A stretch of DNA of 64,000 nucleotides from Octopus vulgaris (taxonomy: Eukaryota): contig OX597820.1 of the NCBI GenBank assembly GCA_951406725.2, forward strand, positions 88,040,001 to 88,104,000, given 5' to 3'. The position numbers were made by a program, and so were the translations under genes. A model generated the notes under the pieces. The model worked only from the letters and a program-made list of their open reading frames with translations. It made no database searches and had not been told where the DNA came from. Every line of letters begins with the position of its first letter. Positions within the stretch are counted from its first letter, which is position 1. Shown here piece after piece: positions 1-64,000 of the stretch.

Positions 1-456
1 CGATTGCATTACTCAAAATTTTCCTTCTCTTTAAGATGGCAGTGATTTGTGGAAGATCTTAGTTGATATATGCAGCAGAGTGGGCGATCTTGTTTAGACT
101 TCTGTCTTGACTAGTGTGGTTAACAGTCAGACTGGGGAATCGGATAGGGGTAGTTAGGAATGTGTCTGATGGCAGAACAACCAGAAACCAGAACAGGTGC
201 GACTGTACTGACACTTCCTTTTATCTATCTATTTATAATGTACATTTATCTCTGCCTCTACATCCCCCTCCCCCCTCCCTCTCCTTCTCACGCTCTTCTG
301 TCTGTCTGTCTGTCTGTTTATCTATCTATCTATCTTTTTGTATACCATACATGCACTTTATATGCATAAGCACGTGTTTATGTATGTACACACACACACA
401 CACACATATATATGTATGTATGTTTAAATGTGTGTATATATATATATATGTATATG

Positions 457-504
<48 letters not shown>

Positions 505-574
505 TGCTTGTATGTATATATATATATGTGTATGTATATGAATATATATGCATGCATGTATAAATACAGATATT

Positions 575-793
575 TTTTTTTTTTACTTGTTTCAGTCATT
601 TGACTGTGGCCATGCTGGAGCACCGCCTTTAATCAAGCAACTCGACCCCGGGACTTATTCTTTTGTAAGCCCAGTACTTATTCTATCGGTCTCTTTTACC
701 GAACCGCTAAGTAACGGGGACGTAAACATATATACGACGGGCTTCTTTCAGTTTCCGTCTACCAAATCCACTCACAAGTCTTTGGTCGGCCCG
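575..793 (-). mobile_element. SINE family A, internally deleted 3' fragment
   Basis: Reverse complement of the 3' body and tail of the full copy at 24390-24855 (GGCGGTGCTCCAGCATGGCC...TGACTGAAACAAGTAAAA). Confidence 0.85.
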
Positions 794-826
794 ATATATG
801 CATATGAAATTATAAGCGTATATCTG

Positions 827-867
<41 letters not shown>

Positions 868-874
<7 letters not shown>

Positions 875-929
875 GTTAGGATTCCTGGCTTTCATCCAGG
901 CGGCCCGGGTTCGATTCCCGGCATGGGAA
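868..929 (+). pseudogene. tRNA-Glu(TTC)-derived sequence lacking tRNA positions 1-10
   Basis: TCTAGTGGTTAGGATT-CCTGG-CT-TTC-AT-CCAGG-CGGC-CCGGG-TTCGATT-CCCGG-CATGGGA-A. The anticodon stem (TTC), T-arm and 3' acceptor strand are intact; the 5' acceptor strand is replaced by (TA)n. Confidence 0.85.
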
Positions 930-938
930 CGTTATATT

Positions 939-1606
939 ATTCTCAGAACCTTCCAGTCGAGAGATTCCCACGCTATTATCCTTCTCTTCTCCACTTTTGC
1001 CCGACCCCACCTTGAATACTGCTGTCCACTGTGGTCTCCCTGCATAAAACAAAATATTATGAGAATTGAAGCTCCCCAAAGGTCAATCACAAAAAAGATA
1101 GATGGCATGTCAGACCTTGACTACTGGGGTAGACTAGAGAAGCTGAAATTGTATTCACTCCAACGACGCCGTGAACGCTACATTATCTGTATGATGTGGA
1201 AAATATTCCATCAGCACTGTCCGAATGATGTTGGCATCACCTTCAAAATGCATCCAAGGCTTGGACCACGTGCCATCCGTCCACAACAAAAATCTAAATC
1301 GCATCACATAACGACAATACGGCACAACTATTTCACCTCAATTGGACCCGCTCTCTTCAACATTACACCAGGACACGTCAAAAAAGAAACTGACCACACA
1401 AAATTCAAGAAGTCTTTGGACAAATTCCTTCAAACAGTACCGGACAAACCACCCACACCCGGATATGTCTCCGCAAACAATAACTCTCTGCTTGAATGGG
1501 CCTTGGTGCCCAAATCCTGAACTGAAATACTTCGCCAGGTGGTGCTATTAAGTTAGACATGGCCTGGGCCAATACTGGCCAAAACCTTTCTAAGTTTTTC
1601 TAAGTT
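939..1606 (+). mobile_element. CR1/L2-group LINE 3' end (ORF2 C-terminus plus 3' UTR)
   Basis: Open frame 939-1520: ILRTFQSRD...RPHLEYCCPLWSP...RLEKLKLYSLQRRRERY...FKKSLDKFL, typical CR1 ORF2 C-terminal motifs. Ends in a short repeat TTTCTAAGTT before (TA)n. Confidence 0.9.
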
Positions 1607-1767
1607 ATATATATATACACATAGATACACGCGCACATACATATGCCAATATATTTACATGCATAAACGTATAATGATGTGTGTGTTTATGTTGGCGTGC
1701 GTGCGCGTGTATGTGCGTGCGCATGCGAGCATGTATGTATTTGTACTTGTGCATACTTATTAAATGT

Positions 1768-1842
1768 GGAGCCACATAGCCTAGTGCGTAGAGCAGCGGA
1801 CTCGTGGTCGAGGGATCGCGGGTTCGAATCTCAGACCGGGCG
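1768..1842 (+). mobile_element. SINE family C-like tRNA-derived head only
   Basis: A-box and B-box (GGTTCGAATC) head similar to 25263 and 27154; the body is absent. Confidence 0.7.
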
Positions 1843-2525
1843 GTTCTGATTTTCGAAGGATTAATTTTTTGAAGCTCGTCAATAACGATTTGTGAATTTT
1901 CCGCTTAAAGTGATCACATCACTCTTCTCACATTATTGAGTTCCTTTTACTTCCTAAATTAATGAATATACATCCGTCTATGTGTTTGTGTGAATCAGGT
2001 TAAAGACAAGCTTCTTGTTGCTTTCATAGATCAAGCCAACAAAACACAGCGTTCTTTCTTTAAACTAGCCACTCTTTAACGTTTTAGTTCTCTACCTGCA
2101 TAATTGCCAATATTTACTTTGCATCTTAATCTCCGCCATATTTTTCTTCCTTTCTTTCGTCATCACTTTTATATCTCCGAACACTTCTCACCCATGCATG
2201 CGTAACAACTAAACTCTTTCTCATTTTCTTTCATTCTTCAGTGTGTCAAAGCTCTCATAGAGTGATGATGAAGAATGAGCCTATCCGAAACGTCGCAAAC
2301 ACTTCCTCCTGCAGCATACACTCAAATAGAGTCTTTACCAATGCAGCGCACCACTGCTCTTCCTGCGGAACCTTTTTCTTAACAGCCTATGTATGTGTAT
2401 TTGTGCGTGTTTGTATGTATGTGTGTGCGCGTGTATAAACACACACACATACATACATATATATATATGGTGGTGCTCCAGCATGACTGCACCCGTATGG
2501 CTGAAACTTGTAAAAGAGTAAAAGA

Positions 2526-2599
<74 letters not shown>

Positions 2600-3307
2600 C
2601 AAATAATTAACAAGGATGTGAAGCTATGTGAGCATTTCAGGCGGCTCCAGTTAATCGAACAATGCAAGCATTAGATCAATTTAAACTACACCACCATCTT
2701 CGGATGCAAAATATAGGTTTTCAACATACAAGATATTCCATTATAATTTTTAGCAAGTATTTCATCAGAACTAGATAATGAAAGAATTACACGCTGCTAC
2801 TATTGTAGCAGAAAGAAAAAATACTTAGGATAACAGTGAGGGTCGTGAGATGGTAATTTAGCAACAATTTTTATCTATCTCCTTATCATCATCAAAAGAT
2901 CTAATGCAGCAAGTACACTGCGTCCACTAAAAATTAAGATCACTTGGAGTTGACAGTTAAGTTCTTGCTGCTGATAATAAATTAAATATTGTCAGATATT
3001 CACCCAAACCTTAGTTCACTATGGCTATAAATTCCCTTGATCACATAAAGAAACAAATCTCAGAAGTCAGTAAGATAATGGTAAATACCCAGAAAGTGGG
3101 AGGGTAGGGGTGACATAAACTCGTTTTTTATTATTATCAGTTAAAGGGGCCTACAATAGAAAGCAAAAGACGTTACAATGAGACCTAAAGGGCATTAAGG
3201 GTACAAGGGGAAAAATATAACCAAAGTATAGCAAAATCTATATATTATTATATTTTGTATTATAAAAATAAAATTTTAAAATTCTAAAAGGGATATAAGG
3301 ACCAGGT

Positions 3308-3381
3308 AAGATAAGAAGGATATATAGATCAACTGAAGCACTAAAAGATAAGAAGGATATATAGATCAACTGGAGCCCTAA
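3308..3381. repeat. 37-bp direct tandem duplication
   Basis: AAGATAAGAAGGATATATAGATCAACTG(A/G)AGC(A/C)CTAA twice. Confidence 0.9.
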
Positions 3382-3719
3382 AAAAGTAGATTACTTTTAT
3401 ATAAAGCACAAGCTTCATAATACTTCATCCTAGCAAACTTTAAGGTGGTCAGGATAAAATCATTCAAGCAATGAATCCGAATTGCATTCAGAATTCATTC
3501 GAGAAAGAGGTACACATTTTCTCTTTATTGAAAACCAGGGATCAAAGGCAAAAAAAAAAAAAAAATGGCGTAATTGGTTCTATAACAGATAAGCTTATTT
3601 AAAGCTTAAAATTATATTTAAAAATTTCAACATTTATGAAATTTTTTAAAGGATGTAAGGCTATAAGAAGATATAAAAATATAAACACACACACACACAC
3701 AAATATATACATATATGTG

Positions 3720-4030
3720 ACGTCCTGTTTTTGTTGTTGTTATTATTATCATTATTGCTTTTACGTATTTTTGTATTCTTATTCGTGTAACATCGTCCGT
3801 TTTTCCGTCCTTGTTTTGTATACATTCGAGGCTTTCTTCCAAGGAATCTAATGCGCTTGGCTTAGATTTTCCTTTGGGGCTGGCCAGATCAGAGCAATCT
3901 CAAGATTAATCAGCCGAAATTGCGAAGATGATCCGGTTCTTGACTGAAGATTGAAGGCTTCGAATGTCCCGTCCGTGTTTTTTTGTATCGTCTTCTAAAT
4001 GTTTCTTGTCCCAGTTTGTATTTTTTTACA
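3720..4030 (+). mobile_element. Probable Penelope-like pseudo-LTR remnant
   Basis: Carries CGAAA-N24-CTGAAGA followed by a GTCC/TGTTT-rich tract, the same layout as the 836-bp unit and the 9780 and 25020 remnants. Confidence 0.45.
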
Positions 4031-4032
4031 TT

Positions 4033-4111
<79 letters not shown>

Positions 4112-4556
4112 GTATATATATATATATGTATATACGTGCGCGTGTGTGTATCTATATATTTATATATAATAGTGTATAAACAGTTTACATATTTATACAC
4201 GAAGGAGGTGACCTTTGACAGGACACCTTACATGCTAGAAAGGCCAGTTAAAGCCCAAACCACGAAGAAGAGCAATTGTAAAGGGAATGAAAATAAAGAG
4301 TACTTTTGCAGTTACCTTCAGACTCGAATTTCTGTATCAATGTGCAAAATAAATTAATTTGCCATTCGTACTTCTTCAGTGAGGGCGCTAAAAGTAATGC
4401 CTCTTTATGCAGCAAATAGCACCGAAAATACACGTGGTTTATACTTATACATTATAATTTTCAAATCCACCGCGCAGACGCAGTTACATTCGGCAGCAAA
4501 TAATAATAAAACAATTAAAACTGCGTACAAGAAAGGCTTTGAAACCACAAAAATTT

Positions 4557-4749
4557 AACAGTGAAAATAAGAAGGGTAGAAAATTTAGAAAAAATTTCAT
4601 ACCAGTGGCTATCATGCTTAATAAAGGTCACCTCTTTCGTATATAAATACGTAAATTGTTTATACATTATTATATATGAAAATATGTCTATTGGCTTTAT
4701 TACGCATGAAAAGTTATCAAAATTTTCTACCCTTATTATTTTCACAGTG
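4557..4749. mobile_element. Small MITE with about 40-bp terminal inverted repeats
   Basis: CAGTGAAAATAAGAAGGGTAGAAAATTT ... AAATTTTCTACCCTTATTATTTTCACAGTG. Its internal part (4623-4676) is also present inverted at 4164-4216. Confidence 0.7.
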
Positions 4750-4766
4750 TGTATATACATACATAC

Positions 4767-4820
<54 letters not shown>

Positions 4821-4843
4821 TTATATATATGTGTATATATGAG

Positions 4844-4889
<46 letters not shown>

Positions 4890-4895
<6 letters not shown>

Positions 4896-7142
4896 AATAA
4901 AATATATGCATATATATAAACATATATGTACGTACCTACCTCTACATGTACATATACACGCATATATGTGTACAGGACACCAAAAGGACGTCGAACACAT
5001 AGAGAGACGAAAAACATAGACACAAACCAAGGAACAAGACAAGCAAAAAAAGGAAATACAGGACAATAAGCACAACGAAAAATCCCCTTCTTCAGTCGCT
5101 AAAGTTTCATCTACTAAACGTTTCGAAGGATAAAAGCGAGACGTATACTTCGAATGAAAAATTCCTTCCCGCGAAAAGCAAATCAATTAAAATTCTGAGA
5201 TCTTGTCGCAGAGGGGTAAAAAAAAAGGCAAGACGGTAACGACAGTACAAACATATAAACAGTAAAAAATATATATATAAACAGTGGAAAAATAAATATA
5301 TAACAGTGAGAGACAGGACAAGGAGAACAAGATAAGAAGGGCTGTTAACGCCAGACGAAAAAAGTATTGCAAACGCTGGATTATAGTGGACGACGAGAGA
5401 GGAAGATGTCGACCAGTGGCCTTAGAAGGCAGGCGAAAAAGGACGGGATAGCAGTTACGACGGAAGTACGTCGCAGATGGACGACGGGAATGGGGGAGGA
5501 GGAGCAAGAGGAAGAGAGAGAAGAAGGGGAATGGTGCGAGGAGACCATGAAGAACAGTGAGGCGGAGAGAGAGAGGAAGAGACAAGTTAAGTGAGGGAAA
5601 AAAGACGAAAAAGGGAATGGGAGAGAAAGAAAGAAAGATGCAGAGTCGCGTGAGAGTTAATATCAAGGCGAACTTGATAAACAGAACAATCTTACTTAAT
5701 AGGGTGCGTGCGTTTAGTCGTATAATATGTTAATAAAATATATGCATATATATAAACATATATGTACGTACCTACCTCTACATGTACATATACACGCATA
5801 TATGTGTACAGGACACCAAAAGGACGTCGAACACATAGAGAGACGAAAAACATAGACACAAACCAAGGAACAAGACAAGCAAAAAAAGGAAATACAGGAC
5901 AATAAGCACAACGAAAAATCCCCTTCTTCAGTCGCTAAAGTTTCATCTACTAAACGTTTCGAAGGATAAAAGCGAGACGTATACTTCGAATGAAAAATTC
6001 CTTCCCGCGAAAAGCAAATCAATTAAAATTCTGAGATCTTGTCGCAGAGGGGTAAAAAAAAAGGCAAGACGGTAACGACAGTACAAACATATAAACAGTA
6101 AAAAATATATATATAAACAGTGGAAAAATAAATATATAACAGTGAGAGACAGGACAAGGAGAACAAGATAAGAAGGGCTGTTAACGCCAGACGAAAAAAG
6201 TATTGCAAACGCTGGATTATAGTGGACGACGAGAGAGGAAGATGTCGACCAGTGGCCTTAGAAGGCAGGCGAAAAAGGACGGGATAGCAGTTACGACGGA
6301 AGTACGTCGCAGATGGACGACGGGAATGGGGGAGGAGGAGCAAGAGGAAGAGAGAGAAGAAGGGGAATGGTGCGAGGAGACCATGAAGAACAGTGAGGCG
6401 GAGAGAGAGAGGAAGAGAAAGTTAAGTGAGGGAAAAAAGACGAAAAAGGGAATGGGAGAGAAAGAAAGAAAGATGCAGAGTTGCGTGAGAGTTAATATCA
6501 AGGCGAACTTGATAAACAGAACAATCTTACTTAATAGGGTGCGTGCGTTTAGTCGTATAATATGTTAATAAAATATATGCATATATATAAACATATATGT
6601 ACGTACCTACCTCTACATGTACATATACACGCATATATGTGTACAGGACACCAAAAGGACGTCGAACACATAGAGAGACGAAAAACATAGACACAAACCA
6701 AGGAACAAGACAAGCAAAAAAAGGAAATACAGGACAATAAGCACAACGAAAAATCCCCTTCTTCAGTCGCTAAAGTTTCATCTACTAAACGTTTCGAAGG
6801 ATAAAAGCGAGACGTATACTTCGAATGAAAAATTCCTTCCCGCGAAAAGCAAATCAATTAAAATTCTGAGATCTTGTCGCAGAGGGGTAAAAAAAAAGCA
6901 AGACGGTAACGACAGTACAAACATATAAACAGTAAAAAATATATATATAAACAGTGGAAAAATAAATATATAACAGTGAGAGACAGGACAAGGAGAACAA
7001 GATAAGAAGGGCTGTTAACGCCAGACGAAAAAAGTATTGCAAACGCTGGATTATAGTGGACGACGAGAGAGGAAGATGTCGACCAGTGGCCTTAGAAGGC
7101 AGGCGAAAAAGGACGGGATAGCAGTTACGACGGAAGTACGTC
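4890..7142 (-). repeat. Tandem array of 2.7 near-identical 835-836-bp units, probably Penelope-like pseudo-LTRs
   Basis: The unit start GTTAATAAAATATATGC occurs at 4893, 5729 and 6564, and the ORF track repeats identical translations. The repeat itself is certain; the PLE origin is inferred from the ribozyme-like motif and tandem layout. Confidence 0.9.
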
Positions 7143-7339
7143 ATAAATATATATTGATTTCTCTGAACAACCAGCGCTGCTCTTTGCATCCATAAAAACC
7201 CAGCCTTTTCCAGTGCCTTGTCAGAATTTGGAAGATCGGTTAAAATCGAATATTTTGGCTTTTAAAGTCTAGATCCAAATGGCGGTTCCCCAGCATGGCC
7301 ACAGCTCATGAGCTGAAACTAGAATCAATCAATCAATCC

Positions 7340-7845
7340 ATTTCCATATACATCACGTGTGTCAAAGTGCGGTATTGAGGTGAGACAGTCGAAGCCATTA
7401 CCATGATGTATGAAAACTCGCGGAGGTATATGCAAAGCACAGGCTATTGGCAAAGTATTTCCAACAAGAACCCTTTAGAGAGATACTCTAGATTCTTTTC
7501 ACTTTTTAATTGTGGAAGGCTACATTTTTAAGCAAAGGTCTTGACTCAATCCAAAACGAATACTTCACTGTCACGTAGTAGCGATGAAGACGACAACAGA
7601 TCCTGCATCTCTCTGACTTTGGCTGATGATTTTACCAGTGTTAACACTATGGTGTGCAAGACTTGTTAACATTCATTGAGAAAACTGCAGCTAATGTCAG
7701 TCTGTTATTCAATGGAAAAAATTGACTGAAATTCATGACCATTAATGAGGATGAAAGCCACTGCCAATTTGTTTCAACGATGTCACATAAATCAAGACCA
7801 GTTATCTCAAGTAACTTAGGTCCAATGTAGTAGTAGCAGTAGTGA

Positions 7846-7905
<60 letters not shown>

Positions 7906-8160
7906 CATCGATAAGGTATAGGGAATCTATAGACCATCTTGATCCTCACCAGAGGCTTTTAACGCTTAGAGGTACACTAAACTACTTCTGTCAGTCTTAT
8001 AAGAAAAGCCGTTGAAAACGTGTGCTGATTTCCAAAACGGTGAAAGTGTAAACAACCAATTAAAAAGGGTGGCTTATTAGCAATTAGAGCCTAAAGACAA
8101 AATTAATAGAGGTCACAAAAGTGACAGAGGGTACTGACTAGCACCGCTTTTGCTAAAGAT
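7340..8160 (+). mobile_element. Decayed RTE-group LINE reverse transcriptase fragment, split by (TAG)n at 7828-7905
   Basis: Remnant motifs resembling QGDTLAPFLF, DL.FADD (ACTTTGGCTGATGAT) and AANVSLLFNGKK.TEFM. Confidence 0.55.
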
Positions 8161-8209
8161 AAGAGTTAAACTAAGTCAAATATATATATATATCCTGTTG
8201 CTTATTTTG

Positions 8210-8243
<34 letters not shown>

Positions 8244-8245
8244 GG

Positions 8246-8308
<63 letters not shown>

Positions 8309-8964
8309 CGAAAGTTTATCACACAAAAGTCCAAACTGAAAGCTGAAACAGATCCACAACTTATTGTAAAACAAAATATTTGATGCATAGTTGATGCACT
8401 GCTGGAGTGGTCATAGCTGCATCGAGCTTTTGGTAAGTGCATAGATAATGCCAGAAAAATATCGTGCTACAGAGAGGGCCAAAAGAACCCGGATATCTTC
8501 GTTTAGTATCAGTACTGCTCGAGGCCTCTGATGAAAGCAGCTGTGCTGGAAGGTAGCGAAATTGTTTGACAAAACGATGAAGGCAGTGTCCTGCGGCGCC
8601 AGCTGTATGCAATCTACATAATATCGAAGGTGTATTTTGCGGGGAAATTACTTGAGTTGCTAATTTGTAAAAGTACTGAGACAATTACGCCATGGTCGGG
8701 TCATTTTGGCTAATTAAGAACATCTAAAAAATGTGATATTTGTTTTCGTTTATGTCTTCATAGACTATCTAACATCAAATGTCAAAAAGCTTTTGTCGCA
8801 AATAATAATATAACATAATACAATGATATAATGATATACATGTTTATACATGTTTATACATACATACATACATACATACATACATACATACATACGTACA
8901 AACGTACGTACATATATATGCGTGTGTGTGTGTGTGCGTGTGTGTGTGTGTGTGTGTGTGCGTT

Positions 8965-9002
<38 letters not shown>

Positions 9003-9005
<3 letters not shown>

Positions 9006-9722
9006 CCTGGTAGTAAAGTAAAGTCGAGCGCTTCCCTTGATGATGAAATCGTCAACCGTGTTACGAAAGCAACTAAAGCATTCGGCAAACTCCTTCATGG
9101 CCTATGGAATAAAAGAGACATTCAACTTAAAACCAAAGTACAGGTCTGTAAGGCTGCCATTCTTACTACTCTCTTGTATGGCTCAGAATCATGAACACTC
9201 AATAGACGGCACATTAACCAACTAGACATCTTCCACAAAGTCTGTCTCAGGACAATCTGCGGTTATTCATTAAAAGACAGAGTTTCCAATGTACGGTTAG
9301 TGAAATCGGGAGCTTCCCTATGCAATCGCAATTGCACTGGGCTGGCCATGCCGTCAGAATGTGTAACGAAAGAATACCCAAAGTTTTCATGTACAGCCAG
9401 CTTGACAGCGAGCACAGGACTATTGATTGACCATGTCTCAGATATAAGGACAAGCTGAAGAGTAACCTCTTAGCAGTCACGACCCCTTTGAGTAAATAGC
9501 CTTGGAGCGAACAAAATGGAGATCATCGTGTCACAATGGTATAAGAAACTTTATTGCAACCAGCATTAACATGCTTAGGGGAGCAAAGCAGAGGAGAAAA
9601 GCGGCTGCAAATATATCGCCTGCACTGACCCGTAATATTCATACTTGCAACATCTGTGGGCTTCTTTGCAAACCGTTGTCGAGACTCAAATATCACATTT
9701 GGCATAAGCCTTATAACTGACA
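9003..9722 (+). mobile_element. RTE (BovB-like) LINE 3' fragment
   Basis: YPGS..SSASLDDEIVNRVTKATKAFGKL...TTLLYGSES, QLHWAGHAVRM and a C-terminal CxxC..H..H finger; stops and frameshifts present. Confidence 0.9.
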
Positions 9723-9779
9723 AAGAAAGAGTAGGTTGTTAAATCCTCATACGTCGAAAGTGTCGAAACATATACATTA

Positions 9780-10130
9780 TAATAAATGAAAAATGTATGG
9801 TAAATAAACAAACGACACAACGTATACTGAGTGTACAACCGGACGGGTGACAGACACAGAAGGTGCTTAATTCTTCATCAGTTATCAACCAGTTGGTAAT
9901 ACTCAGTTTTGCACCATTAATGATAAGACTGAGAACGCCCTATACTGGCGGTGCCCACAAACATTTGCGGAGAATATAGGGCTGAGAGGAAAACAAAACA
10001 ATACCGAATGGACACACGAAAGTGGATAAATATGATTTAGGACGATGGACAAAGAAACGAGCAAATAATGGATAATAGCAAAATACCTCCTTAGGGCTAA
10101 AAAGTCAAGAACAGTAGGTAAGGTTTAGGA
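9780..10130 (-). mobile_element. Probable Penelope-like pseudo-LTR remnant with permuted hammerhead-like motif
   Basis: Motif at 9862-9915 (-), flanked by GTCC/TGTTT-rich tracts. Confidence 0.45.
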
Positions 10131-10438
10131 GACATCCTAAAGGGTAGAGAGAAGTGAGACAGAGAATTTGTGACTGGTCAGCTACGGGACCTGTGTGAGA
10201 AAGGGAGAGAAAGTAAAGAAAGTTGGCCACGGATCACATGATAGTTGCAGGCAGAGGAGAAAGAGGGCAAGAGAGAGGGAGAGAGAGCGACAGAGTGAAA
10301 ACAGGGGAAGAAAGTAGGAAGGCTAAGAATACAAGAGGGTGAGAAGGAGAAAAAGAAGAAAATGGAAAGGCTAGAATAGAAGTGAGAGGGTGAAAGAAAG
10401 CAAGGGAGAAAGAGTGAAGGCAAGAGAGAGCCACACAG

Positions 10439-10471
<33 letters not shown>

Positions 10472-10657
10472 TGTATGTATGTATGTACGTATGCATGTAT
10501 GCATGTATGCATGTATGTATCTATGTATGTATGTATGCATCTTAATATTTTGCTTAGGCATTGCAAGACTAATAACTTGGTGTAGAACTCACTATACGTA
10601 TGTTTCAGAACGTAATGTAATGCTTTTCCAAATCAATTGCACTCCATACACGATTCT

Positions 10658-10704
10658 CTGATGAAGCTATGAGTCCACTGCATCTTATAGCAGAAACAGC
10701 TGTA
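10658..10704 (+). ncRNA. Degenerate minimal type I hammerhead ribozyme motif (Penelope-like)
   Basis: CTGATGA-A-GCTATGAG..loop..CTTATAGC-A-GAAAC-AGCT-GTA: core boxes, an 8-bp helix II and a palindromic minimal helix III. Helix I no longer pairs. Confidence 0.6.
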
Positions 10705-10960
10705 TGCTAATGAAGTTCATAAGATAAGCATTTATTCCTTTGTCATCTCTGTATCTTATATATATGTTATGGGTATGCGATATCAAATAACAAGACGATA
10801 GGTACATGCAATTAGTGATCAGGTCGACTTTCAGCCTAAACTCGAGCCCTAGGTCCAGATACCGGGTGATTACCTGTTTATGTTGTTTTTTCTTTTCTTT
10901 TTTGCTCGGTATTACCTATACATATAAGTGTGTGTGTATTTATGTGTGCGTTTTGTGCGT

Positions 10961-11039
<79 letters not shown>

Positions 11040-11041
<2 letters not shown>

Positions 11042-11962
11042 GGGGTTATCCCGTAAATAATGCAGCTTTTTCAATTGCATGAACTAAAAGTCAGTGGGAG
11101 AAGACGGGTTAAACTTCCTGCATCAACTTGCTATAAAAGCAGGTTATAGTTTTATCGTGTACTTATTCTTATTGAAAGTTTTGAAGAGTGAAGTTTGATT
11201 TTAACAGTTATTTTTTTTTTTTCAAAGCTATAATGGAAGTGACAAAGGAGCATATTCGGTATATTTAGCTTTATGAGTTCAATAAAGTCAACAATACAAT
11301 GGAAAGTGCGAGAAATATTAATGCAGTGTATGCGGATCAGACAATAAATGTAAGTCAGTGTCAACAATAGTTCTAGAAATTCCAAGCTGGAAGCCAAAAG
11401 CCTAGAAGACAGGCTTCGTACTGCAAGATTTACAGAGCTCGACGAGGACGTCCTGCAAACCCTGGTGGAACAAAATTCCATATTAACTGTTGGGGAACTT
11501 GCAGAGAAGCTTGGATTTGGTCATTCAGCCTGTCATTCAAGTCAGCTCTAGAAGAAAAACGACCATCTTTGGTTTCAAGACGAAAGGTGTTCTTCCATGC
11601 TCGACCATATACAACAAAGATGACATTCCAAAGGCTGGGGCAGTTTGAATGGGAAATGATGCCCCACCCACTATATTCGTCGGGCATTGCCCCATCTGAT
11701 TACCATTTATTCTGCAGTCTTCAAAATCATTTGGACGCAGAAAATATGAATTCTGTAGATGAGGACAGAACAGTACTAGAGGAGTATTCTTCGCCATGGA
11801 TAAGTGAATCTTGGAAGAGGGGTTTTTGCAGGTCTACCAGACAGATGGAAGAGCATTGTAGAAAATGAAGGAGAGTGTATTTTAGATTAAAAAAGAACTT
11901 TATCTTAATTTTGAAAAATGAAAGAAGTATAAAAGAAACACACTTTTTATGGAATGACCCAA
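11040..11962 (+). mobile_element. mariner transposon, internally deleted
   Basis: MEVTKEHIRY.. N-terminus at 11232; HPLYSSGIAPSDYHLF (YSPDLAP motif) in ORF 11569-11868; degenerate TIRs next to TA. Confidence 0.9.
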
Positions 11963-12087
11963 TATATACATATATGTTTCAAGACCCGATTTCACATCAG
12001 GAATCTTGCAACATAACTATATATATATATGTATATATAAACACGCACACGCACGCACACGCACACACATACACACATACATACACA

Positions 12088-12270
12088 CACTGGCTCGAAA
12101 GGTCTGGCTGGAGGCCCAACCTTCGGAGTTCTTTTACATGGCTGAGGAAAACTGGTGGACGGCTGCAATAAGTGCGTGAGTCTGAGAAGGGGACATGTTG
12201 AATACAATAATTAACTGGTCCTCCTATATTTTCTTTTACTCAAGGCCAAGTACTTTTCAGCACCCCCTCG
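12088..12270 (+). mobile_element. mariner 3' end fragment
   Basis: KLVDGCNKCVSLRRGHVE (RW.KCV...GDYVE motif) followed by the TIR-like ACTTTTCAGCACCCCCTCG. Confidence 0.7.
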
Positions 12271-12305
12271 AGAGTGTTTATATCTATCAATCAATCAATC
12301 AATCA

Positions 12306-12425
<120 letters not shown>

Positions 12426-13160
12426 CATAGGTCCCACGAAATCTTTCAGAGGACATATTTCCCATAATAATGTCATCTTTGATATGTGCATAAAAAATTA
12501 GCTCCGAGTCAAATTCATATCTGAACCCATGTGATGTAAATAGCTTCTCTACAAATTCTCTTATGCAAATTTTTGTTCACCGTTTGCGCTCTAAATACTC
12601 TGTATATGTTTATATTTAATGTCTTCTATTTTGGCTCCTTTCTATATTGTTGACATATCCTGTGTTATACCTACATATCTCTATTATTGTATATGGTGTT
12701 TATTGAATATAAATAAATATCGATATATCCTTTGTCACTTTCAATTGAAATATATATATATATATATGCACACGCGCTCACACATTTCCAATACCAGGCG
12801 CTTCCTCAGTATGACCTTAGTCGTTATGGCTAAAACATACTAAATAACTAAAAGGAACATAACCAGTGGTCTAATAATAGATGATAATATACTTTTCAGC
12901 CTCGTGGAATAGTACGTATTGTATCTAAAGTGCTTCTCCTTCTTTCCACACTACTCTTTTCTCCCTCTCTTTCTTTTCCCTTCATTCTTCCTCTCTCTCT
13001 TCCTTTCCCTTCGCCCTCTCTCTATTTCTTTCCTTGTCGCTTTCTTTCTCTCTCGCTATACAATGGTTTACTTCAGTGATAGCAGTCATATTTTTTAAAT
13101 CTGGTCTGTCTACAAAAGTGCTCTTCATCATCGGAGTGTTATTTTCCTTCACATTCTGCC

Positions 13161-13199
<39 letters not shown>

Positions 13200-13741
13200 C
13201 GCGCGTGCGGGCATATTATACACATATACATACGTGTGCGTATTCGCACACATTCACATATTCATACACGCATACATATTCTCCACAGTTTTAGATGTGT
13301 ACCAATTATATTTTCTTAAAAATGACCCCACAGTAAGTCTTTGGTCTCTTTTTCTCCATGTGTCTCTCCCTTATTTTCTCTCCCTCCTCCTTTCTCTTTC
13401 TGTCACAGCTTCTTCTTCTTCTTCTTCTTCTTCTTCTTCTTCTTCTTCTTCTTCTTCTTCTTCTTCTTCTTCTTCTTCTTCTTTCTTTCTTTCTTTCTGT
13501 CTCTCTCTCTCCCTCCCTCCATCTCCCTTTCTGTCTGTCTCTTATTTCTCTTCAAAGTGGTTTGTTGCCTGTAAAAACATAAAAGTGTCTAGTTGAAACC
13601 CCTCTCTGTGTATGAGTGTGTATGCCTGTGTGCGTGAGTGTGGTTATGTGTATGTGGTGTGTGTGTGTGTGTGTGTGTGTGTGTTGGGAGGTTTGAGGCC
13701 TGAACTAAGAAGGAAGGACTATCTTTAACTTTCCTGTTTAA

Positions 13742-14070
13742 TTTACCATTAACGCTTAATGCAAAATGTATAAACAAAGTAATTTTATACAGAGCTAAGT
13801 CAACATCCCAAGTGAGTATCATAAAAATGGAGAAAGAATATACCGCTCTGTATGAAGGCAGCTTAAGAACCTGTTTCGTATACAAGTCCACATATAGAAA
13901 TGGAGAGAAAAGGGAATGCAAAGCTTTATCGGGACTTGTATTGAAACTGAAAGACATATACATGAACCGCTTTGATATCGAAAGATAATCGTACATGCTA
14001 TACCATGCATGCTATGCCATCTCAGTACTGCTGAGAAATACCACATTTTAACGAACCAACGAATGTTATC
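13742..14070 (+). mobile_element. Penelope-like element GIY-YIG endonuclease remnant
   Basis: Hand translation: LNAKCINKVILYRAK...KEYTALYEGSLRT...KSTYRNGEKRECKALSGLVLKLKD...CHLSTAEKYHIL, collinear with the Penelope/Poseidon endonuclease pattern. Confidence 0.7.
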
Positions 14071-14829
14071 TCTATGAGTTAAAACGAGAGCCTTCATACG
14101 ATCGGCCAACCTACTAGATGTAATAGCCAAATCTCCTTTGACTCCCTAATGTCTTAACAAAAGAACATAGTCGATGTTTTCTAACATTTGCCAAAGGACA
14201 GATGCCTCATGACTAAGGCACCTTTACTCATAGGTCTGTTGTATGCGAGCTTGCATAGGACTATAAAAAAAAAAGAACAACCACATTTTAACACGGTATT
14301 TCGATACACTAAATATAAACATTTGAAGAAGAAATGAGAATTAGATATAATTACTGACAGCATGAAGATTACTTGGGAATTATGACAGCAAAATAACACC
14401 CAGCGGATCTAGAGCAAATAAAAAGAAAAATATCTCAGAGCTGTCTGTTGATAAGCCGGAAGTAAAATACAGGCCTTTTCTAATGAGACTAAACGTCAAA
14501 AACAAATGAGATAAAAATAAAACATAACAATATCCGTTTTAATATGCTACCTGAAGACCGTCGACTGGCGCGCGAAGTTACGAATAACGTATACAATAGA
14601 ACAAAAGGCAAACTAGATAAATATTACCCTACTGCACGTATTGAATACTCTTTACTTTGTTACGCAAAACTGAAAATAGGACACATGCATATGTTCACAA
14701 ATAACAAATATCTTTCTTTTTTAGATATGTTACATTAAAGACATATCTGTGTTTGAATTTAATCGTTTTAATAGATAATTTTTCATATTTCATAATTAGA
14801 TCTTCAAAACGCTCAACAATCTCACCACT

Positions 14830-14965
14830 AGGAGTGTGGCCAAGTGATTAAAACTTTCAGCTCACGGTCGTGGGTTCGATTCGTGGTCCGGAAAGAGCGT
14901 TGTTCTTAAGCAAGGTACATCATTTCACGTTGCACCAGTTCACTCTGCCGAAGATTAGTACCAGC
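14830..14965 (+). mobile_element. SINE family D, 5' fragment
   Basis: tRNA-like head then TTGTTCTTAAGCAAGG..TTTCACGTTGCACCAGTTCACTC, as in the copy at 28324. Confidence 0.7.
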
Positions 14966-15289
14966 TTAGTAATGATGCAGTTTTTTTCTTACTCCTGCTT
15001 TCTTTGATGTTCCATTAGGTGAATAATGAGAGTGACTAGGTATCTATGTCTAGTCATAAATACATAGACGCCTAAAACAATTATTGAGAGTATAGTACAA
15101 GGTATCAGGTCAAACTCGCTTGAGAATGACGGCAAAGCTATAGATTAGATCCTTACGTACAGCGTGAAATAGTAACTTACTTATACCTATTAACGTTTCT
15201 ACAGGTTTCCGAAATAAAGATACTATAAGATCTTCGAGGATACTATTAGATGTTGCACAAGCACCCAGCTTTGAGTGCGTTTTCCAGGG

Positions 15290-15757
15290 TGGCATTTTCC
15301 AGGGTGAATCACTATCACCACTCCTCTTTTGCCTAGACTTAATAACTCTCTCAAAATTGCTCAATGATGCACAATACGGTTATAAAATGTTTGATAGAAA
15401 TATAAATCATCTCATTTACATGGATGATTTAAAGCTCTTTGCAAAAAATGACCAACGATTCAAGGGCTTACTAGCGATTGTTAAACAATTCAGTGATGAC
15501 ATCAGGATGCAATTTGGCCTCAATAAATGTGCAAAAGCTACCTTTATCAAAAGGAAAATGACAGAAACATCTAACGTTAACCTTGACCAGCAGAATGTCA
15601 TAAACGAGTTAGAACCAGCGGAGAGCTACAAATACTTAGGGGTAATTGAAGGGAACGAAATCAAACATTCAGTGATGACGAAAAGGATCAGAAGAGAATG
15701 GGATCAGGATCAGAAGGGAATGTTATCGCAGGGAGAGAGCAATACTCAAGACAGATT
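15290..15757 (+). mobile_element. R4/Dong-type reverse transcriptase internal fragment
   Basis: GIFQGESLSPLLFCL...NHLIYMDDLKLFAKND...YKYLG, homologous to the element at 19891-23016. Confidence 0.9.
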
Positions 15758-15807
15758 ACGTAATCCCTGTTTTTTAGTCATTCATTAATTATAGTTATTA
15801 TTATATT

Positions 15808-16260
15808 GGTTTCAAATTTTGGCAGAGAGCTAGCAAGTTCGGGGGAGGGGCTAAGTCGATTAAATCGATACCAGTGCTCAACTGGTACTTATCTTATTTA
15901 AGGCGGCGAGCTGGCAGAAACGTTAGCACGCCGGGCGAAATGCTTAGCGGTATTTCGTCTGCGTTACGTTGTGAGTTCAAATTCCGCCGAGGTCGACTTT
16001 GCCTTTCATCCTTTCGGGGTCGATAAATTAAGTACCAGTTACGCACTGGGGTCGATGTAATCGACTTAATACCTATGTCTGTCCTTGTTTGTCCCCTCTG
16101 TGTTTAGCCCCTTGTGGGTAATAAAGAAATAGGCACTTATTTTATCGATCTCGAAAGGATGAAAGGTAAAGTCGGCATTTTAATGCAGAGCATAAAGACA
16201 GAAGAAAAAGCACACAGCATTTTGCCCGGTTTTGCTGACAATTCTGCCAGCTCACTACCT
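15808..16260 (-). mobile_element. Older SINE family B copy, interrupted by a young antisense copy
   Basis: Tail at about 15808-15892 and head at 16132-16260, both on the minus strand. Confidence 0.8.
15901..16131 (+). mobile_element. SINE family B (Meta-domain-like), young full copy
   Basis: GGCGGCGAGCTGGCAGAAACGTTAGCACG head; central CCGAGGTCGACTTTGCCTTTCATCCTTTCGGGGTCGATAAA resembling the Meta/Sauria SINE domain; AAAGAAATA tail. Confidence 0.9.
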
Positions 16261-16389
16261 TGATTGTGGTTTCTATATTGAGGTGAGATTGTATTATTGC
16301 AAATATGCTTCACGAGAAATATAACATTGATATTTTCAGACATACAACAACCGAAGAAAAAAAACACTCACAAGTGAGATATTACCAAT

Positions 16390-16593
16390 AATTGAGTTGA
16401 CAGTGATTTGAAACGTTCACCACTAGTTAGGCTTGTCAGATTGACGTCTTGACGACGCCAAGTATTGGCAAATCTATGTACAAATAATTTTACCGATGGT
16501 GACTTCGATGTTTCGCCAGTAATTGGCTCCCCGGATTGACAGCCTGACAAGACTAGTTAGTAGTGAAATCTTAACGTCACTGTCAACAAAATT
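16390..16593. mobile_element. Decayed foldback element or MITE
   Basis: GTTGACAGTGA..TTCACCACTAGTTAGGCTTGTCAG pairs with CTGACAAGACTAGTTAGTAGTGAA..TCACTGTCAAC; inner GCCAAGTATTGGC / GCCAGTAATTGGC. Confidence 0.7.
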
Positions 16594-16799
16594 CTTATTA
16601 ACATCTGACTCTACACTTGTGAGTATTTTCTTCGGTGATACATATGCAGTTGCATGTGTGAAGGAATAAACTTCACACTTGTTAATCCTAACCCTGTTTG
16701 CACTAATACAGTCCCACCTAAACATAATAACTACAGTGTGAACCAAACTAATTGGCAATTAGAATTTTTTTTCCTTTTTTGTATTTTGTGATATAGATT

Positions 16800-17120
16800 C
16801 ATTTTAAAGCTATATTAACCTCCCATAAACTTATAACAGCAGAAACATTTTATAAACTCATTTTATAACTAAAACAACTTTCCATTTATGAATTCAATTA
16901 TGACTACACCAACCTTCCATAAACTTGTTTATGAATACAATAAGCTTTCATAAATACATTTTATAATTATACCCACCTTCCGTAAATAAATTCTATAACT
17001 ACATAAGCCTTCCATAAATTCATTTATGACTACTTTAACCTTTCATAAACTCATTTTGTAAATACTATAGTCTTTCCTAAACTCATTTTATCACCACGTC
17101 AACCTCTCAACAATTCATTT
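16800..17120. repeat. Degenerate minisatellite with a period of about 31-32 bp
   Basis: CCTT(C/T)CATAAA recurs near 16913, 16945, 16976, 17008, 17039 and 17071, each time followed by an ATTTTATAACTA-like segment. Confidence 0.75.
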
Positions 17121-17759
17121 AACTTGCCGTCAGTTCATTAAATAAAAGCTCATTAAATAATCTTCAATTTGAAATATTTCATACAATTAGATTTTAAGAA
17201 TAATTCTATAAATTGTACAATAATTATATTATTTTATCTAATTCGTTAATTTTTGCCGATGTATGAATAATTTCTCACACGTTAATGATATATTTGCTGT
17301 GGAATTATTTTTGGTATAAAAATATTTTTGATTTTTGTGTAGACGCAAGATTATTTTAATGTATGCGGAGGAGAGGCAGGCTTGTGGGCTAACTAGGATT
17401 CCGTTTAATTACCAACCATGATTAAGGTCTGATTAAGTGTAGCTGACCGAAACTACACAACAAGAACATACTAGATCTTATTTGCAGCAAGTAAAACAGG
17501 ACGTTTTTGAAAGTAAGAGAACGGGACAAGGGGAAGAATGTTCTTCAAATGAAGAACGCTCCTTTCAATCATGTAATTTAACCATAACTCCAGGTTGATA
17601 GCCTCCACACCCACGTCACCCATGACTATCAGATGCTCTTTTTTTGCTGATATTTTAATTCTTATCTTGCCAACATATGTTCCATCTTTTTTATGTGAGT
17701 TATACTGGGGAATGCTGTTTTTTTTTTTTTTTTTCACTTTTTCCTATTTAAAACAACGG

Positions 17760-17840
17760 AGCCTCTTCGTACGTGGTCGCTCGACCAAATAGAAATAATA
17801 CATATATTCTCTTAAATCGCACCCTTCTTCCTTAGAAAAA
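17760..17840 (+). repeat. Old dispersed repeat of about 80 bp (other copies near 25-105, 14090-14160, 28890-28960, 49725-49790, 55985-56050, 63500-63560)
   Basis: Shared pattern of the form CGTGGTCGCTCGACC.ACTAGAAATAGCA.CCAAATCTC in both orientations. Confidence 0.6.
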
Positions 17841-17905
17841 AGTACACATTATGTATGTATGTATGTATGTATGTATGTATGTATGTATGTATGTATGTAT
17901 GTATG

Positions 17906-17951
<46 letters not shown>

Positions 17952-18029
17952 TATATATATACACATATATATATATATATATATATACATATATACATAC
18001 ATATATATACATATAAGCACACACACACA

Positions 18030-18070
<41 letters not shown>

Positions 18071-18237
18071 TCACAAGGAAGAGTCTAAGAGTCTGTTCCT
18101 CATTAGTAAACAGTTGTTGTTGTTGCTTAGCGCCAAGTCGAATCTGGTCGAACACACAATCCATTGCAATCAAACAATGGCCATCCCATTTTTATTCAGT
18201 AATGGTGCACGTCACACATGTCACCCATGTAGTCTTA

Positions 18238-18301
<64 letters not shown>

Positions 18302-18377
18302 TTGTGTGTGCGCGCGTGTTTATAATTTTTATGACTTATTCAGAGAAGGAAGGGCAGCGCCATGCCTCTTTTTTCAG

Positions 18378-18534
18378 ACTTTGCGAAGGCGAGAGGAAAT
18401 TATTCTCAAATCGAATTCCTGACAAAGAAGACTCTGTTAAAGGCGCCAAAAAGGACACGTGTAGATGCTAAACTTAGTGATGAATTAAGTTTTTCATCCA
18501 AGGAAAGAGACGGTCCATCGGCGGTGGTTTCACA
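18378..18534 (+). CDS. Candidate internal coding exon of an unidentified host gene (157 bp)
   Basis: Acceptor CTCTTTTTTCAG and donor CA/GTGAGT. Stop-free frame [51 protein letters not shown]. No homologue recognised. Confidence 0.35.
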
Positions 18535-18539
18535 GTGAG

Positions 18540-18685
18540 TATTTGACTCTAAATTCCTCTCACAAGGCTTTGGTTTACTCTAGACTATAGCAGAAGACAT
18601 TTGCACAAAGTGCTGGGCAGTGGATCTGAACCAGAAACGACGTATTTGCGAAGCAAACTTGTTAACTATACAGCCATGTCTGCTG
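18540..18685 (-). mobile_element. SINE family A, 5' fragment (diverged)
   Basis: CTCACAAGGCTTTGG..CTATAGCAGAAGACATTTGCACAAAGTGC matches the family A head in reverse. Confidence 0.75.
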
Positions 18686-18702
18686 GACAATGTAATCCGA
18701 GG

Positions 18703-18772
<70 letters not shown>

Positions 18773-18806
18773 TTAAAAAAAAAATAAATAAATAAAAATA
18801 ATAATG

Positions 18807-18855
<49 letters not shown>

Positions 18856-18863
18856 TAATAATG

Positions 18864-18938
<75 letters not shown>

Positions 18939-18984
18939 GCAGCAACTACAACAACGTCAACAACAACAACAACAACAACAATAA

Positions 18985-19170
18985 TGGCTTCAAATTTTGC
19001 TACCACGGCAGTCATTTTTGGGGAGTATTTCACTGGTACTTAATTTATCGACACCGAAAGGATGAAAGGCAAAGTCGACCTCGGCGGAATTTGAACTCAG
19101 AACGGAGTGACGGGCGAAATACTGCTAAGCATTTCGTCCAGCGTGCTAACATCTCTGTCAGCTCACCGTC
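18985..19170 (-). mobile_element. SINE family B copy
   Basis: GAAAGGATGAAAGGCAAAGTCGACCTCGGCGGAATTTGAACTCAG. Confidence 0.85.
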
Positions 19171-19264
<94 letters not shown>

Positions 19265-19276
19265 TAATAATAATAA

Positions 19277-19474
19277 TACATAACAAAAACACCAGGACTT
19301 ACAAACACATATAACATACAGAAAATTGCACTACTAGGCACTGCACACATCCTACGCAGAACACTTTCCATACAATAACCATCAGAGCATCACAACAAAT
19401 CACAGCACATACCCAAGGCAGACAGAGCTGCGCTCGGTAGTGAAGTGAAAGCACGCTATAAAAATAAAACTACG

Positions 19475-19476
<2 letters not shown>
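19277..19476 (+). mobile_element. R4/Dong-type 3' end fragment in (TAA)n
   Basis: ITKTPGLTNTYNIQKIALLGTAHILRRTLSIQ* matches the C-terminus of the large element (IQKIVLTSTAHILRKTLSM*); distinct 3' UTR; TAA repeats on both sides. Confidence 0.85.
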
Positions 19477-19890
<414 letters not shown>

Positions 19891-22800
19891 TACTTTTAAT
19901 CTGCATGTTTGATGCAATCACCTGCCGGGGCACACCCAGCGCCCTAGGGCAAGTGAAGGTTAAGAGTTGTTGAAATATAGCTGAAAGCTTGGGGAGGGGA
20001 AGTAGAGAAATATCTCCATGTAATACAAACACAAACATTTACATTGATAGGGTTTTTCTAAGGATGTGGGCAGTACTTGTTAGCACAATCTTTTGGATTT
20101 CCTTGAGACATGGTTTTCCAGGGATATTGTCTAGGTGTTTCTGACATCCCTTTTTTATCATACCTAGGGCACCTACAATAACAGGAACAGTTTTTGTTTT
20201 AAGATTCCACATCCTCTGTATTTCGATTTCCAGGTCCTTATATTTACTAAGTTTGTCAAATTCCTTGACAGATACATTTTTATCAGTGGGGACGCTTACT
20301 TCTATTAGTCTGCAGGTATTTTCTTCCCTGTCTTTAACAATTATGTCTGGTCGATTAGCCTTGATCGTTCTGTCAGTGTTGACTGGAAAATCCCAGAGGA
20401 TGGTGACATCTTTACCTTCAACAACTGGCTGAGGATGGTGTTCATACCAGTTAGCAGGAGTGTCGGATTTGTAGTGTTTACATATCTTCCAATGTATATA
20501 CTGTCCTACCCTATCGTGGCGATTTTTGTATTCGTTTGGTGTCAGCACAGGACATCCCGAAACGAGATGGTCTATTGTTTCGTCAAATGTGTCACAGAAT
20601 CTGCATTTAGGGTCAGTACCGTTTCGGAGAACGTTAGCCTGGTAATTTCTGGTAAACAAGCTTTGATCTTGTGCTGCCATTATGAAGCCTTCAGTCTCTG
20701 CTTTCAATCCAGAACTCTTCAGCCACTGATGGGTTGTTGCTTGGTCTACATCAGCATTTTGGCTTCGGAGAATGTATTGTCCATGCAGGGGCTTCTGGCT
20801 CCACCGCGTCTCAATTTGATTCTGCCCATTCTTTTTTGCAGTCTGCCTGATTCGCTTTGCTTGCTTGGTAGCAGTGGTTTCTGGCTCTTCACCTGATTCA
20901 AGGTTAATGCCTAGTTCCCTTTCGAACTTATAAGCTTCCTTGACAATAGAATGCAGCTTTTTGCTGCTTTCGTGTTCACACACAAGTCGCAGCATCCAGT
21001 CTTTTGTACTAGATAGGTACCTGTTCATTCCTACAGTAGAGGTCTTATAGCACAGCTCCAATTGCATCATTCCTCTCCCCCCGCTGCTTCTAGGTAGGTA
21101 CAAGCGGTCTACATCTGCCTTAGGGTGGTGCATGCTCCTGGATGTCAGTAACTTTCTTGTCTTCCTGTCCAAGCGTTGGAGTTCCGTAAGGTTCCAGTTA
21201 ATGATGTTAAAACTGTACTGGACTACTGGAAGTGCCAGGGTGTTAATGGCCTCAATGCAATTTTTGGAGTTGAGTTCAGTCTTCAGTACAAGCCTTATTC
21301 TCCTATAGTACTCCTTTCTTATTTTTTCCTTCATAGTAGCATGATGTATACCATCTCCTTCGTTGATTCCTAGGTATTTGTAGCTTTCTTGTGGGTCAAG
21401 TTCCTTGATGGTAGTGTCAATATCTAATTTAACAGAAGCTGTTTGCCTGAGCTTGCCTCTTACAAAAGTTGCTTTAGCACACTTATCAAGGCCAAAATCC
21501 ATTCCGATATCATTGCTAAACTCTTTAACAGTTGTTAGCAGCCCTTCTAGCTCTTGGTCATTCTTGGCAAACAGCTTTAGATCGTCCATATAAAAAAGGT
21601 GGTTTATTAACTTGCTAAAAACTTTGTACCCATATCTGGCACTATCCAATTCGTTTGAGAGTGGGATCAGTGCCATGCAAAAGTAATGGAGAGAGGGAGT
21701 CACCTTGAAAGATGCCTCGTTTGATGTTGATGCTGTTGGACTGGCTCATCCCATTACTATGGCTTAGAAAGAGACGTGTGTTCCACATGGTCATGCTATT
21801 CTCTAAGAATTTTGAGACGACAGGGGAGATCTTGTATATCTCAAGGGCCTTGAGTATCCATTTATGTGGGACACTGTCATACGCTTTCCTGTAGTCTATC
21901 CATGCCATACTCAGGTTTTTGTTTTTGCTCCGGCAATTCTCTACAATCATTCTGTTTATGAGCAATTGGTCTTTGCACCCATAAGAGTTTCTTTTACAAC
22001 CTTTTTGAGCTTGAGGAAGGATAGAATTTTGTTCAAGGAAAGCGTACATTCTCTCCGTTATTATGGATGTGAGGATTTTGTAGGTGGTGTTGAGACATGT
22101 TATTGGCCGGTAATTCTTTGGGTTTTTTGTGTCTTCGGTTTTAGGTAATAGGTAGGTGGTTCCTTCAGTCAGCCAAGCAGGTATTTGCTCTGGGTTCTGA
22201 ATGACATCAGACAGAGATGCAGCGAGATGTTCGTGTACCTCTGTCAAACAATTCAGCCAGAAGTTAGGGATCCGATCCAGTCCTGGGGTTTTCCATTTAT
22301 GAGCCTTCCTAAGGACACACCTTAGCTCCTCTATTCCTATTGCTTCCCATTTCTGTTCTTCAAGTTCATCCAGTCTCTCTTTCTCACGTTCTATCCAGTC
22401 AGCCTCAGCATTAAACTCTTTTTCGTTGCTCCATACCTTCTTCCAGAACTCCTCCACTTCCTCAATCTTAGGTGGATCTTCTATGTGTATTTTATTTTTG
22501 CCAATTTCCCTATAAAATTTCTTTGCATCTGTCTTAAAAAATTTATTTTGTCGATAAAATTTGTTTCTTTTGTTATACCTTCTAAGCCGTTGAGCTTTCA
22601 ACTGTATCCGTTGTTTCAACAGTTCCTTAGTTGCAGGGAGGTTTATGAGATCTTTGATTTTATATTTTTGCTTGATTTTTCTAGCTTTTCTCGGCTTAAT
22701 ATTCACTCCTCTAGCAAGCTCATCGAGAACTGAAACATCCGCCCGCAGAGATTCAATCTCTTTTTGTATCGCTACTTTCCACTTAGGAGGTTCATTGACA

Positions 22801-23016
22801 TGCCTGGCCTTTTTCTTTGTCATCTTAATACCTAGTTGGGTAGTTACTACGTTAGCAGTGGAATAAATGAGATTATTTAAGGTTGTCAAATCATTCCCCT
22901 TATTTCTTAAGATCTGTCCTAGGGCAACGTTATATGTCATGATTGTGTTGTTATTTCTTGTGCCATTTGAAAACTTTGGTAGTGGTTCTCTATTAACCAT
23001 GTCAGTGAGCTCAATC
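19891..23016 (-). mobile_element. R4/Dong-clade non-LTR retrotransposon (RT plus restriction-like endonuclease), 5'-truncated, one frameshift
   Basis: ORFs 21642-23000 and 20039-21703 carry PGLD, NYRPITCL, IDYRKAYDSV, GIFQGDSLSP, YMDD, CRFC..ETIDHLVSGC zinc knuckle, RHD and RPDI..IEVSVP. Flanked by (TTA)n on both sides, the known Dong target. Confidence 0.95.
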
Positions 23017-23034
23017 TTATTATTATTATTATTA

Positions 23035-23105
<71 letters not shown>

Positions 23106-23106
23106 A

Positions 23107-23630
23107 TCAATGTCCTGATTCAGTACCAGGCAGTGGCTCTCATGGCTTCTGATCTTAACTGATTGGAAGTGTTATCATATTGGAAGTGTTTTGTCTTGGT
23201 ATAAAAGATGGGCTACAGCAAATATTCTGCTCGATACCACAGACTTGCTTGTCAGTTGTTTGATCTTAACCAGTTGAGCATGTCACTTAGTGGCTGACGA
23301 TATGTGCATCTCTGATCATGAGTAGGAGAGCATCATAGCCATGTGTTGAGAAGGATTCTTTGAGGTTTGGATAATTCACCTTTGGAAACATGGGTGGTTC
23401 GTTCAGCATCCTTAAACAACCCTTGTTCAAGGACCTTTTGAGAGGGATGGGCTACTCGACATGAAAAAATATTCTAACTGGGCCCCACCTGCAAGGTTAT
23501 GTGCTGTTTATCTTGATATGAAATCACCATGTCACGCACATATGGTTGTGATGCATGTACCTGGTGTACTCTTATGAGACGGGTAGTCATGATGAGTAAA
23601 CTGAGCTTCATATATTTTACCCCAGAGTCA
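23107..23630 (-). mobile_element. Probable 3' portion of a further Dong-type element
   Basis: Abuts the (TTA)n array at 23017-23103; the minus strand ends ..ITLPIS* followed by a short UTR; decayed. Confidence 0.55.
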
Positions 23631-24389
23631 ACTATAAGCACAAGGCCTGAAATGTGGGGGAGGGTACCAGTCGATCACATTAACCCTAATGTTCCATGCA
23701 TACCAGTCTCTGAATGGTTTCTGACAAATATACAAAGCGCCATCTTTGGAATGTAGATAACGAAAACATATCATTTTAAACCTGAGAAAGTCTTGCATAG
23801 ATTTACTGTTCCACTTACAGGGAACAGGAGGTACAGATGGTGCTCTTGCACCTCCTAAAAATTTTAGGGGGTGCAAAACCAAAATTTTTCACCCCCTGCA
23901 TACTTTGCCAGGTTTAGAAATTGGAGTCTAAACATTGATCTGTAAAAAGTTGCTTGAAGTTAGGTTTCTTCTTCTCAAAACAAGAACAAAGGACAAAAAT
24001 AAATAAATAAAAAGTCCAAAATGTTTACTAAGAAAGCTGGTCATAAAATTCCCAAGTGAATTCTCCACAATGAAAAGCCCTTCACTGTCCAGCAATCCAC
24101 ATTCTTCATTTCTCTGATTACTACAACTGATCCATTATCATCCTCCTCATTGCCATAATATTCTACTGCTACAACCATAACTACTACTACTCTCAGGCCT
24201 TTCTTCCCACCACTGTCCACCTTAATTTGAATGCATACCTCCACAGCGCCATGATAAATCTGGAAACTGTAAATAATATAAAATCTATAAACGCATTATA
24301 CCCCCAAAATATACCAGTTTTCTCAATGCAAGAGACTGTGAATACACAGTAACTGCAATTTTACTCATTTACCTGAGACAAAACATGCA

Positions 24390-24551
24390 GGCGCAGGAGT
24401 GGCTGTGTGGTGAGTAGCTTGCTAACCAGCCACATGGTTCCGGGTTCACTCCCACTGCGTGGCATCTTGGGCAAGTGTCTTCTGCTATAGCCCCGGGCCG
24501 ACCAATGCCTTGTGAGTGGATTTGGTAGACGGAAACTGAAAGAAGCCTGTC

Positions 24552-24650
<99 letters not shown>

Positions 24651-24855
24651 TGTGTCTGTGTTTGTCCCCCTAGCATTGCTTGACAACCAATGCTGGTGTG
24701 TTTACGTCCCGTCACTTAGCGGTTCGGCAAAAGAGACCGATAGAATAAGTACTGGGCTTACAAAGAATAAGACCCGGGGTCGATTTGCTCGACTAAAGGC
24801 GGTGCTCCAGCATGGCCGCAGTCAAATGACTGAACCAAGTAAAAGAGTAAAAGAG
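24390..24855 (+). mobile_element. SINE family A (tRNA head, CORE-like box, internal microsatellite), full length
   Basis: A and B boxes, ATCTTGGGCAAGT CORE-like motif, internal (TA)n(TG)n, tail ending (GTAAAAGA)n. Confidence 0.9.
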
Positions 24856-24901
24856 AGAGAGTTCGTACAAGCACCACCAACCAACGCCAAAACACACACT
24901 T

Positions 24902-24961
24902 CGCCGCTGCCGCCGCCGCTGCCGCCGCCGCTGCCGCCGCCGCTGCCGCTGCCGCCGCCGC
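24902..24961. repeat. (CCG/CTG)n trinucleotide tract
   Basis: Direct reading. Confidence 0.9.
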
Positions 24962-25019
24962 TTTGGCCACCTCCACACTGCCCCACCGACCACTTGTATA
25001 TGACTTTTTAAGTTGCTAC

Positions 25020-25215
25020 CTTCTGTCTGTTTCACTGTTTGTGTGTATACATGCGTACCCGAAATGGTCGTGACTTCTAGTACCTGACTGAAGTAAGAAA
25101 GCCAAGAATGACCCATCTTTTTGTGCGTGTCCTTCTAATTGTTGTTTCTCTTGTCCGCCTTTGTGTCGTCTATCTGTCCGAACGTTTTAATACCCACTAT
25201 TGTGTTTTTGTTCTC
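25020..25215 (+). mobile_element. Probable Penelope-like pseudo-LTR remnant
   Basis: CGAAA-N23-CTGAAG followed by a TGTCC-rich tract. Confidence 0.35.
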
Positions 25216-25227
25216 TCTCTATATATA

Positions 25228-25262
<35 letters not shown>

Positions 25263-25264
<2 letters not shown>

Positions 25265-25570
25265 AGGCGCAATGGCCCAGTGGTTAGGGCAACGGACTCG
25301 CGGTCGTAGGATCGCGGTTTCGATTCCCAGATCGGGCGTTCTGAGTGTTTATTGAGCGAAAACGCCTAAAGCTCCACGAGGTTCTGGCAGGGGGGGGGGC
25401 GATCCCTGCTGTACTCTTTCGCCACAACTTTCTCTCACTCTTTCTTCTGTTGGCCTGCTCGCTTAGCCAGCGGGGTGGCGTCATTTAAAGGCTAAAACAA
25501 TGCGAAACGCATTGTGACCAGCGATGTGTAGCAACATCAGATAGCCTGGTCGCACGGTGATCACGATGAT
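25263..25570 (+). mobile_element. SINE family C, tail type 1
   Basis: tRNA-like head GGAGGCGCAATGGCCCAGTGGTTAGG..GGTTTCGATTCC; near-identical to 48960-49253. Confidence 0.9.
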
Positions 25571-25637
25571 ATATATATATATATATGCTTACTACTGGTT
25601 CAAATTGGTATTATTTAATAATGTCAATTTCTACTCT

Positions 25638-25695
<58 letters not shown>

Positions 25696-25949
25696 ACACA
25701 CACACAAATATATTAGAGGCTTTTTCATATACGAGCAAAACGATTGCTAGAAAGAATCACTGAAATGAGTCATTGTTGACGCAATGTGAGACACATGTAT
25801 GACTCTTGTGCCCTGCGTATTCTATTGCATAATATACAGCTGTGCTGGCTGGCAGAAGGAACAGGTGCCACAGTATGAACTCTTTTGACATGCCTTTCCA
25901 GTCCTCCAACCGAGAGGCACGCCTTTCCACGTGTTGTACATGTTCTATT

Positions 25950-26790
25950 GTGAACAATAGCCATATCACAATTTACCATGGGTCGATTCTTGTGATTTCT
26001 CTGATGGCTTACCAGGCCCACACGACTCAAGCACACCCCCCCACACACACACACAAACAACAGACACGAAAACCAGCATTCAGTCATTTTCCACAGGTTC
26101 ATTCCTTCTAAGCTTTCTTCTAATCTTCTCGTGCTTCATTCTCTCTCTCTCTTTCAAACCTCGAACAACCACTGTACACTTTCTTCCTCCACCCACCTCG
26201 GTCTTGTGCCTCCCTCTCCCAATCAACAACTGAAATTCCTGTCTGTGTCAGAGCAATTCTCATTTTGGGTTTATTTGCTGGTCTCCTGCCATCTTCCAGC
26301 TCACCATACAAAAGTTGCTTGAGAAGTCTTTCATCATTCATTCTTACCAGATGTTCACCCCACCTCAAACGACTTTGCAGAATCATTGATTCTATTCGTC
26401 TACCACCACATCTCTCAAGTACTTCTACATCACTGATGGCCATTTTCCAATTTATCCCAAGAATTTTTCTTAGACAATATTGATGAGATCGTTTCAAATA
26501 CCTTAAATGCCTACTATAAGCAACCCATATCTGACTTCCATATAGCACGGATGGCAGGACATGGAATGATATACTATGGCTTGACCAGAGACGCCTGTCA
26601 AGCTTATCAAAAGCACTACTGGCCTTGCTGATTGTAAATGAAATTTCATCATCAAGACCGGCAGTGCTAAAAGTACTTCCTCAATAAATGAATTTAGTTA
26701 CAACTTCTAACCTTTGACCATTCACACTTAGAAAAGGTCCCATATAAAGCTTAGGGGGAGTATGCTGGTACATTAGGACAGGTTTTTCAA
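25950..26790 (-). mobile_element. RTE (BovB-like) LINE 3' fragment
   Basis: LYGSQIW..HQYCLRKILGINW..SRLRWGEHLVRM..KQLLYGEL and a C-terminal CxxC..SHQRNH. Confidence 0.9.
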
Positions 26791-27153
26791 ACAACCACAC
26801 CTATGTCAATGTATTAGAAATATAATTTAATTGTTTATTCTTTCTGTACGACCTTGTATCACATGATGTGCAACACGGTACTTGGAGACCCCTGCACTAC
26901 AAATCTCATCGGAGGTCCACAATGGAGTATTACTCTCATTATATTTGGAACGGAGCTTTTACTGCACGTTTAGTCATACAAGACTGTGATGAGTAAAAAA
27001 AGCTACACTCCTGATTGTCTTTCGCCATAAGCGAGTAGGTCTTCCCTCTGCATCCCGGAACTGGCTGGATTCATGCCATCTTCGCTCAACCATTAGTCCC
27101 AGTCGTCTCTCTTTTCTCATGATGTTTGTTGAACATACTCTCTACAATTCACT

Positions 27154-27540
27154 GGAGGTGCAATGGCCCAGTGGTTAGGGCAGCGGACTCGCGGTCATAG
27201 GATCGCGGTTTCGATTCCCAGACCGGGTGTTGTGAGTGTTTATTGAGCGAAAACACCTAAAAGCTCCACGAGGCTCCGGCAGGGGATGGTGGTGATCCCT
27301 GCTGTACTCTTTCACCACAACTTTCTCTCACTCTTACTTCCTGTTTCTGTTGTACCTGTATTTCAAGGGGCCGGCCTTGTCACTCTCTGTGTCACGCTGA
27401 ATATCCCCGAGAACTACGTTAAGGGTGCACGTGTCTGTGGAGTGCTCAGCCACTTACACGTTAATTTCACGAGCAGGCTGTTCCGTTGATTCGGATCAAC
27501 CGGAACCCTCATCGTCGTAACCGACGGAGTGCTTCCACCA
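27154..27540 (+). mobile_element. SINE family C, tail type 2, with 12-bp TSD
   Basis: TSD CTACAATTCACT at 27142-27153 and 27541-27552; head shared with the 25263 copy but a different 3' half. Confidence 0.9.
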
Positions 27541-28323
27541 CTACAATTCACTACACGCAGCATTTTCTCTTCAGAATCTCGCGTGGAATCCTCTTGATTA
27601 TACAATTTGTCCAACCGGAGAACCATAATATGACTACTTGGTCCACTAGAAGTAGAGGCTAAATCTCGCTCACAACATAAATGAATTGACACAAAAGACA
27701 GGGAAAGATAACAGCAATGAAATATTATTTTAATATTTACATTAGAAAGAGCATCAAAGAAAAGAGATCAGTTGGATTTACGATCAAAGAGATAAGTTGT
27801 TTTTTTTTTTTTTTATCTTACTGAGACAGACAGTGGTTTCGTGTTTCTCGTTTTGAATAGTTTAAGTATCAGAGTTAGCCGTCTCAGTGTATAATGGTTG
27901 ATATGAGTGGAAGCAAGGAAGAAACGTCAGACAATTTAGATGAACAAAAATTTATAGACAAAAGCAATTTGAAGAAAGCCTACAAACAAGTTTGCGTGCG
28001 TGCGCGCGTGTGTGTGTATGTGTGTGTGTGCGCGAACATATTTGAGAGCGTGTGTGTGTGTGTGTATAAGGGAGAGTGAGATATATGTTGTACATAAACA
28101 ACATTCTTAGTCCCAAACATATTGTACCCTTATAACTAAAGACGTATTGTCAAATTTCATTTGCAGCTATTGTGATTATATGAAAACTATCGAACAATTA
28201 AGGAAGCAACTACTTTACTTCATTAGACTTAACTGAAAAGCTGCACTCTGTGCCGAACTCATTGGGCTTACGGCACATAACTAAAAAGAGCTAATAGCAT
28301 AACTATAATATGTCTATTACAGT

Positions 28324-28660
28324 GAAGGCGCGTGGCTCAGTGGTTAGAGCGTCGGGCTTACGATCGTGAGGTTGTGAGCTCGAATCCCGGACCGGACTGC
28401 GTGTTGTGTTCTTGAGCAAGACGCTTTATTTCACGTTGCCCCAGTTCACTCAGCTGTAGAAATGAGTTGCGATGTCACAGGTGCCAAGCTGTATCGGCCC
28501 TTGCCTTTCCCTTAGATAACACTGGTGGCGTGGAGAGGGGAGGCCAGTATGCATGGGCTACTGCTGGTCTTCCATAAAAAAACAATCTTGCCCAGACTTG
28601 TGCCTCAGAGGGTAACTCTCTAGGTGCAAGCCCATGGTCAGTGTCTGACCGAAGGGGGTC
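28324..28660 (+). mobile_element. SINE family D (tRNA head, V/CORE-like central box)
   Basis: TGGCTCAGTGG A-box, AGCTCGAATCC B-box, GTGTTCTTGAGCAAGACGCTTTATTTCAC central motif. Confidence 0.85.
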
Positions 28661-29254
28661 ACAATCAATATGTCTATAATGACTATATGCCCCGCTAGTG
28701 TTTCATCAGACGTTAAGCATAGATGAAAGTTAATTCTGTAATGCAATCATTCTATTGATCCAGTCCCAAGTTGAATTCCAACTGTTGGCCAATATGTCCC
28801 AAATTCTTATCGGGACGTAAAATGAATGAAGCGAATGTCATTTATCTCCCCCCTTCATCTCTAACGTCATCTGACAAACACCAAGCAAGATGGCGGGAAT
28901 CAGCCAAGCTTTACCTGCTAAAAGTAGCGACCAAAATATTTCTAAATCAGATCCCAATACTGGATGTTCAAGAATCAAATGAAGGGCATATTTTCAATCC
29001 CGAGGTCATTCTCACTCCAAAAAAGTATATGTCTCTGTAAACGAAACGTAGACTGAGATAGAGGGGACGCAATCAGACAGAATTTCGCCTTTATTATAAT
29101 TGAAATTACAAGAAAATATTATCAAACATTTTAATAGCAGCAAACTTGTGTTTTAAATACTTACCGAGTTCTTAACCCTACTCTCTACCTTTACCTATGG
29201 AATACATGTTGCATAAACATCATTTCGTGTTCATCAGGCGCTGATCGGCAGATT

Positions 29255-29430
29255 GGTTAGCAAGCCGGCGGTATTTCGTATAGCTTTGCAATCTGAGTTC
29301 AAATTCCACAGAGGTTGATGGTTTCCTTAGTTCTTTTGTTGTTAAACTAAGTGCCAATCAAGCATTTGGGTCAATATGATCGACTACTCACTCCACCAAA
29401 TTTTAATCCTTGTTCCTATAGTAGAAAGGA
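29255..29430 (+). mobile_element. Old SINE family B copy
   Basis: CTGAGTTCAAATTCCACAGAGGTTGA. Confidence 0.65.
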
Positions 29431-29699
29431 ACATTTCCTGTACGAATTTTGTTTACCGATCCTTACTATCATATCCCCTTACAGTCACACGATTGTTTAC
29501 AATGAATTATTTTGTATGAATATATCGAGAGTGGAGTATCGTTTCTGGTTGGAACCTCCAGGTTTCCTGCCCTGAAATTGCCTGTTTAAGAATTCATACG
29601 GTTAAAGGAACAATACCGGACACCTTGTAACTATGTTATGGTACCAACCAGCATGTTACAGAGGGTGTTTAAGAACTCAAAGGTGCATAAAACAGCAGA

Positions 29700-30100
29700 C
29701 CCACACAATTGTATCCCCAGCTTTGTTTCCTGATAACTTCCAGAAAAATAGGTATATTTTTAATGAAATTTTCTTCAAATGCCCCTCAGATGGTGTAGAA
29801 TACGATTATATCGGAATTTAACGTGAAAAAAAAAATGAAACAATTCGCGAAATTACACACACATACACTGACACACATAACATATATACCCTCAAAATAG
29901 GACTTGACATTTTGAAAAACATTGGGATGTGTGTCAGTGTATATGTGGGTAACCTCTATTCTTTTCACATTAAATTCCGATAGTGTCGTAATGTACACTG
30001 TCTGAGAGGTGTTTGTAGAGTATTTCCTTAAAAGATATCCCTTTTTTTTTTCTGAAAATTAGGAGGAAACAATTGTGCGGAGGGCACACTTGTGGGGGGT
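29700..30100. mobile_element. Foldback non-autonomous DNA transposon with arms over 100 bp
   Basis: CTCAGATGGTGTAGAATACGATTATATCGGAATTTAACGTGAAAA pairs with TTTTCACATTAAATTCCGATAGTGTCGTAATGTACACTGTCTGAG. Confidence 0.75.
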
Positions 30101-30613
30101 CCGCTCAAAAGTATCCCCACAAACACCAAAAACAAGGTGAAGATGACTCTGACTTCACTCTAGTCTTCAGGTGTCCGGGTGCGTCCCCCAGCGCACACAT
30201 TTCCTATAGCCTCTAATCACAGCGAAAGGTCGAAAGAGACTGAATATCATTTGAAACGAAGGTTTTGGAGGAAACATTTCCGATACTGTGACGTCATAAT
30301 GACACTATGAAGAAACATAGAAATCTCTGGACTAGACAAAAAAATTATTGAATGAATTTCACACATAAACGCTACACGCCCAAGCACGCAAGATCTCAAA
30401 CGCACGTACACAAACAAATATTTGCATATATGAAGTATACAGTTACATTAATGTGTGTATGTGTGCTTGTGTGTATGTGTGTTTGTGTGTGTGTGTCCGT
30501 GTGTATGTGGTGTGTGTGTGCGTGCGTGCCGTGTGTGCTTGCTTGCGTGCGTGTGTGTGTGTGTGTGTATTTGTGTGAGTGTGCATACCTGTCTGTCAAC
30601 ATATACAGATATT

Positions 30614-30812
30614 AAGGCGGCGAGCTGGCAGAATCGTTAGGATGCTGGGCAAAATGCTTAGCGGTATTTCGTCTGCCGTTACGTTCTTAGTTCAAATTCC
30701 ACCGAGGTCGACTTTGCCTTTCATCCTTTCCGGGTCGATAAAATAAGTACCAGTTGAACACTGGAGTCGATGTCATCGAAATTGCTGGCCTTGTGCCAAA
30801 ATTTGAAATCCA
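30614..30812 (+). mobile_element. SINE family B copy
   Basis: Head and central domain as at 15901. Confidence 0.88.
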
Positions 30813-30844
30813 TATACATATATATGTATATATATATATTTATA

Positions 30845-30922
<78 letters not shown>

Positions 30923-30995
30923 TGTTAAAATAGTTGTATATAGTTATCTTCTTTCTCCTTGATTTTCGTAGAGATATTCACATCAGCAGGACAGT

Positions 30996-31223
30996 CTTTT
31001 TACTCTTTTACTTGTTTCAGTCATTTGACTGTGGACATGCTGGAGCACAGCCTTTAGTCATGCAAGTCGACTCCAGCACTTAGCCTTTGTAAGCTTAGTA
31101 CTTACTCTATCGGTCTCTTTTGCCGAACCGCTATGTTACGGGGACGTAAACACACCAGCATCGGTTGCCAAGCCATGTTGGGGGTAGGACAAACACAGAC
31201 ACACAAACATAAACACACAAACT

Positions 31224-31279
<56 letters not shown>

Positions 31280-31468
31280 TACATATATATACATATACAT
31301 ATATACGACGGGCTTCTTTCAGTTTCCGTCTACCAAATCCACTCACAAGGCTTTGGTCGGCCCGAGGCTATAGCAGAAGACATTTGCCCAAGGTGCTACG
31401 CAATGGGACTGAACCCGGAACCATGTGGTTCGTAAGCAAGCTGCTTACTACACAGCCACTCCTACGCC
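30996..31468 (-). mobile_element. SINE family A, full length
   Basis: Reverse complement of the 24390 copy. Confidence 0.9.
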
Positions 31469-31806
31469 ATTGCATACTGTTTTTGCGACAACGTCATGTC
31501 TCATAAAGTCCTATTACCTTGATGGCATTTTTAGGCAGCCGTTAATCACGTCTGATGTCTTCGACAGAAATTTGACAATCTACATTTGCAATTGCAACTT
31601 GGAACTCTTTTATGTATGTACATGGGTGTATGTGTGCGCGTGTGTGAATGTGTGTGTATGTGTGTGCGCGCGCGCGTCTACCGTCGATCTGTATTGGCGA
31701 GGGAACTGGATAACTTCTATACCATAAAACTCCCTTGAGTTATTTGTTCTACATGGAGTAGCAGGCATTCCCTTGTCTCTTTCGTCGTCAGAAATACAGA
31801 AACTAG

Positions 31807-32438
31807 GCGACGAGCTGGCAGAAACGTTAGCACGCCGGGCGAAATGCGTAACAGTATTTCGTCTGCCGTTACGTTCTGAGTTCAAATTCCGCTGAGGTAC
31901 TTTGCATCTCATCCTTTCGGGGTCGATAAATTAAGTACCTATTTCTTTACTACCCACAAGGGGCTAAACACAGAGAGGACAAACAAGGACAGACAAACGC
32001 GTTAAGTCGATTATATCGACACCAGTGTGTAACTGGTACTTAATTTATCGACTCCGAAAAGATGAGAGGCAAAGTCGACCTCGGCGGAATTTGAACTCAG
32101 AACGTAGTGGCAGACGAAATACCTATTTCTTTACTACCCACAAGGGGCTAAACACAGAGGAGACAAACAAGGACAGAAAAACGGATTAAGTCAATTACAT
32201 CGACCCCAGTGCGTAACTGGTACTTAATTTATCGACCCCGAAAGGATGAAAGGCAAAGTCGACCTCGGCGGAATTTGAACTCAGAACGTAACGGCAGACG
32301 AAATACGGGTATGCATTTCTCCTGGCGTGCTAACGTTTCTGCCAGCTCGCGTACCGGTTGCGCACTGGGGTCGATGTAATCGACTTAATCCCTTAGTCTG
32401 TCCTGGTTTGTTCCCTCTGTGGGCAATAAACAAATAAA
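31807..32438. mobile_element. Nested SINE family B: an outer + copy holding two - copies (31940-32123 and 32124-32350)
   Basis: Outer TSD AAATACAGAAACTAG (31792-31806, 32439-32453); inner TSD GTACC (31935-31939, 32351-32355). Confidence 0.9.
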
Positions 32439-32662
32439 AAATACAGAAACTAGCGATTGGTCTCTTGTTGGTAGTTTATAACTGACAGCGCTATTGTGCA
32501 TTAAATAGATATATTTTTTAATAAAACATTTAGATTTTATTCTCGAGTTCTGATTTTCTCTCTCTCTCTCTCTCATTCTCATTTTTTTTCTCACTCACCC
32601 TCTCTTCTTCTCCCTCATACGCCCACGCTCACTCTCTCTCCCTATCTCTCTCTCTCTCTCTC

Positions 32663-32704
<42 letters not shown>

Positions 32705-32779
32705 GTTATACACGTACTTGTTGTGAACCCCGGTATCAGTCGTTCAGGGTATTCAATGAAATACTTATTAGGTAGAGAT

Positions 32780-32924
32780 GAAGAGCAGCAGCGGCAGCAG
32801 CGGCTGCAGTAGCAGCAGCAGCAGCGGCGGCGGCAGCAGCAGAGGTATCTTCTTCGTCGTCATCATCATCGTCGTCTTCATCAACAACATAGTCGTTTGG
32901 ACCCTGCATAACGGGCCACCGCCG

Positions 32925-32955
<31 letters not shown>

Positions 32956-32997
32956 CGTCACCGTCGTCGTTGTCGTCGTCGTCGTCATCATCATCAA

Positions 32998-33054
<57 letters not shown>

Positions 33055-33384
33055 ATATCACAATCATGATTGATGTTATCAACTTATCAAACATCGTGGT
33101 CGTCATCATCGGTGTCAGCATCATCATCATCATCCTCATCGCCATCTGATTATCGTCGTCTTCATCGTCATCATCGTCGGTAAAATCGCTAGTACGCTGG
33201 ACGAAATGCTTAACAAGCATTTTGCTCGTCTCTAACGTTCTGAGTTCAAATTCCGTTGAGGTTGACTTTGTCTTTCATCCTTTCGGGATTGATAAATTAA
33301 GTACCAGTGAAACACTGGGGTCGATGCAATCGACTAGTCCTCTCCCCAAAACTTCAAACTTTGTGCCTTTACTAGAAAAGGATT

Positions 33385-33416
<32 letters not shown>

Positions 33417-33422
33417 CACCAC

Positions 33423-33472
<50 letters not shown>

Positions 33473-33530
33473 CCACCGGCAGCATCAACGGCGGCAATAG
33501 CAGTAGCAGCAACATCAACAACAACAACAA
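32780..33530. repeat. Compound trinucleotide low-complexity region (CAG, CAC, CGT, CAT, CAA) with a SINE B fragment at about 33185-33385
   Basis: Direct reading. Confidence 0.85.
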
Positions 33531-33914
33531 CTATAATATTTCATCCTGGGAAAGATTTTTTTTCCTTACAGTTCCAATGCAACCATTCTAAAACCATAGG
33601 TATATGTGTATATATATTCAACGTCAATTTTGGAAGACGATGTAAACTATCTTCCCTACCCGGCAGTCCTCCCCCACTTCTCTTCCCGTCCACCCGTCCC
33701 CCACCCTGTCTATCCACCGCCGCCCCTCTCTCTCTCTTTCTCTTTTAGTCAATTCTTCCTTAAAATACATAGCTTCATACTCCACCCTTCTTGCAACAAT
33801 ACTTGATTCTGTAGAGAACATTCCCCGCATTTCTAAAACCACAGAATTTCCATTAGTTACATTTTTTTTTTCGCTGTTTATTATAAATTCTTGTGAACAT
33901 GTGTGTATGTGTAT

Positions 33915-33945
<31 letters not shown>

Positions 33946-34087
33946 CGCGTGTGTGTGTGTGTGTGTGTGTGTGTGCATACTCAGATACATACATACATAC
34001 ACACGCACACAAATATATACACATATATATTACACAGACACAGATATATACATGTGTTTGTGAGTATTTAAACACACATACACACAG

Positions 34088-34161
<74 letters not shown>

Positions 34162-34309
34162 ACATGTATACATACATACACACATACATATATGTAAATA
34201 TATATACATATGTATGTGTATAATTATATATACATATATGTATATATATATATATGTATGTATTATATATATGTATACATATATATGCATACATATACAT
34301 ACATATACA

Positions 34310-34344
<35 letters not shown>

Positions 34345-34367
34345 GTATGTATATGTATGTATGTATG

Positions 34368-34419
<52 letters not shown>

Positions 34420-34564
34420 GGCGGTGCCCTAGCATGGCCTTGGCAGTGATGTTGAAAACAAAAAAGTAATGTAAATGTGTATGTGCGCGCGTGCTTGTGT
34501 ATGTTTATGTGCTTCTATCTATCTGTCTATCTACCTATTTCTCTCTCTCTCTCTCTCGCTATAC

Positions 34565-34626
<62 letters not shown>

Positions 34627-35136
34627 TTATATATATGCATGCATACATACGTGCGTACATATGAACACTACACACTCGCATATGCACGCGCGCGCACACA
34701 CACACGCATACTTACACACGCACACACATTCTCACAGAAGCACAACTTTAACCCGGCCTTTTCTGGGTGTCACCCTTAGCCATCCCTACTGGGTAGTTCA
34801 CCTCGTGCTGACAGACAATGAACTTGATGAGTCCTGTTTGCAAGCCCGCAACAACAGCAGCAGCAGCAGCAGCAGCAACAGCAACAACAAGAGCAACAAG
34901 AGACGAACCTCGCCAACAACATCACAGACTAACACTTGCAATAACAATAAGCGGAAAATGATTAAACGAAAAAAAAGGTAGATGCAAAGAAATGGTTTTG
35001 AAGGTTTTGAAGCAATGCTTGGAGGCATCCCAGTGAAATACAAGGCTGTCAGGTTGGTTCTTCACTGAATCTTTTTACAGTTTCTCTAACTTTCTCTCTC
35101 TCTCTCTTTTAATATCTCTCCTCGCCCCTCTCTTTT

Positions 35137-35177
<41 letters not shown>

Positions 35178-35182
<5 letters not shown>

Positions 35183-35668
35183 TTGGTCTCTGTTGGTATA
35201 TGCCTCTCTCTCTCTCTCTTAGTACTTTTCTCTAAGCTGCTCTCTGAGCTTAGACCCTTACTGTCTCTCAGATTTCCCTCTTAATCAATGTCACTCTTTT
35301 CTGAAATCTCTCTTTTGCTCTCTCTCTCCCTCCCCCCTCTCTCTCTCCTCTCTCTCTCTCTCCCTCTTGGTCTCTGTTGGTATATGCCTCTCTCTCCCTC
35401 TCTTAGCACTTTTCTCTAAGCTGCTCTCTGAGCTTAGACTCTTACTGTCTCTCAGATTTCCCTCTTAATCAATCTGTCACTCTTTTCTGAAATCTCTCTT
35501 TTGCTCTCTCTCTCTCTCTCTCCCTCCCTCTTGGTCTCTGTTGGTATATGCCTCTCTCTCTCTCTCTCTTAGTACTTTTCTCTAAGCTGCTCTCTGAGCT
35601 TAGACTCTTACTGTCTCTCAGATATCCCTCTTAATCAATCTGTCACTCTTTTCTGAAATCTCTCTTTT

Positions 35669-35706
<38 letters not shown>

Positions 35707-35840
35707 TTGGTCTCTGTTGGTATATGCCTCTCTCTCTCTCTTAGCACTTTTCTCTAAACTGCTCTCTGAGCTTAGACTCTTACTGTCTCTCAGATTTCCC
35801 TCTTAATCAATCTGTCACTCTTTTCTGAAGTCTCTCTTTA
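35178..35840. repeat. Four tandem units of about 165-185 bp with variable (CT)n
   Basis: CCCTCTTGGTCTCTGTTGGTATATGCC starts near 35178, 35362, 35526 and 35702. Confidence 0.92.
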
Positions 35841-36185
35841 TTTTCATCACATCTATCCCCTTCTCATTAAGTTACTTCCAAAACTTATTTCTTGGCCAAA
35901 ATGAAGATAATTGCATGTATGTATGTATGTATGTATGTATGTATGTATGTATGTATGTATGTATGTATGTATTTATGTATGTGTTTATGTATGTGTGTAT
36001 GTATGTGTGTGTATGTATGTATATGTGTATGTATGTATGGGTATGCATGATGCATTATGTGTGTATGTACGTACACACATACACACACAAACACACGTGT
36101 GCAGTTTCTTGTGTTTATCTGATGGAAAGCTGTAAAAATATAACAAAATTTTGGTGATTTATTATGGATCTAGCAAACCGATATA

Positions 36186-37864
36186 TGAAGATGGGCTGAA
36201 AAGTCCATTGGTAGACTATGAAGGTGAGATGTAAGAGCTGTGAAATGCATTCTTACATGCATTAATTGCGACTCTACTTATTAATAACTGCATTGTTTCT
36301 TTCCAGGTACACTGACCTCTGGTCGTACAAATACGACTTCAAAGTAACTAATAGCGCAGTAGTGGCTGTGTGGTAAGTAGCTTGCTAACCGACCACATGG
36401 TTCCGGGTTCAGTCCCACTGCGTGGCATCTTGGGCAAGTGTCTTCTGCTATAGCCCCGGGCCGACCAATGCCTTGTGAGTGGATTTGGTAGACGGAAACT
36501 GAAAGAAGGCTGTCGTATATATATATATAAGTATGTGTGTATATGTTTGTGTGTCTGTGTTTGTCCCCTTAGCATTGCTTGACAACCGATGCTGGTGTGT
36601 TTACGTCCCCGTCACTTAGCGGTTCGGCAAAAGATACCGATAGAATAAGTACTGGGCTTACAAAAAATAAGTCCCGGGGTCGATTTGCTCGACTAAAGGC
36701 GGTGCTCCAGCATGGCCGCAGTCAAATGACTGAAACAAGTAAAAGCGTAAAAGAGTAATAGCGATTTGTCTTGAAAATGGACAAAATTTGGCATCGTGAT
36801 GTTATCAAGTAGCTGCAGGAAAAGAGTTTACCGCCCAAGGACAATAATGCTGATAGGGTTGCTACGTTAGGAGATGATGCTCCAGCTTTATCAACAGTGC
36901 AAAAGTGGGCAGCTGAATTTAAGAGGGGAAGGCAGAGTCTTGGAGATGACCCAAGATCTGGACATCCTCCAACTGCCCCCCTCTCCCCCGAGGGAAACAT
37001 TGATTGTATTCACCACATAATGATGGATAACAAGAGATTGACTATAAATCAAATAGCCAATGTTATTAACATATCCCGTGAGCGAGTTGAGGATACACAG
37101 CCCAATGATCTTGACATGAAGGTTTCCGCTCGATGGGTGCCACATCTTCTGTTACCTGATCAAAAGCACATCACGGGAAAATCTGACATTGTTTCAGGCA
37201 GATTCAGCTGGTTACTTTGAACGTTTTCTAACTCTGAATAAATGTTGGGTTCATCACTTTGATCCAGAGACAAAGAGACAATCAAAGCGGTGGAATCACC
37301 CCTCCTCACCTGCTCCAAAGAAGGCCAAAATTGTTTAATCTGTTGGAAAGGTGACGGCCTCAGTTTTTCGGGATGCAAAAGGCATTGTGTTTATTGACTA
37401 TCTTCAAAGGGGCCACACCATCGATGAAGAGTACAATGCCAGCTTGCAGAGATAGTTACGAAAGGCTACCAATACCAAACCCCAAGGGAAACTGCCGAAA
37501 GGAGTTTTGTTTCACCAGGACAATGTTCCTTGGCTTCAGTGACTGCTGTGAGTGACTGAGGATTTAAACTGGTTGACCAGCCTCTCTATTCTCTTGATTT
37601 GACCCCATCTGACTAGCATCTGTTCCTCTATATGAAAAATCACTTGGATGGGAACCAGTATCGCAATAATGATGACATAGCTGCTGTTGATGACATTTTT
37701 TGATGAATAGGATGAAAGCTTCTTCACCAATAGTGTCAAGCGCTGCAACACCGGTGGAAGAATTGTGTGGACTGCAAGGATGACTATGTTGAAAAATAAA
37801 CCTCATTTGGTCACATTCCAAGAGAGTATCTTGGTTAAGCTATGAACTTTTCAGTCAACCCTTG
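36186..37864 (+). mobile_element. mariner transposon, near full length and decayed, interrupted by a SINE
   Basis: TIRs (GGGCTGAAAAGT / ACTTTTCAGTCAACCCTTG) flanked by TA; MDKIWHR.., GRQSLGDDPRSGHP, ARWVPHLL, YSLDLTPSD.HLF, DYVEK*. Confidence 0.92.
36357..36755 (+). mobile_element. SINE family A inserted in the mariner 5' UTR
   Basis: TSD TAATAGCG at 36349-36356 and 36756-36763. Confidence 0.92.
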
Positions 37865-37874
37865 TATGTATGCC

Positions 37875-38050
37875 TTTTATCTTTTATTTGTTTCAGTCAT
37901 CAGACTGCGTCCATGCTGGGGCATCACTTTGAAGGATTTTAGTCAAACGAATCGACCCTAATACTTATTTTCTTTTTAGCCTGGTATTTATTCCCCGGTC
38001 TCTTTTGCCGAACCACTAATGTTACGGGAACGTAAACACAACAGACCGGT
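37875..38050 (-). mobile_element. SINE family A, 3' fragment
   Basis: TTGTTTCAGTCATCAGACTGCG...TCTCTTTTGCCGAACC. Confidence 0.8.
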
Positions 38051-38117
38051 TGGTTCTCCAAGGCATAAAAAAGGCACTCGTATATTAGATAATAAAGTGG
38101 GTATATTATAAGTAGAG

Positions 38118-38281
38118 GTGCGCTGTTTTCATTTTCAAGTTTATCACTACAGATTCTATATAAAGTTTGATCGCATATTTTACATCGATGCATTCGTATA
38201 CGAAACGTCGTAACTTTCAGAACTGGCTCTGAACTCTACAGAAAATCTGTAGTGATGAACTTAAAAATGAAAACAATGCAC
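38118..38281. mobile_element. MITE-like inverted repeat element
   Basis: GTGCGCTGTTTTCATTTTCAAGTTTATCACTACAGATT pairs with AATCTGTAGTGATGAACTTAAAAATGAAAACAATGCAC. Confidence 0.75.
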
Positions 38282-38339
38282 TGCTAACACTAAAGTAAAG
38301 CACAATATTGACTTGTAAACCTTTAATATACTATACTTG

Positions 38340-38525
38340 GTAGTATATTATGGTTGCAAAGTGAAATACTGTGCCCTTGCTAGCAATTAATTATCGATAA
38401 AATATAATAAACCTGACTTCATAATTTACCGAATGGTGCAACAGGAAACCCCTTCAAGATCAGAGTCAGCAAGCACAAGTCCTGTTTTCGAGTTCAGGAG
38501 AGACATAACGTCACTTGCTCCAAGT
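38340..38525 (+). mobile_element. Penelope-like GIY-YIG endonuclease remnant
   Basis: VVYYGCKV...GATGNPFKIRVSKHKSCFRVQERHNVTCSK. Confidence 0.6.
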
Positions 38526-39536
38526 GTAGAAAGGCAAATTAACAGTCATCAGACATGTGTGAATAGATATAGTGTAAGATAAGACCTTTTTCACCGGAGG
38601 TTTGTAAACATTATGCACGGTTTATGAGTTTTAATGAGGGTGTGAGACAAAAATTGAATAAAACGAAAGAACGGAACGAAACTCAGCATTGAAAAAATAC
38701 GGACAAAAGAAATCAAGACTAGCCCTTGAGCCAATTAGAATTATGTTCTTTAGATTAGTGCTTATATTGGGCAGCGTTCTTTTCTTTTTGTTCGTTCTAC
38801 AGCCATATACTTCGCCAATGTTGTGACGTTACACATCTAAATTTTAATTTTAAAAGAGGGTTTGTGATTGTTGAGTCTGGTCTTGAAGAGGCCTCCGGTT
38901 GCACACATTTACTTCTGTACCTTCGTCACCCCGCTGGAATCCTTTGATATTATTGTCCCTCATATATGACAGCTTCTCTGTCATTTTCACTGTTTAGTTG
39001 GTATGTAACGTTATCTCTGTATGAGCAGCTTGCCTCTGTGTTTGATTTGGGTCTGTTTACTAAAACAATAGCTACCATTTGAAATTTATCTTCATATTCC
39101 TATTTATAGTTGTATTTTCTACATGTATAAGAAGAGTACAGGAGGCGGTCGAAAAAGCCAGCTTCTATATATGGCTGAAGCGGGAAAACGAAAATGGCTT
39201 GAAAGTCATAAACACGCCGACGGGAAATAACATCATTAGGTGAGACAAGCTGACTGGCAGGTGACGGTCGTTTAGAAAAAGCGCGGGCTAAAACTACGCG
39301 CCTTCACTAGTCAGTTAAGGTGAGACAGTGTCACGTGACAGCTTGCTGGGGCTGCCTGTTGGAGCCTATGCGGCAGGTATTTAAAGGGAAAAAAAATTTG
39401 ACAAGACAGTCAGTCACCGGCTGACACTCGCTGACGATACATCGAAGAGGCCAGGGAACAGAAGAAAGAAGAAAGAAGATATGCACCAAACATCAGAGCT
39501 GAAGACACCTCCGAAAGGGGGGGACGCCACGTCAAA

Positions 39537-39569
<33 letters not shown>

Positions 39570-39570
<1 letters not shown>

Positions 39571-40118
39571 TAATATAGTTGAAATTTATAGAAAAACAGT
39601 ATGATGTATATATGTGGGCGAAAGTTATCTTTGTGTATGTGGCGTGTTGCGTGTGTATGTATATATTGTCTGTGTTCAGGCATTATGTGCTTGCGAGGGC
39701 TTAGGAGTGTAATGAAACTTTGTGATGTGTGTACTGAGTTAAACAGTGTGTTGAGCTGCTCATAGTGTGGTATGTATGGTGACACTATTGAAGATAGGAT
39801 GTAGGTGTGTGGATGATAGTGTGTGGTGTGGGTGCTGAGAAGTGGTCAGTGCTAGTGTGTGTGGAGTGGTGTAGGGTTGGTGTCAAATGAAGTGAGGAGT
39901 TGAAGTTGGTGTCAGATAAAGAGAAAAGGTGAGTTGAGGCGATAAGGTGCAAAAGAGCGAAGGGAGAAGATTAATCTCTATTCACGGCGAAGGCGGGAGT
40001 TCGGGTGGCCCCTGTACAAACACAGTCCGAACACAACACAGACAAATGTTGTAGCGAATGACCTGTAGAGCGGAAATGGGGCGAGACCAGGTTGTCATTA
40101 CTGAGTCTGATGTCTCGA
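39570..40118 (-). mobile_element. Penelope-like (Neptune-type) endonuclease C-terminus plus 3' region
   Basis: RDIRLSNDNLVSPHFRSTGHSLQHLSV then FGLCLYRGHPNSRLRRE*RLIFSLRSFAPYRLNSPFLFI*, ending at 39912. Confidence 0.7.
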
Positions 40119-40150
40119 TATATATATGTGCGTGTGTGTGTGTGTGTGTG

Positions 40151-40207
<57 letters not shown>

Positions 40208-40342
40208 ATGTATGTATGTATATACAGAGAGAGAGAGGGGGGAGAGAGAGAGAGATCCAATATAGGAAGAATCAACAAAGAAGTATTCCATTCAGTGAAA
40301 GATAAATATCAGCAATTTAACACACAACCGAAAGAGTTTAGC

Positions 40343-40794
40343 TTGGAGTTATTCCCATGCCTTCTTTGACAAGAATAAAGTTGTCAGCACGGCTAATGAC
40401 CTTTTCCGTCAGAACGAGAATATCTTTAATTGGTAACAATCTTTTTGCGGTTCATTGTATCAGGTATACGGTTGTGTATTAAATTGATATGTGTATGTGT
40501 GGTCAACGTTGTATAATTATATATGGAAGATACACTTCAGAAATAGTATACAAATCCCTGTTATAAATATCTATACTGTTTGGTTTCACAAAACAATATT
40601 CTGCAAACAATCGACTAAATCTTGCGTATGTTCGTGTTTTGAGTATTGTATAGTTATGTATTTATCTGAACATACTTGATATAATGAACCATAAAAGATT
40701 GTTACCAATTAAGGATCTACTCGTTATAACGAGAAAGGTCATTAGCCGTGCTGACAATTTTATTTTGTTAAAGAAGGCATGAGAATAAGTCCAA
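40343..40794. mobile_element. MITE with about 115-bp terminal inverted repeats
   Basis: CATGCCTTCTTTGACAAGAATAAAGTTGTCAGCACGGCTAATGACCTTT..AATTGGTAACAATCTTTT mirrors 40683-40794. Confidence 0.85.
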
Positions 40795-41977
40795 TTTCTA
40801 GCTTGACTAAAAACTAAACGGGGTCATACAGTGAACAGTTTAACTGTAGGAAGTTGCAAGTTTTAACTAGTTTGATCATTAAAATAAGTTATTGCAAAAA
40901 TTTGACACATATTGTATTTTTGTTATATTTATCGGTGTTATGATGTGCGATATGCACTTGAAATTTTATTTTGTTTACATTTAACACCGGTTGGAAATAG
41001 CAGCACTTCTCTGGTGCTACTGATGCTTAGATGTCTCGGAATCTATGAGTGCTATATTTAGACTTATAACAAACAGCCAATTGCATTAGAATTGGTTGAA
41101 GTAGAAAATTATCTGTTAATGCTAATTGTTGTCTATGTGTGACTCTTTTAATGTTCATTAACTGTTTGTCATTTATAAGAAATATGTTTATATAAACGTC
41201 AGAAAGACATCAACTATATCTACAAGTGCTTTCTCAATAGTCTTCTACTCTTTTAGACTATTTGGGTACTACACTGTCTTTTTCATACATTCACTTGTAA
41301 AGGAATCCATTTTAACAATAAAACATCCAAATCTTGAAAAATTTAGTCTCGACATTTCTGGCAGCCTCTAAAGAGGAAACTGTCTGTCTGCCGTGAAATA
41401 CCAACCATCGTTGATATCTCTATAAAATACCACTGTATACTATAATTACTTAGTGACACAGTGAGTTAGATCCGCCTACAATAAACTTCTTTTTCTTTAT
41501 GACGTGTTCGTAACATTACCTACGCCAAGAAAATAAAAACAAACATTAATAAATGTCATTCTGCGTGGCAGTCAGCCAAAGGGTCGTTGGTTGGTTTCTG
41601 GTTAACGGTACTATGTCATGTCCGTGGTTAAGGTTGTAGGTAGTTGTTAGTATCCAAATCTGTTTAGCTCCAAGTAGATACTGCAGAGTGGTAGAGTCTC
41701 ACTAGTGTGAGAAGTAGCATCACTGGGGAAATACGCAAGTATTTCAGTGATGCATTCTATCCAACACCACGATGTTTAGAAGTATAATTTTAATGCAACC
41801 TTGTGACATGGTAGTTAATATCAATGTGACATTCCTACAAGAGAAAAAGCGTTCCCCACCTCTGCTATAGTGGAAGATACTAACCCACTCATGGGGCTGC
41901 ACATCGCAATTGAAAGTTATGTTTCCAAAGTGAACTTTTTTATCGCATAACCGAACCAGCAAAAATATATAAATAAA

Positions 41978-42137
41978 GATGCAAGCGTAGCTGTGTGGTA
42001 AGAAGCTTGCTTCCCAACTACATGGTTCCGGGATCATTCCCACTGCGCGGCACCTTGGGCAAGTGTCTTCTATAGCCTTGGGCCAACTGAAGCTTTGTGG
42101 GTGGATTTAGTAGATGGAAGCTGAAAGCCCGTCGTAT

Positions 42138-42200
<63 letters not shown>

Positions 42201-42411
42201 CGTGTGTGTGTGTGTGTGTGTTTGCTTCTGTGTGTCTGTGTTTGTCTCCTCATCACCAATCGACAACCGGTGTTGGTGTCTTTATGCCCCCATAACTTAG
42301 CAGTTCGGCAAAAGAGACGATAGAATAAGTAGTAGGCTTAAAAAATTAAGTCCTGCTGTCAATATGTTCGACTAAAACCCTTCCAATGACTGAAATAAGT
42401 AAAAGATAAAA
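41978..42411 (+). mobile_element. SINE family A
   Basis: Head, ACCTTGGGCAAGT box, internal (TG)n, partly deleted tail. Confidence 0.88.
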
Positions 42412-42839
42412 TGAATAAATAAATAAATGAATAAATAAATATATAAAAAAAATAACCACAAACCTCTCAAACAGATCTGTTGTTGTTTCCAGCTTGTTTA
42501 TACGCATATTTATAGTAATTTATCGTAAGGTGAATGACTTAACACAGTCATAAAGTAGAATTATACATACTCTTATAATGAGTATATCATCACCAAAGTT
42601 TTCGGAATGTAGTCTTTTGTCTGTTATATTTTTATTTCGTTATATATTGTTCCATGCACCGCACGATCTCCCGCTGCTCTGACTGCTACTTAGTAATTCT
42701 ATAGTCACTCATAGACCAACCAATGCGAAAATTAACGTGCTTTTGCGAACTTAGATTCTTTAGTCTCAAATTTCAATTTTCTGATTTTTAAGGTAAATTC
42801 TTTATTTTTTTTTTTTTGCATGAATTTTTCTGTTATCTA

Positions 42840-43492
42840 TCTTTTATCATTTATTTTCTATTTGCTTCAGTCATTGGACTGCAGCCATGCTGGCGCATCG
42901 CCCTGAAGAGGTTTTGCCGAACAAATTGCTCCCAAGTCTGGTACTTATTCTGTAGTTTTATTTTGCCGAACCACTAAGTTACGGTGAGGTAAACGAATCA
43001 ACACCGGTTGTCAAACGGTGTTGAGTCGACAGACACAAATACAAAGACACGCACATATGCATAAACACACACATACGTATACATACGCGACGGGCTTCTT
43101 TCTGTTTCTTATTTCTTATGTCTTTATTGCCTACAAGGGGCTAAACATAGAGGGAACAAACAAGGACAGACAAACGGATTAAGTCAATTACATCGACCCC
43201 AGTGCGTAACTGGTACTTATTTAATCGACCCCGAAAGGATGAAAGGCAAAGTCGACCTCGGCGGAATTTGAACTCAGAACGTAATGGCAGACGAAATACC
43301 GCAAAGCATTTCGCCCGGCGTGCTAACGTTTCTGCCAGCTCGCCGCCTTGGGCTTCTTTCTGTCTACCAAAATTCACTCACAAGGCTTTGGGCTGTAGTA
43401 GAAGTGATTTGCTCAAGGTGCCACGCAGTGGGACTGAACCCGAAACCTTAAGGCTGAAAACAAACTTCTTACCACACGGCTATGCCTGCGCC
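42840..43492 (-). mobile_element. Old SINE family A interrupted by a young SINE B (43106-43349, -)
   Basis: TSD GGGCTTCTTTCTGT at 43092-43105 and 43350-43363. Confidence 0.88.
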
Positions 43493-44149
43493 TGTTATGA
43501 AGTTTCTATTGCAATTTCTGTTTCCTCTGCTTTGATGTCATTTTGTTTACGATTCTCTCCAGGATTGTAGCCAAATACAGACATCATAGATTATTGTGTT
43601 CCGCTCTTTTTACTCCCACAGTCAATATTTCCGTTCCCCCGCCCTACAAACACAGCCCCCCACACACACACACACACGACCCCCACCAAAAAACAGTCGT
43701 GTTTGTTTAAGGGTTCGCTCTGGTGTTGCAGAAATTACTAAAATCAGCTTGTCTAAAAATTGATTTTACTCTCAACGATTAAGGAGCAAAACTGACGCAG
43801 ACATGGGTCTGATCTTAAAAAGTTGATTTTGTAACAAATTGTTTCAGGTTCCGTCCCCATCGCACGTATACAGCACCCCTTGGCCAAGTGTCCTCTAATT
43901 TAGTCCCCCCCCCATCCCCTGTTAAACAATGTCTTCCGAGTGAGATATGGTAAACGCAACTGTACTCTGTTTGTACGTGTGTGTGTGTGTGGAATGGGGG
44001 TGACAACTCTTCTGTACCTGCAAGAAAAAAAAGAGAAGCATTAAGGAGAAGATTGATCATTTGTACGTTGTGTTACGGCCGACAAGGTCTATTCTGGTTG
44101 GGAAACGTGTTTTACAGACCACCTACCCAGTATGTTCACTTAGACCAGG

Positions 44150-45290
44150 GTTGTTAGGGCAGGGTTTGCGAGTTTCGCTTTTGGGTTGTTTCATAATATT
44201 CATTTGGAGTCCCTAGTGTTAGTTACCTTCCAAGCAGACCTATCTTAAACAAGATCTTCTCTTGAGTTTAGGTTGATCTAGGAGGAGTTCAAGATTGTCC
44301 TCTCTCTCTGCATCTAGTTTACAAGTTTCACCAACACTGCGACTTACATTCGCCAACTCAAAATAGAAAATTGCTTTTGGCAGCCTAGAATCAGGCATTC
44401 TTATGTATCCAGCCCAACGCAGCTGGATTTGTTTGGGCTTGGCAAAGAAAATTGGTGCATTAGAATGTCTGAGAACCTCTTTATATTTAAATTTTATCGT
44501 GCCACTTTATGCCTAGAATTTTCCTAAGACGAGACATATGGAAATGGTTGCATTTTTTAGCATCAGATTGTTACACCGTCCAAATTTCAGCTCTATAGAA
44601 GAGATCTAAAAAGATGTGAGCATTTTAAACTTTCATTATTGTATCAATATGAATATTTGATCTGTCTCATATTGTGTGATGTAGTTTTCTGAAATGTGCA
44701 TTCACCTTACCAATACGTAAAAATACTTCAGCATCGCTGTAGAAATTTAAGTACAGTGTTCTTTCAAGATAAAGTTGCCTACATTTTTCAGCTCGGTCTC
44801 AGTTACTTTTATTCTAGCAATCCTACACCAACCTGTCCTGAGACAGGTTGATGTAGGACTTCTATTTTTGCAGTACTGATAAGGAGGTCAAAGTTGTTGC
44901 AGGCCTTTCAGAATTAAACCAACACATGTTCGAATGTTGTAGGTATCGTGCATAAGCAATCCATAATTATCAGCAAACAAATGTTCACGGCTGTTTGCAA
45001 TTTGCGAAGACTGGACAATTTGTCGTCCCATCTCTACTTAATGTTACATAATGTCAAATCCAGATGCAGGTATTCTGAAAGCCTGCAGCAAAATAACAGA
45101 GAAAAGGAAGGGAATAAGACAAAACCCTGCTTGATATCATTTGTGATTGAAAATTGTACAAATATGTCTCCATTAATCCCAGTTTACTATCATGAAATTG
45201 ATGCTCCAAACACACGAACATGCGCGGACAACTGTATTTCGCAAGGCTTGTCCATAAATCAAATCGACTGCGCATCGCACTGATCTATCC
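44150..45290 (-). mobile_element. Decayed RTE LINE reverse transcriptase region
   Basis: Minus-strand remnants ITNDIKQGF, REHLFADNY and IQLRWAG. Confidence 0.75.
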
Positions 45291-45758
45291 ACGCGCACGC
45301 GCGCGTAAAAGGTTTATAAGGGATTAATAATCCTGGCGAAATACGTCTTAAACTCTCTATTGATAAAAATACATCAGGCTAACAAAAAGTCCTGTGATCG
45401 GTACTGTACACCAGATAATCCCAAATAAAAGTCCATCACTAGTCAAATTTGTAAATCCACGGTCCCATTACCAAGTTGAGATAGTATGTTGTTACAGAGT
45501 GATTCAGAGAATAGACAAAAATAATGGATTATATATATTTACTTATTTAAGGCTTACAGTCGTTTCAGATGTACGTTTAGGTTGGTTCATGGTTCAATTT
45601 TAAGAATCAATTGATTCATTGACTGAAAAAATATATGAAACCGCCACCCTAAGATATCTTCTTCAGAGCTGCAACAAACCAGCACGACGAGCCAAGTCAT
45701 GATAAAACTTCAAGATGTACGTTAATCTGTAATATTCAAAAATAATTAAATACAAAAT

Positions 45759-45989
45759 ATATTCTGTTGTGTCTGGGGAGAATCATTTTCTTTTTGTGCC
45801 TTATAAATTAACACATTCACCGGTAAAATTTCCATTTATTTCTTATAGTCAAGACTATTGAAAAGGTTGCAAGACGCAACGAAAATTTTAGGAAAATAAA
45901 AATAAGAAATAAGTAGAAATTTTTCCGGCGAGTGTGTTAAATTATAAGGCACAAAAACAAAATGACTTTCCCCAGACACAATAGAATAT
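45759..45989. mobile_element. Foldback element with arms of about 90 bp
   Basis: ATATTCTGTTGTGTCTGGGGAGAATCATTTT..GTGCCTTATAA mirrors TTATAAGGCAC..AAAATGACTTTCCCCAGACACAATAGAATAT. Confidence 0.85.
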
Positions 45990-46316
45990 GCTTCAACACA
46001 CGAACTCACAAAAAGAATCTTGCAAACCAAATCCAAAAACGAAACAAAGTATATTGTTCTCCGGAAACATGTATTGGAGCTTTTGCCTCATAATTATTTG
46101 ATATTCGTGTATGTGTATATAAGAGCTCATTGTGATATGAGTGTGAGAGCATGTGAATGTGTACATACACACATCAACGTCCCCGTCCACTTGCGAGCAC
46201 GCGCGCTCATACACGCACATGCGCGCGCACACACACATATCCGTGTGTATAAGCGTGTGCCATTATGCGGATGTTATGCAATATATAAAGCATTATATGT
46301 ATAAACATGTTGCCCG

Positions 46317-46354
<38 letters not shown>

Positions 46355-46768
46355 TTTGGTGTGTTTGAAGTATGTACTTCTATAAACGACTATTTATATG
46401 TGTTTGAATGAATGCGCGCGTGTATGTTTGTGCTTGTGTGTATGTAAGCGTGTAATTAAGGCAATTAGTTGTACTTGCAGCATTGTGCTCGAAAACTAAT
46501 TAGTTACTCAAGCTTGCTGTTCGGACTAAAGGGAAGACACACACAAAAAAGTGGAATGTAAGTTCTATTGACATCTGGGGAATTGCTTAAATAACACAAA
46601 CAACAAGAAAGATTCCTTTGATAATCACATTTCTGCTTTTTAAATAAAAGTCTTGTTTAGTGTAAACTAACTCACATCCACACAGACTCACATAAATTCT
46701 TGTGGCTATACGTGCAACAGATAAGCCTTAAGTACATTTATATATAACCCTCACGCTTCTGTGTGTGT

Positions 46769-46824
<56 letters not shown>

Positions 46825-46937
46825 TTATGTATGCATGAATGTGTTGTGTCGATATATATATATATATAAATAAATGTATGGTGTGTTTAGTTATGCAAGC
46901 ATATATATGTGTGTATGTGCGCGCGTATGTACGTATA

Positions 46938-46982
<45 letters not shown>

Positions 46983-47120
46983 GCGCACTGACACACACAC
47001 ACAGATGCGTTAATAAGGAACTGGGAGAAAGAATATTCAATACCGAAAAGGTGGATAATAAATTCTTTAATGGAATTCTACATGGCCTCAGCTCACGAAC
47101 TGAATCTAAACTAATAAAAG

Positions 47121-47159
<39 letters not shown>

Positions 47160-47757
47160 GTACAAGCTCATGCACCCATATATCTGCTTGGATATGTCCA
47201 AATAGGTCTCTGTTAAACACATTGTCTTGGCTTCCAAACCTGTTCGAATTTTCAAAGTTTATAACAATGCTTCAAATTTCACCTTAAAAATATAAATTGT
47301 TTGAAATATTCCAGAATTTTTTACCAGAAGTTGGTAGGAATTCTTGTCACATTTTCTGTTATAATCGAGTGTTTCGTGGGTGAGATATAGTAATTATACT
47401 ATTAATTTAACCACTGTCTCATTGACGGGAAGTTACTGAAAGCTGTTGCTATCACTGCTACTATATCCGTTTCACAGAAATCTTATGGGGAAGAATTGGA
47501 AGTTCGTAAGATAAAGGGAAAACAGCCAACTGCAGCTGGTTAGAGAACCAGTAGCAATATATTTGGTTTCTATTACAATTTTGTAAATTCGAAGTATGTG
47601 TTAAATTTGAAAAAATTCACTTAGAGATAAAGAAACAAGACAGAAGAGAGGTGAGAAAGGAAAAGAAAGAAAAGGAAATAAAAAAGAAAAAGGGTGGGAT
47701 GGGGGTAAAGTAGTTGAAGATGGAGAGGGAAGGGGTGATAGACCACATATCCTAGAA

Positions 47758-48014
47758 CAGTGGTTCTCAAACTTTTTCGGGTTGCATCCCCTTGGCATCC
47801 GGGCCCCATTCTTAGCGCCCCACCTCCATTCACCATTACAAACGCAAACCACTAACTGAAGCAAATTCAAAATAACTGTACTTCACAAATAAAACTTAAC
47901 CTAATTAACCTATTATTTTGTTGTTTTTGGCTACCCCTATTTTCCTTCAAGTTCCCTGGATTTTTCCACCGCCCTCAGCGGGAGGGACAGTACCGCCCAC
48001 TTTAGGAACCAATG
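47758..48014. mobile_element. hAT (Charlie-like) MITE
   Basis: Ends CAGTGGTTCTCAAAC / TTTAGGAACCAATG; 8-bp TSD TCCTAGAA / TCCTAGAG. Confidence 0.8.
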
Positions 48015-48225
48015 TCCTAGAGCAAATGGTGTGCCCAGCCGCGCTCTGCAGTAACGACTGCGATGGTGTTGCAGCAGAGATTGGCCAGCGACACTCGCTG
48101 CATTAATCACTCTCACCTCGCGGGACTCGTTTCTCCGATGGTCCGCCGTTATCCCTATTCTGTGGAGGAGGTCAGTAGTATGGAGTCCGAAAACACCTGA
48201 CGTCGGACAGGAAAGTGTGTATATA

Positions 48226-48835
48226 TACAAAGAGTGCGTCAGCTATTTGCGAACAAAAACTTTTAATAACCATGAGTAGCATAAACGTAAACCAAATATC
48301 CTTTCTTTTTTCAGTCCTTGCATGGGATCTTCGAATTCAATGCAGATGATACATGGAAGCTTCGAATCTAATGCAAACGATGAAAATGCCTGACATTGCC
48401 TCGCCTTAACCACCAATTACAAAGATCCTGAGATTGCAGCAACGAGAATCTCGGTAAATCAATAACGATATCAGGTGCAAATCCTATATTATGTGAAGTC
48501 AGTCCATGCCCGATAAGACTAGAGAAAACTGTGCGATCCAGTCGAAGCGATTGCTGAACAAACTCAAGGGGCTCCAAGACCCCAACATGCTCAAATTCTT
48601 CCCAGATAATAAAAGCTTAGCCTAAGATCAAAAAGTTCACAAGGAGAATGACTGATGGCTCTGCACCAGCTCTGAAATCTCCACTTTTATGCATACCAAG
48701 TTCCCATCATCTGTGATGGTCTCGAGAGTCGTAAGCAATGAAGGCCCTGTCATACCTTCTCATTTTCCCTGAGGGTCTTAGGATCAATGTGGCAGCCTGC
48801 GTCAAGATAATAGAGACGTTTGTAAAATCCTGAGC
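48226..48835 (+). mobile_element. Tc1/mariner-superfamily transposase remnant
   Basis: TKFPSSVMV..VVSNEGPVIPSHF..GLRINVAA..IETFVK, matching the SVMV.G..S.EG..MPPHFF motif. Confidence 0.7.
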
Positions 48836-48959
48836 GATAAGAAAATGAGATGACAAAATAATAAATGATTATCATATGAAGCTCATATGATACTCGTTTG
48901 TCCCTTTGCCATTTCATTTTTTTTTTTTTGTATATATGTGCGCGCGCGTGTAAATTGTA

Positions 48960-49253
48960 TAATGGCCTAGTGGTTAGGGCAGCGGACTCGCGGTCGTAGG
49001 ATCGCGGTTTCGATTCCCAGACCGAGCGTTGTGAGTGTTTATTGAGCGAAAACACCTAAAGCTCCACGAGGCTCCGGCAGGGGGTGGTGGTGACCCCTGC
49101 TGTATACTTCCGCCACAACTTTCTCTCACTCTTTCTTCTGTTTGCCTGCTCGCTTAGCCAGCGGGGTGGCGTCGTTTGAAGGCTAAAACAATGCGAAGCG
49201 CATTGTGACCAGCGATGTGTAACAACATCTGATAGCTTGGTCGGTCACGGTGA
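48960..49253 (+). mobile_element. SINE family C, tail type 1
   Basis: Near-identical to 25263-25570. Confidence 0.9.
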
Positions 49254-49417
49254 TATATATATAAAATATACAGTTCTGTGATAGAAAATTCAACTAAAAA
49301 ATGTACTCCATCTGGTGAAAGATAAATATTATTTATTTAAAGGACACTAGATGTCTTTAAGCGCTACTCAGTTTCATATGTGGAGAAATATTCTGAAACA
49401 TATTCATCAAGCAAAAA

Positions 49418-49533
<116 letters not shown>

Positions 49534-49616
49534 AAACATATATATTATGCAGTAATTAAATTATATATTTTGCACTTTATTGTGCTTTGTTATGTGCGTG
49601 ATGTCTCGGTCTGTGA

Positions 49617-49674
49617 AAAAAAAATTGTCTTGCATGAAACCAGTCTAAGGTGCCAAAAGGTTGGGAGACCGCTG
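49617..49674 (+). mobile_element. hAT (MER1-like) terminal fragment
   Basis: AAAATTGTCTTGCATGAAACCAGTC..GGTGCCAAAAGGTTGGGAGACCGCTG followed by GTCTAAAC. Confidence 0.7.
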
Positions 49675-50249
49675 GTCTAAACCGATCTACATATATAAAT
49701 TTAAAACAAGCTAGCAAATAAGAACGTGTCTACGTGGTCGGTCGACTTACTGGAAATAGCAACTAAATCTGCATCGTATGAGTTCTTTTTAAGAAATTAC
49801 GTAGTGTTGGATGCCGTAGTTAAAATACATTTTCATAGACGTGCTGAATTAGGGCGGAAATAGGATTAAAAAGCAACTATAAGTTTCATATGATGAGGAG
49901 GTCTAAAGAAGAGTTTGAATTTGGCAATTATGACAGTAGTAACCTGGGCAGAGTTTATAATTTGCCCCACCAACGCGCACTACCACGACAGGAATGTGAG
50001 ATAAGACTAAAAATAATTCAGATGAGAAAGATGAAACATGAGAATAGCAATAAGCGTGGCTGAAGAAAAGAGAAGCTTCTCGCATGTCAAACCTATCCAG
50101 GAAATTACACACACACACACAAAAAAAAAAAAAACACACGCGCACACACAAACGCACATACATCACACACACACATACACACTCACATACACATACCCAT
50201 GCACACACGCAAACACATAAATGTATGTATGTATGCATATGTATATATG

Positions 50250-50280
<31 letters not shown>

Positions 50281-50693
50281 ATGTGTGTGTGTGTGTGTAT
50301 GTCTGTGTGTGTGTGTGTATGTGTGTGTTTGTATGACTGTATACACTTCTTGATAATGCTGAGATAAAATATCATTTAATAACAAAGTATTACAGTAAAT
50401 ATTTCGACTAAACAAAGAAATCCATGGATATAAGGGAAAAAACAAAATCAAATAAAAAAACAGAAAGAAACAAAAGACTAACAAAAATATCCTGCACTTG
50501 TTCATATCCAGAGTATTGTGTGAATGTGTGTTTGTGTATGTGTTTGTGTGTGTGCGTGTGTGTGTTGTGTTCGCGCACCTGTATATATGTATGCTTACAC
50601 ATATGTATGTATCTATGTATGTGTATGTATGCATGTGTGTATGTATGCATGTATATATGTATATGTGCATGTATATATGTATATGTATATATG

Positions 50694-50727
<34 letters not shown>

Positions 50728-50998
50728 TGTATGCATGTAAGTGTGCATATATGCATGTATGTATGCGTGCATGTTTGCATGTGTGCATGTATGTTTATGT
50801 ATGCGTGTATGTTTGTATGCCTGTATGTATTTATGCATATACGCTTTTTCTTTTAGCCTTCTTAATCGCTCAGTCCTTTTCAGACCCTCACCTTATCCTA
50901 TCACTTCGACAACCACTACCCTATTCGAGTGGATGCTCTATTCTTTGAGATGCGAAATTTTCTCACAGATCAGCTGAAGCACATAACAGCGGTGGCGA

Positions 50999-51260
50999 AA
51001 CCTAACCTTAATCATAAACCTTAACCCTTATCTTAAACCCTAACTTTAAACACAAACCCTAAACACTAGCCCTAACCCTAAAACCTAACTAATCCTAAGC
51101 CTTAACCCTAAACCTTAAACTTAAGCCTGACCTAAACACTAGCATTAAGCCTTAACGCTAAACACTAATCAGAAACCTTAAACCTAACCGGATTCTTAAA
51201 CCCAACCTAACCTTGACCCTAAGTCCTAGCCCTCAACCCTTATACTCAAATCCTAACCCA
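50999..51260. repeat. Degenerate interstitial telomere-like (CCCTAA)n tract
   Basis: About 260 bp of 6-mer variants: CCTAAC, CCCTAA, CCTTAA, CCTAGC. Confidence 0.8.
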
Positions 51261-51360
51261 GATCAGATTATTTCACAGCATAAACTACGAATACTCGAAA
51301 CCTGCCAACTAAGGATATACTTATGCGACAAAAGCTGCATTTCAAAAACTTTCTAGTCTA

Positions 51361-52232
51361 CGAGGGGGTACCCAAAAGAAACCGGAATTTTCCAATTTTA
51401 TTTTATTCACTTAGATTTACATGTTTGCACTTTTATCACCTTCAACTTATTCTCCATCTAAAGCAAAGCATCGGTCCAGACACGTTTTCCATTATTCGAA
51501 GTAGTCTTGGAACTCTTGAGAAGTGATGTTTTTTAACGCTTCTGTCGTTTTTTTTCTTCATCTCTTCCACATCTGCAAATTCCGTAGCACCAGCTTTCAA
51601 TCAGCAGTGATGACTTTCGAAAAAATGCCCGGATCAACTTCCAACTCTTCTTTCAGTTCACGACACGCATTCAGTCGTGACTGCTTTTGATCTTCCGTGA
51701 GCAAGCAAGGCGCAAATTTCGCTGCAACTCCTTTCATTCGCAATTCCTCGCTCAAAATTCGTTGGCAGGAACTCCAGGACACACCATTCATATCAAAAAG
51801 TTCGACAATTGTTCGGCGACCGTCCTCCAAGATCAGTTCATGAATATTCGTGATATTTCATTCGTTCTGGAGGGCGATGGTCGCCTTGAACGAGATTGGT
51901 ATTCAAACGACGTGTGACCATTCCTAAAGCGTGAAAAACCACTCGTAAACTTGTGTTTTGCTCATGGTCCTCGAAAGTTGTTTGAAGCATGACAACTGTT
52001 TTGGCCACCGTTTTCCCCAGCCGAAAACAGAATTTCACGGAATCATACTGTTCCTTCGTTTCAGCTGTCGCAAAACAAAGACGCACCGCGTGGCAGAAAG
52101 ACGTTAGTCGACGGCGCCGGTCGATAGACTGATGCTTGAGGTCGCATCAAGTGGCTTCTAGCGGCGAAAGTCTGAACTACAACTGACTTGCCCCACAGGC
52201 AACATTTCCGGTTGCTTTTAGGTACATCCTTG
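51361..52232 (-). mobile_element. mariner transposon, internally deleted
   Basis: TA-flanked TIRs CGAGGGGGTACCCAAAAGAACCGGAA / TTCCGGTTGCTTTTAGGTACATCCTTG; EQYDSVKFCFRLGKT, AAKFAPCLLT, KVITAD. Confidence 0.9.
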
Positions 52233-52243
52233 TACATAGTTCT

Positions 52244-52640
52244 TCAGATTTTAGGGCTCATGTTTCCGTGATATACATTTCGGTTGGGAAAATAAAAGTG
52301 TTGTACAATCGCTGTTGGCTGATATCCACATGCTGGAGCGACATGTCTTTGCACATCTTCAAATCTATTTGGAACTAGTTTCCCTAGAAACAAAAACTCT
52401 GAAGTATATTCTACATTAGATTCTTCCAGAATTAACATTTCTTTGGTAGGTGTTACGATCTTGCAGTTCACACCATTTATTTTTATACCCTCCATTCTTT
52501 ACATGCTTTCTTTGTACTTTTCATTGGATACATTCAATTTCTCAAAAATCATGAATATTAGGATCATGTCGTTTGCATATCCAATGTTTATAGTGCAATG
52601 AAAGTATATTATATCAGAATCTTTCAATGATTTCGTAACA
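52244..52640 (-). mobile_element. Decayed RTE-like reverse transcriptase fragment
   Basis: NIGYANDM, GIKIN..TKEM, EFLFLG. Confidence 0.5.
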
Positions 52641-52650
52641 AATTCCATAT

Positions 52651-52733
<83 letters not shown>

Positions 52734-52764
52734 CATACACACATGTATGTGTGTGTAGGGGGGT

Positions 52765-52947
52765 CAGAAGCTTGCTTCCCAAGCATACATGGTTCCGGGT
52801 TCAGTCCCACTGCGTGGTACGTTGAGCAACTGTCTTCTACTATACCCACGGGCCGACCAAAGCCTTGTGACTGGATTTGGTAGACGGAAACTAAGAAAAG
52901 CTCGTCGTAGATATGTATATATATACATACACGTGCATACATACATG

Positions 52948-53013
<66 letters not shown>

Positions 53014-53250
53014 TGGGTGTGTGTCTGTCTGTGTTTGTCTCCCCATCGCCGCTTGACAACCGGTGCTAGTGTGATTGCGTCCCCCATAAATTAGCGAATC
53101 GGCAAAAGACCTCCCCCCCGCCCGATAGAATAAATACCAGATTTTTAAAAAATATAAATACTAGGGCGATTCATTTGACTAAAAATTTAAGGCGGTGCCC
53201 TAACATGGCCGCTGTCTAATGACTGAAACAAGTAAAAGAATAAAAGAATA
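52765..53250 (+). mobile_element. SINE family A
   Basis: Body and tail match the 24390 copy; long internal (TA)n. Confidence 0.88.
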
Positions 53251-53854
53251 TAGATAGGTTAAAGTAGAAAAGAAAGGCAAACAATTTTGTTGGCAAGGTT
53301 TGACAGAGACATTTAATTTATTGTAGTTATATAATGAAAGGTAGAGATAGGCTCTGCCAGCTGTTTCTGGGATGTTCCAGCTTTTGGAACATCGTGTGGA
53401 ACGATGAATATGTGTGGCCGACTGCCGGAGTATGTCATTTGTTTATCAAATGTTCAAGACACATTTTGTTTCGGCAACAATGCAGTGTTCTGGTTGACTG
53501 AGTGCCGAGGGGACCTCAATTGTTTGTCAACTCCTTTGATCACTTGTTTTTGTCCAGTGCTCTGGTTGGTTGATTTTCTGAGTCCGTCATTTGTCTTACA
53601 AATGTCTTGATCACTCTTGTCAGTCAAAAGCAAGTGAGGTCGTTGATTTAATAATCACTGAGGACTTAAACCCATATCTTAAGACCTACACATACAAAGT
53701 AATCTCGGCTTAAAACAGTTCAAATTTTATCGTTCCTGTTGACTGATTTCCTTAAAGTATTGTTTTTTTATGTCACGGTCGGCTGAACGTTTCAAAGCAT
53801 CATTTGTTTCTCTTTTTGGTGTATGGGTGAGTGGGGTCATTTATGATCAAAATC

Positions 53855-54098
53855 GGACCTTTAATTCGTCTGCCGAACTGCTAAGTTACAGGGACGCAAG
53901 CGGTTATCTCTCTCTTTCACACACACATACGTACACGTACACGATGGGGTTCTTTCAGTTTCTGTCTAAAACATTCACTCACATGGCCTTGGTCAGTCGA
54001 GGGCTATAATAGAAGACCCTTGCCCAAGGTCCCTCGCAATGGGACTGAACTCAGAACCATGTTGAGAAGAAAACTTCTTACTAGACAACCATGCACGT
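53855..54098 (-). mobile_element. Old SINE family A fragment
   Basis: GAAGACCCTTGCCCAAGG..GGGACTGAAC. Confidence 0.75.
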
Positions 54099-54685
54099 GG
54101 CAATGCTTTACATATGCTCAGATACGTTTAGGATCGATGTAGCTGGAAGTGGGTAGATACCTTTAAAGATGGATCCAGATGGTGCAAATAAGCTGACCTC
54201 TTCTACTGGACAAATCTTTTGTGGCACTGAGAAAGGTACGAAAGCGAGTGTTTGGTAACATAAAAATCCAAATTGCCCGTTCAAAATCTAATATGTGTCT
54301 GTTCTGGAATGCAGTAGCTATGAGTGACCTTAGCCTCTCTCTATGTCTCTTGGTATCACACAGCAAGCTGGAGTACAACCAACTGTCATATTATCTGCAA
54401 TGGTTTACCCTATTCTTCTCGTTTGATTATATCCAGCTGTTTAGAATATATAGATTAGGACTGGGACCCTCATTGTAAATCACACCAAGAGACCTCCTAT
54501 ATGGAGGTGAGTTTAACTCCAAGGAGCCGACTGAAATAGTTACAAACACAATTTTAAAACACCATTCTTTTAATTATTGTTGTATTTCGGGACGGTCATT
54601 TTTTTGCCTAATAAACACACGAACAATATATTTTTACTTCACTCGTTTATTACTGTTCTTATTTTATTATTTTAACTCATGTTCA

Positions 54686-54735
54686 TTGTCCTGAAATTTT
54701 TCGTCACACATCTGTGACTTCTTCAGCGATACTTT
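54686..54735 (-). ncRNA. Degenerate type I hammerhead-like motif
   Basis: Minus strand CTGAAGA-A-GTCACA-GATG-TGTGAC-GAAA-AAATTTC: perfect 6-bp helix II; helix I unpaired. Confidence 0.5.
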
Positions 54736-54818
54736 TCATTTTCGTTTGTTCTTGCTCCACTTACTCCATTCTGTTCTTCTAAGATGTGTAACCTTATGTG
54801 CGCAGGCTTTTGTGCCCT

Positions 54819-54892
<74 letters not shown>

Positions 54893-56509
54893 TGTGTGTG
54901 TATCATAGTTTTTAGCAGCAGTGTGGCCTTCCCCTCAGCCTCAGCCTCTCACCACATTGTGCTGCTGCTGTCCTAAGACTCGAAAATATGGTACAGTTCC
55001 TGTATTTCCTCTATGTATGTGTGTTCGCTCATGGTGTTGCCACCGTGGTAGTTGTTGTTGTTGTTGTTGTTATTGCCATCGCTGTCACCGCCGATGCTGC
55101 TGTCATTGTTAATCGTGTTGTTGAGATTGTTGCTGCCGTCCATGAAATTGTCTGTGTGCATATGGGTTCGCTTCGTACAACAGCTGTATAATCTAAATGG
55201 AATTCTTCGAGCAAATATTTCGGTTGATTGAACAACTAAATAGCCAAGTCGAAACCGACGGAGACCCGTATACTTGGCTATTATAGTACATTGTAATTTA
55301 TTTTTAAAGATAATCAATATCATATGATGAAATTCAAAGAGATTATTAAACCCCAGTAGAAAGAAGGAAGTATCTACAGATGAATTTTACTTCAAGGATA
55401 TGAATACCTCTTAAAGGGATGTCAGCACCCAAGCAATAATGAAAATTAGGAATAAATGTTTTTAATTACAATTAGCTATATCAGTAATATCGTTTAGGCC
55501 ACCTAACGGCTCCATTGTTTTCCAGCACATTTATACACGCATGCGCAAAAATACATTAAGTAATAATGAAGCAAAATTACATAAACACAAGTAACGGTTT
55601 TTTTAATACATTAGAATGCACAATTTTATTTTATTTTATCTAGTTTCAGCTCACGAGCTGTGGCCATGCTGGGGCACCGCCATTTGCTGGGACACTTCTG
55701 AATTTAATGCCAAATCTACCAACGATCAATGAACACATTGTCATGTAGTTCCTTTTTTGTATCTAGTTATGACCCTGGCGAAATGTTCAATTAACTATAT
55801 TCAACATGAATCTTTAATTTAAGGCCTGAAATTTGTGGGTAGGGGGCCAGTTGATTAGCTGATATGTTTGTCTGTGTTTTTGTTTAGTCCAAAGTTGCCT
55901 CTGATGTGGCAGACCCATCGCATAGTTGTCTTTAAAAAATTTTATTTCTTCCTGAAATATTGTAAATCTATGTCTTTCTTTTGACGAAAGGGTGTGTTCT
56001 AAGAGAGATTTGGCTACTATTTGTAATAGCACAAATTACCACAGAGACACCTCTGTGTGTGTGCTTTGTTGTGGTGAAAAAATACATTTTCTCAAAATAT
56101 TTTGCACAATAATTTTTAAAGAAATCTGGATATCTTTTTACTGCTAACCATTCAACTTCAAATTACCATTGTTCATTATTGGAAGTCAATTAGACTGAGA
56201 TGTACAAATAGTGTTATCGAGCGAAAATTCAATACAAAGTTTTGAACTCATTATCTTGTGGTGAGTAGTCCATTACCTTAAATTTGAAGCCATTAACTCT
56301 TTGAACATTATTTTACTGGGTTTAGTCTTTCGACTGTCGCCATGATGAGGTATCACCTTCAAAAATTTAATTGATCATACTGACCTCAGTACATATTTCA
56401 AGCGGGCATTTATTTTATAGATCCCTGCTTGATGAACTGCTAATTTTGAGACATAATGGGACACAATACTCGATTTAACAATTGTAAACACATACACACA
56501 CATATTACG

Positions 56510-56657
56510 TACAAGAATGACTGTGTGGTCAAGAAGTTTGCTTCTCAACCACATAGTTCCACGTTCAATCCCTCTGCATGGTACCTTGGGCAAGTGTTTT
56601 CAACTAGAGCCTTAAACCAACCACAGACTTGTGACTGAATTTGGTAGACGGAAACTG
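56510..56657 (+). mobile_element. SINE family A, 5' fragment
   Basis: GGTACCTTGGGCAAGTG..TTTGGTAGACGGAAACTG. Confidence 0.78.
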
Positions 56658-56787
56658 CAGCGTTGTTCATCAGAAAATTATCGAAAAACTTGTTTATAAT
56701 GAAGAGTTGTTTGCTTCATACGCATCGTATGCCGATTCTGCCCTTAAGAAAGGAACAAATAATACAAAGTGGCTGTAGGTCATAACA

Positions 56788-56816
56788 CCCGGGCAACGCC
56801 GGGATGCATTGCTAGT
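56788..56816 (+). mobile_element. Helitron-type 3' terminus
   Basis: GC-rich hairpin CCCGG-GCAACG-CCGGG, an 8-nt spacer, then CTAG followed by T. Confidence 0.65.
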
Positions 56817-57084
56817 AATTGATATAAAATGGTTAAACAGCCATTTTGTGTGTGTATGTGGCAACATGTGAAAACACTGGTTCTGACGTGTCTACGGGCT
56901 GACGGAGTAAAATGACGGCATAAAATTTCATTGCTACTATCGGAAATTACTGCTCTGCTTTACAAGTTTTCGCTTTACGAGCGATCTCAGGGAACAAATT
57001 AAGTCGTATATCGTGGCATTATTGTGTGTGTGTGTGTGTGTGTTTATGTTCAGTTATAATAAAGGTAATTTCACATAGAAAAAG

Positions 57085-57085
<1 letters not shown>

Positions 57086-57116
<31 letters not shown>

Positions 57117-57244
57117 CGACAGACAGATAGATAGACAGACAGACAGATAGATAGACAAAGAGACAGACAGAGAGACAGACAGGCAGACAGACAAACAGAG
57201 AGACAGACAGGCAGATAGACAAACAGAGAGACAGGCAGACAGAC

Positions 57245-57287
<43 letters not shown>

Positions 57288-57288
57288 C

Positions 57289-57320
<32 letters not shown>

Positions 57321-57325
57321 CGATC

Positions 57326-57401
<76 letters not shown>
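57086..57401. repeat. (GATA)n/(GACA)n compound microsatellite
   Basis: Direct reading. Confidence 0.95.
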
Positions 57402-57403
<2 letters not shown>

Positions 57404-57529
57404 AAATGATGAAAGTGGTGGGAAGGCAGGAAGATGGCGGTCCCTTCTTTTCAAGAAGTGGCCGCTTATAGCTTCTTGTCTCATCATACCCGCTTCGACC
57501 TCGCGGACCTAATACAATTTCCATGATTT

Positions 57530-57815
57530 GATCATTTTTGTCGAGCCACTAATTTACAGAGACGTAAACACACCGACACCGGTTGTCTAGCGGACGTGAC
57601 CCTGGGGAAGAAGCACAAAGGCATACACACACATGGATATATCTATACATATCTGACGGTCTTCTTTCAGTTTCCGCCTACCAAATCCATTCAGAAGACT
57701 TTGGTCGGTGTGAAGCTATAGCAGACGACACATGCCTAAGGTATCTCTCGGTGGGACTGAACTCGAAACCATGTGGTTGGGAAGCAAACTTCTTATCACA
57801 CAGCCACGCCTGCGA
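57530..57815 (-). mobile_element. Old SINE family A
   Basis: CTTCTTTCAGTTTCCGCCTACCAAATCC..CACAGCCACGCCTGCG. Confidence 0.8.
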
Positions 57816-57859
57816 CTATAATATATGCATGTGTATGTGTGTGTGTGTGTGTGTGTGTT

Positions 57860-58213
57860 TATGTATGTATGTACGTATGTATGTATGCACTTATGTACGT
57901 ATGTATGTATGTATGTATGTATGTATGTATGTATGTATGTATGTATGTATGTATGTATGTATGTATGTATCTATGTATGTATGTATCTATGTATGTATGC
58001 ACTTATGTACGCATGTATGAATGTACGTACGTATGTATGTATGTATGTACGAATGTATGTATGTATATATGTACGTATGTATGTATGTATGTATGTATGT
58101 ATGTATGTATGTAGTATGTATGTACGTATGTATGTATGTATGTATGTATGTATGTATGTATGTTGTATGTATGTATGTATGTATGTATGTATGTATGTAT
58201 GTATGTATGTATG

Positions 58214-58247
<34 letters not shown>

Positions 58248-58427
58248 TGTATGTATGTATGTATGTATGTATGTATGTATGTATGTATATGAATTCACTT
58301 ACGTACGTATGTATGAATGTATATACGTATGTACGTATGTATGTATGTATGTATGTATGTATGTATGTATGTATGTATGTATGAATTCAATTACGCACGT
58401 ATGTATGAATGTATATACGTATGTATG

Positions 58428-58461
<34 letters not shown>

Positions 58462-58510
58462 TGTATGTATGTATGTGTGAATGTATGCACGTATGCATGT
58501 ATGTATGTAA
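57860..58510. repeat. Long interrupted (ATGT)n microsatellite
   Basis: Direct reading. Many other (TA)n, (CA)n, (ATGT)n, (TTC)n and (GGAT)n tracts in the window are not listed individually. Confidence 0.95.
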
Positions 58511-59133
58511 AATTCCACTAAAAGTATGTTCTATGTAAGTGACATACGAGACTGCAAGAATGCTTTTTATATTTTATTATTTTACTCAACTTTGAGCCGT
58601 TGTTAGAGGTGAATGGTATGTGTGGCGTGTTTTGTAATGTGCGGCTTGGTGGCTGGAAGAAGGTGACTTTTGATTGGAGAGGAACTAGGTGTGAGGGTAC
58701 AAACTGCACAGTTACGAGTGCTTAAATACATATAAATACAATAAAATACATACATATAGACAGGTAGATGGATACTTTAATGCCTTCGCTGCTCCAGAAC
58801 AGAAAGAGCATTGCAACCCTCAGGTACCAACAAAGTTGAAGCTCTTATCACATGCACACATGCATATGCACACATGCATATGCACACATGCACATGCACA
58901 CACACACACGCGCACATACACTCATACACAGGCATGCATATACGCACATGCCCTCATATACGCACGCACAGACTCGCTCATGTCGTCACTTTCCAAACGC
59001 GCGCACATTTTTTTATAATTTATATGTTGCCATGTATGTAGAGCCGAAAGGTATATCCAGATACATCATGAATACATGCCCAAACACAAACGAGCCTACA
59101 TATACACCTCCTTCCATACACACACACACACAC

Positions 59134-59225
<92 letters not shown>

Positions 59226-59315
59226 TATATGTATGTATGTATATGTGAATGTATGTATGTATGTGTGTACGAATGTATATAAGTATGTATGTATATGTGT
59301 ATGTATGTATGTATG

Positions 59316-59381
<66 letters not shown>

Positions 59382-59988
59382 TATATATATGTATGTATAT
59401 ATATATATATATACAGATGCACATATACATATGCTGCTCAGCAATACATCCCGACACACGGACACACGTATACATAAAATTCTGCAGAAAAAAGCGAAAG
59501 AGGAAGAGAACTCTATATTCAGTGTGTATATTTATATACCATCTAGGCGTCGACGTGCAGCTGTTTTTTTAAGCTAAACATCAAACGCACCAATCTAACC
59601 AGTCTCTGAGGGCCTACGAAGGTCATCGGCGCACGAAACGATTAAACACACAGAGACACACAGGCACACACACGCATACACACATACAGACACACTCACA
59701 CACATACACACACACACACACGTGTACACACACACGTGTACACACACACATACACACACACATACTAAGTAAAATGGGGAACTTAAGAGTGTTACTGATG
59801 ACATTGAAAATAAGGAGAAATTCTATTGAGTCACAAGCGAATAGTTACACAACGCACAGATATATACATACATACATACATACATACATACAAACATACA
59901 TACATACGTACGTACGCACATACATACATACATACATACATACATACATACATACATACATACATACATACACACATATATGTATATA

Positions 59989-60864
59989 CGAGGTCTGAAT
60001 AATAAGTATCCGGGCTGTTGCTATAGTAACAAAGCTAAAGCACGCAGAGTGAAGCCGCTTGGTAAAAATTGAGCTTGAACTCTGCCGTGCACGCGCATTA
60101 AATTTTAACGTTCTAACACACTTCTGCTGTTTACAGCAGTGCTTGGTAGGAAGGTGTGTAGCGTGCGATCGTTGCATTGACCATAAGAGAGAAAGTTGTC
60201 GTGACGATACCAGCTCAGAGCCCAACACTAAGTTGCAGACAGCGTATGGAGTGGAGTGTATGAGCCGCACAGATGTGTACGAGTGCCTCAGACGTTTCCA
60301 AGATGGCCGAAAAAATATCGATATTGAGGAACGTTCTGGGAGACCCGCACCCAGAAGGACTGAGAAAAATATCGCAAATGTACGTGCAAGTGTGAGGGAA
60401 AATCGCCGAATCACTATCCGTGAGCAATCAGAAGATGTGCAGATTAGTTACGGTTCAGTTCAGTCCATTATCACTGAAGATATGTGTATGAGGCGCGTGT
60501 CTGCTAAGTTTGTGCCAAAACTACTTTCAGATGACCAAGAAGACGCTCAGGTTTCAGTTGCTCAATATTTCCTTGATTGGGTCGGGAACTATGAAAATAT
60601 TTTGAAAACTTTGCATAGGCCGCTGAGCAGGTATCGCCAAGCTTTTGGCAAAACTTGAAGCAAATTCTCTGCTTAATTTCCCCTGTAATGGTCAATGTTA
60701 CGATCACACGCTACACACCTTTCTAAGCACTGCTGTAAACAGCGGAAATAAGCTAGAAGGTTAAAACTTAGTGCGCATACACAGCAGAGTCCAAGCGGCT
60801 TCACTCTGCGTGTTACAGCTTCGGTACTATGGCAACAGTCCGGATACATATTGATCAAACCACG
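59989..60864 (+). mobile_element. mariner derivative made of a 5' half plus an inverted second 5' end
   Basis: TA-flanked; + strand HTH region to RRVSAKFVPKLL; 60600-60864 on the minus strand is 5' UTR plus IKQRICFKFCQKLGDT. Confidence 0.9.
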
Positions 60865-60942
60865 TATATAATTTCAGGTGTATTATGTTAGGAACGTTGT
60901 ACAGTACAAAATAGTGCTCGTTCGCCCTTAGAATTACCAAAT

Positions 60943-61094
<152 letters not shown>

Positions 61095-61137
61095 CTATAT
61101 GTATATGTATATATGCATGCATGTATCTATGTATGTA

Positions 61138-62376
61138 CATAGACATGACAGAAGTAAACAGACAGCCCTATAATCATTAAAATTTATTTAAATTTGAAAT
61201 TATACATTCAAATTATTTATTAATTGTTATAATGTAAATACTTAATATTCGGTAGACATGCCCTTTGCATTTTCCAATGCAAGGACCCTTTTAGGCATGT
61301 TACTGATCAGATGCCGAATATTCTCTTGCGGAATTTCTTGCCAAGTTTCATGCAGTAATCTCAAAAGATCTGGCTTTGAAGATGCTTTCTTGTTATTTTT
61401 ATGAAGTGCCCTGTCCATTATGTTCCAGAGATGTTCAATAGGGTTCATATCTGGTGACTGGCTTGGCCGTGGAAGCTTTTTAATGCCATTCTCATCCAAC
61501 AAATCTTGGGTCATTTTAACCGTGTGTCAAGGAGCCCCATCTTCCATAAAGAGTCTTCTTTAATCATTTCACCACCAGAGAAGATTGTAAGGAGTCCTTT
61601 CTGCAATATGGACATATATTTATCTGAGTTTATGTTTCCCTTACTCGCCACCAGCTCTGATCAACCATTGCTCCAAATTGCTCTCCAGACCATCACAGAA
61701 TAGCTGCCCTGTTTCATTATTGGCTGCAATCGTTTCACATCAAATTCTTGATGGCAGAGTCTCCAGGCCGACACTCGACCACTGCCAGGAAATACAGCAA
61801 ATCTGGACTCATCAGAGAATATGACAGTGCCCCAAATGCTAGTGACCTCTCCATCATCTCACTGGCCCAATCTTTTCTCCGCTTGATGTTGGTTGGTTGA
61901 AGAAGTGGCTTCCTTCTTTATGTTTCGCCATAGTAACCTAGTTTGTGGAGATACCTGACAGCTGTTCTGAAACTGACATCAACTTGTACTACAATGTCAG
62001 AAGCCTTGCAACGGGGATTATCCTCCACATTTCTCTTAGCAAAGAGAAGGGTCCTGTCAGAGGACCCTGGTTGATCTGGGTGGGGTGATGTGGACTCCTT
62101 CTCCTCTCAGGGGAATTGCACAATCACTTTATTAACTATAGAAAGTGGGATCCCAAGGTTTTCTGCGATTGTACGCTATGTTTAACTTCAGAATGACCCA
62201 CAATACGGTCGCTTTGAAATTCAGACAGTTCCAAGGCTTCTTTTGTACATGACATGATTAAACGTCACATATAGAACCTTAAGCATAAAAATGTCAATTA
62301 ATAAAAAAGATAAACCTTTATAAGTTAGAATAAATATAAAACGATATTTTATGGGGTGTCTATTTACATGTCTGTG
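61138..62376 (-). mobile_element. Tc1-like (DD34E-type) transposon, decayed
   Basis: PSQSPDMNPIEHLW..MPKRVLALENAKGMSTEY* and TVIFSDESRF; TIRs CA(C/T)AGACATG..GTAAA(C/T)AGACA next to TA. Confidence 0.9.
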
Positions 62377-63957
62377 TATGTACGTCACTATTCAGTTTAT
62401 TTCAAGATTTCTTGAAAGAAACGGTTTCTAATCTAGAATCAAGATTCCTTCAGTGGAATTTCAACATTAACAACAGGGTATTTTTGTATGTATGTATGTA
62501 TGTATGTATGTATGTATGTATGTATGTATGTATGTATGTATGTATGTATGTATGTATGTATGTATGTGTGTATATATGTATGTATGTGTGCATGCATGTA
62601 ATAGTTTCATATTAAGTGAATATATTGCACAGCTCAAACGGTTACCTACAACTATCCTCTCGTCAGGTGAAGAGTAGTTGCTAGTGAATCGCTTTGAAAT
62701 TTGAGACGAAGAGCTTCGATTGTTAGGAATGTGGAGGGATGTGCCGTTTTCCTTTTTGAGAATTGTGTAAGTAGTTACGTCGTTGATGTACAATGAAATT
62801 ACCTGACTGTTTATCCCAGTGTTTCCTAACTTATTTTTCCCCAGGACCCCACTATAACTTTCCAGAAAAATGTATGCCCCACCGGTGGATGGAAAAAAGT
62901 ATAGGCTCAGCAAGGAGACCCAGGATTAGCCAAAAAGCAAGATGGATGGATAATATCCATATCTTTGTTGGTTACGTTCTGGAATCCAACCGGAAAATCT
63001 AATGACATTTGTTTCTGATAGGACTCTATGGAAGAGGTACCCGAGGACTCTACTCACACGACCCTCCCAAAAACGGTAGACGAAGATGGATGGATGAATG
63101 GATGGATGAATGGATGGATGGATGGATGGATGGATGGATGGATGGATGGATGGATGGATGGATGGATGGATGGATGGATGGAGTATTAAAAAATGTAGAG
63201 AAACCATTATTAAAAGATAAGATTTGCGGAAGACTGAGTCTTCAATGACGCTTATACCATATTGAAAGTTTAATATAAACAAAATACTGCGTGTAATTGA
63301 AAGGTATCAATTGTCTCGGCTAGATAGAAAGGTAGGCGGAGAAAGTTACTTTTGTCGTTATTGTTATTTAACCCTAGGTCAACCGTATTTAAGTAGATCA
63401 CTGTTTATGATCAAAGATATTCCAGCTAGGTCCTAACTGTATAGAAACAGAACTATATTATCCAGTGTATCCTCCATTAGAAAAGATGTTAGAGAAAGAT
63501 ATAATGGAGATTTGGGCTGCTATTTCTAGTAAGTCAAGCAACTGTGTTGAGGCTACTTCATTGACTCAGAGAAGAGTAAAGGTCAAAGCAAAATTGGATA
63601 TCGAAACCACAAATTCAAAGATGAGCAGTGGTAGGTGTTATTACTATTATACAGCGTTGGTGCAGAGAAAATCCAACAAATCGATAAAAACCTGTGACCT
63701 CCACCCTACAGCAAAAAGTGGAAAGCTCTTGTCTCGCCTAGGTAATGTTGATGTATGTTATTGTTGCGATGGTGTAGCCCCACATCAACTTCGATTGAAC
63801 TTTCCAGGCGTGACTCAAGAACATGTTGCTTTTGCCTAGCTTAGAGGCTTAATGCATACACCGACTTGAAATGGTTGCTCTTAAAAGGAATAGTGTGAAA
63901 CAGTCTAGACATGTATTCTGAGAGGTAACATCGATCTCCACTAAAGTAACGAGTCGT

Positions 63958-64000
63958 GGAGACGCGTGGCTTAGTGGTTAGGGTGTCAGCATCATGATCG
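63958..64000 (+). mobile_element. Start of a tRNA-derived SINE running off the window edge
   Basis: GGAGACGCGTGGCTTAGTGGTTAGGG A-box head. Confidence 0.65.

Follow-up and report, generated by a model that had tools for sequence, protein, structure and literature searches.

The fold at the locus and an earlier reading of it

Position 9862 of the window (64,000 nucleotides of the Octopus vulgaris contig OX597820.1, the whole stretch of DNA that was analysed) falls near one end of a truncated, non-coding repeat that carries the letters of a hammerhead ribozyme (Table 1). At four tandem loci with a common junction sequence, the unit of this repeat measures 710–771 nt; its 3' end is fixed, about 150 nt past the predicted cut, and the unit adjoins (TA)n. 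A first look gave 1,097 candidates of the family, of which 40 were scored and are, excluding the window itself, 79–86% identical. The family shows the (TA)n targeting and the partial-tandem insertion of Naiad elements. Tail-to-tail with the repeat lies the broken 3' end of a LINE ORF (9006–9760, plus strand) with a C-terminal cysteine/histidine motif, presumably RTE-like. A second LINE (19890–23010, minus strand), which we take to be HERO-like, is near complete, with RT, a C-terminal restriction-like endonuclease and one frameshift; it ends in (AAT)n, and its short 3' UTR contains a GC-rich stretch and no CUGANGA.

The conserved fold begins about 70 nt upstream of the interval (9862..9915) in which the initial annotation had placed a hammerhead, and its stems I and III are 6 bp each. 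Sequence comparison gives the strand order X5'-Y-II(10.x)-interaction strand-III/UH/I-linker-II(11.x)/GAAA/III-interaction strand-I/CUGANGA-X3'; from one family to another, each helix is maintained although its base pairs differ. The 10.x strand of stem II lies upstream of the cut and not after A9. A splicing model, raised by a CAG ahead of G10.1 in some families, was discarded, as A9 is followed by no donor and the AG is missing from other families. We consider it likely that this is a non-circular permutation in the SGC order, in which a four-way junction is predicted to interrupt the catalytic strand between A9 and G10.1; the same confidence covers the reading as a whole, namely that a TA-targeting Penelope-like repeat carries, in this copy, what is likely a hammerhead that has decayed and is probably inactive. 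What appears to be new is that the stem II strand normally found after A9 lies upstream, with helices X and Y bridging the gap. The 9862 copy itself is probably dead, since it lacks G12, the distal pairs of X are damaged and a competing hairpin private to this copy is predicted to form; the full core is kept in 13 of the 38 copies of its family.

Table 1. Elements of the split-core hammerhead fold near 9862, its carrier repeat and related copies in the window
Feature	Position	Strand	Evidence or remark
5'-truncated copy of non-coding repeat unit, no ORF	9780..10445	-	TA-type microsatellite at 5' side
Helix X, 5' strand CCCTATATTCT	9971..9981	-	Family pairing, Watson-Crick 163/184 proximal, 140/185 distal; shift controls
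Hairpin Y, CCGCAA/TTGTGG	9955..9970	-	Runs gapless from X into stem II
Stem II 10.x strand GCACC (G10.1 = 9954)	9950..9954	-	158/186 Watson-Crick in family
Stem I-II interaction helix, 5' strand GCCAGT	9944..9949	-	Fifth-pair exchange in family
Stem III 16.x strand CTCAGT (9933-9928) and GUC (U16.1 = 9928, C17 = 9927)	9927..9933	-
Predicted cut	between 9927 and 9926	-	Structure; 5' ends in 3898 family, weaker in 9862 family
Stem I 1.x strand TTATCA	9921..9926	-	211/228 Watson-Crick in family; cross-family covariation
Stem II 11.x strand GGTGC (C11.1 = 9911)	9911..9915	-	5-nt linker from stem I
G12-A13-A14-A15.1 block (G12 = A, 9910) and stem III 15.x strand ACTGAG	9902..9910	-
Interaction helix, 3' strand ACTGGT	9888..9893	-	Family columns
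Stem I 2.x strand TGATAA	9882..9887	-	Family columns
CUGAUGA core (C3 = 9881, A9 = 9875)	9875..9881	-	Sequence and family columns
Helix X, 3' strand, directly after A9	9865..9874	-	Distal pairs damaged in 9862 copy
Unrelated, very abundant family; same architecture, G12 intact, AUC triplet (U16.1 = 3898)	3826..3983	+	Kink-turn signature
Third family, three copies (U16.1 = 5141, 5977, 6812), G12 intact	5057..6882	-	Tandem unit of ~835 nt
Fourth family, 5'-truncated copy starting 3 nt before G12	25058..25228	+	Cut-site block lost, A9 changed

The initial annotation, whose quoted minus-strand letters at 9915–9862 are those of the sequence, had read them as a circularly permuted hammerhead of type II topology, opened at helix II and cutting after a GUA triplet at 9900. 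In the 9862 copy all three helices of that fold can be drawn, including GGTGC/GCACC as helix II and TTACCAA/TTGATAA as the helix I hairpin, and the GUA letters are conserved in the family (U in 34 and A in 38 of 38 copies). The helix II pairing is nevertheless private to this copy, its second pair being G·G in 29/38 copies and C-G in 2/38, and the hairpin is damaged in most of the 38 (175/266, or 66%, Watson-Crick across the family; 35 copies have a C·A mismatch and 22 a T·T). The type II fold moreover demands an 8-nt bulge after A9, is possible in 0/118 copies of other families and has no Rfam hammerhead match, and it is at the SGC site that the 5' ends of genomic copies show a step (see below). 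Of the 133 copies sampled, which had been picked on SGC stems, 5 can be fitted by a type II descriptor, and every one of these is from the 9862 family; the stem II strand that type II requires directly after A9 pairs in nine of the 133. In the conserved fold the predicted cut triplet is GUC, 12 nt upstream of the annotated interval, and GUA is not upheld. We give a type II ribozyme at this locus hardly any credence; the opening at A9/G10.1 departs further from known forms than that proposal did.

Its broader claim, a permuted hammerhead family in animal Penelope-like repeats recurring in other families, was borne out. The GAAA-N23-25-CTGANG layout does recur at 3916, at 5124/5960/6795 and at 25061, far above chance, although the last of these, while retaining the layout, belongs to a different family, is truncated at its 5' end and has T in place of A9. 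An A before CTGA, said to be constant, is not general: C, G or T stands there in 5,439 matches (1,575 in the control), and in some families the first pair of stem I is C-G. Nor is the 9862 copy the best-folding instance, given that the 3898 and 5141/5977/6812 copies retain G12. The attribution of its G12A change (9910) to CpG decay fits the family, where 21 of the 38 copies have G at position 12 and 16 have A: such decay predicts loss of G12 with retention of G5 and G8, and these non-CpG core positions are kept in 32/38 and 35/38 copies, respectively.

Other hammerhead-like sequences occur nearby. On the plus strand, 10652–10710 is likely the decayed remnant of a minimal type I hammerhead like those of Penelope elements: CUGAUGA, an 8-bp stem II and GAAA are there, as is a palindromic helix III that ends in GUA, and stem I is poor. 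A second CUGAUGA...GAAA in type I order (8528–8561, plus strand) is more decayed. A stem II hairpin right after CUGAUGA (AGAA/TTCT) was considered and rejected, as no GAAA follows. Rfam covariance models gave no hammerhead at E<=10 over 9780–10020, a weak test because the scan also missed the likely minimal type I at 10658. Over the window, the 150 of 356 matches listed contained only microsatellite-driven miRNA noise as far as RNA motifs of this kind are concerned; a partial tRNA-like match beside a TA repeat (867–921, plus strand; 39.3 bits, above the gathering score) is probably the head of a SINE.

Enrichment and compensatory pairing across families

A descriptor of the S-G-C order finds five sites in the window (3898, 9928, 5141, 5977 and 6812), compared with a mean of 0.08 and a maximum of 2 in 100 shuffles. 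A genome-wide pattern search returned 7,727 matches to the layout versus 29 for the reversed pattern, a 266-fold enrichment in counts that include overlapping matches. Arbitrarily placed tiles totalling 250 kb held one match, which fits a total of the order of 10,000 in this 2.8-Gb genome. A chance arrangement of such motifs in AT-rich repeats might be entertained, given the shortness of the motifs and the lack of independence among copies of one family. This enrichment, the fixed spacings, and compensatory pairs found across unrelated families and, in published consensus sequences, across four animal phyla all speak against it, and we regard it as already refuted.

The hammerhead core (C3-U4-G5-A6-N7-G8-A9, G12-A13-A14, A15.1-U16.1 and H17) is present across 121 copies from 15 families, the 9862 copy itself deviating by G12A, and it is flanked by stems I, II and III with covariation. 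Triplets at the predicted cut across families are AUC, GUC, GUU, GUA and AUA. H17 and G12 are spaced by 12–16 nt, and the blocks follow in the order S, G, C with a short linker between stems I and II. The partner of stem II was sought in the 133 copies, picked for this comparison on stems I and III only. The upstream strand pairs at 5/5 positions in 103 of them, versus 6, 7 and 6 in three control windows of equal width; a partner directly after A9 exists in the nine already mentioned, and in 27 if up to 18 nt are allowed to bulge out. Because block C is therefore not continuous (upstream 103 versus downstream 9 of 133), the fold would work in an SGC-like manner but is not a member of type SGC as defined.

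The remaining helices are supported in the same way. Scores for X and Y together reach at least 9 in 72/121 copies, versus 4–9 when the X strand is shifted by 15–60 nt, and gaps at the four-way junction are 0–2 nt (1–2 nt in some families). The interaction helix, which links the base of stem II with the far side of stem I, has at least 4/5 pairs in most copies of each family, and at its fifth pair the 38 copies of the 9862 family show an exchange between G-C (14), A-U (14) and G·U (9). Family-majority pairs in 15 clusters number 71/75 for stem III, 75/75 for stem I and 73/75 for stem II, versus partner-swap maxima of 57, 64 and 59, respectively. Part of this pairing arises by construction: copies had been selected on stems I and III, the stem II partner was taken as the best among 19 positions, and the genome patterns already contained C11.1. 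The 15 were drawn from 18 clusters, the other three having no upstream stem II candidate; up to six pair types occur per column in the cross-family stems, and related copies within the pairing counts are not independent. In 15 copies that share the same spacing, pairing in stems I and III stands at 98.3% and 38 changes are two-sided, a result reached in 0/500 shuffles. A cross-family MAFFT alignment was out of register and was excluded from the counts. At the boundary of stem III and the interaction helix, a kink-turn signature (a 3-nt bulge followed by tandem G·A/A·G) occurs in 31/36 copies of the 3898 family and 12/13 of the Naiad family, and is absent from the 9862 family (0/14 copies).

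Four-way junctions have two stacking forms. In the arrangement we prefer, helix II would stack under A9·G12, and X on Y. The ribozyme might instead be active with X, which is continuous with A9, under A9·G12, or might alternate between the two forms as an on/off switch. X is indeed gapless from A9 in several families; its first pair varies, however, whereas the upstream helix starts with G-C in 15/15 families (partly by construction) and in each of the 11 published Naiad ends inspected by eye in the portions displayed, as G10.1-C11.1 does. The interaction helix, moreover, links the upstream helix to stem I as in SGC ribozymes. Stacking of X at the active site thus strikes us as very improbable.

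Genomic 5' ends at the predicted cut

Reverse transcription starting at an internal site has been described for a Poseidon element (in the portion consulted of PMC11167929). Given such a start, and run-off at a cut 5' end, short copies are expected to start at +1. For the 3898 family, (TA)n is joined exactly at +1 in 112 loci versus 11 at -2/-3; microhomology is longer at -2/-3, yet fewer joins occur there. Junctions read by eye at about 182 loci (from the first 100 of 778 and the first 100 of 752 matches listed) fall at -20..-1 in 21 cases, at +1/+2 in 39 and at +3..+12 in 122. The 9862 family shows a weak step in the same direction, with about 19 ends at or after the cut versus 5 before it (40 matches, by eye; 8 in the control). 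In another family, 77 copies picked by a 3' tag form a loose cluster from -16 to +41, many of them reading through, with no sharp peak. The 3898 family is also covered by contigs of four sequencing runs, which we guess to be RNA; contigs show neither ends nor strand.

We infer that the fold rebuilds an ordinary hammerhead active site and would cut after C17, with G12 as the base and the 2'-OH of G8 as the acid, the roles given to them in hammerhead chemistry in the text consulted of PMC11300833. Unit RNAs would be cut from tandem transcripts. A Naiad-type RT, priming in (TA)n, would start at a fixed internal site about 150–290 nt downstream of the cut; running off the cut 5' end, it would leave short copies starting at +1, and passing the site on uncut or re-ligated circular RNA, it would produce partial-tandem copies of more than one unit. 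The break between A9 and G10.1 could abolish activity, a wiring for which the portions of the literature consulted offer no tested precedent.

The fold could also be hammerhead-derived but no longer, or never, catalytic, serving as a structured signal bound by the RT, with the pile-up at +1 reflecting stalling of the RT in the knot. Many copies read through the site, tandem units persist, 5' ends are found also at +3..+12 and up to +41, and the case for catalysis is built on DNA. Two observations weigh against this reading. All catalytic letters and the UH triplet are retained across families whose helices share no sequence, and the step coincides exactly with the bond that the structure predicts (112 versus 11); a polymerase arriving from the 3' side, by contrast, runs into the structure about 55 nt earlier. 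We therefore consider a non-catalytic fold unlikely and retain a cutting ribozyme as the better reading, in which case genomic 5' ends, by their step at the predicted cut, would preserve a fossil record of cleavage.

Naiads and known hammerhead permutations

A sister family of the 9862 repeat (the Naiad family) lies in sense orientation 0.7–1.4 kb downstream of a Naiad-type RT in 10/30 RT loci, and its 3' end matches the published ends of Naiad_Obim and Naiad_Ovul. The 9862 family was found downstream of the RT at 0/30 Naiad loci and is likely a non-autonomous passenger. Two other parents were considered and rejected: a Neptune-like Penelope-like ORF, separated by TA repeats or antisense, to which Pfam assigned no family, and LINE ORFs near some copies, likewise separated by TA repeats or antisense. 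One open Penelope-like ORF of 410 aa (L083:6395-7624, minus strand), which we take to be Neptune-like, encodes RT, a CxxC linker and, at its C-terminus, a GIY-YIG-type endonuclease. Weak RT matches with open frames of 750 aa suggest a young, intact Penelope-like family in the genome.

Naiads were reported to be without canonical hammerheads, with Naiad_Ovul flagged 'HHR_half_core', in the parts consulted of Craig et al. 2021 (PMC8557442). We surveyed by eye the last ~450 nt of 44 consensus sequences displayed in the supplement of that paper, the first few entries being left out. The split-core fold is present in 5/44 of these ends (Obim, Ovul, EuTe, Movir-2 and Plae), helices X and Y of Naiad_Plae lying beyond the portion displayed. 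Six nematode Naiads (Nbra-1, -2, -3, Hcon, Hpol and Asuum) carry type CSG, with a continuous core, which suggests one family opened at different points; the remaining 33/44 show neither form in the portion displayed. In the same supplement, Naiad_CGi, Sglo, Olur, Tgra, Pmar, Skow and Pfla have, within the portion displayed, no hammerhead letters and a common, conserved GC-rich 3' motif just past the stop codon, which may be a structured RNA of another sort.

The comparisons that follow draw on portions of the papers cited. The closest relative is type SGC (HRIMA-1 and variants; Eckert et al. 2023, PMC10085705), which has the same order of cut-site, GAAA and CUGANGA blocks, a pseudoknotted core, a short linker from stem I to stem II and a helix joining the far sides of these stems. 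There, however, the 10.x strand follows A9, whereas here it lies upstream, with X and Y making a four-way junction. In the text consulted, Eckert et al. assume that block C is uninterrupted, with no insertion above 1–2 nt after CUGANGA, and report SGC and CSG RNAs from metatranscriptomes and metagenomes only, CSG being represented by two metagenomic sequences; a keyword search of their supplement, as text without figures, found neither 'junction' nor 'kink'. Type CSG belongs to the same circular class of strand order as the octopus form, but keeps A9-G10.1 continuous exactly where the octopus-type form is opened. The minimal type I hammerheads known from Penelope-like elements (Cervera and de la Pena 2014, PMC4209133) likewise occur in the terminal repeats and tandem derivatives of such elements. 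They have the C-G-S order, a tiny helix III and a need for dimers, whereas the octopus form, with stems I–III of 4–6 bp and three extra helices, should fold as a monomer; their defining C-G-S order and palindromic helix III of 1–2 bp are absent from it.

In the pistol-like pseudoknot hammerhead (Zhan et al. 2024, PMC11300833), as described in the sections consulted, extra helices also surround stem II with the active site unchanged, but A9·G12 and G10.1-C11.1 form one short continuous stem, a pseudoknot replaces helix II and no four-way junction stands at A9. Naiads (PMC8557442) share the (TA)n targeting, the partial-tandem insertions and the 3' location, and non-LTR retrozymes (10.64898/2026.07.22.740005) the short, tandem, non-coding units with one ribozyme each; animal retrozymes, as described in the portion consulted, carry type I hammerheads instead. 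We found no account of a hammerhead opened at A9/G10.1, or of SGC or CSG in animal retroelements, in the openly accessible literature searched (subscription papers and bioRxiv supplements being outside its scope), and no such form in the portions consulted of PMC3088659, PMC4209133, PMC6155905, PMC10162972, PMC13725137 or two preprints.

On balance, we lean somewhat toward the view that these repeats carry a seventh natural hammerhead wiring, outside the six-permutation scheme, opened at A9/G10.1, closed by a four-way junction and active in vivo. It may be the 'missing' ribozyme of Naiads in animals ranging from cnidarians to cephalopods and crustaceans, with nematodes carrying CSG forms, and may cut tandem transcripts to units whose circles would give rise to the partial-tandem, pseudo-LTR structure. 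If this is true, non-circularly permuted ribozymes would move from environmental RNA into animal chromosomes, in thousands of copies, and the assumption of the published permutation scheme that nothing is inserted after CUGANGA would be broken. A hammerhead that accepts a four-way junction at A9 would also be a new entry point for engineered switches. The step in 5' ends makes the role of hammerheads in Penelope-like transposition directly testable, and the ribozyme, if real, would overturn the view of Naiads as hammerhead-less, which has been the basis for calling ribozymes dispensable to Penelope-like elements.
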